A stretch of DNA of 64,000 nt, taken from contig CAWCPV010000005.1 of the NCBI GenBank assembly GCA_963797555.1, positions 224,001 to 288,000 on the forward strand, written 5' to 3'. The notes beneath the pieces are model-generated. The model saw only the letters and a program-made list of their open reading frames with translations, searched no databases and had not been told where the DNA came from. A program made the translations under genes and the position numbers. Position 1 is the first letter of the stretch. Each line of letters begins with the position of its first letter. Below are positions 1 through 64,000 of this stretch, piece after piece. The stretch comes from an uncultured Gammaproteobacteria bacterium (GTDB taxonomy: Bacteria; Pseudomonadota; Gammaproteobacteria; CAWCPV01).

Positions 1-367
1 GCCAGTTGGGTGCAGCGCATGCAAAAGGCGCTAGTGCAGATGAACATCCAGCTCACCGAGGTCATCAGCGACGTGACGGGCCAGGCGATCATCGGCGACA
101 TTGTGTCCGGCCAGCGCGATGCGCGGGTGCTGGCGCGGCACCGTCAGCCGGCGCATCCGGGCCAGCGAGCAAGACATCGCGCGAGCGCTGACGGGCAACT
201 GGCGCGAGGAGCACCTGTTCGTGCTCAAGCAGGCGCTGGGGATGTATGAGGACATCGCGCAGCATCTTCGAGAGTGCGATCTCAAGCTGCAAGCGCTGCT
301 CGCCGAGCCGTCAGCGTCGATTTGGGTAAAGCGCCGCGAGCCGGTAGCAGGGCGCGAGCGCAGTTAG
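1..367 (+). pseudogene. IS110-family transposase fragment (frameshifted, 3'-truncated)
   Basis: Two frames join into WVQRMQKALVQMNIQLTEVISDVTG..QAII..IVSGQRD..LA / RRIRASEQDIARALTGNWREEHLFVLKQAL, typical of the IS110 transposase middle region. It stops just before mpl without the C-terminal domain. Confidence 0.8.
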
Positions 368-368
368 C

Positions 369-1727
369 ATGCACATCCACGTCCTCGGAGCTGGCGGCAC
401 CTTCATGGCGGGTGTGGCCATCCTCGCCAAGGCCCTCGGCCACCAAGTCACGGGCTCCGATAGCCGGGTCTACCCGCCGATGAGTACACAGCTCGAGAGC
501 CAAGGTATCGCGATCTGCGAGGGGTATGCGGCCGAGCATCTGCGCCCGCCGCCCGACCTAGTAGTGGTCGGCAACGCAATGAGCCGGGGAAATCCCGCTG
601 TGGAGTACCTCCTGAACGAGGGTCTAGCCTACACCTCGGGTCCGCAGTGGCTGGCCGAGCATGTCCTGGAGGGGCGCTCCGTGCTCGCCGTCGCGGGGAC
701 GCACGGCAAGACCACGTCCGCCAGCCTTCTCGCCTGGATCCTGGAACGCGCGGGGCTCGCCCCCGGGTTTCTCATCGGTGGCCTGCCCCGCAATTTCGGG
801 GTCTCGGCGCGTCTGGGCAACGGGTCCTGCTTTGTGGTGGAGGCAGATGAGTACGACACCGCGTTCTTCGATAAGCGATCCAAGTTCGTCCACTACCGCC
901 CGCGAATCCTTCTGCTGAACAATCTCGAGTACGATCACGCGGATATCTTTCCGGACTTGGAAGCCATCAAGACGCAGTTCCATCACCTCATCCGCACCGT
1001 CCCGAGTGCAGGCGTCATCCTGACGGGCCACGGCGAGAGGCACCTGGATGAAGTGCTTGCCCGCGGGTGCTGGACCCCGAGCGAACAGTTCGGGTCCGGG
1101 GGGCGTTGGACAGCGCGGTTGGAAAGCGCCGACGGGACTCGCTTCACAGTGCTGTGCGACGGCCAGGTGCTGGGGCAACTGACATGGGATCTCACAGGAC
1201 GACACAACGTAAACAATGCCATGGGTGCGATAGCGGCAGCTAGCCATGCCGGTGTGTCACACCACTTGGCGCTGGCTGCACTCGCAGAGTTCCGCGGCAT
1301 CCAGAGACGACTGGAGCAACGGGGTCGGGTGAGGGGGGTTACGATCTACGATGACTTCGCCCATCACCCCACCGCCATCGCGTCAACCCTCGCGGGACTC
1401 AGGGCACGGGTGGGACAGGCCCGCATCGTGGCCGTCCTGGAACCTCGTTCCAACACCATGCGCCTCGGGGTTCACCGGGATGCATTGGCGCCGGCGTTGA
1501 CGCTGGCGGACGAAGCAATCCTCTATCAGCCACCTTCGCTGGGGTGGGATGTAGCCGAGGTGGCTGGCGCTGTCGGCTCAAGGGCGAAGGTGTTTCGCGC
1601 CGTGCCAGACATCATCGAGTACCTGGCCGGGACCGCGCGACCGGGCGATCACGTGCTCGTCATGAGCAACGGTCCGTTCGAAGGTATCCACGAGCGGCTG
1701 TTGCAGGCGCTGCAAGGTGCTTCCTGA
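369..1727 (+). CDS. mpl: Murein peptide ligase Mpl
   Basis: MHIHVLGAGGTFM N-terminus, GTHGKTT P-loop, EADEYDTAFFDKRSKF, DDFAHHPTAI, EPRSNTM. Confidence 0.96.
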   Translation: MHIHVLGAGGTFMAGVAILAKALGHQVTGSDSRVYPPMSTQLESQGIAICEGYAAEHLRPPPDLVVVGNAMSRGNPAVEYLLNEGLAYTSGPQWLAEHVLEGRSVLAVAGTHGKTTSASLLAWILERAGLAPGFLIGGLPRNFGVSARLGNGSCFVVEADEYDTAFFDKRSKFVHYRPRILLLNNLEYDHADIFPDLEAIKTQFHHLIRTVPSAGVILTGHGERHLDEVLARGCWTPSEQFGSGGRWTARLESADGTRFTVLCDGQVLGQLTWDLTGRHNVNNAMGAIAAASHAGVSHHLALAALAEFRGIQRRLEQRGRVRGVTIYDDFAHHPTAIASTLAGLRARVGQARIVAVLEPRSNTMRLGVHRDALAPALTLADEAILYQPPSLGWDVAEVAGAVGSRAKVFRAVPDIIEYLAGTARPGDHVLVMSNGPFEGIHERLLQALQGAS

Positions 1728-1771
1728 GCCCATCGTCCTGGCCCTGACAGGCACGCCTCCGGCGCCCACCC

Positions 1772-2440
1772 AGTGTGCCTGCCCGGCATGGGACGAGACT
1801 TGTGACCTGCGAGGAGGACAGCCCGGAAAGAGTGACGACAACCGTAGTGAAGCGCAAGGCGAAAGCCGCGAGGCCAACACGGCCCCGTCGAAGTCCCGCC
1901 GGCGGGAGGGATGTTGAGTGGCGTCGAGCATCGAGTCGGAGATCCGCGCCTGTTGGGCAAACGGTTGAGCAAGTTCGGCCTGCGTCTGGAGCCGAGCGAG
2001 ACCAAGCTCGTCGAGTTCGGTCATTATTGTATGCCCAGAAGTCCGCGGGCAAGTGCACGCGCAACCAGAAGGGCAACTTCTAGGGCGGGGCTGCGTGCCG
2101 AGAAATCTCGACTGCCGCGCAGTCTGAATCCACTTGGGCGACCTGATACGGCGCATGCGGCGCTTGCCGACGCGCGAGCAGGTCATCAACCTCAATCGGG
2201 TGCTGCGAGGCCACTTCGCCCACTCCAGTATCGCTGGTAACTTCCGGGCCTTGCAGCAAGTGCATCGGTTCGTCGAATGATACTGGCACAAGATGCTGTG
2301 TAGCCGCAGCCGTGACGGGCACATGACGTGAGAGGTTTTCCGCCCCTGTTGCGCCCTTACCGGGCGCTGCAGGCTATCGCTGTGCCGTAAATCTTTCACT
2401 CTTCGAAGAGCGTAGTGCAGGAAATCCGCTCGCTACGTAC
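1772..2440 (+). mobile_element. Degenerate, internally deleted group II intron (5' RNA part, RT/maturase fragments, domain V)
   Basis: Fragments VEHRVGDPRLL, KRLSKFGLRLEPSETKLVEFG, CTRNQKGNF and LNRVLRGHFAH..IAGNFRALQQVHRFVE*YWHKMLCSRSR. Domain V-like GAAGAGCGTAGTGCAGGAAATCCGCTCGCTACGT at 2405-2438. No YADD motif. The 5' boundary is approximate. Confidence 0.8.
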
Positions 2441-2531
2441 CTCGACCCGCTCCGCGGAAGCACTTCCGCAAGCTTGTAGCAACGTCAACGGGGTGGATGC
2501 AGCTCCAGAGGCTGAACCCGCGCGTCTTGCT

Positions 2532-3425
2532 TCAAGCGCGGCTCGTGTAGTCCAAGAGGACGCCCGCGAAGATGGCTGCCCCCATCCAGTTATTGTTGAC
2601 GAAGGCCAGGAAGCAGCCGCGGGGAGAGCGCTGGCGTACTAGGTACTGCTCGTAAACGGCGAGCCCGGCAGCCGCTGTAAGACCCGTGAAGTAAAGCCAG
2701 CCTCGGTTCAGGCTAGCGCCGGCCACGGCCAGGACTGTTAGCATGGCCGCATGCGCGAGACCGACCACAAGGCGATCGTGACGCCCGAAGAGGATGGCGG
2801 CGGACTTGATGCCGATGCGTAGGTCATCGTTTCGATCCACCATCGCGTACAACGTGTCGTAAGCGACCGCCCACAGGACGGCGGCCCAGAATATTGCCCA
2901 CGCGACCGCCGGCACCCTTCCGGTCTGGGCGGCGAACGCCATCGGGACGGCCCAGCCGAAGGCCACGCCCAGATATACCTGCGGAAGATGGGTGTGGCGC
3001 TTCGTAAAAGGATATGTCACAGCCAGGAATAGGCCCGCCACCGACATCAAGACCGTCAGGAGGTTGGTGAGAAGTGCCAGGCCGAAGGCGGTGACGCTGA
3101 GCACCACGAACACAGCGACAGCCTCCTCGGGGTGGATGCGCCGGGCGGCCAACGGGCGATCCCTGGTACGGCGTACATGGGGGTCGAAGTTGCGGTCGGC
3201 GTAGTCATTGACGGCGCACCCCGCCGAGCGCATGAGGACCACACCCAGCACAAACACGGTGACGACCCGCGGGTAGGGGTGACCGTCGCCGGCAATCCAC
3301 AGCGCCCAGAGGGCGGGCCATAGCAACAGCAGGATCCCGATGGGACGATGTAACCGTACGAGCAGAGCATACTGACGCACCTTCTCGACCCAAGCAGGTC
3401 CGTCGGTGTCCCACCCCCACCTCAC
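2532..3425 (-). CDS. ubiA: 4-hydroxybenzoate octaprenyltransferase
   Basis: RLHRPIGILLLLWP, MRSAGCAVNDYADRNFD, YDTLYAMVDRNDD. Confidence 0.96.
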   Translation of the reverse strand: MRWGWDTDGPAWVEKVRQYALLVRLHRPIGILLLLWPALWALWIAGDGHPYPRVVTVFVLGVVLMRSAGCAVNDYADRNFDPHVRRTRDRPLAARRIHPEEAVAVFVVLSVTAFGLALLTNLLTVLMSVAGLFLAVTYPFTKRHTHLPQVYLGVAFGWAVPMAFAAQTGRVPAVAWAIFWAAVLWAVAYDTLYAMVDRNDDLRIGIKSAAILFGRHDRLVVGLAHAAMLTVLAVAGASLNRGWLYFTGLTAAAGLAVYEQYLVRQRSPRGCFLAFVNNNWMGAAIFAGVLLDYTSRA

Positions 3426-3991
3426 GGGGTCAGCTCCTCCAGCAATGCCGGAAGGAAGATTTCGCTAACCAAAAGGACGTGCCGTTCTACATAAAATACA
3501 GAGCGGCGTGCCCACACCGTTTGTGGCACGGATGGAATGAGACGGCTCGCGAGCCTGAACAGGGGCTGACCGCCGTTGAGGCAGGCAACGTGAACCGCGC
3601 CGCGCCGTAGGGTTGGGTCCGCGAATAGGACGGCACCGAGGGACCGCGTTCCCAGGCGCCCCAGGCGTTGATGACGGCCGGCAAGGGTTGCGCGCGGAAA
3701 CACGGTGCGGGCGAAGACCCACGGGGCTTCGCCGCAGCCTAGACTGACCTGACGCACCAGGGCAAGTTCTTGGTGGGAAAGACCGAGCTGCCTCGCTTCA
3801 TCCAATAGGGGCCGTTCCCAGGACTGCTGCAGTGGATGCACGCGGACCTGTCCAGCACACAGCTGGCGCAGCCGCCGAGTCAGGGACGACGGGTCTCTCA
3901 GCCAGCGGCGCACAGACTCCGGCGTCTCAAGCGCGCGAAGCCTCCCGTACGGGAGCCAGTGAGGTGTTCCACATCGGACCTGCCGCTTCAC
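3422..3991 (-). CDS. ubiC: Chorismate pyruvate-lyase
   Basis: WLRDPSSLTRRL, VRQVSL, WVFARTVFP, SLGAVLF, WARRSVF, LLVSEIFLP. The likely GTG start is at 3991; the longer ORF upstream is recG/repeat debris. Confidence 0.9.
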   Translation of the reverse strand: MKRQVRCGTPHWLPYGRLRALETPESVRRWLRDPSSLTRRLRQLCAGQVRVHPLQQSWERPLLDEARQLGLSHQELALVRQVSLGCGEAPWVFARTVFPRATLAGRHQRLGRLGTRSLGAVLFADPTLRRGAVHVACLNGGQPLFRLASRLIPSVPQTVWARRSVFYVERHVLLVSEIFLPALLEELTP

Positions 3992-4536
3992 CCTGCGCTG
4001 AAGCTGTGCCCTGGGCTTGTGGGCAACGGCGCGCGAAGCCGAGCTTGCCCCAAAGCCGCCGGAGGAGGCATAGATGGGCGTCAGATGCGTTTCAGGTTCC
4101 AATGCCATGCCAGCACTGAGAGCTCGTGAATAAATCTGCTGCGCGTCCCGATAGCGGCGTTGCGCGGTGCTCGCTCCTCGCCTATCTACTTGATATGTCT
4201 CGTCGCTGCGCTCCGTGCGCCTTGCTCTCGGGCCGCTCGCGACGATTTCTTCACAAGCTCTGAGGACACGATACTCGGGTTGGACTTTCTCCGCCGGCGG
4301 GCCCGACACGCGCCGTCCTAAAACACTGCCGCACGGCTCCAAGGCGTAGCCGTTCCTGATAGTAGCTGCCGAAGTGGACCAACCGAACAGTTAGTCTACC
4401 GGTGTCGTCCTCCAGGCAGCGCACCGAGATCCGGCGGCCGGGCCCCCAAGCGCGCGAGGTGCTCGCTCAAGGGTGGTGAGAGGCATCCGCGAAAGAGTCT
4501 TGGGCTGGACGCCGACCGCGGAATTCCCGCAGGCAC
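3988..4536 (-). pseudogene. recG: recG remnant (N-terminal/wedge fragments; helicase core deleted)
   Basis: Minus-strand pieces in order: PLTTL, EHLARLG, GRRISVRCLEDDTGRLTVRLVHF..QERLRLGAVRQCF..RVGPAG, VQPEYRVL, EPETHLTPIY, LGQARLRA. This is the usual recG position between ridA and ubiC, and the final TGA overlaps the ubiC GTG. Confidence 0.8.
4117..4263. repeat. Palindromic MITE-like element, copy 1 (141 bp between TGA direct repeats)
   Basis: Imperfect terminal inverted repeats GAGCTCGTGAATAAATC / GATTTCTTCACAAGCTC, with TGA at 4117-4119 and 4261-4263. A related copy lies at 49226-49333. Confidence 0.88.
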
Positions 4537-4545
4537 ACCTTCGCG

Positions 4546-4938
4546 TCAGCGCCGCAACTCCAGGACGGCATCAATCTCGACGGCGGCGCCGCGCGGCAGC
4601 GCCGCAACGCCGACGACTGCACGTGCGGGGTACGGCTCCTTGAAGTAGCCGGTCATGACCTCATTGACCTTTGAAAAGTGGGCGAGATCGGTCAGAAATA
4701 CGGTCAGCTTAACCACATCGTCCAGGCTGCCACCTGCTGCCCGAGCGACTGCCTGCAAGTTGTCCAGGGCCCGAGCGATCTGCATCTCCGTGCTGCCATC
4801 CACCAGATCCATGGTGCTCGGGTCCAGCGGAATCTGCCCCGACACATACACCGCGCTTCCGACCTTGACAGCCTGCGAGTAAGTGCCAATGGCTTGCGGT
4901 GCGGATTCCGTGTGGATGGCTTCGCGCCGCACGCTCAA
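4546..4938 (-). CDS. ridA: Rid (YjgF/RidA) family enamine/imine deaminase
   Basis: APQAIGTYSQA, SGQIPLDP, PYPARAVVGVAALPRGAAVEIDA. Confidence 0.92.
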   Translation of the reverse strand: MSVRREAIHTESAPQAIGTYSQAVKVGSAVYVSGQIPLDPSTMDLVDGSTEMQIARALDNLQAVARAAGGSLDDVVKLTVFLTDLAHFSKVNEVMTGYFKEPYPARAVVGVAALPRGAAVEIDAVLELRR

Positions 4939-7131
4939 CCCTTCGTGCGATTGATGCGCATCACCAAGCGGTTGCTACGGATCCTGCGCATGATACGGGC
5001 CAAGTGCTGCCGGCCCTTCACCGCAACCGTGAAGTTGAGGGTAGTGTAGAGACCGTCCCGCTCGGTGATGCTGACGTTCTCGATGTTCGCCTCCATCTCG
5101 GCGATCGCCGCCGCGACGCTGGCCAGCACCCCCCTTTGGTTGGCCACTTCAACCCGCATCTCGACCGAGAAGTCACCGGCCACCGTGGGCTCCCACTGAA
5201 CGTTCAGGCTCTTGTCGGGCGCGTCCCGGAATTCCGCGACGTTCTTGCAGGACGCTGCGTGGATGACGATCCCACGCCCCGCGCTGACGAAGCCGACGAT
5301 GGTATCCCCGGGGATGGGACGGCAGCACTTTGCGAAAGCGACCACCATCCCCTCGGTCCCCTGAATGGCCAGCGGTCGAGCCAAGGAGGACTCGATCTTG
5401 CGGTCTCTGACCTCCGGCTCCGGGGCAAGCCGGCGCGCTACCAGCGGGGCTAGACGCCTTCCCAGCCCGATGTCTTCGTAGAGCGCCTCTGTCGCGGGGA
5501 CATTGAGTCTCTTGCAGCAGCCCGGTCATCCGCTCCTGGGGCACTTGTGCGAGCGATAGGGAGAGCACGCTCAGCTCCTTCTCCAAGAGACGTCTGCCGA
5601 GCGCGATCGCCTCGTCCTGCTGGAGGTTCTTCAGGTACTGACGGATATTGGCGCGCGCCTTGGCGGTGACCACGCAATTGAGCCAGGATGGTTTGGGCCG
5701 AGCACCCGGTGCCGTCAGAATCTCGACTTGCTGGCCGTTGTGGAGTGGGGTGTGCAGCGGCGCCCACCGCCGGTCGATCTTCGCGGCCACGCAGGCGTTC
5801 CCAATGTCGGTGTGCACCGCGTAGGCGAAATCCACTGCGGTGGCTCCTCGCGGCAGCACCTTGATCTCACCCTTGGGCGTAAAGACGTATACCTCCTCCG
5901 GAAACAGGTCTACCTTTACGTTTTCGAGGAATTCTAGAGAGTTACCCGCACTCTTCTGCATCTCCAACAACCCGCGCAGCCACTCCCGCGCTCGCTGCTG
6001 CGTGGTGTTGGGCGCATCGCCCGTCTTGTAGAGCCAGTGTGCAGCGATGCCGGCTTCCGCCACCTTGTCCATCTCTTCGGTGCGGATCTGCACCTCCAAA
6101 TGCACGCCGTAAGGTCCGATTAACACCGTGTGCAAGGATTGGTAACCGTTCGCCTTGGGGATCGCGATGTAATCCTTGAACCTGCCGGGGACAGGTTTGT
6201 AGAGATTGTGCACCGCGCCGAGCACGCGGTAGCAGGTATCGACCTTGTCGGTGACGATGCGAAAGGCATAGATGTCAAACACTTCTTCGAAGGACAGCGT
6301 CTTGCCACGCATCTTCTTGTAGATGCTGTAGAGGTGCTTCTCCCGTCCCGACACCCGTCCGTCGAGGACCTCTTGGCGGAGGCGCCGCTTGAGTGCGGTC
6401 TCGATCCTGTCCACTATTTCCCTGCGGTGCCCTCGGGCCCGCATGATGGCGGCGCGTAGCACGCGCGCCCGCGTCGGATGGAGAGCAGAGAACCCGAGAT
6501 TCTCCAACTCTAGGCGGATGGCATTCATGCCCAGACGGCTGGCAATAGGGGCATAGATCTCAAGGGTTTCCCGCGCGATTCGCCGGCACTTGCTGGCTGG
6601 CATGGCGCCCAAGGTGCGCATGTTGTGCAGGCGGTCTGCGAGCTTGATGATGATGACTCGGATGTCTCGCGCCATGGCCAGCAGCATCTTGCGAAAGTTC
6701 TCCGCCTGGGCCTCCGCGCGGTTCTCCGCGTTCAGCTGGGTGATCTTGCTGACCCCATCCACCAGTTCCGCCACTTCCTCACCGAACTTTCGGGCCAGCA
6801 CCTCCTTGGGCGTCCCCGTGTCTTCGATTACGTCATGCAGCACGGCCGCGACCAGCGTGTGATGGTCCATCCGCATGTCTGCGAGGATTCGCGTAACCGC
6901 GATAGGGTGGTAGATATAGGGCTCTCCGGTCAGCCGATGCTGGCCTTGGTGGGCCTCGGCGCTGAACAGATAGGCTCTGTACACCTCCTGGACCTTGTTA
7001 GGCGGGAGATATGTCTCCAGCAGAGCACACAGGTCACTGATCAGGAAAAGGCCTCGACTCGCCCGCGCCTCAGGGGCGAGGGTCGGGATCTGAGCTGCCG
7101 GCGCGGGAAGAGTGCTCACAGGGGTGGTCAA
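4935..7131 (-). CDS. spoT: Bifunctional (p)ppGpp synthetase/hydrolase SpoT (one apparent 1-bp insertion near 5508)
   Basis: HD motif LHDVIEDT, KLADRLHNMRTL, YQSLHT, TGS domain. The C-terminal ZFD/ACT part (AKCCRPIPGD) is in another frame. Confidence 0.95.
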
Positions 7132-7165
7132 TCGGGCTACCGCCTCGCGTTAGGCGCGGAGCGCT

Positions 7166-7423
7166 TCAGGATCCCATCTCCGGAGGCAGGCCGAGGGCGG
7201 ACTGCGACTCCCTCACGACGCCATCCAAGTCATCCAGGATGGATGGCCCGACCTGCCCAGCCGCGACCTCACGCAGCGCCACGACAGTCGGCTTGTCGTT
7301 CTCCCAAGGGATCTGTGGCTGGGCACCCCTTTCCAGTTGCCGGGCGCGCTTCGCCGCCACCAGCACGAGTTGAAACCGGTTATCGAGGTGCTCCAGGCAA
7401 TCTTCGACGGTGATGCGAGCCAT
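7166..7423 (-). CDS. rpoZ: RNA polymerase omega subunit
   Basis: [36 protein letters not shown]. Confidence 0.97.
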
Positions 7424-7486
7424 CCTTAATCAGTCTCCGTGCAAGGCGTTTCGGTTAATCGGTCAAGTGTACTCATAGCGACGATC

Positions 7487-8095
7487 TCATACCAGCAGCG
7501 TATGGAGCAAGGGCCCCAGCGCCTCGATCTGCGTCTCGGTGCGAAGGCGTCGCGCCCGCAGGATCGCCTGCAGGTCGGTCAATGCCTCGTCGAACGCCGC
7601 GTTGACCACGAGATAATCGTATTCGTCGTGATGACACATCTCTTGCTTGGCTCCGTCGAGACGCCGCTGGATAACCTCCGGGCTGTCTTGGCCTCGATGG
7701 ACCAGCCGCTCCTTGAGTGCTTCGATCGACGGCGGCAGTATGAAGACGCTGACCGCGTCGGGCCAGCGCGCACGCACCTGACGGGCGCCCTGCCAATCGA
7801 TCTCCAACAGAACGTCACTGCGCCTGAGGCTTTCCTCAACCATCTGCCTGGATGTCCCGTAGTAGTGGTCGAACACTCGTGCGTGCTCGAGGAATTGCCC
7901 CTCGCGTAGCATTGTCTCGAACCGCGCTCGCTCGACGAACTGATAGGCGACGCCCTCGCGCTCCCCCGGACGCGGCGCGCGGGTAGTGAACGACACAGAC
8001 ACTCGGAGGTTGCGCGTACTGCAGACGAGCGCCCTGACAAGGCTCGACTTGCCCGCGCCGGACGGCGCAGAGAAGATATAGAGGGTACCGAGCAT
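7487..8095 (-). CDS. gmk: Guanylate kinase
   Basis: [34 protein letters not shown]. Confidence 0.97.
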
Positions 8096-8117
8096 CGTGC
8101 CTCGGACGCTGATGCCG

Positions 8118-8984
8118 TTACTCGATGTTCTGCACCTGCTCCCGGCTCTGGTCCACGAGAACCTTTAGCTCGAGGGCCGCGCGGACGGTGTCCAGGTCGG
8201 CGGCCTTGACGCCCAGCGTATTGGCCTCGCGGTGCAACTCCTGCATCAAGAAATCTAGACGCCGCCCGACTGCGCCGACGCTCTCCATGACGTTGCGTGC
8301 TTCCTGCGCATGAGCGTCCAATCGGTCCAGCTCCTCAGCGATGTCCGCCTTCGTTAGCAGCACTCCGATCTCTTGCTGCAACCGCTCCTCGTCCACCTCC
8401 ACTCTGAGATCCGCCAATCTGCGCACGAGCTTGTCGCGCACGCTCGCGAGGGCTGCGGGCAAATGCGTGCGGACCTTGGCGACCCAGGACTGCATCCCAT
8501 CCAGGCGCTGCTGGACGAATGCCCGCAGCCGGGCCCCTTCGCGCTCGCGACATGCCACAAGCTCCTGCAGTGTGCTCTCCAACAGGGCGAGCGCGCGATC
8601 ACGCAGGGGCTCAATTGACGGATCGCCGGCCGCGATGATGCCCGGCCATCGAAGAATATCCATTGCGTTGACCGGGGCCGGGTTGTAGAGGAGACTGTCG
8701 ATCTGCCGGGTCGCTTGCGACAGTCGCCGGACAAGGTCCTCGTTGAGGACGATTTCCTGTGCCATGGTGAACGCAGGTTGGAAGCGCAGGCGGCATTCGA
8801 CCTTTCCGCGCTGGATGTGACGAGCCGTCCGGTCCCTCACCCCCGCCTCGATCTCCCGTAGCTCCTCCGGCAGCCGAACGCTCACCTCGAGATAGCGATG
8901 GTTTACGGATCGGATCTCGCAGGAGAGGGTACCCCACTCGGTGGCGTCCTCGCGGCAAGCGAAGGCGGTCATGCTGCGGATCAT
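8118..8984 (-). CDS. yicC: YicC/YloC family endoribonuclease
   Basis: [50 protein letters not shown]. Confidence 0.95.
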
Positions 8985-9085
8985 CTTGGCTGCTCCGGCG
9001 TAGGACTTCCTGACGCCATGGTAACCGTTCTTGGGGCCAGTCGAACAGGTTATAATGTCCGCGTTCGATCCCGACAGGAGCAGCC

Positions 9086-9803
9086 ATGCGCCCCAGCGGC
9101 AGAAGCGCTGATGAGTTGCGGCGCGTGTCGATCACCCGCCGCTATACCAAGCACGCCGAGGGCTCTGTGCTGGTCGAGTTCTCCGATGCCAAGGTGATCT
9201 GCACCGCTTCGGTGGACGAAAAGGTGCCACGGTTTCTCAAAAACAGCGGAAAGGGTTGGATTACGGCTGAGTATGGCATGCTTCCCCGTGCGACCTCAGA
9301 GCGGAAAGCCCGCGAAGCGGTGCAAGGTAGACAGGGTGGTCGTACCATGGAGATTCAGCGACTGATCGGCCGCTCCTTGAGGGCCGCGGTGGACCTCAAG
9401 ACGCTAGGGGAACGGACCATCACCGTAGACTGCAACGTCATCCAGGCGGATGGCGGCACCCGCACCGCCTCGATTACCGGCGGTTTCGTGGCCATGGTGG
9501 ATGCGATTCGGCCGCTCCGTGCTCAGGGCCTGCTGACTACGGACCCGATCACTGCCTACGTCGCGTCCGTATCGGTCGGTATCTATTCAGGGTAATCCGG
9601 TGCTGGATCTCGACTACGCGGAGGACGTTGATGCCGAGACCGATATGAACGTGGTCATGGATGAACGGCAGCGTTTCATCGAGCTGCAGGGGACGGCCGA
9701 GGCGCAGTCCTTCAGCATGGACGAACTGCTGGGGATGCTGGCGCTCGCTAGAAGGGGAATTAACCAGCTCATTGAGCTGCAGAAGGCAGCCTTGACCCAG
9801 TGA
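9086..9803 (+). CDS. rph: Ribonuclease PH (one apparent 1-bp insertion near 9586)
   Basis: [39 protein letters not shown]; [23 protein letters not shown] follows in the next frame. Confidence 0.95.
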
Positions 9804-10399
9804 CGCCTGTGGTGCTGGCCAGCAACAACGCTGGCAAGCTGCGCGAGTTTGCCGAGCTGTTGTCCGGCGCGAAGTTCGAGGTCTTACCCCAGTCCCGGTT
9901 CGGCATCGCGGAGGCGGAGGAGACCGGCGCCACTTTCGCGGAGAATGCGGTTTTGAAGGCGCGTCACGCATCATCTGTGGCGAGTCTTCCAGCCATCGCG
10001 GATGATTCGGGCTTAGAAGTGGATGCCCTCCACGGGGCCCCTGGAGTATATTCCGCCCGGTATGCCGGGGCTGCGGCCTCCGATCGGAACAACATTCAAC
10101 GGCTGCTGCAGGAGTTGCGCGACGTCCCGGAAGGCAAGCGCAGTGCCCGATTCCGATGCGTCATCTGTTATCTGGAGCACGGGCAGGACCCGAGCCCGGT
10201 GATCTGCCGAGGCACATGGGAAGGACGCATCCTGATGGCGCCCCGCGGGCGGTGTGGCTTCGGCTATGACCCGATTTTTCTGGTGCCGGCGTACGGATGC
10301 TCCGCCGCAGAGCTTTCCCCGCAAGTCAAGAACCGCATCAGCCATCGCGCTCAGGCGCTGCGCACGCTCCTCGCGACCCTGCGCCATGCGGAAGCCTGA
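9800..10399 (+). CDS. rdgB: Non-canonical purine NTP pyrophosphatase (Ham1 family)
   Basis: [46 protein letters not shown]. Confidence 0.96.
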
Positions 10400-10834
10400 C
10401 GAACCCGAAGAAGGCCGCAAAGACGCTGCTGGTGAGGACCGAGCCGAGCAGCATGGCCGGCAGACCTTGCGTAGGCAGAGGCGGGCGTGATGCAGGCCGA
10501 CGGGATGCGGGTGCTGCAGGTGCGCTCTCTGCGCTAGAAAAGCCTCTCAAGCCCGGCAATGGGCTGCCGAGCTTTCCCAGCGTCGGGATCACGGCCGCCC
10601 CTGCGGGCGAGCACGCTCTGCCATGCATAGGCACGGCCCGGGGTGATCTCCGAGGCCATACGGGTGGGCGCCCGGACGATCGCCACCTCGACCCGCAGGC
10701 GCGCCCCGCGCCCCTGCTCGTTCACGAGGGGGGTTGGGGCGCCGCGCGGCTGATGCGCTCGGAACACGTCGCCTACCCTCCTACCGGCGTACGCTACAGC
10801 GGCGGGACGACGACGCTGCTCAGCTTCGTGGCTG

Positions 10835-11146
10835 TCAGCGCTGCAGGCGTTTGAGGAACACCCGCATCTCCTTGGCCGCCTGCACGTCGCCTCGGGCCTC
10901 GGCCACCCTGATTCCGTGCTCGTATGCCCGGACTGCGTCCTCGGTCTTACCCACCGCTCCAAGGGCCTTGCCGTAAAGCTTCCACGCAGCGGAATAAGCG
11001 GGGTCGTGTTCTACCGCCCGTTGCAAATGAGCCACGGCCTTCTCCGGATCTCCCCGCTGCAAGTAAGCACTGCCCAGGCCGTAGCGCAGCGGGGCAGTGT
11101 CCTGGCCGCGCGCGAGCAGGGTCTCCAGATTGGAGATCACGTCCAC
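10835..11146 (-). CDS. Small tetratricopeptide-repeat protein
   Basis: LRYGLGSAYL..AVAHLQRAVEHDPAYSAAWKLYGKAL TPR pattern. Confidence 0.85.
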   Translation of the reverse strand: MDVISNLETLLARGQDTAPLRYGLGSAYLQRGDPEKAVAHLQRAVEHDPAYSAAWKLYGKALGAVGKTEDAVRAYEHGIRVAEARGDVQAAKEMRVFLKRLQR

Positions 11147-11182
11147 GGTCTATCGCTCTTCCGGGCGACCAGCAGCGCTTCG

Positions 11183-11605
11183 TTACGCGAGCCCCGCCCC
11201 ATATTCCCCACTCGCTTCTCCTCGCGATAGGCCACGAGGCAAAGTGATGCGAGCATCCGCGAGCAAACCATGGTCGCGCAGCAAGAAGCCTGCGTTGAGC
11301 GGGCCACCGTCATCAACGTGGCACCGGGTAAAGGTCTGGTAGAACAGGAGCCCGTCCGGCCGCAAGGCTGCCGTCAAGTGCCCGGCCAGAGCGCATTCCA
11401 GGAAATGACTTACCACGATAACGTCGAAGCCGTCCACCCTTCGGCGGTCGGCCATCACGTTCCGCTCCTCGGTGAGAACCGTGAGCCCGAGCCCGCTCGC
11501 TGCCTGCCGCCAACGCTGCAGCGCGATGGAAGACCAGTCCCAGGCGTGGGTCGCCCGGTCGCGAGCCTCCCATTTCTGCCGAGCTGTCTCGATCGTCTCT
11601 TCCAT
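11183..11605 (-). pseudogene. Class I SAM-dependent methyltransferase (TehB-like) with motif I deleted
   Basis: The KWEAR N-terminus joins directly to THAWD. FDVIVVSHFL and ALRPDGLLFYQTF are present, but there is no DLACGxG-type motif. Confidence 0.65.
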
Positions 11606-11871
11606 GGAGGTCACCGGCACCTGCGAAGCAGCGTGGACATAACGGAAGGGCTGAACGGCTCCAGCGGCTATGGCGCAGAAGCCTCCGCGAACGGTTGCGA
11701 GGACGAGGCACGTCACCGTTGACTTTGCGGCGATCCCGATAAAGACACCGGCTCAGCGTGCCTTGATCCGGCGTGCCAGCGACCGAAGCGCCGCGCAGGA
11801 TACGAGGCAAGGTCAATCCAAGACGCGGAACCGCACCGCACATCCGGGAAAGAACCGCCGTGCAAGCGGCA

Positions 11872-13248
11872 CTACAGGAACGTGACGCCGACCTGAAACA
11901 GCCGCTCCACATCCTCGACGTAACGCTTGTCCACCAGGAACAGGATCACGTGGTCTTCTGGCTGTACCACCGTATCGTGATGACAAATGATGACCTCGTC
12001 GCCCCGCAAGATCGCCGCGATGATGGTGCTTGCCGGCAGTCGAATGTCTTCGATGGCGCGGCCCACCACCTTGGAGGTCTTGGGGTCGCCGTGGGCGACG
12101 GCCTCAATGGCCTCGGCTGCGCCGCGGCGGAGGGAGTGGACCACCACAACGTCGCCGCGACGCACATGGGTCAGGAGGCTGCCAATCGTTGCTTGCTGGG
12201 GCGAGATGGCGATGTCGATGATGCTGCCGCTCTCCACCAACTCTACGTAGGCGGCACGATTGATGAGCGCCATCACTTTCCGTGCCCCTCGCCGCTTGGC
12301 GAGCATTGCGGACAGGATGTTGGCCTCGTCGTCGTTGGTGACGGCGCAGAACACGTCTGTGTTCTCGATGTTCTCCTCGATCAACAGATCCTCATCGGCA
12401 GCATCTCCGAGTAGGACGATAGCCTTGCCCAGTTGCTCCGAGATTAAGCGCGTGCGCTCTGGGTCGCGCTCAATGAGCTTGACCTGATAGTCGGTCTCCA
12501 GTGTCTTGGCGAGGTGCGTGCCTATATTGCCTCCGCCCGCAATGATGAGGCGCTTGACGGCCTTGTCGAGCTTGCGCAGCTCGCACATGACCGCCCGGAT
12601 GTGCTTCTTGGCGGCAATGAAGAAGACCTCATCCTCTACCTCGATGAAGGTTTCACCGGAGGGGATGATGGGCTGACCGCGCCGAAAAATAGCCGCAACG
12701 CGGGAATCGATGTTGGGCATGTGCTGCCGGAGTGTGCGCAACTGATGGCCGACCAGTGCCCCTCCCTCCACCGCCTTGACGGCAACTAGCTGGACTTTCC
12801 CACCGGCGAAGTCGAGCACTTGGAGTGCTCCCGGGTACTCGATCAACCGGCTGACATAGTCGGTAACGACTTGCTCCGGGCTGATCAGCACGTCGATGGG
12901 GATGGCCTCCTGCACGAACAGCTTGGGATAAGCCAGGTATTCCGATGCCCGGATGCGCGCGATCTTCGTAGGGGTGTGGAAAAGGGTGTAGGCGACCTGA
13001 CAGGCCACCATGTTGGTTTCGTCGCTGTTGGTGACGGCCAGCACCAAGTCGGCATCCTCGGCCCCGGCGCGTGCCAGAACCTCAGGGTGGGCCGCGTGGC
13101 CGACCACCGTGCGCAGGTCTAGTCGCTCGTGCAGAGCCTGGAGTCGGCGTGCGTCGGTGTCCACCACCGTAATGTCGTTGGCCTCGCTGACCAGGTTGGC
13201 AGCCACCGAGGCGCCGACTTGCCCCGCACCCAGGATGATGATCTTCAT
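11872..13248 (-). CDS. trkA: Trk potassium uptake NAD-binding subunit
   Basis: [23 protein letters not shown], second RCK domain [19 protein letters not shown]. Confidence 0.96.
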
Positions 13249-13312
13249 GACTGTCGGGGATCGGACGCGGTGTGCCGCATCGCTTGAGGTGGGCGCGGCA
13301 GCGGAAACCTCG

Positions 13313-14692
13313 TTAGAGCCGATCGCTGGCCACGTGTTTGGCGTCGATACCGAGCGCGCGCAATTTGCGATAGAGGTGGGTGCGCTCCATTCCCGCCAGC
13401 TTCGCGACCTTGCCCACACTCCCGCCCGTTTGCCGCAACTGGTGCTCCAGATAGGCCTTCTCGAATTGCTCCCGCGCCGCCCGCAGCGGCAAGTCAAAGC
13501 TGCTGGCGGTCTCCGGAAGCTCCTTGCCCGGACGCTGAGCACCCAAGGCGGCGTCGACCTCGTCGAGATCGATGTCCGGACCTGCACCGAGGATCAGCAG
13601 CCGCTGTACCAGATTCTTGAGTTCGCGGACGTTCCCAGGCCAGGAATAGTGGCGCAGCCGATTCTGGGCGGCCACGCTGAAGTTGCGGTAAGGCAGGTTC
13701 TCCTGGGTAGCGAAGATGTTTACGTAGTAACCGAGCAGCTCCGGAACATCTTCGCTATGCTCGCGCAGCGGCGGTACCCGCAGCGGCACGACGTTCAGAT
13801 GGTAGTAAAGGTCCTCGCGGAAGCGCCCGGCGCGCACCTCCTGCTCCAGATCGCGGTGTGTGGCAGCGATGATGCGGGCATTCAGGCGCACCGACTCCTT
13901 GCCACCCACCCTTAGGAACAGGTGGCTCTGCAGCACACTCAGCAAACGTGCCTGAGTGACGGGATCCATGTCGGCGACCTCATCCAGGAACAAGGTCCCG
14001 CCGTTGGCCTGCTCCAGGCGTCCGAAGTAGACCTTGTCGCCTCCTTCTGCCCCGAATAGCTCCCGCGCGGAGTTCTCGCCGGCGATGCTCGCTACGCCAA
14101 CCACGACAAACGGGCCGTCGCGGCGCACGCTGGCGGCATGCAGGTAGCGAGCGAAGACCTCCTTGCCACTGCCCGATTCACCACTGATCAACACCCAGGT
14201 GTCGTGCTGGGCGATGCGCTTCACCTGCTCGCGCAGTCTCTGCATGACGAGACTCCGACCGATCGGCTCGTTCACGGGCAGGGCCTGGCGCCGAAGACTT
14301 ACGTTCTCGCGCTGCAGCCGGGAGCTCTCGAGGGCATTCTTCACTGTGACCAGAAGCTTACCCATGGACAGCGGCTTCTCGATGAAGTCATACGCGCCGA
14401 GCCGTGTCGCTTCCACTGCGGTTTCGATGGTGCCGTGCCCGGAAATCATGATGACCGGTACCCGCGCGCCTCCCTCCTCCTCCGACCATTCCTTGAGCAA
14501 AGAGATGCCGTCGATATCAGGCATCCAGATGTCCAGCAACACCAGATCGGGCCGATGCCGACGCCGCGCCTGCCGGGCCTCTTCGCCGTTCGCCGCGGCG
14601 CTGACCTCGTAGCCCTCGTCCTCGAGGATCTCCTTGAGCAGATTGCGGATGTCGGGCTCGTCATCCACGACCACGATGTGCTCCGCGCTCAT
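13313..14692 (-). CDS. ntrX: Sigma-54-type response regulator (NtrX-like)
   Basis: REC domain (VVDDE, LLDIWMP), [32 protein letters not shown], Fis HTH; lacks canonical GAFTGA. Confidence 0.85.
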
Positions 14693-16905
14693 GTAGTCTC
14701 CTCCTTGGATTGGGCGGTGTCGGTGCTGGGTGATTCTGGCTGTTTAACCGCAAAGCGTATAACAACGGATGTCCCGCCGCCAGTGAGGTTCTCGGCCCAG
14801 AGGACGCCGCCATGTTCCTCGACGATCTTCTTGACGATGGCGAGGCCGAGTCCGGTTCCCTTGGGCTTGCTGGTCACGTAGGGCTCGAAAACGTGGGCGA
14901 GAAGACTGTCCGGAATGCCGGGGCCGTTGTCTTCCACCCGTAACTCCGCGAACCGACAATGGAGACCCGGGATGCAACGAGTGACCACCTTGAGCATGGC
15001 GGCGTCACGGCCCTCCAGCGCTTCTAGGGCATTCTTCACCAAGTTGTGGAGCACTTGCCTCAGTCGCCCGGGGTCGGCCTCCACCGTGGGTGACTCGCTG
15101 GCCAGCTCAGTGAGCAAGCTGACTTGGCCTGCCTGCTCTTGGTAGAGGTCCAGAACCTCCCTCACGAGGTCATTAAGATCGACGGGTTGCCACTTGAGCT
15201 GGGGGGTGCGTGCGTAATCGGAGAAGGCGTTGACCATTTCCTTCAGCACTTTGACCTGCTGGACGATGGTATGGGTCAGGCGGTCCAGCAGCTCGCCTTC
15301 ACCCGCTTCTAGCCGCTTCAGGTACTTGTGCCGCAACCGCTCCGCCGAGAGCTGTATGGGGGTCAAGGGATTCTTGATTTCGTGGGCGAGGCGGCGCGCC
15401 ACCTCGCTCCAAGCGGCATCGCGCTGGGCCTGCACCAGGGCCGTAATGTCGTCGAACACAATCACATAACCGGCGCTCATCTCACCGACGCCCGGCAGGT
15501 ACGAGCCGCGACACAGCAGCACTTGGTGCTGGCGTCCCAACAGCACGACCTCGGCCGCCCAGTCTTGGATCATACGCGACAGCTGTGGCAGCGAGGTCTC
15601 CACGAATGGCTGCAGGTGAGGCTGCAGACGGGAGAGATGCCCGAGCGGCTCGTCCAGCCTTGCGTGAAGGTCTACGCCGAGGATTTGGCTGGCGGCAGCA
15701 TTTGCCGTGCGTAGCACGTGCCGCATGTCGACGGTTACCACGCCGGACGAGAGGTGCGCAAGGATGGCTTCCAGATAGGCGCGTTCCCGCTCCAGCTGTT
15801 GCTGGCTGCGGCGGGCGTCGTCCCGCGCCCGGGCAAGCTCGCGCGTCATGACGTTGAAAGACTGCACCAAGAAGCCTAGATCGTCACGGCTCGAAACGGG
15901 AAGCTGAGTGTCATAGTCCCCGGCGGCTACGGCGCGCGTTCCCTGCGCTAGGTCGCCGATGGGTGCGACCAAGCGCCGGGCGGCGAAGAACGCTACCCAG
16001 ACCGCTGCCAACGCGCTGAGCAACAGGACCAGGGATAGCGTGAGCGTAAAGCTGAACTTCAGTGGCTCGCGCAGATACACCAGCTCCCGATACTGCGCAT
16101 AAGCCGACTGGACATTCTCCGCCAGGGTGCTCATACGCTCCGCGATGGGGTAAAGCGCCTGCAGCAGAAGCATGTCGCCGGACGGTTGGGCACGCCCTAC
16201 CGGCACCACGACACGCACATTCAGGCCAGCGCCACGGATCAGATCCAGGCCGGCGTATGTGTGCCCTTGGCGAAGCTGCAGTAGTACGGCGTCGGGTGTG
16301 CGGTCAGGGACGATGCGCGTCGGATCGGCCAAGCTCGAGGCGATCACCCGCCCCTTGTCCGTCAACAAAGTGAGCTCGTAGACCTCGCTACGGCTGCGCA
16401 ACTCGTTCAAGGTGAGGGGGGCCAGGTCCTCGGACGTGCCGTCCAGCTCGGCGGCCATGCCCTCGGTCTGCTTCAATGTTTCCCGCATACTCATGTCCAG
16501 GGCAGCACGGCTCAGATCAAGTGCGTCGGTGAGCGAGCGGTCGACCTGCACATCGAACCAGCTGTCTATCGAGCGCTGCAGGAACTGCAGGGAGAAGTAA
16601 TACACGACGCCGACGGGGGCCAGCGCGATAAGCGCGAAGACCAATACGAGCCGGGCCGTGAGGCGCGAGCCGGGCGCACGTCGCCGGTAGTCGCGTACGG
16701 TCTGGTAAAGGTTTGTTGAGATGAGACCGAGCAGGACGACGAGGCCGAGGAGGTTGAGGACCAGCAGGTAGGAATATAGGCGCCCGAAACGGGCCGAGTT
16801 CTGCGTCGCGTCGCCCATAAGATAGAGCAACGTCAGCAGCAGCCCGGTCAGGGCCAGGAAGGCAACGAAGCCGCGCAGATGCGGTCTTAGGGTTGCAGAG
16901 GCCAT
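14689..16905 (-). CDS. ntrY: Sensor histidine kinase with HAMP and PAS (NtrY-like)
   Basis: AWSEVARRLAHEIKNPLTPIQLSAERL, DNGPG, GTGLGLAIV. Confidence 0.87.
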   Translation of the reverse strand: MASATLRPHLRGFVAFLALTGLLLTLLYLMGDATQNSARFGRLYSYLLVLNLLGLVVLLGLISTNLYQTVRDYRRRAPGSRLTARLVLVFALIALAPVGVVYYFSLQFLQRSIDSWFDVQVDRSLTDALDLSRAALDMSMRETLKQTEGMAAELDGTSEDLAPLTLNELRSRSEVYELTLLTDKGRVIASSLADPTRIVPDRTPDAVLLQLRQGHTYAGLDLIRGAGLNVRVVVPVGRAQPSGDMLLLQALYPIAERMSTLAENVQSAYAQYRELVYLREPLKFSFTLTLSLVLLLSALAAVWVAFFAARRLVAPIGDLAQGTRAVAAGDYDTQLPVSSRDDLGFLVQSFNVMTRELARARDDARRSQQQLERERAYLEAILAHLSSGVVTVDMRHVLRTANAAASQILGVDLHARLDEPLGHLSRLQPHLQPFVETSLPQLSRMIQDWAAEVVLLGRQHQVLLCRGSYLPGVGEMSAGYVIVFDDITALVQAQRDAAWSEVARRLAHEIKNPLTPIQLSAERLRHKYLKRLEAGEGELLDRLTHTIVQQVKVLKEMVNAFSDYARTPQLKWQPVDLNDLVREVLDLYQEQAGQVSLLTELASESPTVEADPGRLRQVLHNLVKNALEALEGRDAAMLKVVTRCIPGLHCRFAELRVEDNGPGIPDSLLAHVFEPYVTSKPKGTGLGLAIVKKIVEEHGGVLWAENLTGGGTSVVIRFAVKQPESPSTDTAQSKEETT

Positions 16906-17447
16906 GAGTACCAGTCGCTGCTGAGGTGCCAGTCCCGCGACAGATAGGCGAGCGGCCGCAGCGGAGCCGGCAGCGATTCGATATCCAGCAGCACCCGCAG
17001 GTGAGCGTGATAGTCTTCTCCGGGGCGCAAGACACTGTGGTCGAGCATCGGGAAGTCCCTAAGCTGACCCAAGGCTTGCAGGGCCGCCCGAAGCGTGGGG
17101 TAGCCTTCAGACACGCCGGTATTCAGGTTGTTAACCAAGTACTGCTGGGTCAATGGGTGATAGCGGATCTGGTAGCGTTGCTTAAGGGCCGCAACAGTTT
17201 CGTCCCAGAGGAAACGGCGTGACCGTGTGACCTCGATCTTCAGCTCCAGCGTCAGGGGCACGCCGTTATGCAGCGCGTCCAATGCCTTCGGGGTCAGCGC
17301 ATAGTCGATGTGGGCATCCAGGAGGTATACATTACCGACCAGCCGGGTGCTGGCACGGTCAACAGTCAGTTCTTGGCAGTGGACCGCAGAGGCATACGCC
17401 CACAGGCAGCAAAGCAGTGCACCGCACTGGGATAGCCACCGCGTCAT
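16887..17447 (-). CDS. DUF4390-family exported protein
   Basis: Signal peptide, ALHNGVPL, YHPLTQQY, LPAPLRP..W; conserved position between rsmB and ntrY. Confidence 0.82.
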   Translation of the reverse strand: MTRWLSQCGALLCCLWAYASAVHCQELTVDRASTRLVGNVYLLDAHIDYALTPKALDALHNGVPLTLELKIEVTRSRRFLWDETVAALKQRYQIRYHPLTQQYLVNNLNTGVSEGYPTLRAALQALGQLRDFPMLDHSVLRPGEDYHAHLRVLLDIESLPAPLRPLAYLSRDWHLSSDWYSWPLQP

Positions 17448-18769
17448 GTCTTCTCCAAACGGGCGTAGTAAAAACCGTCCATGTCGTCGTCGCCGGGCAG
17501 GATTTGACGACCCACGGGGCCCGCCCTCCCCCACTCCGCCACGATGGGAACCTCCTTGGCATCTGGGTGCGTTCGCAGAAATTCGGTTACCTGGCCCACG
17601 TTCTCCTCTGGCAGGATGGAGCAGGTCGCGTAGACGAGCCGCCCCCCCCGCCTGAGGAGGGCCCAGACCGCGTCCAGCAGATCCCGTTGCTGCCGCACCG
17701 ATGCCGCAATGTCACTGGGCCTTCTCAATAACTTGATGTCTGGGTGACGCCGGATGACCCCGGTGCCGGAGCACGGGGCATCGAGCAGTATGCGGTCAAA
17801 GGTGCGACCGTCCCACCAGCCAGCGGGGTGGGCCGCGTCGCCTTGTACGACCGTTGCCTGCAGGTTCAAGCGCCTGAGGTTTTGCTTCAGCCGCTCGACT
17901 CTGACTGCGTCACGCTCCACCGCCCACAGCTCCCCGAGCCCGGCCTGGGTCTCCAGGATGTGGCAGGTCTTGCCCCCGGGGGCCGCGCATGCGTCCAGGA
18001 CACGCTCCCCCCCCTCGGCCGCGAGGAGCTCCGCCGCCAGCTGTGAAGCCCCGTCTTGGACCGACACCAGACCGTCCCTGAAGCCGGGCAACTCCTGTAC
18101 ATCGACTGGTCGGACCAACTCCAGTGCCTGGGGCGCTTCGGCGAGTGCCCTGGCCTCGACCCCGGCGGCACGCAGCTTTTCCAGGTAATGCACGCGGTCC
18201 TGGCGATGCGCGGCCACCCGAAGCGTCATGGGGGCCTGCTCGTTGTTGGCGTGCAGCACCGCTGCGGCCGCCTCCGGCCACGCAGCGCGGATGCGCTCGA
18301 CCAACCACGCAGGATGGGCCGTTGCACCCTCCGGTTGTGAGCGGACGGCCGAGAGAAGGCGGTCCCGGTCACGCAGGTACGCGCGCAAGACGCCGTTGAC
18401 CAGCGTTGCTGCCCAGGGTTTGGCAAGCTGAGTCACCGCCGCCACTGTCTCAGACACCGCCGCATAAGTGGGTATCCCGGTGTGAGCGAGTTGGTAGAGC
18501 CCGACCAGCAACAGACCGTAAACATCGCGGTCCCGAGCCCGCAGCGGCTTGGGAAGCAAGAGTGCGAGCAGCACCTGCAGCTGGGGGTACCAGCGTAGGG
18601 TACCGTACGAGAGGGCGGTCGCTAGGGGACGCCGAGCCAACGGGACGGCCGGCAGCGCGGCAGCCAGCGCCGCGTCCAGGGACTTCCCGTTGCCGAGCAC
18701 CTCCACGATCACCACAGCGGCTACAGCGCGCTCGCCGGGTGCTTCGGGGCTCCGTCGCTGCGACTGCAA
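17444..18769 (-). CDS. rsmB: 16S rRNA m5C967 methyltransferase
   Basis: NusB-like N-terminus, VQDGASQ, DACAAPGGKT, LLDAPCSGTG, YATCS; start approximate. Confidence 0.95.
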   Translation of the reverse strand: MQSQRRSPEAPGERAVAAVVIVEVLGNGKSLDAALAAALPAVPLARRPLATALSYGTLRWYPQLQVLLALLLPKPLRARDRDVYGLLLVGLYQLAHTGIPTYAAVSETVAAVTQLAKPWAATLVNGVLRAYLRDRDRLLSAVRSQPEGATAHPAWLVERIRAAWPEAAAAVLHANNEQAPMTLRVAAHRQDRVHYLEKLRAAGVEARALAEAPQALELVRPVDVQELPGFRDGLVSVQDGASQLAAELLAAEGGERVLDACAAPGGKTCHILETQAGLGELWAVERDAVRVERLKQNLRRLNLQATVVQGDAAHPAGWWDGRTFDRILLDAPCSGTGVIRRHPDIKLLRRPSDIAASVRQQRDLLDAVWALLRRGGRLVYATCSILPEENVGQVTEFLRTHPDAKEVPIVAEWGRAGPVGRQILPGDDDMDGFYYARLEKT

Positions 18770-18810
18770 CGAAATGCACGCACGCGGCGCGCGTCCTGCT
18801 GCCAAACGGA

Positions 18811-19767
18811 TCAACCTCCAGTGCCGCCCGTCGAGGCGAGCCGACGGGTTCGCAACAACCTTCCATCGAGAAACTCTGCCGCAGTCATGATGCGGCCTCC
18901 CGACAGCTGGACCTTCAACAGGCGCAAAGTGCCCGCGCTGGTAGCTACGTCTATCGCGCGGCGGCTGACATCGACGATGGTTCCAGGCTCCGCCGCAGGT
19001 CCTTCCGCTTCTTCCGCCTGCCACACGCGCAACGTCCGATCGCCCATCTCGGTGTAGGTGACCGGCCAGGGGTTGAAGGCCCGCACCTTCCGCTCCAGGT
19101 CCGCGGCCGGCCGCTTCCAGTCTAAGCGGGCTTGGTCTTTGGTGATCTTGGGGGCATAAGTCGCCCGCTCCCGATCTTGGGGGATCGCGGTGAGAGTCCC
19201 ATCCGCCAACTTGGGCAAGGCAGTCAGCAACGTTTCGGCACCAAGGCGCGCCAAGCGGTCGTGCAGAGTCCCTGCAGTGTCTTCAGGCAGGACCGGGCAA
19301 CGGGCCTGGGCCAGGACCGGGCCCGTATCGAGGCCGGCATCCATCTGCATCAGGGTAATGCCGGTCTCGGACTCCCCTGCCAGCAGCGTGTGTTGTATCG
19401 GAGCAGCGCCCCGCCAACGCGGCAATAGGGATGCATGAACGTTGATGCACCCCAAGCGAGGGGCCTCGAGCACCGGAACCGGCAGAAGGAGTCCGTAAGC
19501 GGCGACCACCATGAGGTCGGCGGCCAGCTCGCGCAGTCGACGCTGCTCCGCCGCCGACTTCAGGGAAACGGGCTGAAATGCCGGCAGACCACAATGCGTC
19601 GCCAGTTGCTTGACAGGACTTGCCTGCAGGCGGCGGCCGCGGCCTCCGGGCCGATCGGGCTGCGTATAGACGGCGCAGATTGCGTAGCCGGCCGCGAGCA
19701 AAGCATCCAAAGACACAGCCGCAAACCGGGGTGTGCCGGCAAAGATAAGTCTTAGGGGTCTGGGCAC
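18811..19767 (-). CDS. fmt: Methionyl-tRNA formyltransferase
   Basis: FAGTPRFA, TQPDRP, NVHASLLPRWRGAAPIQ, MDAGLDTG. Confidence 0.97.
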   Translation of the reverse strand: MPRPLRLIFAGTPRFAAVSLDALLAAGYAICAVYTQPDRPGGRGRRLQASPVKQLATHCGLPAFQPVSLKSAAEQRRLRELAADLMVVAAYGLLLPVPVLEAPRLGCINVHASLLPRWRGAAPIQHTLLAGESETGITLMQMDAGLDTGPVLAQARCPVLPEDTAGTLHDRLARLGAETLLTALPKLADGTLTAIPQDRERATYAPKITKDQARLDWKRPAADLERKVRAFNPWPVTYTEMGDRTLRVWQAEEAEGPAAEPGTIVDVSRRAIDVATSAGTLRLLKVQLSGGRIMTAAEFLDGRLLRTRRLASTGGTGG

Positions 19768-19803
19768 CGCTCGGATACGGACGGGAGGGGATGACGGATA
19801 GGC

Positions 19804-20314
19804 CTACAACGCCACCGGGCCCTGCCGCCGCCGCTTCTCCAGCTTTTTGCGGATGCGGCCTGCCTTCATCGGGGAGAGGTAATCCACGAACAGCTTGCCG
19901 TTCAAGTGGTCGACCTCGTGCTGGATACAGACCGCGAGGAGTCCGCTCGCCTCCACCTGGAAGGGTTTGCCGTTAACGTCGAGAGCCCGCACCGTCACCC
20001 GCTGCGCACGGGTGACGGGCTCGAAGATCCCGGGCACCGAGAGGCATCCTTCCTCCGTCTCCTCCACGCCGTCGCGGCTCACGATCTCTGGGTTGACGAG
20101 GCACAACGGTGCGTCCCTGCCCTCGGAGACGTCGATGACCACCATGCGCTTCGCGACGTCTCACCTGGATGGCTGCGAGACCGACCCCCGGCGCATCGTA
20201 CATGGTCTCGAACATGCTATCGATAACGTGCCGCAGCTCTCGGTCCACTTCGGCGACCGGTTCAGCCTTGCGTCGAAGCCGTCCATCGGGAAACTGCAAA
20301 ATTTCAAGTAGCAT
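19804..20314 (-). CDS. def: Peptide deformylase (one apparent 1-bp insertion near 20161)
   Basis: GVGLAAIQ in one frame; EGCLSVPG and QHEVDHLNG in the next. Confidence 0.94.
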
Positions 20315-20439
20315 ATTCCTGAGCTGGACCCTGGATGGTGCGCAAAAAATACTGGTATAGTCATAATGATACTTATACCAGGCAGGTTGTGCCATCCCTG
20401 GGGGGCGCGTTCCTTTTCAACACACGGGGGAGAGGGGAT

Positions 20440-21462
20440 ATGGCAGTGCGAAAGTGGTGGGGATTGCTGTTGGGCTGCGTGCTTGCCGTAGCGTATGGGC
20501 AACAAGTGGTGCTTAATCCGGACCATCCTGACCGGTATGTGGTGAAGCAAGGCGATACGCTGTGGGATATCGCCGGGCGGTTCCTCAAAGAACCTTGGCG
20601 TTGGCGTGAAATCTGGCGTGATAATCCGCAGATTGCCAACCCGCACTGGATCTATCCCGGAGACACCCTGGTGTTGCGCCAAGGGGCTTCGGGGCCCTCC
20701 GTGGAGCTGCAGCGGGGACGGAGCGAGGTCAAGCTGTCTCCGCAGGTCCAAGCGATTCCGCTCCCACGACCTATTCCCACGGTTCCCCTGGACGTGGTGG
20801 GCCCGTTTCTGATTCAGCCGCTGGTGGTGAGCCAGAGCCAGCTGCACCGCGCCGCTTACGTCGTCGGAAATCCTAACGGTCGGCTTGTAGTTGGGACCGG
20901 CGACAAAGTCTACGTGCGCGGGATAGACGAGTTCGAGGGAACTAACTTCCGCATCTTCCGCGCGGGCGACGTGTTCCGAGACCCCTCGACTCGGGAGGTA
21001 TTGGGCTACGAGGCCGTGCACGTTGCAGATGGCAAGCTGGTCCGTTCCGATGGTCTGGCGAGTCTCGTCATCACGGATGCGTTAATGGGTATACACCCCG
21101 GTGACCGGGTCCTACCGGCCGATGAGACCGAGCCCGACACCTCATTCCTGCCGCGACCGCCCGCCATGCCCGTGGAGGGGCGCGTCATCGCCATTCCCGA
21201 CGGGAGCCCGTACGTGGGGCGGTACGGCGTCGTAGTAGTAGATTTGGGGCAGGGCGATGGGGTGGAGGTGGGTGACGTGCTGGCGGTCGACCAATCCGGC
21301 GAGACCGTGCATGACCCCGTCAGGGGGGGCCGAGTGAGGCTCCCCGATGAGCACGCTGGACTCGTAATGCTCTTTCGGGTCTTCGACCGGGTGAGTTACG
21401 GTCTGGTGATGCAGGCGACGCGTGAGATGAGTGTGCGGGACGTCGTCACGAATCCAGACTGA
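20440..21462 (+). CDS. LysM peptidoglycan-binding protein (TsaP-like)
   Basis: Signal peptide, YVVKQGDTLWDIA..NPHWIYPG; located between def and dprA. Confidence 0.9.
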   Translation: MAVRKWWGLLLGCVLAVAYGQQVVLNPDHPDRYVVKQGDTLWDIAGRFLKEPWRWREIWRDNPQIANPHWIYPGDTLVLRQGASGPSVELQRGRSEVKLSPQVQAIPLPRPIPTVPLDVVGPFLIQPLVVSQSQLHRAAYVVGNPNGRLVVGTGDKVYVRGIDEFEGTNFRIFRAGDVFRDPSTREVLGYEAVHVADGKLVRSDGLASLVITDALMGIHPGDRVLPADETEPDTSFLPRPPAMPVEGRVIAIPDGSPYVGRYGVVVVDLGQGDGVEVGDVLAVDQSGETVHDPVRGGRVRLPDEHAGLVMLFRVFDRVSYGLVMQATREMSVRDVVTNPD

Positions 21463-21469
21463 ACCTGGG

Positions 21470-22573
21470 GTGCAGGACCTCGCCTATTGGGTGGCCTTGC
21501 ACCGGACACCGGGGGTCGGCCCGCGCGCATTCGGGCGCCTCCTGGAGCGTTACCGGGTTCCACGGGCCGTTTTCGATGCGGGCGACGCGGAGCTGGCGCA
21601 GGCGGGTGTCGGTGACCGTTCGCTGGCCTACCTGCGTCATCCGGACTGGCGCGCCGTGGAGCGGGCCCTCGCCTGGTCGGAGGCACCTAACCAACACATC
21701 GTACATCTGCGGCACGCGTCCTATCCGGCGCTGCTCGCCGAGATAGTAGATCCGCCGCCGTTGCTCTACGTTCGGGGTGACGTGACTGTCCTGGCGAGGC
21801 CGCAGCTCGCGATGGTGGGGAGCCGGAATCCCTCCCCGTCTGGCGAGGAGAATGCGTACCGCTTTGCCAGGAGCCTGACGCAGGCCGGCCTAACGATTAC
21901 CAGTGGGCTGGCCGTAGGAATAGACGGTGCCAGTCATCGCGGAGCGTTGGCGGGGAACGGGGCCACCATCGCGGTTGCCGGTACCGGTGTGGATCGGGTG
22001 TATCCCGCGTGCCACGCCGACCTGGCGGAGCAGATCACCCGCCGGGGAGCGATCATCTCCGAGTTGCCGCTGGGGGCCGCACCGGCCGCGCGCAACTTCC
22101 CGCGGCGTAACCGCATCATCAGCGGACTTTGCCTCGGTGTGCTCGTGGTCGAAGCCGCGCGCCACAGCGGCTCTCTCATCACCGCACGCTTGGCGGCGGA
22201 ACAGGGGCGGGAGGTGTTCGCCATCCCCGGCTCTATCCACAACCCGCTGTCGCGCGGCTGCCATGCCTTGCTCCGCGAGGGCGCCAAGCTGGTTGAGACG
22301 GCTCAGGACATACTCGAGGAGCTGCCGGGTTTCCGCGAGAATGCGGTGCCCGAGGAGACCGCTCCCTCGGGGAACGACCGCGAAAGATTGCCGGTCGAAT
22401 GGCAAAGCCTGCTCGACCAGATGGGTTTCGACCCCGTTCCCGTGGACGAGTTGGTGGAGCGGTGCGGATTGACGGCGGAGACCGTTTCCTCCATGCTTTT
22501 GGTGCTTGAGTTACAGGGCCATGTGTCCTCCATGGCAGGTGGCCTGTACGCCCGCCGCGGCAAGAGGGCCTGA
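21470..22573 (+). CDS. dprA: DNA processing protein DprA
   Basis: VGSRN, SGLAVGID, FPRRNRIISG, SGSLITA, GREVFAIPGSI. Confidence 0.96.
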   Translation: MQDLAYWVALHRTPGVGPRAFGRLLERYRVPRAVFDAGDAELAQAGVGDRSLAYLRHPDWRAVERALAWSEAPNQHIVHLRHASYPALLAEIVDPPPLLYVRGDVTVLARPQLAMVGSRNPSPSGEENAYRFARSLTQAGLTITSGLAVGIDGASHRGALAGNGATIAVAGTGVDRVYPACHADLAEQITRRGAIISELPLGAAPAARNFPRRNRIISGLCLGVLVVEAARHSGSLITARLAAEQGREVFAIPGSIHNPLSRGCHALLREGAKLVETAQDILEELPGFRENAVPEETAPSGNDRERLPVEWQSLLDQMGFDPVPVDELVERCGLTAETVSSMLLVLELQGHVSSMAGGLYARRGKRA

Positions 22574-22574
22574 A

Positions 22575-23051
22575 ATGAAAGAGAATGTGATCGACGTGCT
22601 GATGTATCTGTTCGAGAATTACATGGACGACGAGACGGAGATGGACGGAAACCAAGAGGCCCTGAAGGCGGAGCTGGTGGCGGCGGGGTTCCCGGAGGCC
22701 GAGATCATCAAGGCCTTCTCGTGGCTCGAGGGTCTCGTGCAGGCTCAGGAGAACCGGTTGGAAACGTGTTCCGCGAGTCCCTCAATGCGGGTTTTTACGC
22801 GGCAGGAAGCTGCCCGACTGAACATCGAGTGTCGGGGATTCCTGGTGTTCCTGGAGCAAGTCGGGGTCCTCGACCAGGCGACCCGCGAGTTGGTTATCGA
22901 CCGGGTGATGGCACTGGAGGCCGAGGAGATCGATCTGGAGCAACTGAAATGGGTCATCCTTATGGTCTTGTTCAACCAGCCCGGGCAGGAAGCTGCGCTC
23001 GCATGGATGGAGGACTTGGTGTTCAATGAAGCGGCGCGCAACCTGCACTGA
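22575..23051 (+). CDS. smg: Smg (DUF494) protein
   Basis: DVLMYLFENY, ECRGFLVFLEQ, LKWVILMVLFNQPG. Confidence 0.93.
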   Translation: MKENVIDVLMYLFENYMDDETEMDGNQEALKAELVAAGFPEAEIIKAFSWLEGLVQAQENRLETCSASPSMRVFTRQEAARLNIECRGFLVFLEQVGVLDQATRELVIDRVMALEAEEIDLEQLKWVILMVLFNQPGQEAALAWMEDLVFNEAARNLH

Positions 23052-23105
23052 TCGTGCTGCGCTGTTGATGTACGCCCTTCTCAGACGGGCTTGACGGTAA
23101 CCAAG

Positions 23106-25404
23106 ATGAGCAGGCAGTTGGTGGTTGTCGAGTCGCCGGCCAAGGCGCGCACCTTGAAGAAATATCTGGGGCATGACTATCAGGTCCTGGCCTCCTACGG
23201 ACACGTACGCGACCTTCTCCCAAAAGAGGGCGCGGTGGTTCCCGAGAACGACTTCAGGATGACGTACGAGCTCGATCGACAAGAACGCCAAGCATGTGGA
23301 CGCCATCGCCAAAGCGATGAAGGGCGCCGACGTGCTCTACCTTGCAACCGACCCGGACCGCGAGGGCGAAGCCATTTCATGGCACCTGCGCGAGGTCCTT
23401 GCTGAACGTCGGGTGCTGAAACAGAAGGATGTTTATCGCGTGGTGTTTCACGAGGTCACTCGCCGGGCTATCGAAGAGGCGGTCAAGCACCCGCGCAGCC
23501 TGTCCATGGATCTCGTGAATGCACAACAGGCGCGGCGAGCCCTGGACTACCTAGTGGGGTTCAATCTGTCGCCGTTGCTGTGGAAGAAAATCCGTCGGGG
23601 CCTGTCCGCGGGCCGGGTGCAGAGTCCGGCGCTACGCATGATCGTGGAGCGGGAGGAGGAGATCGAGGCCTTCGTCCCTCAGGAGTATTGGACCATAGAG
23701 GCGGAGGTCGCCAAGCAGGGGCAGCCGTTCGGCGCGCGGCTGATCCAGTATCGTGGCTCCAAGGTCGAGCAGTTCAGCATCGGTCGTAGCGACCAGGCCG
23801 AGGCCGCCATTGCGGAGCTCCGCTCGGTGGCTGACGGCAAGCTGCGCGTCGAGAAGGTGGAGCGGAAGCAGCGACGCCGTCAACCGCCTCCGCCCTTCAC
23901 CACTTCTACGTTGCAGCAGGAAGCCGCGCGCAAGCTCGGTTTCTCGGCTCAACGCACCATGCGCGTCGCCCAGCAGCTCTATGAGGGCGTGGACCTGGGC
24001 GGTGACCGGGTGGGCCTCATCACCTACATGCGGACGGACTCGGTGCATCTCGCTCAGGAAGCGATCGCCGAGATCCGAGGCTACGTCGCGGAACGCTATG
24101 GTCAGGGCAGCCTGCCGGAGCGGCCCCGAGCCTACAAGACGAAGTCGAAGAATGCTCAAGAGGCCCACGAGGCGATTCGCCCGACCTCTGCGTACCGCGA
24201 ACCCCAAACCGTCAGGACACAAGCGACCGCCGACCAGTTCAAGCTGTACGACCTGGTCTGGCGGCGTGCCGTCGCATGCCAGATGCTGCATGCCACCGTC
24301 GATACCGTCGGAGTCGACCTCGCATGCGGCTCGCCGGAGCACCTGTTCCGGGCCACTGGTTCCACGGTGGCCGATCCCGGCTACATAGCCGTTTACCAGG
24401 AAGGCCGAGACGACGCCAAGAACGACGAAGACAACGTGCCCCTGCCACTCCTCGCGCTCGGGGAGTCCGTGGACTTGCTGGACATCGCCGGGCACCAGCA
24501 CTTCACGGAGCCCCCGCCGCGCTATAGCGAGGCGACGCTGATCAAGACGCTCGAGGAATACGGTATCGGGCGGCCTTCCACCTATGCGGCCATCATATCC
24601 ACCCTGCTGCAGCGCGAGTATGCGGTGTTGGAAAAGCGTCGGTTCCGGCCGACGGACGTCGGACGGATCGTCAATCGCTTTCTTACCCAGCACTTCGCTC
24701 CGTACGTAGACTACGAGTTCACCGCGCGCTTGGAGGACGAGTTGGATGCGGTGTCGCGCGGCGAGAAACAGTGGGTCCCACTACTGCACGAGTTCTGGCA
24801 CCCGTTCAAGCAACTCGTGGATGCGAAGGAGGAAACGGTGAGTCGCAGGGACGTTACCCACGAGGCCCTCGATGAACCCTGCCCCAAGTGCGGTAGCCCG
24901 CTCTCCATTCGCCTCGGACGCCACGGTCGCTTCGTGGGCTGCACGGCCTACCCCGGGTGCGACTACACGCGCAACCTCGAGGACGAGAAGGCGCGAGCCG
25001 AGCCGGAGGTCGTGCAGGGGCGGGTATGTCCGCAATGCGGTGGCGAACTTTACGTCAAGCTGGGGCGCTACGGTCAATTCGTCGGATGCAGCAACTATCC
25101 GCGGTGCAAACACATCGAGCCCTTGGAGAGGCCGTCGGACACCGGAGTGCCGTGTCCTGAATGTCACGCGGGCACACTCCTCAAACGCCGGTCCAGGCGC
25201 GGCAAGGTCTTTTACTCTTGCTCCCGCTATCCCGCATGTGCCTATGCTGTTTGGAACGAGCCGGTCGCCCGGCCGTGCCCCAGATGTGCCTGGCCGATCT
25301 TGACCGTCAAGACGACCAAGCGTCGCGGCACCGAGCTCGCCTGCCCGCGGAAGCAGTGCGGCTACGTTCAGCCCTCGGACTTGCGAGTCGCTGCGGCCTC
25401 CTGA
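23106..25404 (+). CDS. topA: DNA topoisomerase I with C-terminal C4 zinc ribbons (one apparent 1-bp insertion near 23274)
   Basis: VVESPAKA, ATDPDREGE, SAGRVQS, ITYMRTDS, GIGRPSTYA. Confidence 0.96.
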
Positions 25405-25523
25405 GGATCGGCGGGGCGGGCCGGTCCCGCCGTGCGGTACCCCCCGTATACGCGAATGGTGTGCGGAGCCATCTGCTCAATATGCTCTATGCCTGCCGAG
25501 CGGCGCCGCTGCTATAGCCGACC

Positions 25524-27019
<1,496 letters not shown>

Positions 27020-27074
27020 GCGAGCGGGGCGAGCCTCCGCCTCGAGATCCTGGGAGCAGGTGCGGAGATCGGGT

Positions 27075-27482
27075 GTGGCCGCGAGTGTGGGAGAGGACCG
27101 TGTCCGACTCGACAAGTGGCTTTGGGCGGCGCGTTTCTATAAGACACGGGAGCTGTCGGCGGAGGCCATTAGCGGCGGTAAGGTCCATTACAAGGGGCAG
27201 CGCGTGAAGCCGGGGCGTCTCGTGGAGGTGGGCGCCGAGGTCGCCATCCGCCAGGGGCCTGTGGAACGGGTCGTGGTCGTGCGTGGGTTGGCCCGGCAGC
27301 GGCGTCCCGCGTCAGAAGCGAGGTGTCTGTACGAGGAGACGCAGGAGAGTCGTTGCCGATGCGAGGCGCTGGCGCAGGCCTTGAAGGAGCGGCCGGCGGC
27401 TCCGGCCGCCGTGAAGGGGCGACCCACCAAGCGAGCCCGGCGGCGGCTTGAGCGCCTGTTTGACAAGGGATTCGGCGGCTGA
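27075..27482 (+). CDS. hslR: S4-domain ribosome-associated heat shock protein Hsp15
   Basis: RLDKWLWAARFYKTR, LYEET, GRPTKR. Confidence 0.9.
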   Translation: MAASVGEDRVRLDKWLWAARFYKTRELSAEAISGGKVHYKGQRVKPGRLVEVGAEVAIRQGPVERVVVVRGLARQRRPASEARCLYEETQESRCRCEALAQALKERPAAPAAVKGRPTKRARRRLERLFDKGFGG

Positions 27483-27830
27483 GCATCCTCGTTGCCGTTT
27501 GCTGGGTGACGGACAAAGCGTGGTATCATGCGCAACTTCCTGGCTGCGTCCTTGCGCTTAGAAAACTCCGTCGGGACATACCGCTTGTCGCCTGCTGCTT
27601 GCGGCCCTGGCGCGTTGACGCGGCTACAGCAGTACTTGGGGGTGAACGGTCGCCCCGTTATGCAGGGGCCCCCACGAAGCATCGTGGTCGGGTCTGCCAG
27701 ACCACTTCGCCCCATTATTCGGAGGACCACTTCACGCTGCCCAAGACGGCACTTGCCGGGCCGAGCGAGGGTTTCCCATTGGGCATCGGAACTTGGGGTG
27801 AGTTGAGGCAACTTCGAGGGACGGAGCAGT

Positions 27831-28364
27831 ATGAAGCTTCCTATACAGATCACAGCGCGCAATGTCTCCCTTTCAGATGCAGCCAAGGGCCTGATCCGGG
27901 ACAAGGCGGAGAAGCTGGATTCCTTTTACAGCCACGTCATGGGGTGCCGTGTAGTGGTGGAGGCTCCGCACCGACACCAGAACAAGGGCATCCTGTATAA
28001 CGTGCGCGTGGACATGACCGTTCCGGGCGGCGAGCTCGTGGTCAAGCGCGAGCCCCATGAGGATCTCTACGTGGCTATTCGCGACGCATTCGATGCTGCG
28101 CGGCGCCAGCTCCTAGAGTTTGCACGGCGCCAACGCCGCGAGGTCAAGCTCCACGAGGCAGCGCCGGAAGCGCGCGTCAGCAAGCTGTTCCCCGAGGAGG
28201 GGTACGGTTTTCTGGAGACGACGGACGGGCGAGAGATCTATTTCCATCGCAACAGCGTCGTCAACGGTGAGTTTCAGAGCTTGCACGTTGGAACAGCGGT
28301 GCGCTTCGTCGAAGAGCAAGGTGTGGAGGGCCCGCAGGCAAGCGCCGTGAACATCGTCGCCTGA
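27831..28364 (+). CDS. HPF/RaiA-family protein fused to a cold-shock domain
   Basis: [23 protein letters not shown] followed by [19 protein letters not shown]. Confidence 0.88.
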
Positions 28365-28424
28365 ACCATGCGCCATGTCCTTGGCCGGGGCGTTGTTGTG
28401 CCTCCAGACTGAAAGTATGCAGCG

Positions 28425-30318
28425 ATGTGGTATCAGGACGCGTTCGAACGTCATCGTGGTGGGTGGCGGCCATGCCGGGACCGAGGCCGCCCTCGCGGCC
28501 GCACGCATGGGCGTCCGCACCCTGCTGCTGACGCACAATTTCGAGACCTTGGGCCAGATGAGCTGTAATCCCGCCATCGGCGGGATTGGCAAGGGCCACT
28601 TGGTCAAGGAGATAGATGCTCTCGGTGGCTTGATGGGGCAGGCCGCCGACCGAGCCGGGATCCACTTCCGTGTACTGAACGCCAGCAAGGGACCAGCGGT
28701 GCGCGCAACCCGCGCACAGGCCGACCGCCAACGGTACAAGGCCGCTGTGCGGGACGCTCTGGAGCGGCAGCCCCGGCTATCGTTGTTTCAGCAGGCTGTG
28801 GATGATCTTGTGGTGGAGAACGGCCGAGTGAGGGGTGTCGTGACCCAGATCGGGCTGTGCTTCCAGGCGCCCTGTGTGGTCCTCACAGTGGGGACGTTCT
28901 TGGGTGGCCGACTACATGTAGGCCTCAATCACCATCCGGGTGGGCGTGCGGGCGACCCGGCCTCGAACATGCTGGCAAAGCGGCTGAGGGACTTGCCTTT
29001 CCGGGCGGGTCGCCTGAAGACGGGGACGCCGCCGAGGCTGGACGGGCGCGCCATCGATTACTCCAGCGTGGCCATGCAGCCGGCTGACGCACCCGCTCCG
29101 GTTTTCTCGTTCCTGGGGCGTACTGAGGACCATCCCCGGCAGGTCCCTTGCCACATCACCCGCACAACCTCCCGCACCCACGACATCATCCGCCGTGCCC
29201 TGGACCGATCACCCCTGTACACCGGTGCTATCGAGGGCGTGGGTCCCCGCTACTGTCCGTCTATCGAGGACAAGGTAGTGCGCTTCTCGGAGAAGGGCTC
29301 ACACCAAGTTTTTCTCGAGCCCGAAGGTCTGCACACCACGGAGGTGTATCCGAACGGCATTTCCACAAGTCTGCCGTTCGATGTGCAACAGGCGGCCGTG
29401 CACTCCATCCCGGGTCTCGAACGCACCCCCATCACGCGGCCGGGTTACGCTATCGAGTATGATTACTTCGATCCTCGGGACCTGCACCCGTGGCTCGAGA
29501 CGAAGTACGTTTCGGGTCTATTCTTCGCAGGACAGATCAACGGCACCACCGGTTACGAGGAGGCTGCCGCGCAGGGCCTGATGGGCGGGGCGAATGCCGC
29601 GCTTCGCGTCCAGGAGCGGGAACCGTGGTGGCTGCGTCGCGATGAGGCTTATATCGGGGTCCTCATCGACGACCTGGTGACCCAGGGTACGACCGAACCT
29701 TACCGGATGTTTACCAGCCGAGCCGAATATCGGCTTCTGCTACGGGAGGACAATGCCGACCTCCGGGTCACCCCGTTGGGGCGACGCCTTGGTCTCGTTG
29801 ATGACGAGCGCTGGCGGGTGCTCGAACGCAAGCAGGAGGCGGTCGAGCGTGAGCAGCGGCGTCTGCGGGATATTTGCATACGGCCCGATACCGACGCCGC
29901 ACGGGCAGTGGCGACCACGCTCGGTGTGCCGGTCGCTCGCGAGACGACGCTATTCGAGCTGTTGCGCCGACCGGGAGTCGGGTACCGTTCGTTGCTATCC
30001 GCCGCCTCGGCCGAGTCGGCCGCCTGCGAGCCAGAGGTGGCGCAGCAGGTGGAGATTCAGGCCAAATACACCGGTTACATCGAGAGGCAACACGCCGAGG
30101 TCCGGCGCCAGCGGCGTAACGACGAGACTCCGTTACCCGTGGACTTCGATTACCAGGCTGTCCGCGGACTGTCGACGGAAGCGCGTGAGAAGCTGGCCGC
30201 GATCCGGCCGGTCACGGTGGGACAGGCGGCGCGCATCCCCGGCGTCACCCCCGCCGCGGTCTCACTGTTGCTCGTGCACTTGAGAAAGCATTCCCATGGC
30301 TGGCGACAATCGGCATGA
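28425..30318 (+). CDS. mnmG: tRNA uridine-5-carboxymethylaminomethyl modification enzyme (apparent 1-bp insertion near 28448)
   Basis: [50 protein letters not shown] 28425 (MWYQDAF) is out of frame by one base. Confidence 0.96.
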
Positions 30319-30964
30319 GCGCCAGGGCCTGCAGCGACAACTCGGCGATGGGCTCGCCGACCTGGGAGTCGTCCTGGATCGCGAGACCCAGGATCGACTT
30401 CTGGCATTCCTGGAACTCCTGCGGCGGTGGAGTAGAGTCTATAATCTGACCGCAGTGACCAACCCCCGCGAGATGCTCGTCCGGCATGTGTTGGACAGCC
30501 TCTCCATCGCGGCTGACCTGCAGGGACCGCGCATCCTGGACGTCGGCACGGGCGCGGGTCTGCCGGGAATTCCCTTGTCGCTGGCATGTCCGGAGTCGGA
30601 GTTTATTCTTCTGGACAGCAGCGGGAAGAAGGTGAGGTTCGTGACGCAAGCGGTGGCGGAGCTCTGCCTGCGCAACGTTGCCGTGGCGCATGCACGTGTG
30701 GAGGAATACCGCGTACCCCCCGTGGACACCATAGTTGTGCGCGCCTTTTCGAGCCTGTCCGAGCTGCTGCCCCGCGTCGCACACTTGACCCACCGGCGCA
30801 CCCAGTTGCTGGCGATGAAAGGCCGTTTTCCGGACGAGGAACTGGCCGCATTGCCCTGCGGGTTCGTGGTCGACGGAGTCCGCCGGGTCCGTGTGCCTGG
30901 CCTCCTCGCGCAAAGACACGTGGTGCGCTTGAGCGCGGGGCGGGATCGGGCGACCGGCCCATGA
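30296..30964 (+). CDS. rsmG: 16S rRNA m7G527 methyltransferase
   Basis: [28 protein letters not shown]. Confidence 0.95.
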
Positions 30965-31788
30965 CGCGCACCATCGCCATCGCCAATCAGAAGGGTGGCG
31001 TAGGGAAGACCACCACCGGCATCAATCTCGCGGCCTCCATTGCCGCGTTCCACCGCCGCGTGCTGCTGGTCGACTTGGACCCCCAGGGGAACGCGACCAT
31101 GGGCAGTGGCGTGGACAAACACCGCCTGCAGCACAGCAGCTACGACGTGCTGATCAAGGGGCTGCCGGTCGCCGAGGCCACCGTGACAGCCTTACATGCT
31201 GGTTATTGTCTGGTACCGGCAAACGGCGACCTGATCGCCGCAGACGTGGAACTGCTCCAACTGGACCAGGGGGAACACCGCCTGCGGCTGGCTCTTGAGC
31301 GCGTGAGCGGGGACTATGACTTCGTCCTTGTGGACTGCCCGCCGGCGCTCAATATGTTGACCGTCAATGCGCTGGTGGCGGCGCGCGGGGTAATCATCCC
31401 CGTCCAGTGCGAATACTATGCTCTGGAAGGCTTGACCTCACTGCTGGACAGCGTCGAGACTGTGCGTGCGACGCTGAACCCTCAGCTCGAAGTGCAGGGG
31501 CTGCTGCGTACCATGTATGACGTTCGGAATAGCCTGGCGGATCAGGTCTCGGCGCAACTGTTGGAGCACTTCGAGAGCAAGGTCTACCGCACCTTGATAC
31601 CGCGCAACGTGCGCTTGGCCGAGGCCCCCAGCCATGGCATGCCGGTTCTGCTGTACGATCGAACCTCGCGCGGCGCGCAGGCGTATCTCGCCCTGGCTGG
31701 GGAGCTTTTGCACCAGGATACACGGGCCCGCGTGGCAGGGTTGTTGAACAACGTGAGCCACGGACCGGCCGCGGTGGCTGGGAGCTGA
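30961..31788 (+). CDS. parA: Chromosome partitioning ATPase
   Basis: NQKGGVGKTTT, DLDPQGNAT, DCPP, QCEYYALEG, RLAEAPSHG. Confidence 0.96.
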   Translation: MTRTIAIANQKGGVGKTTTGINLAASIAAFHRRVLLVDLDPQGNATMGSGVDKHRLQHSSYDVLIKGLPVAEATVTALHAGYCLVPANGDLIAADVELLQLDQGEHRLRLALERVSGDYDFVLVDCPPALNMLTVNALVAARGVIIPVQCEYYALEGLTSLLDSVETVRATLNPQLEVQGLLRTMYDVRNSLADQVSAQLLEHFESKVYRTLIPRNVRLAEAPSHGMPVLLYDRTSRGAQAYLALAGELLHQDTRARVAGLLNNVSHGPAAVAGS

Positions 31789-31799
31789 GGCGCCACGCC

Positions 31800-32665
31800 A
31801 TGGCGGTCAGGAAGCATGGGCTCGGCCGAGGACTGGATGCTCTGTTGGGGGCCGCGGCGCGGGCTCAGGCCCCGGAAGCCTCCGCCGGGGAGGTACACGC
31901 GCTGCCGGTGCACAAGATTCGGCGCGGGCGCTTTCAACCGCGGGTCGACATCTCGGCACAGAGCCTCCAAGAGCTGGCCGACTCGATACGTGCTCAAGGT
32001 GTGGTCCAGCCGGTGGTGGTGCGAAGTTTGCCCGACGGGGACGGATTCGAGCTGATTGCCGGGGAGCGTCGCTGGCGTGCCGCACAGCTCGCGGGACTGC
32101 AGGAGATTCCGGCAGTGCTCCGGGAGGTTCCGGACCAAGCCGCGCTCGCCATCGGCCTCATCGAGAACATCCAGCGCGAGGACTTAAGCCCGCTAGAGGA
32201 GGCCAACGCCTTGCAGCGCCTTGCCGAGGAATTCGGGCTCACCCACCAAGAGGTGGCAGAGGCCGTGGGACGCTCGCGGGCGGCGGTGACCAACCTGCTC
32301 CGACTTTTGGATTTCCTGCCGAGGTGAAGCAGTTGCTCCAGGAGCGCCGGATTGAGATGGGCCACGCCCGGGCCCTGCTGGGACTGGCAGACCACGCTCA
32401 GCAGATTGAGGCGGCGCGCCGGGCAATCGCCAAGGGGCTGTCCGTCAGGGAGACCGAGGCGTTGGTCAGGCACCTTCAGGACGGAGAACGCCCGGCGCAC
32501 CGCGACAGGCGCCTGGACCCGGACGTCCTCAGGTTGCAGGAAGACCTATCGCAGCGGCTGGGGGCGGCCGTCGTTCTCCAGCAGAGTCCCAAAGGGAAGG
32601 GAAAGCTCGTCATCCACTACAACAGCCTGGAAGAGCTGGACGGCATCCTGCTGCGCATTCACTGA
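31800..32665 (+). CDS. parB: Chromosome partitioning protein (apparent frameshift near 32312)
   Basis: LGRGLDALL, IAGERRWRA, IENIQREDL; GHARALL and the C-terminal GKGKLVIHY are in another frame. Confidence 0.95.
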
Positions 32666-32706
32666 GTCCTTCCAAAGACCTTACGCCGCGGCGCGTGCAA
32701 GCCGCG

Positions 32707-32735
32707 TTGACCCTGGCATGGGGAGTCTTTATACT
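32707..32735 (+). promoter_or_regulatory. Sigma-70-type promoter candidate for the atp operon
   Basis: TTGACC-N17-TATACT about 95 bp upstream of atpI. Confidence 0.6.
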
Positions 32736-32805
32736 GCCTCAGCCGCACGGGCCGAGGCGGCAACGTCCGTTTGCGTCCTAGAGATCGTCTCCTGCCTTGA
32801 CATAG

Positions 32806-33984
<1,179 letters not shown>

Positions 33985-34043
33985 ATGGGCTCACCATGTA
34001 TCGGACACTTCCCACCTTGCCATTCTATCCTAGGAGAGAACCC

Positions 34044-34343
34044 ATGACTGAAGCCGCAACTACGATGACTCTCGTGACCACGATTTACGCTTACACCAGC
34101 CTGGGTGTCGGAGTCATGCTGGCCGCGGCCGGCCTGGGGTCGGCCCTCGGATGGGGCCTCATTTGCGCCAAGTACATGGAAGGCGTGGCCCGTCAGCCCG
34201 AGATGATGCCTACCCTGCGCATCCAGATGTTTATCACTGCCGGGCTGATGGAATCGTTCCCGTTTATCGTGCTCGCCTTCGCGATGTGGTTCGTGTTCGC
34301 CAATCCCTTTATCGGGGGTGCCAAGGCGGCCATCGCCGGTTGA
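34044..34343 (+). CDS. atpE: ATP synthase subunit c
   Basis: GLGSALGWG, ARQPE loop, AGLMESFP; AGGAG RBS. Confidence 0.95.
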   Translation: MTEAATTMTLVTTIYAYTSLGVGVMLAAAGLGSALGWGLICAKYMEGVARQPEMMPTLRIQMFITAGLMESFPFIVLAFAMWFVFANPFIGGAKAAIAG

Positions 34344-34373
34344 CCAGGCGAGGGGATCTCAAGGAGTCCGGAC

Positions 34374-34844
34374 GTGAACATTACCGTCAGCTTGTTTGGA
34401 CAGATGATCACCTTCGCGATCCTGGTGTGGTTCGTCTGGCGATTTCTATGGGGCCCGCTGACCCAGATGATGGCCGACCGCACGCGCCGCATCGCCGACG
34501 GTCTGGCTTCGGCCGAGCGAGGCCGATACGAGCTGGAGCGCGCCGAGGCCCACTCCCAGGAGCTTCTGCGGAAGACCAAGGAAGAGGCGGCCGAGATCAT
34601 GGCACAGGCTCAGCGGCGCGCCGCGGAAGTGGTCGAGGAGGCCAAAGTCCAGGCCCGCACTGAAGGCGATCGCATGTTGGAAGCGGCCCGCTCTGAGATC
34701 GAGACGGAGGTGAACCGGGCCAGGGAGCAGCTCAGGAGCGAGGTGGTCGCGATTGCAGTGGCTGGCGCCGCCAAGGTCCTCGGTCGAGAGATCGACGAGA
34801 ACGCGCACAACGATCTGCTCACCGCGCTCGTCGCCCAGATCTAA
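34374..34844 (+). CDS. atpF: ATP synthase subunit b
   Basis: GQMITFAILVWF..WGPL, IADGL, coiled coil. Confidence 0.96.
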   Translation: MNITVSLFGQMITFAILVWFVWRFLWGPLTQMMADRTRRIADGLASAERGRYELERAEAHSQELLRKTKEEAAEIMAQAQRRAAEVVEEAKVQARTEGDRMLEAARSEIETEVNRAREQLRSEVVAIAVAGAAKVLGREIDENAHNDLLTALVAQI

Positions 34845-34855
34845 GCTCCTGGCCC

Positions 34856-35392
34856 ATGACCGAGCAGACCACGATCGCCCGCCCGTACGCGAAGGCGGCC
34901 TTCGAGCTGGCCGAGCAGGAAGCAGATCTCGCCGGCTGGTCCGAGATCCTGGCGGCCCTGGCGGCGGCGGTTACCCACCCCGATGTGGCTCCCCTCGTCG
35001 GGAATCCGCGTGTCGACCAAGGGCAGGTGGTCGACCTGCTCTTGGCCATGGGCGGTGAGCGATTCAACAAGGATGCGCAGAGCATGTTGCGCCTGATGGC
35101 GGACAGCGGGCGACTGCAACTGCTGCCCCGCGTCGCCGCGCTGTTCGACGCGCTGCGCGCCGAGGCGGAGGGAAGGATGGAGGCCTACGTGGTCTCCGCC
35201 CGACCGTTGACCCAGGCTCAGAAACGCAAGATCTCGGAAGCTTTGAAGATGCGCTTCCAACGCGAGGTCAAGCTGCGGTGCAAGACCGAGCGTGCCTTGA
35301 TCGGAGGCGCAGTGATCCATGCGGGGGACCTGGTCATCGACGGCTCGGTCCAGGGGCAGTTGGCGCGCCTCGCGGCCGCACTTACCCGCTAA
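34856..35392 (+). CDS. atpH: ATP synthase subunit delta
   Basis: [26 protein letters not shown]. Confidence 0.96.
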
Positions 35393-35403
35393 GAGGGAGA
35401 CAC

Positions 35404-36951
<1,548 letters not shown>

Positions 36952-36963
36952 GAGCACCGGCGC

Positions 36964-39259
<2,296 letters not shown>

Positions 39260-39289
39260 CAGTCCACGGCTTGCCGGGAGCGGAGAACA

Positions 39290-39715
39290 ATGGCGGATAC
39301 CTTGCACGTGGACGTGGTGAGCGCCGAGCAGGCCATCTTCTCGGGGCCCGCCCGCATGGTGGTGGCGCCAGCGGTTATGGGCGATGTGGGTATCCTGCCG
39401 CGTCACACGCCTTTGCTGGCCCACCTGCGTCCTGGAACGGTGCGGGTCATTACGCCGGAAGGCGAAGAGGAGCCCTACTACATCTCGGGCGGGCTTCTGG
39501 AGGTGCAGCCGCACCACGTGACCATCCTGGCGGACACGGCGCTGCGCGCCAGCGACATCGACGAGGCGGCGGCGCTGGAGGCGAAGCAGCGGGCCGAGGC
39601 GTCGCTCCGGGAGCGGGCGACGGAGCAGGATTTGGCGCGGGTGCAGCAGGAGCTGATGCGCGCCGCAGCCCAACTGCAGACCCTGCAGACCCTGCGCAAG
39701 CATCTGAAGCGCTGA
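39290..39715 (+). CDS. atpC: ATP synthase subunit epsilon
   Basis: VDVVSAE, GILPRHTP, SGGLLEVQP. Confidence 0.96.
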   Translation: MADTLHVDVVSAEQAIFSGPARMVVAPAVMGDVGILPRHTPLLAHLRPGTVRVITPEGEEEPYYISGGLLEVQPHHVTILADTALRASDIDEAAALEAKQRAEASLRERATEQDLARVQQELMRAAAQLQTLQTLRKHLKR

Positions 39716-40203
39716 TGATAGAACGCATCAGCCAGCACAAAGTAGTGTTCTTCACCTACGAGATCCAGGACCAGGAGGGCGCCGTGTTCGAGCGCTCCGA
39801 TATACCCATTGGGTACGTGCACGGGGTCCCGGGCCCGCTCTTGGAGGTGCTGGCGCACCATCTGGAGGGGCATGTAGCGGGTGATGCCCTGACCGTGCGG
39901 GTGACTCCCGAGGAAGGGTTCGGCGAGCATCGATCCGATCTGACGTTTACCGACGACATCGAGAACGTACCGCCGCAGTTCCGTCATTTAGGCGCCGAGG
40001 TGGACTTCCAGAACGAACGAGGCGAGACGTTACACGCGGTCGTCTCCCAGATCGAGCGCGGCAGGCTCACTGTAGATGCTAACCACCCCTTGGCCGGCCA
40101 GACCGTCACCTTCCGTGTGCGTGTCGTGCAAGTGCGGGATGCTACAGCCCAAGAGATCGCGAATAGACACCCCGACAGTCCGCTCCCGCCCGTCCTGCAC
40201 TAA
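39715..40203 (+). CDS. FKBP-type peptidyl-prolyl isomerase (SlyD/SlpA-like)
   Basis: YVHG, PEEGFG, VDANHPLAGQTVTF..RDAT; start overlaps the atpC stop (TGATG). Confidence 0.88.
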   Translation: MIERISQHKVVFFTYEIQDQEGAVFERSDIPIGYVHGVPGPLLEVLAHHLEGHVAGDALTVRVTPEEGFGEHRSDLTFTDDIENVPPQFRHLGAEVDFQNERGETLHAVVSQIERGRLTVDANHPLAGQTVTFRVRVVQVRDATAQEIANRHPDSPLPPVLH

Positions 40204-40206
40204 GGC

Positions 40207-41580
40207 ATGGGGCTGAGCGTCGTGGTCTTGGCAGCGGGGGAGGGGGCCCGCATGCGCTCCGCGCTGCCTAAAGTTCTCCACCCGTTAGCCGGTCGGCCGC
40301 TGCTGCACCACGTGCTGGATGCAGCGCGGCAGCTTGCCGCGGACCGCCTATTGGTCGTATACGGCCACGGCGGCGAAGCCGTGCGCGAGCGTTTCTCCGA
40401 TTTGCCCATCCACTGGGTGCGCCAGTCGCGCCAGCTGGGGACCGGGCATGCCTTGGGTCAGGCGCTGCCGGATATCCCGCGCGAAGATTGCGTCTTGGTG
40501 CTCTATGGCGACGTGCCCCTTATCCGCACCGGGACGCTCCAGACACTGGTCGCTGCGGCCAGTGCAGATGATCTGGCATTGCTGACCGCTCACCTCGAAG
40601 ACCCCACAGGCTATGGCCGGATACTGCGCGACGGTGCCGGCAAGATCGCCGGAATCGTGGAGGAGCGCGATGCCACCGAGCTCCAGCGCGCCATTCGGGA
40701 AGTGAACACCGGCTTTCTGGCCGCACCAGCCCGACGGCTCGGGCCGTGGCTGGACAGGGTCGAGAACAAGAATGCCCAGGGGGAGTTCTACTTGACCGAT
40801 GTGGTCGCAGTGGCGCTCGCGGACGGGGCGAGGGTGGCAACGGTGGCGGCGCCTCGGGTGTGCGAGGTGACCGGCGTCAACGATCGCGTGCAGCTCGCAG
40901 CTCTGGAACGGCAGTTCCAGAAGGAACAGGCCGAAACCTTGATGCGCGGGGGCGTGACCCTGCTCGATCCCACGCGGTTCGACGTGCGGGGAACGGTAGA
41001 GGCCGGGACCGACGTGGTGGTCGATGTGGATGTCATCCTGGAAGGTTACGTGCGTCTCGGCGACCGCGCGCGGATCGGGCCTCATACACTGCTGCGCAAC
41101 GTGATCGTCGGGGCTGATGTGGAGATTCTGTCCCACTGCGTCGTCGAGGGCGCAGTTATCGAGGCCGGTTGTCGCGTAGGACCATACTCCCGGGTTCGGC
41201 CTCAGACCCACCTGGCGTCCGGTGCACACATTGGGAATTTCGTGGAGCTGAAGCAGGCGAACGTCGGCGCGCTCAGCAAGATCAATCATTTGAGCTACGT
41301 CGGAGACGCGGCGGTAGGTGCGCGAGTGAACATCGGTGCCGGGACCATCACCTGCAACTACGATGGAGCCGACAAGCACAGTACGGTGATTGGCGACGAC
41401 GTGTTCATCGGCGCGGACACTCAGTTGGTGGCTCCGGTAACGGTGGGAGCCGGCGCCACCATCGGTGCGGGCTCCACCATCACCCGTGACGCTCCCGGAG
41501 GTGAGCTTACGCTCAGCCGGGCCCCGCAGGTGACGCGTCGCGGCTGGAAGCGGCCCGTCAAGGCCAAGCGGGACCTGTAG
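40207..41580 (+). CDS. glmU: Bifunctional UDP-GlcNAc pyrophosphorylase/acetyltransferase
   Basis: LAAGEGARMRSALPKVLH, YGDVP, hexapeptide repeats, NYDGADKH. Confidence 0.97.
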   Translation: MGLSVVVLAAGEGARMRSALPKVLHPLAGRPLLHHVLDAARQLAADRLLVVYGHGGEAVRERFSDLPIHWVRQSRQLGTGHALGQALPDIPREDCVLVLYGDVPLIRTGTLQTLVAAASADDLALLTAHLEDPTGYGRILRDGAGKIAGIVEERDATELQRAIREVNTGFLAAPARRLGPWLDRVENKNAQGEFYLTDVVAVALADGARVATVAAPRVCEVTGVNDRVQLAALERQFQKEQAETLMRGGVTLLDPTRFDVRGTVEAGTDVVVDVDVILEGYVRLGDRARIGPHTLLRNVIVGADVEILSHCVVEGAVIEAGCRVGPYSRVRPQTHLASGAHIGNFVELKQANVGALSKINHLSYVGDAAVGARVNIGAGTITCNYDGADKHSTVIGDDVFIGADTQLVAPVTVGAGATIGAGSTITRDAPGGELTLSRAPQVTRRGWKRPVKAKRDL

Positions 41581-41920
41581 CGGACGGCCGCACCGCTGCG
41601 CCCAAAGGATATGGCCGCCCTAACCTGGTACGTCGTTCCACCAAAAGGTTACGTCACTTCGCCCCGCGGTTCGAAGTTGCGCAGGCGAAAGACGACCGGG
41701 GGGGTTGGTTCATATCGGCGATGTTCCTGAGGATGCTGGGTATATGGACCTAGACGAAGCCCTCGGGCGAGGCGCCGGGTAGGCCATGGTCGCTTTGCAG
41801 ATGTGACCGACTGGTTATCCAGGATGACCCGGATCACGGTGCCTTGGGGGTACGAAGCACGGCCGGCGAACGGCGCTGCGTAGACCGCTTATGGGAACGA
41901 TGTACTAGGGAGGGTGGGTC

Positions 41921-43753
41921 ATGTGTGGCATCGTTGGTGCTGTGGCTCAACGCGATGTGGGCGGGATCCTGATCGAGGGCCTCAAACGTTTGGAGTACCG
42001 CGGCTACGATTCGGCCGGGCTGGCGGTCCTCAATCAGCATCATCATCTGGAGCGGGTTCGGACCATTGGCAAGGTCAGCGCCCTGGAGCGCATCTACCGG
42101 CAGGACCCGCTTCGTGGGCGCATCGGCGTGGCCCACACGCGCTGGGCGACGCATGGCCGCCCCAGCGTCGAGAACGCCCACCCCCAGACCTCCCACGATG
42201 CCGTGGCGGTGGTGCACAACGGCATCGTCGAGAACTACGAGGCTCTGCGGGCGCGGCAGTTGGATGAGGGGTTCGAGTTCACCTCGGAGACCGATACCGA
42301 GGTGGTGGTGCACCAGATATACAGCCATCTGCGAGCCGGCATGGGCCTCCTGGCGGCTGTGCAGACGACCCTGAGGCAGTTGCAGGGCGCCTATGCCATC
42401 GGGGTCATATACAGCGGTGAGCCGCAGCGACTAATCGCGGCGCGCGACGGCAGCCCCCTGGTCGTCGGCCTTGGCATTGGCGAGCACTTCATCGCGTCGG
42501 ACTCCACGGCGCTCCTTCCGGTCACACAGGAATTCATCTACCTCGAGGACGGCGACGTTGCGGATATCACCTCGAGCCAGGTGACCGTCTACAGTTCCTC
42601 CGGCAAAGCCACTAGCCGCGCCCGCCGGTGCAGTCTGCTCAGCGCAGAGTCGGTGGAGCGAGGACCCTATCGCCATTACATGCTGAAGGAGATCCATGAG
42701 CAGCCACGGGCGGTGCACGAAACGCTCGAAGGGCGTATCAGCGGGGGGCGGGTGCTGGAGGAGGCGTTCGGGCCTGAGGCCCGGGAGTTGCTCGACCGGG
42801 TCCAGCGCCTCCAGATCGTGGCCTGCGGGACGAGCTACCATGCCGGTCTGGTGGCGCGGTACTGGTGCGAGGCCATCGCCCGGCTACCTTGCCAGGTGGA
42901 GGTGGCGAGCGAGTTCCGTTATCGGCGCCCCGTGGTCGAGCCCGGCACGCTGGTGGTAGCCATCTCGCAATCAGGAGAGACCGCGGACACGCTGGGCGCT
43001 CTGCGGGAGGCCCGGGCCCTGGGGTTTGCACACACGCTGGGGGTTTGCAACGCGCCGGAAAGCGCTCTGGTGCGGGAGGCGGAGCTCGCACTGATGACCC
43101 GGGCAGGCCCAGAGATCGGGGTGGCCTCCACCAAGGCATTCACGACCCAGCTTGTGGCCCTGCTTCTGCTCGTCGTTGCGCTCGGTCGGCGGCGCGGGCT
43201 GCAGCCCGAGGCCGAGCGTTCGCTGCTGCGGCAGATCACCGGGCTCCCCGCCCAGCTCGAGCAGGCATTGAGCCTCGATCCCGTGATCGAGCGCATCTCG
43301 GAGCAATTCGCCGACAAGCACCACGCGCTCTTCCTCGGCCGAGGTGCGCACTACCCGGTGGCCCTCGAGGGGGCGCTCAAACTCAAGGAGATTTCTTACA
43401 TCCACGCGGAGGGCTATCCTGCGGGAGAGCTCAAGCACGGCCCGCTCGCCCTGGTCGACTCCGAAATGCCCGTCGTGGCGGTGGCTCCCAACAACGCGCT
43501 GCTGGAGAAGCTGAAGTCCAACCTGCAAGAGGTGCGCGCTCGTGGAAGCAGGCTTCTGGTGTTCGGCGACAAGAGCGCGGCGTTCTCACCCGGCCTGGAC
43601 ATGGAAGTGGTCAACGTCGCGCCTACCGAGGATCCTATTTCTCCCATCATCTACACCATACCCCTTCAGCTCCTCGCGTACCACGTGGCCGTGCTGAAGG
43701 GCACCGACGTCGATCAACCGCGCAACCTCGCCAAGTCCGTTACCGTCGAGTGA
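41921..43753 (+). CDS. glmS: Glutamine-fructose-6-phosphate aminotransferase
   Basis: MCGIVG, HTRWATHG, SQSGETADT, PRNLAKSVTVE. Confidence 0.98.
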   Translation: MCGIVGAVAQRDVGGILIEGLKRLEYRGYDSAGLAVLNQHHHLERVRTIGKVSALERIYRQDPLRGRIGVAHTRWATHGRPSVENAHPQTSHDAVAVVHNGIVENYEALRARQLDEGFEFTSETDTEVVVHQIYSHLRAGMGLLAAVQTTLRQLQGAYAIGVIYSGEPQRLIAARDGSPLVVGLGIGEHFIASDSTALLPVTQEFIYLEDGDVADITSSQVTVYSSSGKATSRARRCSLLSAESVERGPYRHYMLKEIHEQPRAVHETLEGRISGGRVLEEAFGPEARELLDRVQRLQIVACGTSYHAGLVARYWCEAIARLPCQVEVASEFRYRRPVVEPGTLVVAISQSGETADTLGALREARALGFAHTLGVCNAPESALVREAELALMTRAGPEIGVASTKAFTTQLVALLLLVVALGRRRGLQPEAERSLLRQITGLPAQLEQALSLDPVIERISEQFADKHHALFLGRGAHYPVALEGALKLKEISYIHAEGYPAGELKHGPLALVDSEMPVVAVAPNNALLEKLKSNLQEVRARGSRLLVFGDKSAAFSPGLDMEVVNVAPTEDPISPIIYTIPLQLLAYHVAVLKGTDVDQPRNLAKSVTVE

Positions 43754-43832
43754 CGGACCCCTCCGTTTGGGAGAAGCTCCCAGCCTACTCAAAAACCGCG
43801 TTGCCCGAGTCGTGGGGCGGCCCGGCCCCGGT

Positions 43833-44520
43833 TCAGGCTGCCCCGGCGTTATCGGGAAACAGCCTGTCGAGCACGACCAACAGGTCCCGCTCGGCGGCAG
43901 CCAGGGTCACCTCCCGCGTGGACTGGTGCTCGGGCCAGTCGGCGAGGGCGGCGTCGAGGACGGCGATGGGGGACCAAGGCTGGCCACGTTCGCCGTCGGG
44001 GCGCTGGTCGTGGTGCAGGATGCCGGAGCTGCTCCTCGAGGTCCCGGCGCACCTCCGCCGGCAGCCCCTCCGGGAAGAATCAGCCGAGCACCGCCGCGTC
44101 GTCCTCCAGCCAGGCGGCAACCGGACCACCGACTCGCGGGGGCGCTGCTCCTTGGTCCGACCGCTGGGGTCGAAGATGCGGAGCTCCGGCGGCAGAGGTT
44201 GGCCGGGGCGCAGGCCGTGACGGTGGATCAGGTCCGGGTCGCCCGCATGCTCGTCGAACCAGTCCAGGGCGTCCGTCCACGTCCAGCCGGTGGCCCTTGT
44301 CTTGCGCCTCCTGGGCGGCCTTGCGCCACCAGTGGTCAAGCAGGCTGTGGCAGCTCGTCCTGGTAGCCCTGGTAGTCCCGCAAGATCAGGGGCTCGGGGC
44401 ATGCCCTTCTGCCCGACCAGCCGGCGGCGAAACTCGCTCGGGCGCTCGTCGCCAGCTCGCCGATGCGGGCCTGGACCAGAGTGGTTTTGCAAGAGCGCAG
44501 CTTTTGACGGTCTGCTGGAA
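43833..44520 (-). pseudogene. Frameshifted 3' fragment of an unidentified gene
   Basis: Coding-like pieces in alternating frames (KTTLVQARIGEL.., LLDHWWRKAAQEAQ.., ALDWFDEHAGD.., PIAVLDAALADWP..LDRLFP). No start codon and no family recognised. Confidence 0.4.
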
Positions 44521-44525
44521 TGATT

Positions 44526-44634
44526 GGCTATGCCTGATGTCGTCGTGTGCTCCGCTTTTGTGAACCGCCCGGTGCGGACCCGCATGCCGTGGTGGTGTGG
44601 GCGCCGGGGGTTAAACACCCCCGGCGTTCCCGAT
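44526..44634 (+). mobile_element. 3' end of a group IIC (attC-type) intron: last ORF codons, domain V and domain VI
   Basis: GGCTATGCCTGA (GYA*), short IIC-type DV GAACCGCCCGGTGCGGACCCGCATGCCGTGGTGGTGTGG (from 44562), DVI hairpin CGCCGGGGG-TTAAACA-CCCCCGGCG, terminal CCCGAT, 3' exon TAGGCA. Confidence 0.88.
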
Positions 44635-44648
44635 TAGGCAGATACGTT

Positions 44649-44906
44649 TCATCCTCGCTTTGTTGTCAGTTTGATGGACTTGAATTCGTCGAAAATGCTC
44701 TTCAACACGGCATAGAATTCAACTTGGAAACGTTGCATGGTGTCTTGCCGCAGCCTCCCGTCTGCAAGTTGGCCTGAGAAGGAGGCAACCATGCCCGCTC
44801 CGGTGAAGAACTCACGACGTTCTGCTGAGTGTGAATCAGGCCAGTCGCGGAGGCGTGCATACAGCCGGTGTTCTCGGTCGCGCTTTGGCTGGAGCAATGC
44901 TTTCAT
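44649..44906 (-). CDS. Hypothetical protein in integron cassette 2 (possibly a fusion of two deleted cassettes)
   Basis: ATG with GGAG RBS just after the attC core site GTTTGGG; stop is 8 bp before the TGCCTA inverse-core remnant. Confidence 0.55.
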   Translation of the reverse strand: MKALLQPKRDREHRLYARLRDWPDSHSAERREFFTGAGMVASFSGQLADGRLRQDTMQRFQVEFYAVLKSIFDEFKSIKLTTKRG

Positions 44907-44917
44907 GGCTCCGGTGA

Positions 44918-44974
44918 CCCAAACGGCGCGCTCAACCGGCGCTGTCAAGCGTCCGGTTCGAGCGCTGGTTCGGT
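44918..44974 (-). other. Integron attC site (57 bp)
   Basis: ACCGAAC-CAGCG-CTCGAACC-GGACGCT-TGAC-AGCGCC-GGTTGAG-CGCGCC-GTTTGGG: R''/5 nt/8-nt L'' and 7-nt L'/6 nt/R', with two extrahelical bases. Confidence 0.9.
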
Positions 44975-45610
44975 GCTCTTTACTTCTATGATTCTCTTGC
45001 TTGGGACAAGCAGAACCGCGACGCTGTCGACCATAAAAGGAGTAGATCTTAGGCTTTGCACCAGAAGATCGATGACGGCTTGATGGTTCGGATTATATTC
45101 CCAGAAGTGAGGGAGTTCATTGAAAACCAGCAGGAGCGTCGATCCCCCGTCTGTCCGGTAGTCCCTGAGAGACTTCTTACGCCCGAGCGAGAGTGCCCTA
45201 TGAACGGCCTCAATATGAGGGCTGATGTCGTTGTGATCCCAGACCTCCGTATCAGTGAAGCCTCGTTCGTTTAGCTGCCGGCCTTCCTTCACGGCCTTCC
45301 GGCCATCCATCGGCCATGTGATCTCTACGAGGTGGTCCGTGCCTTCGGTCAGGTCTCGCACGACCCCGTCACCTGCCAGCGTGCCGGACAGGAGTGAGCA
45401 AAGGACATCAGTCCGATCGCCGTATTTCCAGTCGCAGAATACGCTAAATGGCAGCAACTCCTCGGAAAAGGTCTTGTGCGGCTCCTTCTTCAGCCGAGCC
45501 GGCTTCACCAACTCTGGATGTCTTCTGATATGCTCGTAGGCACTATTTACATATTCCACTAACTCGCGAGGTGTCCGCTGAAGATGAAATTCCTCCTTGG
45601 ATATCCTCAT
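44945..45610 (-). CDS. Hypothetical protein in integron cassette 1 (possible restriction-endonuclease-like fold)
   Basis: Intact 221-aa ORF, visibly lower GC, AAGGA RBS, bounded by core GTTCGGT and complementary inverse core ACCGAAC; GDGVV..LVEIT motif. Confidence 0.8.
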   Translation of the reverse strand: MRISKEEFHLQRTPRELVEYVNSAYEHIRRHPELVKPARLKKEPHKTFSEELLPFSVFCDWKYGDRTDVLCSLLSGTLAGDGVVRDLTEGTDHLVEITWPMDGRKAVKEGRQLNERGFTDTEVWDHNDISPHIEAVHRALSLGRKKSLRDYRTDGGSTLLLVFNELPHFWEYNPNHQAVIDLLVQSLRSTPFMVDSVAVLLVPSKRIIEVKSTEPALEPDA

Positions 45611-45627
45611 GGCGCTTCCTTGTTTTC

Positions 45628-45717
45628 ACCGAACATGAAGTCGACATCCTAAATGGTGCCACAGATTCCTACAGCCATGGCATGTAGCGTGCCATCCGTT
45701 GCCCGGATGCGTTGTGG
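45628..45717 (-). other. Cassette core site GTTCGGT with upstream attI-like or half-attC sequence
   Basis: TGTCGAC-TTCAT-GTTCGGT simple-site spacing. Further upstream, CCACAAC-GCATC-CGGGCAAC-GGATGGCA-CGCTACA-TGCCAT resembles half an attC. Confidence 0.5.
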
Positions 45718-45726
45718 GGTTTATGG

Positions 45727-46630
45727 GGCGTTGTTACACAAATCCCCCGGTTGAGCGGTAGACTGGACCGCGGGATGGCTTGGAGCCGACAAAGGGGGGG
45801 CATGGGCAAGAGCACGAGGCGTATCGTCAACCGGGCCGAGTACAACGAGGCTCTGGTCAAGCGCGGCTCCATCACCTTCTGGTTCGACGAGGGTTTGTGA
45901 GGCTTGGCACCACAAGGGGCCCCAGCAGGGCCGTGGGGTCGGCAAGACTTACAGTGACGTCGCCATTCAGACCGCCCTGATGCTGAAGATGCTGTTCAAC
46001 CTGCCGCTGCGCATGCTGGAAGGCTCCCTCGGCTCGGTGATTGAGCTCATGGCTCTGGCGCTCCAGAGCCCGGACTACAGCACCATCTCCAAGCGCGCTC
46101 GCAAGCTCGAGGTGGCCATTCCCCGGCGAGTGCCGCAAGGGCCGGTCGATGTGGTGGTGGACAGCTCCGGGGTGAAGGTCTACGGCGAAGGCGAGTGGAA
46201 GGTGCGCACCCATGGGGCGGACAAGCGTCGGGTCTGGCGCAAGCTCCATCTCGCCGTGGACCCCGCAAGCCACGAGGTCATCGTTGCAAGCCTCACCACC
46301 GTCTCGGTGGGCGATGCCCAAGCGCTGCCCAGGCTCTTGGAGCAACTGCCTGCCGAGGGGTCGGTGGGGAGCCTCTATGGCGATGGGGCCTATGACACCG
46401 AGGGCGTCTACCAAGCGGCTGAAGCCCGTGGGGCGAAGCCTGTCATCGCGCCGCGGCGTACCGCCGTTTCCTGGCCCGCGGGGCATCCCCGTAGCCGCGC
46501 CATCGAGGCCTGCCGCAGCGAAGGGCGCAAAGCGTGGAAGCAGGCGGTGGGCTACCACCGACGAAGCCTCGCCGAGACCGCCATGTGCCGGTACAAGCAA
46601 GTGATCGCCCCCGGGAACGGTTCGCTTTGA
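45727..46630 (+). mobile_element. IS5-family (IS903 group) element; frameshifted, 3'-truncated, right end missing
   Basis: Left IR GGCGTTGTTACACAAATC. Transposase from 45802: YNEALVKRGSITFW, PDYSTISKR, DSSGVKVYGEGEW, WRKLHLAVD, GDGAYDT, YHRRSLAETAM. Confidence 0.92.
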
Positions 46631-46631
46631 T

Positions 46632-48275
46632 TCAGGGCATTGTGCAGGTTTCCGGCTCGGCGTTGCGCAGCCGGGAGATCTCCTGACGCAGTCGGCGTTC
46701 GTCGATCTTCAGAAAAACGGCCGCCAGTTCGGAGCCGTCCTCGGCTGTCCGCCACCACTGCGGAGTTGCCACCCCGGCCAGTGCATTCAGGCCATCGACT
46801 ATCGCAGTCGCCTGCGTCGTGTTCCGCGGATTGAGCTTCGACAGAAACACGTAGCGGGCCGGACCTCGCTCTATCGCTGTTAGCATGCTGCACCTCGCAG
46901 TGGCACGGGGAAATGGTATTCCCTGCCGGTCCGCCAGGAGGGCGAGATAGTCGGGCGTGTCCCACAGCACTACCGACCTCGGGTCGGTCGCTGCGCGAAT
47001 GCGCTGCATGTCGTCGAAGAGCCTCAGGTGCAGATCGGCCTTGCGCCGGGCGGCAGGCAAATCCGGTACCCGATAGAACTCGCTGATGCGACTGTAGTCG
47101 CGCGGCACGCGCTGACCCGCGCGGTGCACGACGAAGGCCAGCGAGGGCGCGGAGGCGGACAGAAGCAGCAACAGCAGCAGGTGCGGGGCGTAACGCCCCG
47201 CTCGGACGCGGCAGAGCCGATCGCCCAGAGCCTTGGCCACCCAGGCCGCCTGCAAGAGGAGCAGAGGGAAAACCGGATACAAGAACCTGACCATCTGGTC
47301 CGAGGTGGGCCAAGCAATGGCGATAGCTAAGTAAATCAGTATGTACCAGCCGTCGAGCCTGCCCCGGACTGCGCCGCCGACGGTGCCGGCCGCGGCCAGT
47401 ACGGCGCCGACGGTTGCCACCAGGTACCCTGGCGTGTAAGGGCTCGTCCAATAGAAAATCGTGGAGGTGAGCCAGGCGGGGAAGACGGCCGCCCATTGGG
47501 GAGAGACCACCTCGACGAAGCTGGCGACCGAGGCGCCGCCCTGCCCCAGGTGTTGGACCAGGCCCGCGGCCAGGGAGCCATACAGCCCGATCCCCTCCAG
47601 GGAGCGCAGCCAGACCCAGGCGGACAGCGCGACGACGGGGACACCCAGTACCGCGAGCCGAGGGAGTCTCCGACCGTTCTGGGGCGTGCGATCCAACACC
47701 GTCGAAACCGCATAGGCGGCGACCAGCGCAACGCCTATGACACGCGTCAGCACCACGGCAGCCAGTAGTAGACCGAGAGCGGCCAGCAGCCACGGAGACG
47801 ATTGCGGGCGTGAATGCTGCCGGTCGTGCAGGCAAAAGAAGGCCAGAGTGAGCGCCAGGTACAAGTTCTCGCTGAGGATGCCGAGCAGGTTCCACCACGC
47901 GGCAGGCGATGTCGCGAAGAGCACGCTCGCGATCAGCGCCGCCGAGCGTGAAGCGAGGCGCCGTGACCCGTAACAGTACATGGCCGTCCAGGCCGCGGCG
48001 AAGCAGGCGGCGACCACCAAGTGGGCATACAGAAAGCGGTGGGAGGCCCCGAGCAACCCGAGCAATAGCGGAAACAGCGGCGGATAATTGGTCTCCTGGG
48101 AGAACGTTCGCCGCACTGCCTCGCTGGCTTCGGAATAGGGCGAGAATACTTGAGCCTGGATCAGGTAGCTGACGCTGTCGTCGGCGAACGACGACAGCCC
48201 ATCGTGCCATACGAACCATACCGCGAACGACAGCACGCCGAGGAATGCGGCGCCAAAAGTCACGCGGAAAGGCAT
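46632..48275 (-). CDS. Polytopic GT-C-type glycosyltransferase (ArnT/PMT-like)
   Basis: DDSVSY after TM1, YPPLFPLLL, LSENLY, LLxAxxxLTR, RFLYPVFP; multiple TM segments. Confidence 0.75.
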   Translation of the reverse strand: MPFRVTFGAAFLGVLSFAVWFVWHDGLSSFADDSVSYLIQAQVFSPYSEASEAVRRTFSQETNYPPLFPLLLGLLGASHRFLYAHLVVAACFAAAWTAMYCYGSRRLASRSAALIASVLFATSPAAWWNLLGILSENLYLALTLAFFCLHDRQHSRPQSSPWLLAALGLLLAAVVLTRVIGVALVAAYAVSTVLDRTPQNGRRLPRLAVLGVPVVALSAWVWLRSLEGIGLYGSLAAGLVQHLGQGGASVASFVEVVSPQWAAVFPAWLTSTIFYWTSPYTPGYLVATVGAVLAAAGTVGGAVRGRLDGWYILIYLAIAIAWPTSDQMVRFLYPVFPLLLLQAAWVAKALGDRLCRVRAGRYAPHLLLLLLLSASAPSLAFVVHRAGQRVPRDYSRISEFYRVPDLPAARRKADLHLRLFDDMQRIRAATDPRSVVLWDTPDYLALLADRQGIPFPRATARCSMLTAIERGPARYVFLSKLNPRNTTQATAIVDGLNALAGVATPQWWRTAEDGSELAAVFLKIDERRLRQEISRLRNAEPETCTMP

Positions 48276-48448
48276 GCTCGTCCCCGTCCGAATGCCTTCC
48301 CGGGACACGGCGCCAACAGCGGGGCGGTCACTCAGGGCCAGGATCTCCCGTCGGGACGACAAGCGCGGGAGGCGCCGGGGAGGGCTGACGAACAGCGTTC
48401 AATGCATTCGTAAGTGCAGGGCCGACACACCGGTTGCGGTCTGCGAGC

Positions 48449-48465
48449 GTGATACTTTTGTGATA
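48449..48465. promoter_or_regulatory. Tandem direct repeat, candidate OmpR-family operator
   Basis: GTGATA-N5-GTGATA (11-bp period) about 50 bp upstream of the response regulator. Confidence 0.4.
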
Positions 48466-48517
48466 TTAGCGGCGCTAAGATTCCACAGCAACGCAGCACA
48501 GTACTGGAGGTGAAGGG

Positions 48518-49228
48518 ATGACGCGCAGCATCCTGGTGGTGGAGGACGACCGGGACATTGCCAACCTCCTGAGGATCCACCTGCAGGATCTGGGGCATGC
48601 CGTCGACCTCGCCTACGACGGACGTACCGGGCTGGCGCGCGCCGAGGCCAAACCCTACGACCTGGTCATCCTGGACCTGATGCTCCCCGGGCTGGAGGGG
48701 CTCGAGGTCTGCCGGCAGTTGCGGGCGCGCCAGATCTATACCCCCATCCTCATGCTGACCGCCAAGTCCTCCGAGATCGACCGCGTGCTCGGCTTGGAGA
48801 TGGGCGCCGACGACTACCTCACCAAGCCATTCAGCATCCGGGAGCTGCTGGCACGCGTGAAGGCCATCCTGCGCCGCGCCGACCTCCTGGCGGCGCAGGC
48901 CGCCCAGAACACCAAGACCGTGGACGCCGGTGACCTCTTCATCGACATGGACAAGCGCACCGTAACCGTGAAGGGTGCGCCCGTGGATCTCACACCCAGG
49001 GAGTTCGACCTGCTCGCGCACTTTGCTCAGCATCCCGGCCGGGTCTACTCGCGAGAGCAGTTGTTGAACCAGGTCTGGGGGTATGGGCACGAGGGCTACG
49101 AGCACACCGTCAATACCCACATCAATCGCCTGCGCACGAAAATCGAGAACGACCCGGCACGGCCGCGCTACATCCTGACGGTGTGGGGCGTGGGCTACAA
49201 GTTCTCCGAGGCGGAGAGGCAGGGCTGA
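48518..49228 (+). CDS. OmpR/PhoB-family response regulator
   Basis: VVEDD, LDLMLP, GADDYLTKPF, LTPREFDLL, TVWGVGYKF. Confidence 0.95.
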   Translation: MTRSILVVEDDRDIANLLRIHLQDLGHAVDLAYDGRTGLARAEAKPYDLVILDLMLPGLEGLEVCRQLRARQIYTPILMLTAKSSEIDRVLGLEMGADDYLTKPFSIRELLARVKAILRRADLLAAQAAQNTKTVDAGDLFIDMDKRTVTVKGAPVDLTPREFDLLAHFAQHPGRVYSREQLLNQVWGYGHEGYEHTVNTHINRLRTKIENDPARPRYILTVWGVGYKFSEAERQG

Positions 49229-49333
49229 GAGCCTGTGAACAGGTCTGCTGCCTGTCTACCGCATAGGTCTCGTAGCTGCGCTCCGCGCGCCTTGCTCTCG
49301 GGCCGCTCGCGACGATTTCTTCACCAGCTCTGA
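49226..49333. repeat. Palindromic MITE-like element, copy 2 (102 bp between TGA direct repeats)
   Basis: Shares GCGCCTTGCTCTCGGGCCGCTCGCGACGATTTCTTCAC with copy 1 and is 39 bp shorter. The left TGA is the regulator's stop codon. Confidence 0.88.
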
Positions 49334-49342
49334 GTCGGTCCG

Positions 49343-50821
49343 ATGCTTAGAACCCTTTACAGCCGCCTGGCGGCCGTTCTGTTGGGGCTCTGTGCCGTCA
49401 CGGGCCTGCTCTTCCTCGCGGTCTTCTGGGTGCTGATGGACCTGCATCAGCAGGAGGTTACCCAGCGGCTGAACAGCCACCTCGCCGAACACCTCGTGAG
49501 CGAGAACCTGGTTCCCGGAAGTCAGGCCATCAAACGTGAGGCCCTGGAGCGGATGCTCGACATGCTCATGAACATCCATCCCGGCATCGAGATCTACCTC
49601 CTCGATGCGCAAGGCAATGTAGTGGGCTTCTCGGGGGAGCCCGGGGATGTCCGCGGCCGCAGGGTGGACCTGCGGCCGGTGCGCGCCTTTCTCTCCGGGG
49701 CGACAGCTCTCCCCATCCGGGGCGATGACCCCCGCGACCCCGACCGCAGGAAGATCTTCTCGGCAGCGCGCGCGACCGACCAGGATAAGAGGCCGGGGTA
49801 CCTGTACGTCATCCTCGGTGGGAAGCAATACGACAGCGCCGCCCAGAGCAGCAGAGCCAGCTACATCTTTAGGCTGAGCGCTTGGACGGTAGGAGCAAGC
49901 GTCCTGTTCGCCGCGCTGGGGGGTCTGTTCTTGTTCAACGCTCTGACCCGGCGCGTGCGCCGGCTAGCGATGGCGATGAGCGCGTTCCAGGCCGGCAAGC
50001 TGAACGAGCGCGTCGAGTTTGCGGAGGAGGCCAAACAGCGGGGTGACGAGCTGAGCCGGCTCGGCGCCGCCTTCAATGAGATGGCGGAGAAGCTCGTCGA
50101 GCAGATGCAGACCCTGGAGCAGACGGACCGCATGCGTCGCGAGCTGGTCGCCAACGTGTCGCATGATCTGCGCACACCGCTGGCCTCTCTGCAAGGCTAT
50201 CTCGAGACGCTCCTCCTGAAGGACGACGCGCTGCCGGAGCAGGAGCGGCGCAGCTACCTGGAGGTGGCCCTGAAGCACACCGAGCGTCTGGGAAAGCTGG
50301 TGGCGGAGTTGGTGGACTTGGCCAAGCTGGATGCCGGGGATCGGGAGATCCAGTGGGAGCCCGTTTCGCTGGGCGAGCTCGTCCAGGACATCGTTCAGAA
50401 GTTCCAGCTTGCCGCCGAGTCCAGGAGCATCCGCCTGGAGGCGTCGTTCAGCGAAGATGTTCCCTTCGTGCTCGGGGATATCGGCCTTATCGAGCGCGTG
50501 TTCGAGAATCTTATCGAGAACGCTCTGCGACACACCCCACCGGGCGGTGTGGTCAGAGTCACGCTGACTCCGGCGCAGGATCGCGTGACGGTCCAAGTGG
50601 CCGACACGGGCGAGGGGATTCCCGCCGAGAAGATTGCACGCGTGTTCGATCGCTTCTATCAAGTGGAGAAGAACGAAAAGGAGAAATCGGGTCGGGCGGG
50701 TCTGGGTCTCGCCATTGCCAGGCGCGTCGTGGAACTCCACGGAGGAACCATCCGGGCGGAGAACAGAATGCAGGGCGGCACCACCTTCTTCTTCAGCTTC
50801 CCCGCGCATGTCTTGGACTGA
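49343..50821 (+). CDS. HAMP-domain sensor histidine kinase
   Basis: Two TM segments, NVSHDLRTPL, ENALRH, DTGEGI, GLGLAI. Confidence 0.95.
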   Translation: MLRTLYSRLAAVLLGLCAVTGLLFLAVFWVLMDLHQQEVTQRLNSHLAEHLVSENLVPGSQAIKREALERMLDMLMNIHPGIEIYLLDAQGNVVGFSGEPGDVRGRRVDLRPVRAFLSGATALPIRGDDPRDPDRRKIFSAARATDQDKRPGYLYVILGGKQYDSAAQSSRASYIFRLSAWTVGASVLFAALGGLFLFNALTRRVRRLAMAMSAFQAGKLNERVEFAEEAKQRGDELSRLGAAFNEMAEKLVEQMQTLEQTDRMRRELVANVSHDLRTPLASLQGYLETLLLKDDALPEQERRSYLEVALKHTERLGKLVAELVDLAKLDAGDREIQWEPVSLGELVQDIVQKFQLAAESRSIRLEASFSEDVPFVLGDIGLIERVFENLIENALRHTPPGGVVRVTLTPAQDRVTVQVADTGEGIPAEKIARVFDRFYQVEKNEKEKSGRAGLGLAIARRVVELHGGTIRAENRMQGGTTFFFSFPAHVLD

Positions 50822-50860
50822 CGACCGTTGCGCAGCTCCGAAGGCTCCCAGCGTTCGACC

Positions 50861-50876
50861 TTAGGGATTTCCCTAA
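50861..50876. promoter_or_regulatory. Inverted repeat, candidate transcription-factor site
   Basis: TTAGGG-ATTT-CCCTAA in the intergenic region upstream of the PAS sensor gene. Confidence 0.4.
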
Positions 50877-51099
50877 CGGAGGACTCGCCACGATAAGCTA
50901 TGCTATGGGTCCATGGGGGTCCCTGGTGTGCCTATCCTCGTTCGCGTACCTGCGAGCGCGAACCGTCGTCGTCCGTCCTCCGCAGACGGTGACGGCACAT
51001 GTCCGTCGGGAGGTGGACGGGCTGCCCGTTCTCCCCGACAACCCCGCTCCACGCGCGGCCCCTCCAGCGGCGAATGCTTCACGGTCCGGATAGATTGAC

Positions 51100-53040
51100 G
51101 TGAGCTTGCGAATCAAGACCTCGCTCGCCTTGGTCCTCGCGGGCCTGTCGGCGGCTGTTTTCCTCGTCGGAGTCTGGCTGCCGGGCGCGGTGAAGCGCGC
51201 GGAGTCGCTCGATGACCAGCAGTTGGTCCGGGAGCTGTCTGCCCTTTCCGCCGGTCTATTCGTGACGCCGGCGGACGATCAGTGGGGGCCAGTCCGCCGG
51301 CGCCTGGCTCAGGCCCTCGCGGACCACCCGCACTGGGTGCGCATTTGGCTCTCGAACGGGGCAAGCGCCGCGCTCACCTTGCCAGACAACCGCGGTGCCG
51401 GCCCGCCAGAACGGGCTGGAGGCACTACAGTGTTCAGGCAGCCGCTCCAACTGGCCGATGGACAGAGGGGCGAGCTGGTGGTCGAGGGGGATCCCGCCGA
51501 GCGCCACGCCGCATTCCGGGCGGAGCACCTCAGGCAAGGGGTTTGGGGACTTTCCGGCGTCGCCCTGCTACTGGCCATCATTGCCGCAGGCCTGGAACTG
51601 GTGATCCACCGCCCCATCGCCCGTGCGGCACGCGCTGCGGAACGGCTTCAGAAAGGCGATCTGGACGTGCGCCTGCCCAGTTTCGGTGGCGGTGAGATAG
51701 GCCGGCTGGTGGAGGCGGTGACAGGTCTCCGCGACCGGCTGCAGGGCTGCGAAGGGCGGCTGCGCTCCGAGGTGAGCGACCGCGAGCAGATCCTTCAGGC
51801 CCTGCGCGAGAGTGAGCAGCGGTATGCGCTGGCAATCAGAGGGGCGAACGATGGGCTCTGGGAATGGAACCTCCAGACCGAGGAGGTTTACTACTCGCCG
51901 CGCTGGAAGAGCATGCTGGGCTATGGGGAGGACGAGGTCGGATCCTCTCCCGAGGAGTGGCGCGCGCGAGTCCACCCGGACGACCTGCCTAGAGTCTTGG
52001 CGGACGTGCAGAGGCACCTTTCGGGGGCCTCTCCCCGTTACGAGAACGAGCACCGGCTGCGGCACAAGGACGGCAGCTATCGCTGGGTCCTGGCGCGCGG
52101 TACGGCTATCCGAAATGCGGCGGGCCGGCCTTACCGCATGCTGGGCTTGCATACGGACGTCAGCGATCGCAAGCGCGCCGAAGAGGTGCTATGGCTGGTG
52201 GCGGAGGCGACCTCCCCCTTTTCGGGGGAGCCGTTCTTCTACGCTCTGGTGAGGAACTTCGCCCGTGCCTTGCAGGTACACCTCGCCTTCGTGACCGAGT
52301 GCGTGGACTATCCGATCACGCGGGTGCGCACGCTCGCCTATTGGACCGGAAGCGATTTTGGCTCGAATATGGAGTTCGAGCTTGCCGGCACGCCCTGTGA
52401 GGACGTCATCGCCGGCGGCAAGCTCTGCTATTGGCCGAGCGGCATCTTGGAGCGCTACCCCAAAGAGCGCCCGACGGGCATGGACAGTTACCTGGGCGTG
52501 CCGATTTTCGACTCTTCCGGAGACAAGATCATCGGGCACCTCGCGTTCATGGACCGCAATCCCATACCCGATACCCTGCTCACGACGCCCATTTTTCGGA
52601 TCTTCGCCGCGCGCGCCAGTCTGGAGCTCGAGCGCCTGCGCGTGGAGCGGCAACTGCGGTGCGAACGTAGTCGCCTCCAAGCCGCCCTGGAGATGATCCC
52701 GGACGGCATCATCGCCACCGATATCGACGGGCTGGTCGAGTGCATCAACCCGGCTGCGGAACGCCTCACCGGGTGGATCGAGAAGGAGGCGCGTGGCCAA
52801 TTGCTCGACGCGGTGTTACAGACCTGCGACATCGCGACGCGAGATCCGCGACCCCCAGGCCGACCGCTGCGCCGTTCCGAGGTTCCGGACGACCCGCCGC
52901 CGCTGCTGCTGGTCGCCAGGGATGGCCGCGAGAAGGTCATCGAGCGCTCGTTGTCTTCGGTGCACGACGAACGCGGCCAGGTGACAGGAATGCTCGTGGT
53001 ATTCCGCGCGGCCGAGAAGGCTCGACTCTCGGCGGCCTGA
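51100..53040 (+). CDS. Membrane sensor with HAMP-PAS-GAF-PAS and no output domain
   Basis: Two TM segments, HAMP, GANDGLWEWN..VHPDD PAS, GTPCEDV..SYLGVP GAF, final PAS ending LVVFR. Confidence 0.8.
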   Translation: MSLRIKTSLALVLAGLSAAVFLVGVWLPGAVKRAESLDDQQLVRELSALSAGLFVTPADDQWGPVRRRLAQALADHPHWVRIWLSNGASAALTLPDNRGAGPPERAGGTTVFRQPLQLADGQRGELVVEGDPAERHAAFRAEHLRQGVWGLSGVALLLAIIAAGLELVIHRPIARAARAAERLQKGDLDVRLPSFGGGEIGRLVEAVTGLRDRLQGCEGRLRSEVSDREQILQALRESEQRYALAIRGANDGLWEWNLQTEEVYYSPRWKSMLGYGEDEVGSSPEEWRARVHPDDLPRVLADVQRHLSGASPRYENEHRLRHKDGSYRWVLARGTAIRNAAGRPYRMLGLHTDVSDRKRAEEVLWLVAEATSPFSGEPFFYALVRNFARALQVHLAFVTECVDYPITRVRTLAYWTGSDFGSNMEFELAGTPCEDVIAGGKLCYWPSGILERYPKERPTGMDSYLGVPIFDSSGDKIIGHLAFMDRNPIPDTLLTTPIFRIFAARASLELERLRVERQLRCERSRLQAALEMIPDGIIATDIDGLVECINPAAERLTGWIEKEARGQLLDAVLQTCDIATRDPRPPGRPLRRSEVPDDPPPLLLVARDGREKVIERSLSSVHDERGQVTGMLVVFRAAEKARLSAA

Positions 53041-53428
53041 TACCGCCGACCCGCCGGCCCGTGCCGACGCCCGTCCGGCTGATTTCCCTCCCCGGATTGT
53101 CGCATTGCCGCTTCTGGATCACTGGCTTATCCAGAGCGCGTAGGATGCGGTGAACGAAGGGAACCGCATCGCTCGGGTTATTCCCCTGCCGCAATACTCG
53201 GGCCGCGCTCGCCACCCCAATCCTGGGGGCAGACCCCTCGCTGCTTGAACGCATGGAAACTGGAATGAGGCCAGGCTGGTGCCCGCCAAACGCCGAACCC
53301 GTCCGTTAGCGCGTTCCAATGGACTTAATCCACGTGCCCGTTGAAGTCGCCCTGATTACGGATGAGATGTTCCCAAGAACACCGCCGCCATAGACCATGC
53401 CATTACACACAGCTCCCGGTCTCGGTTT

Positions 53429-53524
53429 GTCATTCCGGCGGGGAAGCCGGAATCCAAAGGCCACGGACGGCATGGCTCGGCATCCTTGCCCCCTGGATTC
53501 CGTACACTCCCTATACGGAATGAC
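53429..53524. repeat. Inverted pair of REP-like palindromes (REPIN-like)
   Basis: GTCATTCCGGCGGGGAAGCCGGAATCC ... GGATTCCGTACACTCCCTATACGGAATGAC. Confidence 0.7.
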
Positions 53525-53679
53525 GAGATGTGTGTAAGCGGATGGCCCTAGACCGCGTCCGCCCTGCTTGGCGCAGCTTTGCGAAACGCGCTCGCCTCTT
53601 TCGATAGCACCCACCCCATGATGGCCGGCTTCCAAAGCGGAAGGCGCCACGTTTCGCGCGGCAAGGGGTCGTCGGCTAA

Positions 53680-54444
53680 TCACTCCTCCTTCAGACGGAC
53701 TTTGTAATTGCCCCGGCTCTCGTCGTACTCGAGATCGATCGCGCCCTGGGTCTCTGCGGCTTTCAGCAGGTCGGCGAAGGATCGATAACCGTAATACGCC
53801 TCGCTGAATCCTGGATGGACCCGTCGGATGGTCTGCTTCACCAGCGAGCCCCACAGCGGGTCGTAGTCTTGCTCCAACGAGCGCACGATCTCCGTGAGCC
53901 GCTCCATCGCCTCCTGCTGCTTGTCCGTTTCCTTTTTGCCCGCCCGTTTCCTGGCCGGGAGCTGTTTCTTCGGCGACGCGCACCAGGTCGTCGTAGTAGA
54001 TGAACTCGTCGCAGCTCGCAATCAGCAGGTCGGAGGTGGAACTCTTCACGCCGCAGCCGATGACGCGCTTGTTGTTCTCCTTCAGCTTGGAGACCAGCGG
54101 CGAGAAGTCGCTGTCGCCGGAGAGCAGCGCGAAGATGTCGATGTGCTGCTTGGAATAGCAGAGGTCCAGGGCATCCACCACCATGTGGATGTCGGCGCTG
54201 TTCTTGCCGCTCGCCTTGCTCTGCGGGATGTCGATCATCTCGATCCCCTGCGCGTGGAACTCGCGCACCGCGTCGCGGTAATGGCTCCAGTCGCAGTAGG
54301 CCCGCTTGTAGACGATGCGGCCCTTCTCGAGCAGCCGCTTGAGGACGAGTCTCGATCTGGAAGTCGCCGCCAGTTCATGTCCCGTACGCCCATGGCGAGG
54401 TTCTCGAAGTCGACGAAGACGGCGATCAGCGGTTCGTCGGCCAT
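53680..54444 (-). CDS. NYN (LabA/DUF88) domain protein with C-terminal OST-HTH/LOTUS domain; several apparent frameshifts
   Basis: VFVDFEN, GKNSADIHMVVDA, SGDSDFSPL, CDEFIYYD, PGFSEAYYGYRSFADLL spread over different frames. Confidence 0.85.
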
Positions 54445-54849
54445 GCTACCTCCCGCGTTTGCGGCCTATAGTCTACCCGAGCGCGGTGGAAAGCGCGCTC
54501 GCTGTCGCATCCGCGGCCAGCGGGCGCGCCGGCGACTGCAGCCGCCCTCGCGCTACCTCAGAAACGGATGTAGGCGTGGAGGTCCTTGGCCGTGACGCTT
54601 ATGGACTCGCGGAACTCCAGCAGACCACGCACGTAGTAGAGCGCCTTGCCGATTCCGGCATCCTGGCGCGCCTGCGAAAGCGCGCAAACAGCACGGTGGA
54701 AGTCCGTGTGGTGGGTGCGGACGTCGTGCTCCACTCTCCGGAGCATAAGCACGACACGCCGGCTCAGAGACGCACAGGCACGGGGTCGAAACAGCGCATC
54801 TTCCCAGACCGTCCGATTGACGCGCGACGTCCGACCATTCAACGCGGAT

Positions 54850-55025
54850 CGGTCCAGGTATCGCTTTTCCATCTCTTCCTGCGATGTTATCTTGCCCTCC
54901 TCCGCCGTCTGTAGCGAGCGCGCCAGCTTCTGGCGCACGTAGAGCGCGTGCATGGCGTCGTCAAAGGTGGCCTGTTCCGGTAGGCGGTCGGCGATATCGT
55001 GGACGATTTGCTTGACGGTCTGCAT
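54850..55025 (-). pseudogene. Putative type II antitoxin (ParD-like), stop lost and cognate toxin absent
   Basis: MQTVKQIVHDIADRLPEQATFDDAMHALYVRQKLARSL..EEGKITSQEEMEKR, followed by IRVEWSDVAR, which resembles a RelE/ParE start. Confidence 0.55.
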
Positions 55026-55029
55026 GATG

Positions 55030-55297
55030 ATGTGTCCTCTCGAGCAGCGAGCCACTGCTTGGCCACTGCCCCCTGACACTTCGGACAGTGACGGTTGCGG
55101 CAGGAGTTGTAGGCGATCTGGGTGTGGCCGCAATCCGGACACTGCTCGATGTGAGCGCCGAGTGCGGCGGTGCGGCACTGGGTGATCGCCGACATCACCT
55201 GGAGCTGCCCCAGGCTCAGGTGCCCGGCGTGCTCCCGGCGCCACGCCGGTCCGTGGTCGCGGAAGATGTCCGCGACCTCCAAGGCCTGCCGCGGCAC
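55030..55297 (-). pseudogene. IS91-like (Y2) transposase, N-terminal zinc-binding domain only
   Basis: EVADIFRDHG, CRTAALG, CPDCG, YNSCRNRHCPKCQ, WLAARE, then a break. Confidence 0.88.
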
Positions 55298-55300
55298 GGC

Positions 55301-56167
55301 TCAGGCGCGCGGCGGATCTTTTGGGGTCAGCCGCTCCAGGGGACTGGTGACCTCACGCAGGGTGCGCGTGGCCACCTGGGCATAGAGCGCGGTGGTCTCC
55401 AGCTTCTTGTGCCCAAGCAGCACCTGGATGACACGGATGTCCTCCTTGTGCTCGAGCAGATGGGTGGCGAAGCTATGTCTGAGAGTATGCAGCGACACCC
55501 GCTTGTGGATCTGAGCCTCCTGCACTGCGGCATGGCAGGCGCGGTTGAGCTGGCGGGTCGACATCGGATCGAGCGGGTCCTGGCCGGGGAAGAGCCAGCC
55601 GTGGGGCAGCATCTTGCCGTGCGCGTGTGCCTCACGCCACCCTTGGCGCAGCAGCGCGAGCAAGGTCGGGGAGAGCATCACGTAGCGGTCCTTGCGCCCT
55701 TTGCCTTGCTCAACCCGGATCACCCTCCGCTCGCTGTCGATGTCGTCGAGCTTGAGTGCGACGACCTCGGAGGCACGTAGCGCCGCCTTGTACTTCAGCC
55801 CCGGCGCCGCCTCCAGCAGGCGCATGACCTCCTCGGGGCTCAAGATCACCGGGAGCTTGCGCGGCACCTGCACATGGCTCATCTTCGCCATCAGCTCGCC
55901 ACGCCCGAGGGTCACCTCGAAGAAAAACCGCAGCGCCGTCACCGCCGCATTCAGGCTGATCTGGGAAACAGCGCTCTCGGTCAAGTGCAGCTGGTAGCGG
56001 CGCAGCTCCTCCGCTGTCGCTGTATCGGGGGAACGTCCAAGGAAGGCGGCGAAGTGCTTTACCCAGCGGATATAGCCGCTCTGGGTCTTCTCTGCGAGCT
56101 TACGCAGGCGCATGTCCTCGATCATGCGCTGACGCAACGGGCTCACCGGTCTATGCTCGATACTCAT
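55301..56167 (-). CDS. Tyrosine recombinase associated with the IS91-like transposase; short in-frame deletion before the catalytic Arg
   Basis: SPLRQRMIEDM, SAM-like N-domain, RASEV, GKGRKDR, HTLRHSFATHLLE, LLGHK, TALY. Confidence 0.9.
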   Translation of the reverse strand: MSIEHRPVSPLRQRMIEDMRLRKLAEKTQSGYIRWVKHFAAFLGRSPDTATAEELRRYQLHLTESAVSQISLNAAVTALRFFFEVTLGRGELMAKMSHVQVPRKLPVILSPEEVMRLLEAAPGLKYKAALRASEVVALKLDDIDSERRVIRVEQGKGRKDRYVMLSPTLLALLRQGWREAHAHGKMLPHGWLFPGQDPLDPMSTRQLNRACHAAVQEAQIHKRVSLHTLRHSFATHLLEHKEDIRVIQVLLGHKKLETTALYAQVATRTLREVTSPLERLTPKDPPRA

Positions 56168-56430
56168 GGGTCTGCTCCTGCTGTGAGGTTGAGGGGGACT
56201 GCACCTCAAACCTCTAGACCGGACAGACCCATCCCGCTAATCCATCAACTTCGCGCGAGCCCACCTCCCCCTACCGCGCGAGCGGTTTAGTCCTCTGACC
56301 CACAACGGCCATTCGAGTCCGAGACGGCGTCGGCAGCAATCTGACGCAGAGTGGACATACACATGCGTGCATCCCGCGGAACGCAAAAAAAGCGTCCAGG
56401 CCTGCTTAACGAAGATAGCCCGTGCGGCCC

Positions 56431-56474
56431 CTAAGAGTAGGGGAGGCCGACCTCTAAGAGTAGGGGAGGCCGAC
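56431..56474. repeat. Perfect 21-bp direct repeat x2
   Basis: CTAAGAGTAGGGGAGGCCGAC at 56431 and 56454. Confidence 0.85.
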
Positions 56475-56804
56475 GAACCCCCGCCTTCGACCCGACAGAA
56501 GCTCAGCCGCAGCTTGACCAGACGGTGACCGGATATAGTATCCACAGCCGCGCCCCTCCGCCGGCTGGTACGGTAGCGCACGCGCTGGGCTCTACAAGAG
56601 ACGCCCCCACTCCGCGTCGCCGCCGAGGCTGTCCCCAAGAGGCTGCCCGAGCGCCCAAACCCGCCCTCCCGGCCTGTCCCCTCGCCCTGCACCACAGGAC
56701 TGTTCTTCCTTCACTGTAGAGCCGGGGCGGTGATCCGCGCGTGCGGTTCAGCAGCTTCTCACCGCCGTACCTCGACGCGCCATTTGAAGGGTGCTCGGCC
56801 GGCT

Positions 56805-59800
56805 TCAGTCCAGCTCGCGCGCCGGGCAGCGCTTCCCACGATCGTCATCGCTGACGACGACTGCCCGCTGTGGTTGCCAGTCGCCACGGGTGAGGAGCCG
56901 AGCCATATCATCGCTAGTCACGGGGGCGCTGAAATAGTAACCCTGAGCTGTATCGCATTGCCAATCGCGTAGCAGTGCGAGCTGTTCCGCGGTCTCCACA
57001 CCCTCGGCGACCACCTCGAGTCTCAAGGTGTGCGCCATCGCGATGACCGCCCGTGCGATCGCCGCGTCCTCCGGATCGCTTGTGATATTCGCGATAAAAG
57101 AGCGGTCGATCTTCACCACATCGACCGGAAAGCGCCTCAGGCAGCTCAACGAAGAGTATCCGGTACCGAAGTCATCGATCGCTATCCGCACCCCTAACGC
57201 CTTCAGCTCATCCAAGACGGCGATCGCCCCCTCAGTATTCTGCATCAACTGGCTCTCCGTCAGCTCCAGCTCCAGACGCGACGGGTCCAGACCGGTATCC
57301 TCGAGCACCTGCTTTACCCAGGCCACCAGGCTCCGTTGCCTGAGCTGGCGCGCCGAAAGGTTGACGGCCAGCACCAGCGCCCTCATCCCCGCGGCGCGCC
57401 ATGCGGCGCTTTTTTCGCAAGCCTCACGCAGTACCCACTTGCTAATGGGGGTGATGAGGCCGGTATCCTCGGCGAGAGGGATGAACTCGGCGGGCGCAAT
57501 CCATCCGCGCTCGGCATGGTGCCAGCGCAGCAGTGCCTCGACCTTGGTAGGCACGTCATGCGCGATGCTCACGAGCGGTTGGTAGCGCAGCTCCAGCTCG
57601 CGGTGTTCCAGTGCTTTGCGCAGGTTCGCATCCAGCCACAGACGGTCACGCGAGTAAGCGTCCATTTTTGCGCTGTAGAACTCATAGCGGGCCCTGCCGT
57701 GGTCCTTGGCGCGGTACATCGCCGTGTCGGCATTCTTGAGCAGCACCGGCGCGGCGTCTGCATCCTCCGGGAAGACGCTGATCCCGATGCTGACGCTAGC
57801 GTAAATCTCATGCCCTTCCACGTCGTACGGGCGTGACAAGTCGCGCACGACCTTTTGCGCGACCACCGCCGTATCCAGACCCTGCTCTATCTGCTCGAGG
57901 ATCACGGTAAATTCGTCACCACCCAGCCTTGCCACCGTGTCGCTCTCGCGAACGGACGCAACAAGCCGCGCGGCGACCTGCTTCAGCAGGCGGTCGCCCA
58001 GGTCGTGCCCGAGTGTATCGTTGATTAACTTGAAACGGTCGAGGTCGAGAAACATCAGCGCCACCCGCGACCCGGAGCGGGCCGCTTGCAGTAGCACATG
58101 CTGCAGACGCTCGCGAAACAGCACCCGGTTGGGCAGGCCCGTCAGCGTGTCCCTGTATGCGAGCTGGTAAAGGTGCTCTTCCGCCTGCTTGAGCCGCGTG
58201 ATGTCGGAGAAGACCACCACGTAATTGCTGATGGCGCGGGCATCGTCCCTCACCGCGTTGGCCCCCAGCCAAACCGCGTAGGACTCGCCATCCTTGCGCC
58301 GCCCCCAGATCTCGCCCTGCCATTGGCCCGCGATCCTGAGCGATCTCCACATCTGCCTGTAAAAGGCCCGGCTGCGCCGATCCGAGACGAGTATGCCAGG
58401 CGATTTCAGCAGCACTTCGTCCTGGGAGTAGCCCGTGATGCCCGTGAATGCCCGGTTGACCGCCACGATCCGTCCACGGGCATCGAGCAGCAGGATGGCC
58501 TCGTTGGTATTCTCGAACACGGCGGCGAGTAGCAGCCGCTCCTCCGCCTGCTTGCGCTGAGTGATGTTGAGATGAGCGATGACAGCACCGCCGCGCGCGC
58601 TCTTGAGAGGACTCACCGATGCCATGAACCACTGCGGGTCGGCGTGTCCCGGCCGTGGATATTCGACGGTAAGCTCGGTACCCGCCCCGTGCAGCACCGC
58701 CTCGACGGCGTCCAGCGCCTGCTTCGCCGTCCTGTCCCGGACCGCGGCGCGCCGGCATACAGACAGGTAATCCGTTCCCACCCGGACTCTGTGCAACAGC
58801 GGGTCTTCGTCCCTATCCGCACAGCGTTGCCAGGCATCGTTGACGCGGATGACCGCACCGGCCCGGTCGAGCACAGCGATGCTCGCCGGCAGCGAGTCGA
58901 TGGCCGCCTGAACCAAGGCTTCCCGATCCTGGAGTGCAGCCTCGGTATGAGTGCGGTCGGTGATGTCCTGGGCGAGCGAGGCCACGCCGATCATCTCACC
59001 CTGATCATCCACCAGGCGCGTGTTGTACCACTCGCAGACGATCCTTCTCCCCTCCTTGGTGACATTGTGAGTCACATGACGCGTTGTATCGCGGCCGGAG
59101 AGAACGTCGTCCCACGGCGCACCCGGGCTTTCCCGCGTGTCTTCGGGGACAATGAGATCTACAGCGCGCCGCCCACGCGCCTCGCTGGCCGGGTAGCCGA
59201 AGATGCGCTCGGCGGCCGGATTCCACGCCACCACCTGGAAATCGAGGTCCCACTCGATGACGGCAAAGGGCGTCTTCTGCACGTGCAACACGAGCCTCTG
59301 CTCCGAGCGGCGCACCGCCTCCTCGGCGCGCTGGCGTTCTATCCCCTCCGCCGCGAGATCTCGGTTAATGACCTCCTGCCGCTCCTTGGCCCGCGCGAGG
59401 TCGGTCAGCAAGTCCACGTTCTCGAAACGGAGATCGAGCGACTCGCGCACGGTGAGGTAGAGTCGGTGCGAGATCGCCAGCATCAAGGCAGCGAACAGGA
59501 CCAGCATCAGCCCCATGGTGGTATAGAGGGCACCCCCTTGGGTGAGAACCCGTGCCGTATAGGGAAACAGGGCGAGCAGCAGGAAGGCTGGGTAAGTGCC
59601 GGGGTACGACGATAGCGTGGACAGACCGCCCGCGGACATGCCGGCGAGGAGGAATGCCAGGAATGCCTGGTGGGCATAGCTTTGCCCGGTGAAGAAAAGG
59701 GCGCCGGCCGCGCCCCAGGTGAGCCCGGAGAGGCCCGCGCCGAGCACGAACCAGGCCCCCCAGCGGGTCGCCTCGGACGGCGCGGGCTGTGCCCGGTAGT

Positions 59801-60056
59801 AAGCTCGCATCAGGCGGTAACGCGCGAGGGTAAGGAGCAGCATGAGCGCTAGCCAGGCGAGCAGCGGGGCCCGCGGAATCTGGCCCCACATCACCGCGAC
59901 GAGGATGACGGCATTGATGGAGTTGGCGCTGAGGGCAAACGGGACTTGGCGCAGCAGCAGCCGGATCTGCTCGGCGCGAATCACCTCGTCGTGACCACGC
60001 GAGCGCTGGTCGGGCGTCGCGCCCAACCGATGCACTTCGTCGGCGGAGGAGGACAC
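56805..60056 (-). CDS. Membrane-bound PAS-GGDEF-EAL diguanylate cyclase/phosphodiesterase
   Basis: N-terminal multi-TM region, three PAS domains, RESD..RLGGDEF, EALLRW, DDFGTGYSSL, QGYYFS. Confidence 0.95.
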   Translation of the reverse strand: MSSSADEVHRLGATPDQRSRGHDEVIRAEQIRLLLRQVPFALSANSINAVILVAVMWGQIPRAPLLAWLALMLLLTLARYRLMRAYYRAQPAPSEATRWGAWFVLGAGLSGLTWGAAGALFFTGQSYAHQAFLAFLLAGMSAGGLSTLSSYPGTYPAFLLLALFPYTARVLTQGGALYTTMGLMLVLFAALMLAISHRLYLTVRESLDLRFENVDLLTDLARAKERQEVINRDLAAEGIERQRAEEAVRRSEQRLVLHVQKTPFAVIEWDLDFQVVAWNPAAERIFGYPASEARGRRAVDLIVPEDTRESPGAPWDDVLSGRDTTRHVTHNVTKEGRRIVCEWYNTRLVDDQGEMIGVASLAQDITDRTHTEAALQDREALVQAAIDSLPASIAVLDRAGAVIRVNDAWQRCADRDEDPLLHRVRVGTDYLSVCRRAAVRDRTAKQALDAVEAVLHGAGTELTVEYPRPGHADPQWFMASVSPLKSARGGAVIAHLNITQRKQAEERLLLAAVFENTNEAILLLDARGRIVAVNRAFTGITGYSQDEVLLKSPGILVSDRRSRAFYRQMWRSLRIAGQWQGEIWGRRKDGESYAVWLGANAVRDDARAISNYVVVFSDITRLKQAEEHLYQLAYRDTLTGLPNRVLFRERLQHVLLQAARSGSRVALMFLDLDRFKLINDTLGHDLGDRLLKQVAARLVASVRESDTVARLGGDEFTVILEQIEQGLDTAVVAQKVVRDLSRPYDVEGHEIYASVSIGISVFPEDADAAPVLLKNADTAMYRAKDHGRARYEFYSAKMDAYSRDRLWLDANLRKALEHRELELRYQPLVSIAHDVPTKVEALLRWHHAERGWIAPAEFIPLAEDTGLITPISKWVLREACEKSAAWRAAGMRALVLAVNLSARQLRQRSLVAWVKQVLEDTGLDPSRLELELTESQLMQNTEGAIAVLDELKALGVRIAIDDFGTGYSSLSCLRRFPVDVVKIDRSFIANITSDPEDAAIARAVIAMAHTLRLEVVAEGVETAEQLALLRDWQCDTAQGYYFSAPVTSDDMARLLTRGDWQPQRAVVVSDDDRGKRCPARELD

Positions 60057-60140
60057 GGTCAGCCCCAGCCTTTTCTGAGGCGCAGGCTCATCCGGGCCTG
60101 AGGAGCCCCGAGCGCACCGGGCAGGAGAGACGGAGCGGAA

Positions 60141-60392
60141 CTAGTTTCCGTTGTAGTCATCCCACGGGGCGCCGATGACGGCCGTGTCGCCGGCAAGGGC
60201 CACCGAGTTGCCGAAGGTAGCGCCTGCGGCCCCGTTGCTGGCGAGGAGCTTGGCCACCTCGGTGGGCGTCAGCGCCCAGGCAGGAGCGGCGCTGCAAAAG
60301 AGCGCCAGCAGAAGAGCGCTCGCGGCACACTTCAGGGTCCGCACAGCGAACGATGTGACAGCGAAAAAATTGATAACGCACCTGGTTTTCAT
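60141..60392 (-). pseudogene. Truncated secreted FG-GAP repeat protein
   Basis: Signal peptide, then a single KLLASNG..FGNSVALAGDTAVIGAP repeat and a stop. Confidence 0.7.
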
Positions 60393-60807
60393 GGCAGGAT
60401 CTCCTCGGAGCTATCGTCGCCGTTACCCGCGGGCCGAACAGGTGTTTGAGGCGCGGGCCACAAGGCGTAAGATGAACTTGCGCACCATCAGTGACCGATC
60501 AAAAACAATTTACCAAAGCTCAGGTTACGGATAGGTAACAGGAAGGCTGATGATCGACGGGGCGCAGGCGCGCTGCGCCGGTGGGTAGGGGGGGACAAGG
60601 AGGTGGCGAGGGGCTCTGGGACAGTCGTACCAGACGGACCGCGGGTGACCGCCCTGCGCGGGGAGAGAAGCTGGATGGCGGACGAGTTGTCCGCCCGCGC
60701 AGGCATCTCCCTGCGCACGATGCGCCTGCATCGAGTCATCGCAGCCGGTGCATCGAACGGATCTGATTGCGGTCGAGACCGCTTTCCGAGTGGCGCCGCG
60801 TAGCCTC

Positions 60808-63800
60808 ATGGCTCGGAGCCCACGCCCACCCGCCACCGCTGTCAGCCCCAAGTGGGGCGCCCCCGAAATCCCCCGCATCTACGCCCGGGAGCGGCTGTTC
60901 GAGCAGCTCGATCATTTCAGCGCCTGTTCCTGCACCTGGGTTGTAGCCCCAGCGGGCTACGGCAAGACCTGCCTTGCAAGAGCCTACGTGGACAGGGCAG
61001 CGCTCCCGTGTCTCTGGTACACCCTGGAACGGGCGGACTCGGACGTGGCCACGCTCTTCTCCGACTTCAGCTCCGGTCTTGAGGTTGCCATCCCCGGCGC
61101 ACCGCTGCTGCAGTACTCCACCGACATCCAGGACATCGGCGCATTCTCCCGTGCCTACTTCAAACGGGTGTTCGCCCACCTCGACAGTCCCCACCTCCTC
61201 GTGCTCGATGACTACCACGAAGTTGCGCCCGACGCTCCGTTGCATGCCGTCATCTCAGCCGCCCTCGCGGCCATGCCCCGGAGCGCCCGGCTCATGGTCC
61301 TCAGCCGCGAGGGACCGCCCGCCGCGCTCGCCCGGGCGCAGATGTACGATGAGGTGGTGATAGTGGAGGCTGAAGACCTGCGGTTGACCCTCGCCGAGGC
61401 CTCGGCCATCGCCCGGCTGCGGCACCCTCAACATGAACTCAGCGAACAAAGCCTCCAAGCCCTCCATGAGCGAGCGGGCGGCTGGGCGGCAGGGTTTGTG
61501 CTTCTGCTTCGCCACCCCGCCCCCGCCCCCGCCGCTTCGCCACTGGACGCCGTGGAGCTGCTGTTCGAGTATTTCGCTCGGGAAGTCCTCGGCAGCACCG
61601 ACGAGGAGGTCCGGGACTTTCTGCTCCAGAGCGCCTGGCTGCCGAGTATGACCGCGGAGATGGCCCGACGCATGACGCGGCACCCGCAGGCCGAGGGGCT
61701 GCTGGCCTCGCTCGTGCACAGTAACTACTTCCTGTCGCGCACTGCCTCTCCGGACCCCCAGTACCGCTACCACCAGCTTTTCCGGGCGTTCCTGCTGCAT
61801 GAGGCCCACGCCAGATGGAGTCCTGCCGAGCAGGACGAGCGCCGGCGGCGCGCTGCGGCGATTCTGGAAGAGGCGGGTCAACTGGATGCCGCCGTCGGAT
61901 TGTGGCGCGACTTGGGGGACTGGGAGGCCCTCACGCGCTTGATCCGTCGCGCCGCCCCCTCGCTACTGAGGCAAGGCCGAACGCAAAGCCTGGAGGGATG
62001 GCTCGGCGGCATCCCGGAGGCGGTGATGGCCGAGCGGCCGCGGCTCCTGTACTGGTCCGGACGTGTCCGGCTGCACCTCGACCCGTTCGGAGCGCGCTCC
62101 CTCTTCGAGCGGGCTTACCTGAAGTTCAAGGAGGCCGACGAAGCGGAGGGGGCATTCCTCGGCTGGGCGGCCGTCTGCAAGACGTACTGGCTGGCCCTGG
62201 ATGATGCTCGCCCGCTCACGCGCTGGCTGGCGGAGCTGGACGCCATCTGCACCCGATGGCCGGGGTTTCCTTCCCCCGAGATCGAGGCCAGGGTCGCCTT
62301 CGGGGCCTTCTACGGGCTGATAGCCAATGATCCGCTGCACCCACAGCTCGGTGCTTGGGAGGGCCGGTTGTTGGAAGCGCTGCAGAGCGAACAGCCCCCG
62401 GACCTGCGGCTCACGATCGCCAACCTGCTGATGTTTCACTACGTCTTGGAACGTAGGTGACCGAGGCCGGGCGGGCCTGGTCGTTGGCATCCTGAGAGCG
62501 CTCGCCGGCGACGGCACCACCGCGCCCCTCAATGTAATCATCGCCCGCACCTGGGGAGATTTCTCCTACGAGTACTGCTTCGGCGGATCGCTCGGCCAAT
62601 GCCAGAAGATCCTGGAAGAGACACGGGCGATGGCGGACGAGCGTGGAGTCCACCTGTACGACTTCAGGTTGTGGACTGCGAGTGCTCTCGGGCATCTGAG
62701 CGCGGGACACCTCGTCGAGGCGCGCTCCTGTCTTGAGAAGCTCTTGGGCATGATCGATTGGGCGCGCTCGTTCGACAGCGGAAGCCTCTGCTTTGTCCGC
62801 GCGTGGGAAGCCTGGCTGGATGGCCGCTTCGCCGAAGCTCGGGAAGCTGCACTGAAGTCTCTTCCGTACGGCGAGCACTTCGGAGACCTGTTCCCGAACG
62901 CGAACAGCTGGCTTGCCTTATTCCAGATAGAGATGAGCCTGGGCAACCGCGCCCAGGCCTTGCGTTACCTGGCGGACACGCGGCACTGGCTACGGCGGGT
63001 GATGGGCAGGTACGCCGCGTTCGCAAGGGGACTTGCGCTCGCCCAGTTCGCCCTGGAAGCGGGAAACCCCGAGCGGTGTCGGCACCTTCTCCGTATCGTG
63101 CTTGCACTCGGACGCCAGGAGGGCTACGCCAACATACTATTCTTCAAGCCAGAGACACTGGCCCACCTGTGTGCCCAGGCCCTGGAGGCTGGCATCGAGG
63201 TGGACTACGCGCGCCGTCTGGTGTACCAGCGCTGCCTGAAGCTACCGCCCGGTGCTCCGTTGACCGAACGCTGGCCCTGGGCGGTCAAGGTCACTGCCCT
63301 GGGAGGTTTCGCGCTCTGCGTCGACGACGAGCCCGTGGAATGGTCGAGGAAGGCGCAGCGCAAGCCTATCGATCTGCTCAAGGCGCTCGTTGCCCAGGGC
63401 TGCCAAGGCGTGTCCGGCGAAAGGCTCGCCGATGAGCTATGGCCGGACGCCGAAGGCGACGCCGCCGCCAGCGCGCTGAAGATTACCTTGCATCGTCTGC
63501 GGAAGCTTCTTAGGCACGAGGAGACGGTGCAGGTACGCGACGGCAAGCTTTCCCTCAATCCCAGCCACTTTTGGGTTGACGTGTGGGCACTCGAACAGTC
63601 GCTCGAAGAACTCGATGGCGTTGCAGGCCGTCCCGCGCCAAATCAGACGCCAGTTCTGGAGAGGCTTGGTAAACGCATCCTGAGCCTCTATCGAGGCCGC
63701 TTCTTCGAGGGAAGCGATCTGCCGTGTGCGGCAAGACCCAGTGAGTCGCTGCATCGCAGATACCTTCGAGCTGTCGAGACGCTTGGGGTGAAGCTTGAGG

Positions 63801-64000
63801 CGACGGGGCTGACGGATAGGGCGAGGAGCTGCTATGAGCGTGGGCTGGAGATCGATCCGACAGCGGAAGGACTCTGCCAGAAGCTTATATTCTGTCACCT
63901 ACGCCTCGGAAACCGCAGCGAGGCCATCGGTGCTTACGAGCGGTGCAAGGACGCTCTTGCGCGGGACCGGCGAGTCGCCCCGTCGCCCAGTATGCAAAGG
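60808..64000 (+). CDS. MalT-like ATPase/TPR regulator with C-terminal BTAD-type domain; frameshift near 62447, runs off the window
   Basis: RERL, APAGYGKT, LVLDDYH, GWAAG, YRYHQLFR. The later frame has ALGGF, DELWPD, LHRLRKLL, VDVWA, LYRGRF. Confidence 0.85.

Follow-up and report, generated by a model that had tools for sequence, protein, structure and literature searches.

A palindromic MITE in a decayed recG gene of an uncultured gammaproteobacterium: an open reading frame through the element best explained by chance

The described systems closest to the element analysed here are the insertion sequences of the IS5 family (IS1031/IS427 type) and their MITE derivatives. GAG..TGT...AAAA termini, insertion at CTNAG and a 3-bp duplication of TNA are common to them and to our element, and the derivatives are likewise small, palindromic and devoid of a transposase. 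For the IS1031 subgroup of the IS5 family a preference for TNA is given in PMC1676026. The Rickettsia palindromic elements (RPE-1, TIGR01045) are also palindromic and about 150 bp long, and according to PMC10969869 they occasionally reside in-frame in ORFs. Third, ERIC, the Coxiella elements QMITE1 and QMITE2 and the Correia elements are fold-back repeats present in dozens to hundreds of copies, which are occasionally fused in-frame and for which insertions close to genes of DNA repair are described (PMC5896051, PMC10969869). In-frame fusions of a MITE with an ORF are known for the Coxiella QMITEs (PMC5896051), and a 2024 review calls such fusions 'not unusual' (PMC10969869). The duplications are stated to measure 2-4 bp for QMITE1 and 7-11 bp for QMITE2 (PMC5896051).

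The element of this study lies in a recG remnant of an uncultured gammaproteobacterium, within the window, i.e. the whole stretch of 64,000 nucleotides that was analysed (Table 1). An initial annotation had described it as an RPE-1-like element which donates peptides to proteins and which may have entered recG while the gene was still functional. We consider it very probable that a MITE inserted into an already dead recG and that the reading frame is open by chance. The event itself, a MITE in a pseudogene, is ordinary.

Table 1. Coordinates of the features discussed (window positions).
Feature	Position	Strand	Remark
recG remnant upstream of the element	4265..4439	-	wedge/OB part 4439-4287; EKVQPEYRVL in the other frame
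recG remnant downstream of the element (SAGMALEPETHLTPIYASSGG...)	4000..4115	-	helicase domains deleted; lower boundary approximate
ubiC (chorismate lyase)	3422..3995	-	ORF-fused to the remnant via read-through; start approximate
ridA	4546..4938	-	precedes recG in relatives
MITE core, 141 bp, short form	4120..4260	+	near full-length hairpin
Left terminal inverted repeat	4120..4136	.	GAGCTCGTGAATAAATC; family consensus GAGCTTGTGAA...
Right terminal inverted repeat	4244..4260	.	GATTTCTTCACAAGCTC
Left TGA of the 3-bp target-site duplication	4117..4119	.	within CTGAG
Right TGA of the 3-bp target-site duplication	4261..4263	.	
Second family copy in the window	49250..49334	+	partial copy, restricted to the right end; 90.6% identity across 85 nt

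The genes around the element are arranged on the minus strand in the order gmk, rpoZ, spoT, ridA, recG-remnant region, ubiC, ubiA, and in eight distant relatives recG follows ridA. When the relatives' recG genes were compared with the window by tblastx, window 4439-4287 corresponded to the RecG wedge, window 4291-4247 to (E/M)IHPEYRLL and window 4126-4022 to the stretch around LTP(I/L)YP. The recG remnant of the initial annotation was thus recovered as far as the RecG-like flanks are concerned, but the wedge part is not in the frame of PEYRVL, from which it is offset by one additional base near 4287-4291. The gene lacks its first ~75 codons, and since only about 35 codons lie between the ridA stop and the wedge part the N-terminus is gone. 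RecG beyond about residue 190 is absent as well, both helicase domains included, and ubiC follows directly. No second recG was found in the assembly (marker-gene completeness 84.6%), where an Mfd-type gene gave the sole further RecG-like match. This Mfd-type helicase ORF (G000:C3:510577-512547) is conserved in its C-terminal two thirds and reads out-of-frame in its N-terminal part.

In none of the eight aligned RecG proteins of the relatives are the 48 residues of the element present; their linker comprises 11 residues, compared with 11 + 48 in the window. The insertion point coincides with the final residue of the OB-fold match (79-151) and is situated inside Pfam RecG_wedge (30-184), both numbered on the RecG of one relative. 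The minus-strand ORF 3422..4342 (306 aa) reads from PEYRVL through 48 residues into SAGMALEPETHLTPIY and is free of stops throughout the element, which confirms the stop-free passage in the frame of the recG remnant that had been annotated. PF04345 (Chor_lyase) matches residues 140-300 of this ORF with an E value of 9.6e-32.

Two further regions of the window are also interrupted or fragmentary. The spoT gene is split (window 4935-7131, minus strand) into a 652-aa ORF (5173..7131), finishing in out-of-frame sequence, and a separate 149-aa ORF (4935..5384) with the ACT-like C-terminal part; this is either a pseudogene or an assembly indel. The ORF translations of window 1578-2400 resemble fragments of a group II intron reverse transcriptase, and a related peptide motif recurs at G000:C3:202310-203180.

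On the plus strand, window 4116-4264 reads C-TGA-GAGCTCGTGAATAAATC...GATTTCTTCACAAGCTC-TGA-G. The length of 141 bp, the imperfect inverted ends, the TGA on both sides and the addition of 48 codons, all contained in the initial annotation, proved exact to the base, and these features lie far outside what chance would give. The palindromic core has GAGCT(C/T)GTGAA ends, and the net addition to the sequence is 144 bp without a stop in the recG frame. The inverted arms measure 21 nt with a complementarity of 86%, and the terminal inverted repeats are kept in all near-identical copies and in other genomes. Matches to metagenome contigs often start or stop at 4115-4116 and 4263-4265.

Folded whole, the element forms a single long imperfect hairpin. 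The RNA fold proposed as a check gave a near full-length hairpin for the minus strand (-64.1 kcal/mol, z -4.95), and none of 200 shuffled sequences was as stable; for the plus-strand DNA the z value was -1.83. The 48-aa peptide from the open frame had no NCBIfam match at E<=10. Rfam reported no family above threshold for the element, a group II intron appearing only sub-threshold with 18.3 bits (gathering score 49). From ERIC, the QMITEs and the Correia elements our element differs in its termini and duplications, the sequence relation to these having been checked via Rfam only.

Using BLASTN with the element against the genome we obtained 256 hits, which correspond to 196 loci, or 193 after joining halves. 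Membership in a MITE family, as annotated, is thereby established. The 193 loci consist of 80 two-ended copies, 91 one-ended copies and 22 internal pieces and amount to 28.1 kb, i.e. 0.53% of the 5.35-Mb genome. The element is short, multi-copy and without a transposase gene, and it has terminal inverted repeats, a target-site duplication and a corresponding empty site, as expected of a MITE. Some 15 copies share 96-99% identity with the one in recG, which consequently belongs to the youngest burst. The short form comprises 149 bp including CTGAG at both ends. The long form of about 224 bp carries in addition an internal module of 75 bp, made up of three small hairpins, and has a net length of 219 bp. 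At one locus with a ~5.7-kb segmental duplication one, two or three tandem 75-bp modules are present (G000:C11:173-395, C12:3269-3566 and C20:2177-2492), so that the module acts as a variable tandem repeat. The genome as a whole is rich in insertion sequences, with 426 repeated segments of at least 400 bp, the largest families reaching about 45 copies.

The family is not confined to this genome. In public genomes the terminal 21-mer was located in at least 109 stretches, and 80 loci were examined; among the matches listed, the hosts are assemblies of Gammaproteobacteria, Chromatiales, Thiotrichales, Pseudogulbenkiania, Rhodocyclaceae and Magnetococcales. The plasmid collection contributed one partial match of 86.6% on a Nitrosomonas plasmid, with nothing annotated beneath it. 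A full-text search for the terminal motifs retrieved no published description of the family, the matches listed being only unrelated primers. The MITE family is real, large and widespread, and it is apparently undescribed so far. Its conserved termini are documented here across many assemblies of Gamma- and Betaproteobacteria and of Magnetococcales. Copies of the family also mislead gene callers, which make spurious ORFs or shifted starts from them, as in P0122 and the 442-aa ImuB call P0002.

We then considered how the element is inserted. Two-ended copies in this genome are flanked by TGA on both sides in 41 of 73 cases and by TCA on both sides in 2 of 73. The possible targets CTGAG (4465 occurrences) and CTCAG (4337) are equally common in the genome, and this bias of TGA over TCA (41 vs 2), read relative to the orientation of the element, is not predicted by simple random-orientation insertion. 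In the public genomes (at least 109 stretches), both ends were found within 400 nt in 60 of 81 matches. Among these 60 two-ended copies the flanking triplets are identical in 40, all of them TNA (20 TGA, 19 TCA and 1 TTA), and the C...G context around the triplets is present in 33. TGA and TCA are about equally frequent in these other genomes. The identical triplets demonstrate a real 3-bp duplication at CTNAG, and together with the empty site described below, which differs by 144 nt, they bear out the TNA target duplication of the initial annotation.

As an alternative to a DDE-transposon derivative, the element could belong to the REP/REPIN-like palindromes, which an enzyme of RAYT type (IS200/IS605-like) places beside a fixed pentanucleotide without any duplication. 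The hairpin formed by the whole element would fit such a palindrome, as would the presence of CTGAG in one orientation beside nearly every copy in this genome and the sharing of the pentanucleotide by adjacent copies. In other genomes, however, the triplet varies between TGA, TCA and TTA and is equal on both sides in those 40 of 60 copies, which means duplication. Furthermore, the empty site differs by the core plus 3 nt, and terminal inverted repeats of 17-21 nt fit the ends of the IS5 family. We regard the REP/REPIN-like origin as extremely unlikely.

The element shares with IS1031-type insertion sequences the 3-bp TNA duplication and inverted repeats that begin with GAG. A candidate source of transposase is an intact insertion sequence of 1141 bp at G000:C14:507897-509037 (locus L245:649-1789) with the ends GAGGGCGTTTACAAAATC and GAGGGTGTTTACACAATC. 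Its transposase of 353 aa was matched by NF033580 'IS5 family transposase' with 215.5 bits (cut-off 110) and contains DUF4096 and DDE_Tnp_1. This insertion sequence sits tightly between two MITEs, one a diverged short copy and the other of the long form, and has flanking triplets in common with these neighbours; the triplets on its two sides are unlike, TGA on the left and TCA on the right. The ends of the elements at this locus appear to recreate the CTNAG target. In other genomes, the insertion sequences of relatives of this transposase start with GAG(G/C)NTGT...AAAA after CTNA, a pattern into which the MITE end GAGCTTGTGAA(A/T)AAATC fits. Since the terminus of the C14 insertion sequence and that of the MITE match at only about half of the positions, this particular insertion sequence is no more than a possible source of mobilisation in trans.

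A partner with the MITE's own ends was not encountered in the searches made. Pairs of the terminal motif 300-6000 bp apart in the genome enclose no transposase, and the ends of 14 insertion sequence families of the genome do not resemble the MITE termini. Among 80 related insertion sequence loci none carries GAGCTTGTGAA at its end, and the single match with at most one mismatch is internal. In these respects, and in the triplet orientation bias and the optional 75-bp module (1-3 tandem copies), the family differs from IS5-family derivatives. A literature search for MITEs derived from IS1031 or IS427 returned no description of such a MITE. Several candidates were rejected: L188, with 1179 bp between its ends, consists of two MITEs around a protease gene; IS1250 makes 4-bp duplications; the insertion sequence at C14:364510-365776 bears CAGG at its ends and duplicates TTAC; and the route via PF13359 led only to IS1250. 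Of the IS5-type trans-mobilisation put forward by the initial annotation, the end pattern, the TNA target and a resident IS5-family transposase could be substantiated, but not an insertion sequence with the ends of the MITE. From these sequence features we infer mobilisation by an IS5-family enzyme, and an IS5-family source of the MITE is plausible.

The order of events could be deduced from related strains. Window 3500-4900 was compared with four metagenome runs that contain parts of the stretch, and in two of them, X1 and X2, contigs of a related strain join 4115 to 4260 without the element. These contigs skip exactly 144 nt (4116-4259), three letters being ambiguous between the two sides. 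Record 8 of run X2 (1740 nt) departs from the window in 45 places over 615 nt, so that this strain is ~93% identical (about 7% divergence). The record is unbroken over 3501-4115, thus spanning the ubiC/recG deletion junction, and has no indel at the frameshift site near 4285-4291. The truncation and the frameshift of recG are therefore common to both strains and older than the insertion and the strain split. Of the two lineages only that of the window has the element. In the X1/X2 strain 94 nt of the recG wedge remnant (4320-4413) are swapped for 21 nt, and one nucleotide is deleted at 4052; the recG pseudogene is decaying separately in both lineages.

The empty-site contigs belong to a different strain, where precise loss of the element is formally possible; a site which was never occupied is the simpler reading. 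An empty paralogous site inside this genome was not found when the flanks of the two-ended copies were compared with the genome by BLAST. The empty-site contig puts the events in sequence, recG decay first and the MITE later.

These contigs contradict the suggestion that the insertion took place in a still functional recG. The idea that the element entered a working gene, which decayed later, draws on the position, a variable linker where the OB-fold ends and where an extra loop might be tolerated, and on the open frame. Against it, a strain that diverged by ~7% shares the recG-ubiC deletion junction, is free of indels at the frameshift site and yet lacks the element, and the copy belongs to the youngest burst with 96-99% identity. 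As recG is truncated identically in the related strain, where the element is missing, recG was dead before the element arrived, and insertion into the working gene is very unlikely.

We propose that a non-autonomous fold-back MITE with a 141-bp core and GAGCTTGTGAA termini, which targets CTNAG and duplicates the central TNA, was cut and pasted into the recG remnant by a transposase supplied in trans. The insertion followed the loss of the N-terminus and the helicase domains of recG and added the 144 bp. Among the six combinations of orientation and phase the element presumably fell by chance in the only one that is free of stops. Because of this orientation and phase a gene-like ORF links the remnant, across the element, to ubiC. 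This ORF would be a by-product, with no function implied.

The alternative that had been annotated is that the element is kept open and frame-preserving as a peptide donor, with the recG copy as one such donation. A kinship with RPE-1 did not hold: TIGR01045.1 (RPE1, 48 positions) found no match at E<=10 in six frames of the whole genome and none in the peptide. The net lengths of the short form (144 bp) and of the 224-bp long form (219 bp) are both multiples of three, and so are those of 38 of the 73 copies in this genome, as would be expected of a donor. In other genomes, however, a net length divisible by three was found in only 14 of 60 copies, and for this reason the length of 144 bp looks accidental.

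The distribution of the copies also speaks against a peptide-donating family. Genic and intergenic positions were called with a codon-usage classifier of our own, not from annotation, which found the right frame in 83% of tests. It was applied to the 73 two-ended copies at a distance of 240 nt or more from the ends of their contigs; another seven two-ended loci and the 113 fragments are outside this set. Seven of the 73 copies are intragenic with consistent frames on both sides, compared with 40.2% of 6000 random CTGAG sites. Nine of the 73 have two coding flanks in different frames, the figure for random CTGAG sites being 8.7%. The MITE copies are depleted from coding DNA. Furthermore, the open phase is used by only one of the seven intragenic copies, where 27% would be expected (644 of 2410 random intragenic CTGAG sites). 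For a random genic insertion the chance of an outcome like that in recG is roughly one in four.

An excess of open frames was not found either. The element has one open frame out of six, which is below chance (mean of 1.47 in shuffled sequences and of 2.78 in random 149-mers of this genome), and the short- and long-form consensus sequences likewise have one each. The frame has stayed open in 10 of 17 and in 15 of 27 diverged copies, compared with 7.5 and 12.7 predicted for random substitution, only substitutions being counted. Of the ORFs that read through a copy, 19 have at least 40 codons on each side, and a Pfam scan of 16 of these gave a family match in five. In three of the five (PPK2, beta-lactamase-like and DUF2909) the gene begins after the element; the others are imuB and a recB-like gene. 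Clear cases of read-through are two, the recG remnant and imuB.

The element differs from RPE-1 in several ways: it has no similarity to the RPE1 model, most of its copies lie outside genes, the reading frame of the peptide is not preserved, and it has IS5-type ends and clearly duplicates its target. The analogy with RPE does not hold up, either in sequence or in statistics, and the open recG frame through the element is best explained by chance.

Copies in three other proteins bear on the idea of peptide donation. The imuB-like ORF at G000:C14:277483-279069 (locus L120:226-1812) codes for 529 aa and is otherwise full-length. It aligns end-to-end with eight homologues (474-485 residues, 49-71% identical) save for a block of 48 residues, which is the element, inserted behind PLAVAQG, after residue 31. 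This copy is 88% identical and is read in a different element frame, whose single consensus stop is replaced by CAG here. The Pfam IMS match picks up at model position 30 directly after the block. An exact insert of 48 aa in an ORF conserved to its C-terminus would be expected of a donor. On the other hand, the record's own imuB gene call P0002 starts after the element, and the adjoining dnaE2 is broken up into two frames that overlap (278987-280885 and 279759-282173), for which reasons the imuB/dnaE2 cassette may be decaying.

The recB copy is situated at G000:C2:256975-257123 (locus L006:1501-1649). Here the downstream nuclease part (PD-(D/E)XK) is in phase with the open frame of the element, in keeping with a donation, but the upstream frame stops inside the element, at the TGA of the inverted repeat. 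The recB gene is disrupted.

A comparison of the peptide with 5.8 billion proteins (longer proteins only) yielded six matches, none of them a RecG. One is a PyrK-like protein of 347 aa from another sample in which the peptide is internal, which again is in favour of donation. In two matches (NuoA and a CocE/NonD fragment) the peptide is C-terminal, and one match is a spurious ORF of this genome. Both imuB and the PyrK-like protein show that read-through copies are not always located in dead genes.

Weighing these cases against the missing match to TIGR01045, the distribution and the frame counts, we consider it improbable that the element is maintained as an RPE-like peptide donor. The single imuB case keeps a weak version of this idea alive, namely that this subfamily, with its net length of 144 bp (219 bp with the internal module) and its one stop-free frame, occasionally provides functional proteins of free-living Proteobacteria with loops of 48 residues which they tolerate; ImuB and, elsewhere, a flavoprotein subunit resembling PyrK would be instances. 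This restricted version is unlikely, too, though somewhat less so; if it were true, an RPE-like route of protein change would have arisen independently from an IS5-type MITE. As a minor observation, recG, recB and imuB, each of which carries a copy of the element, are all DNA-repair genes.
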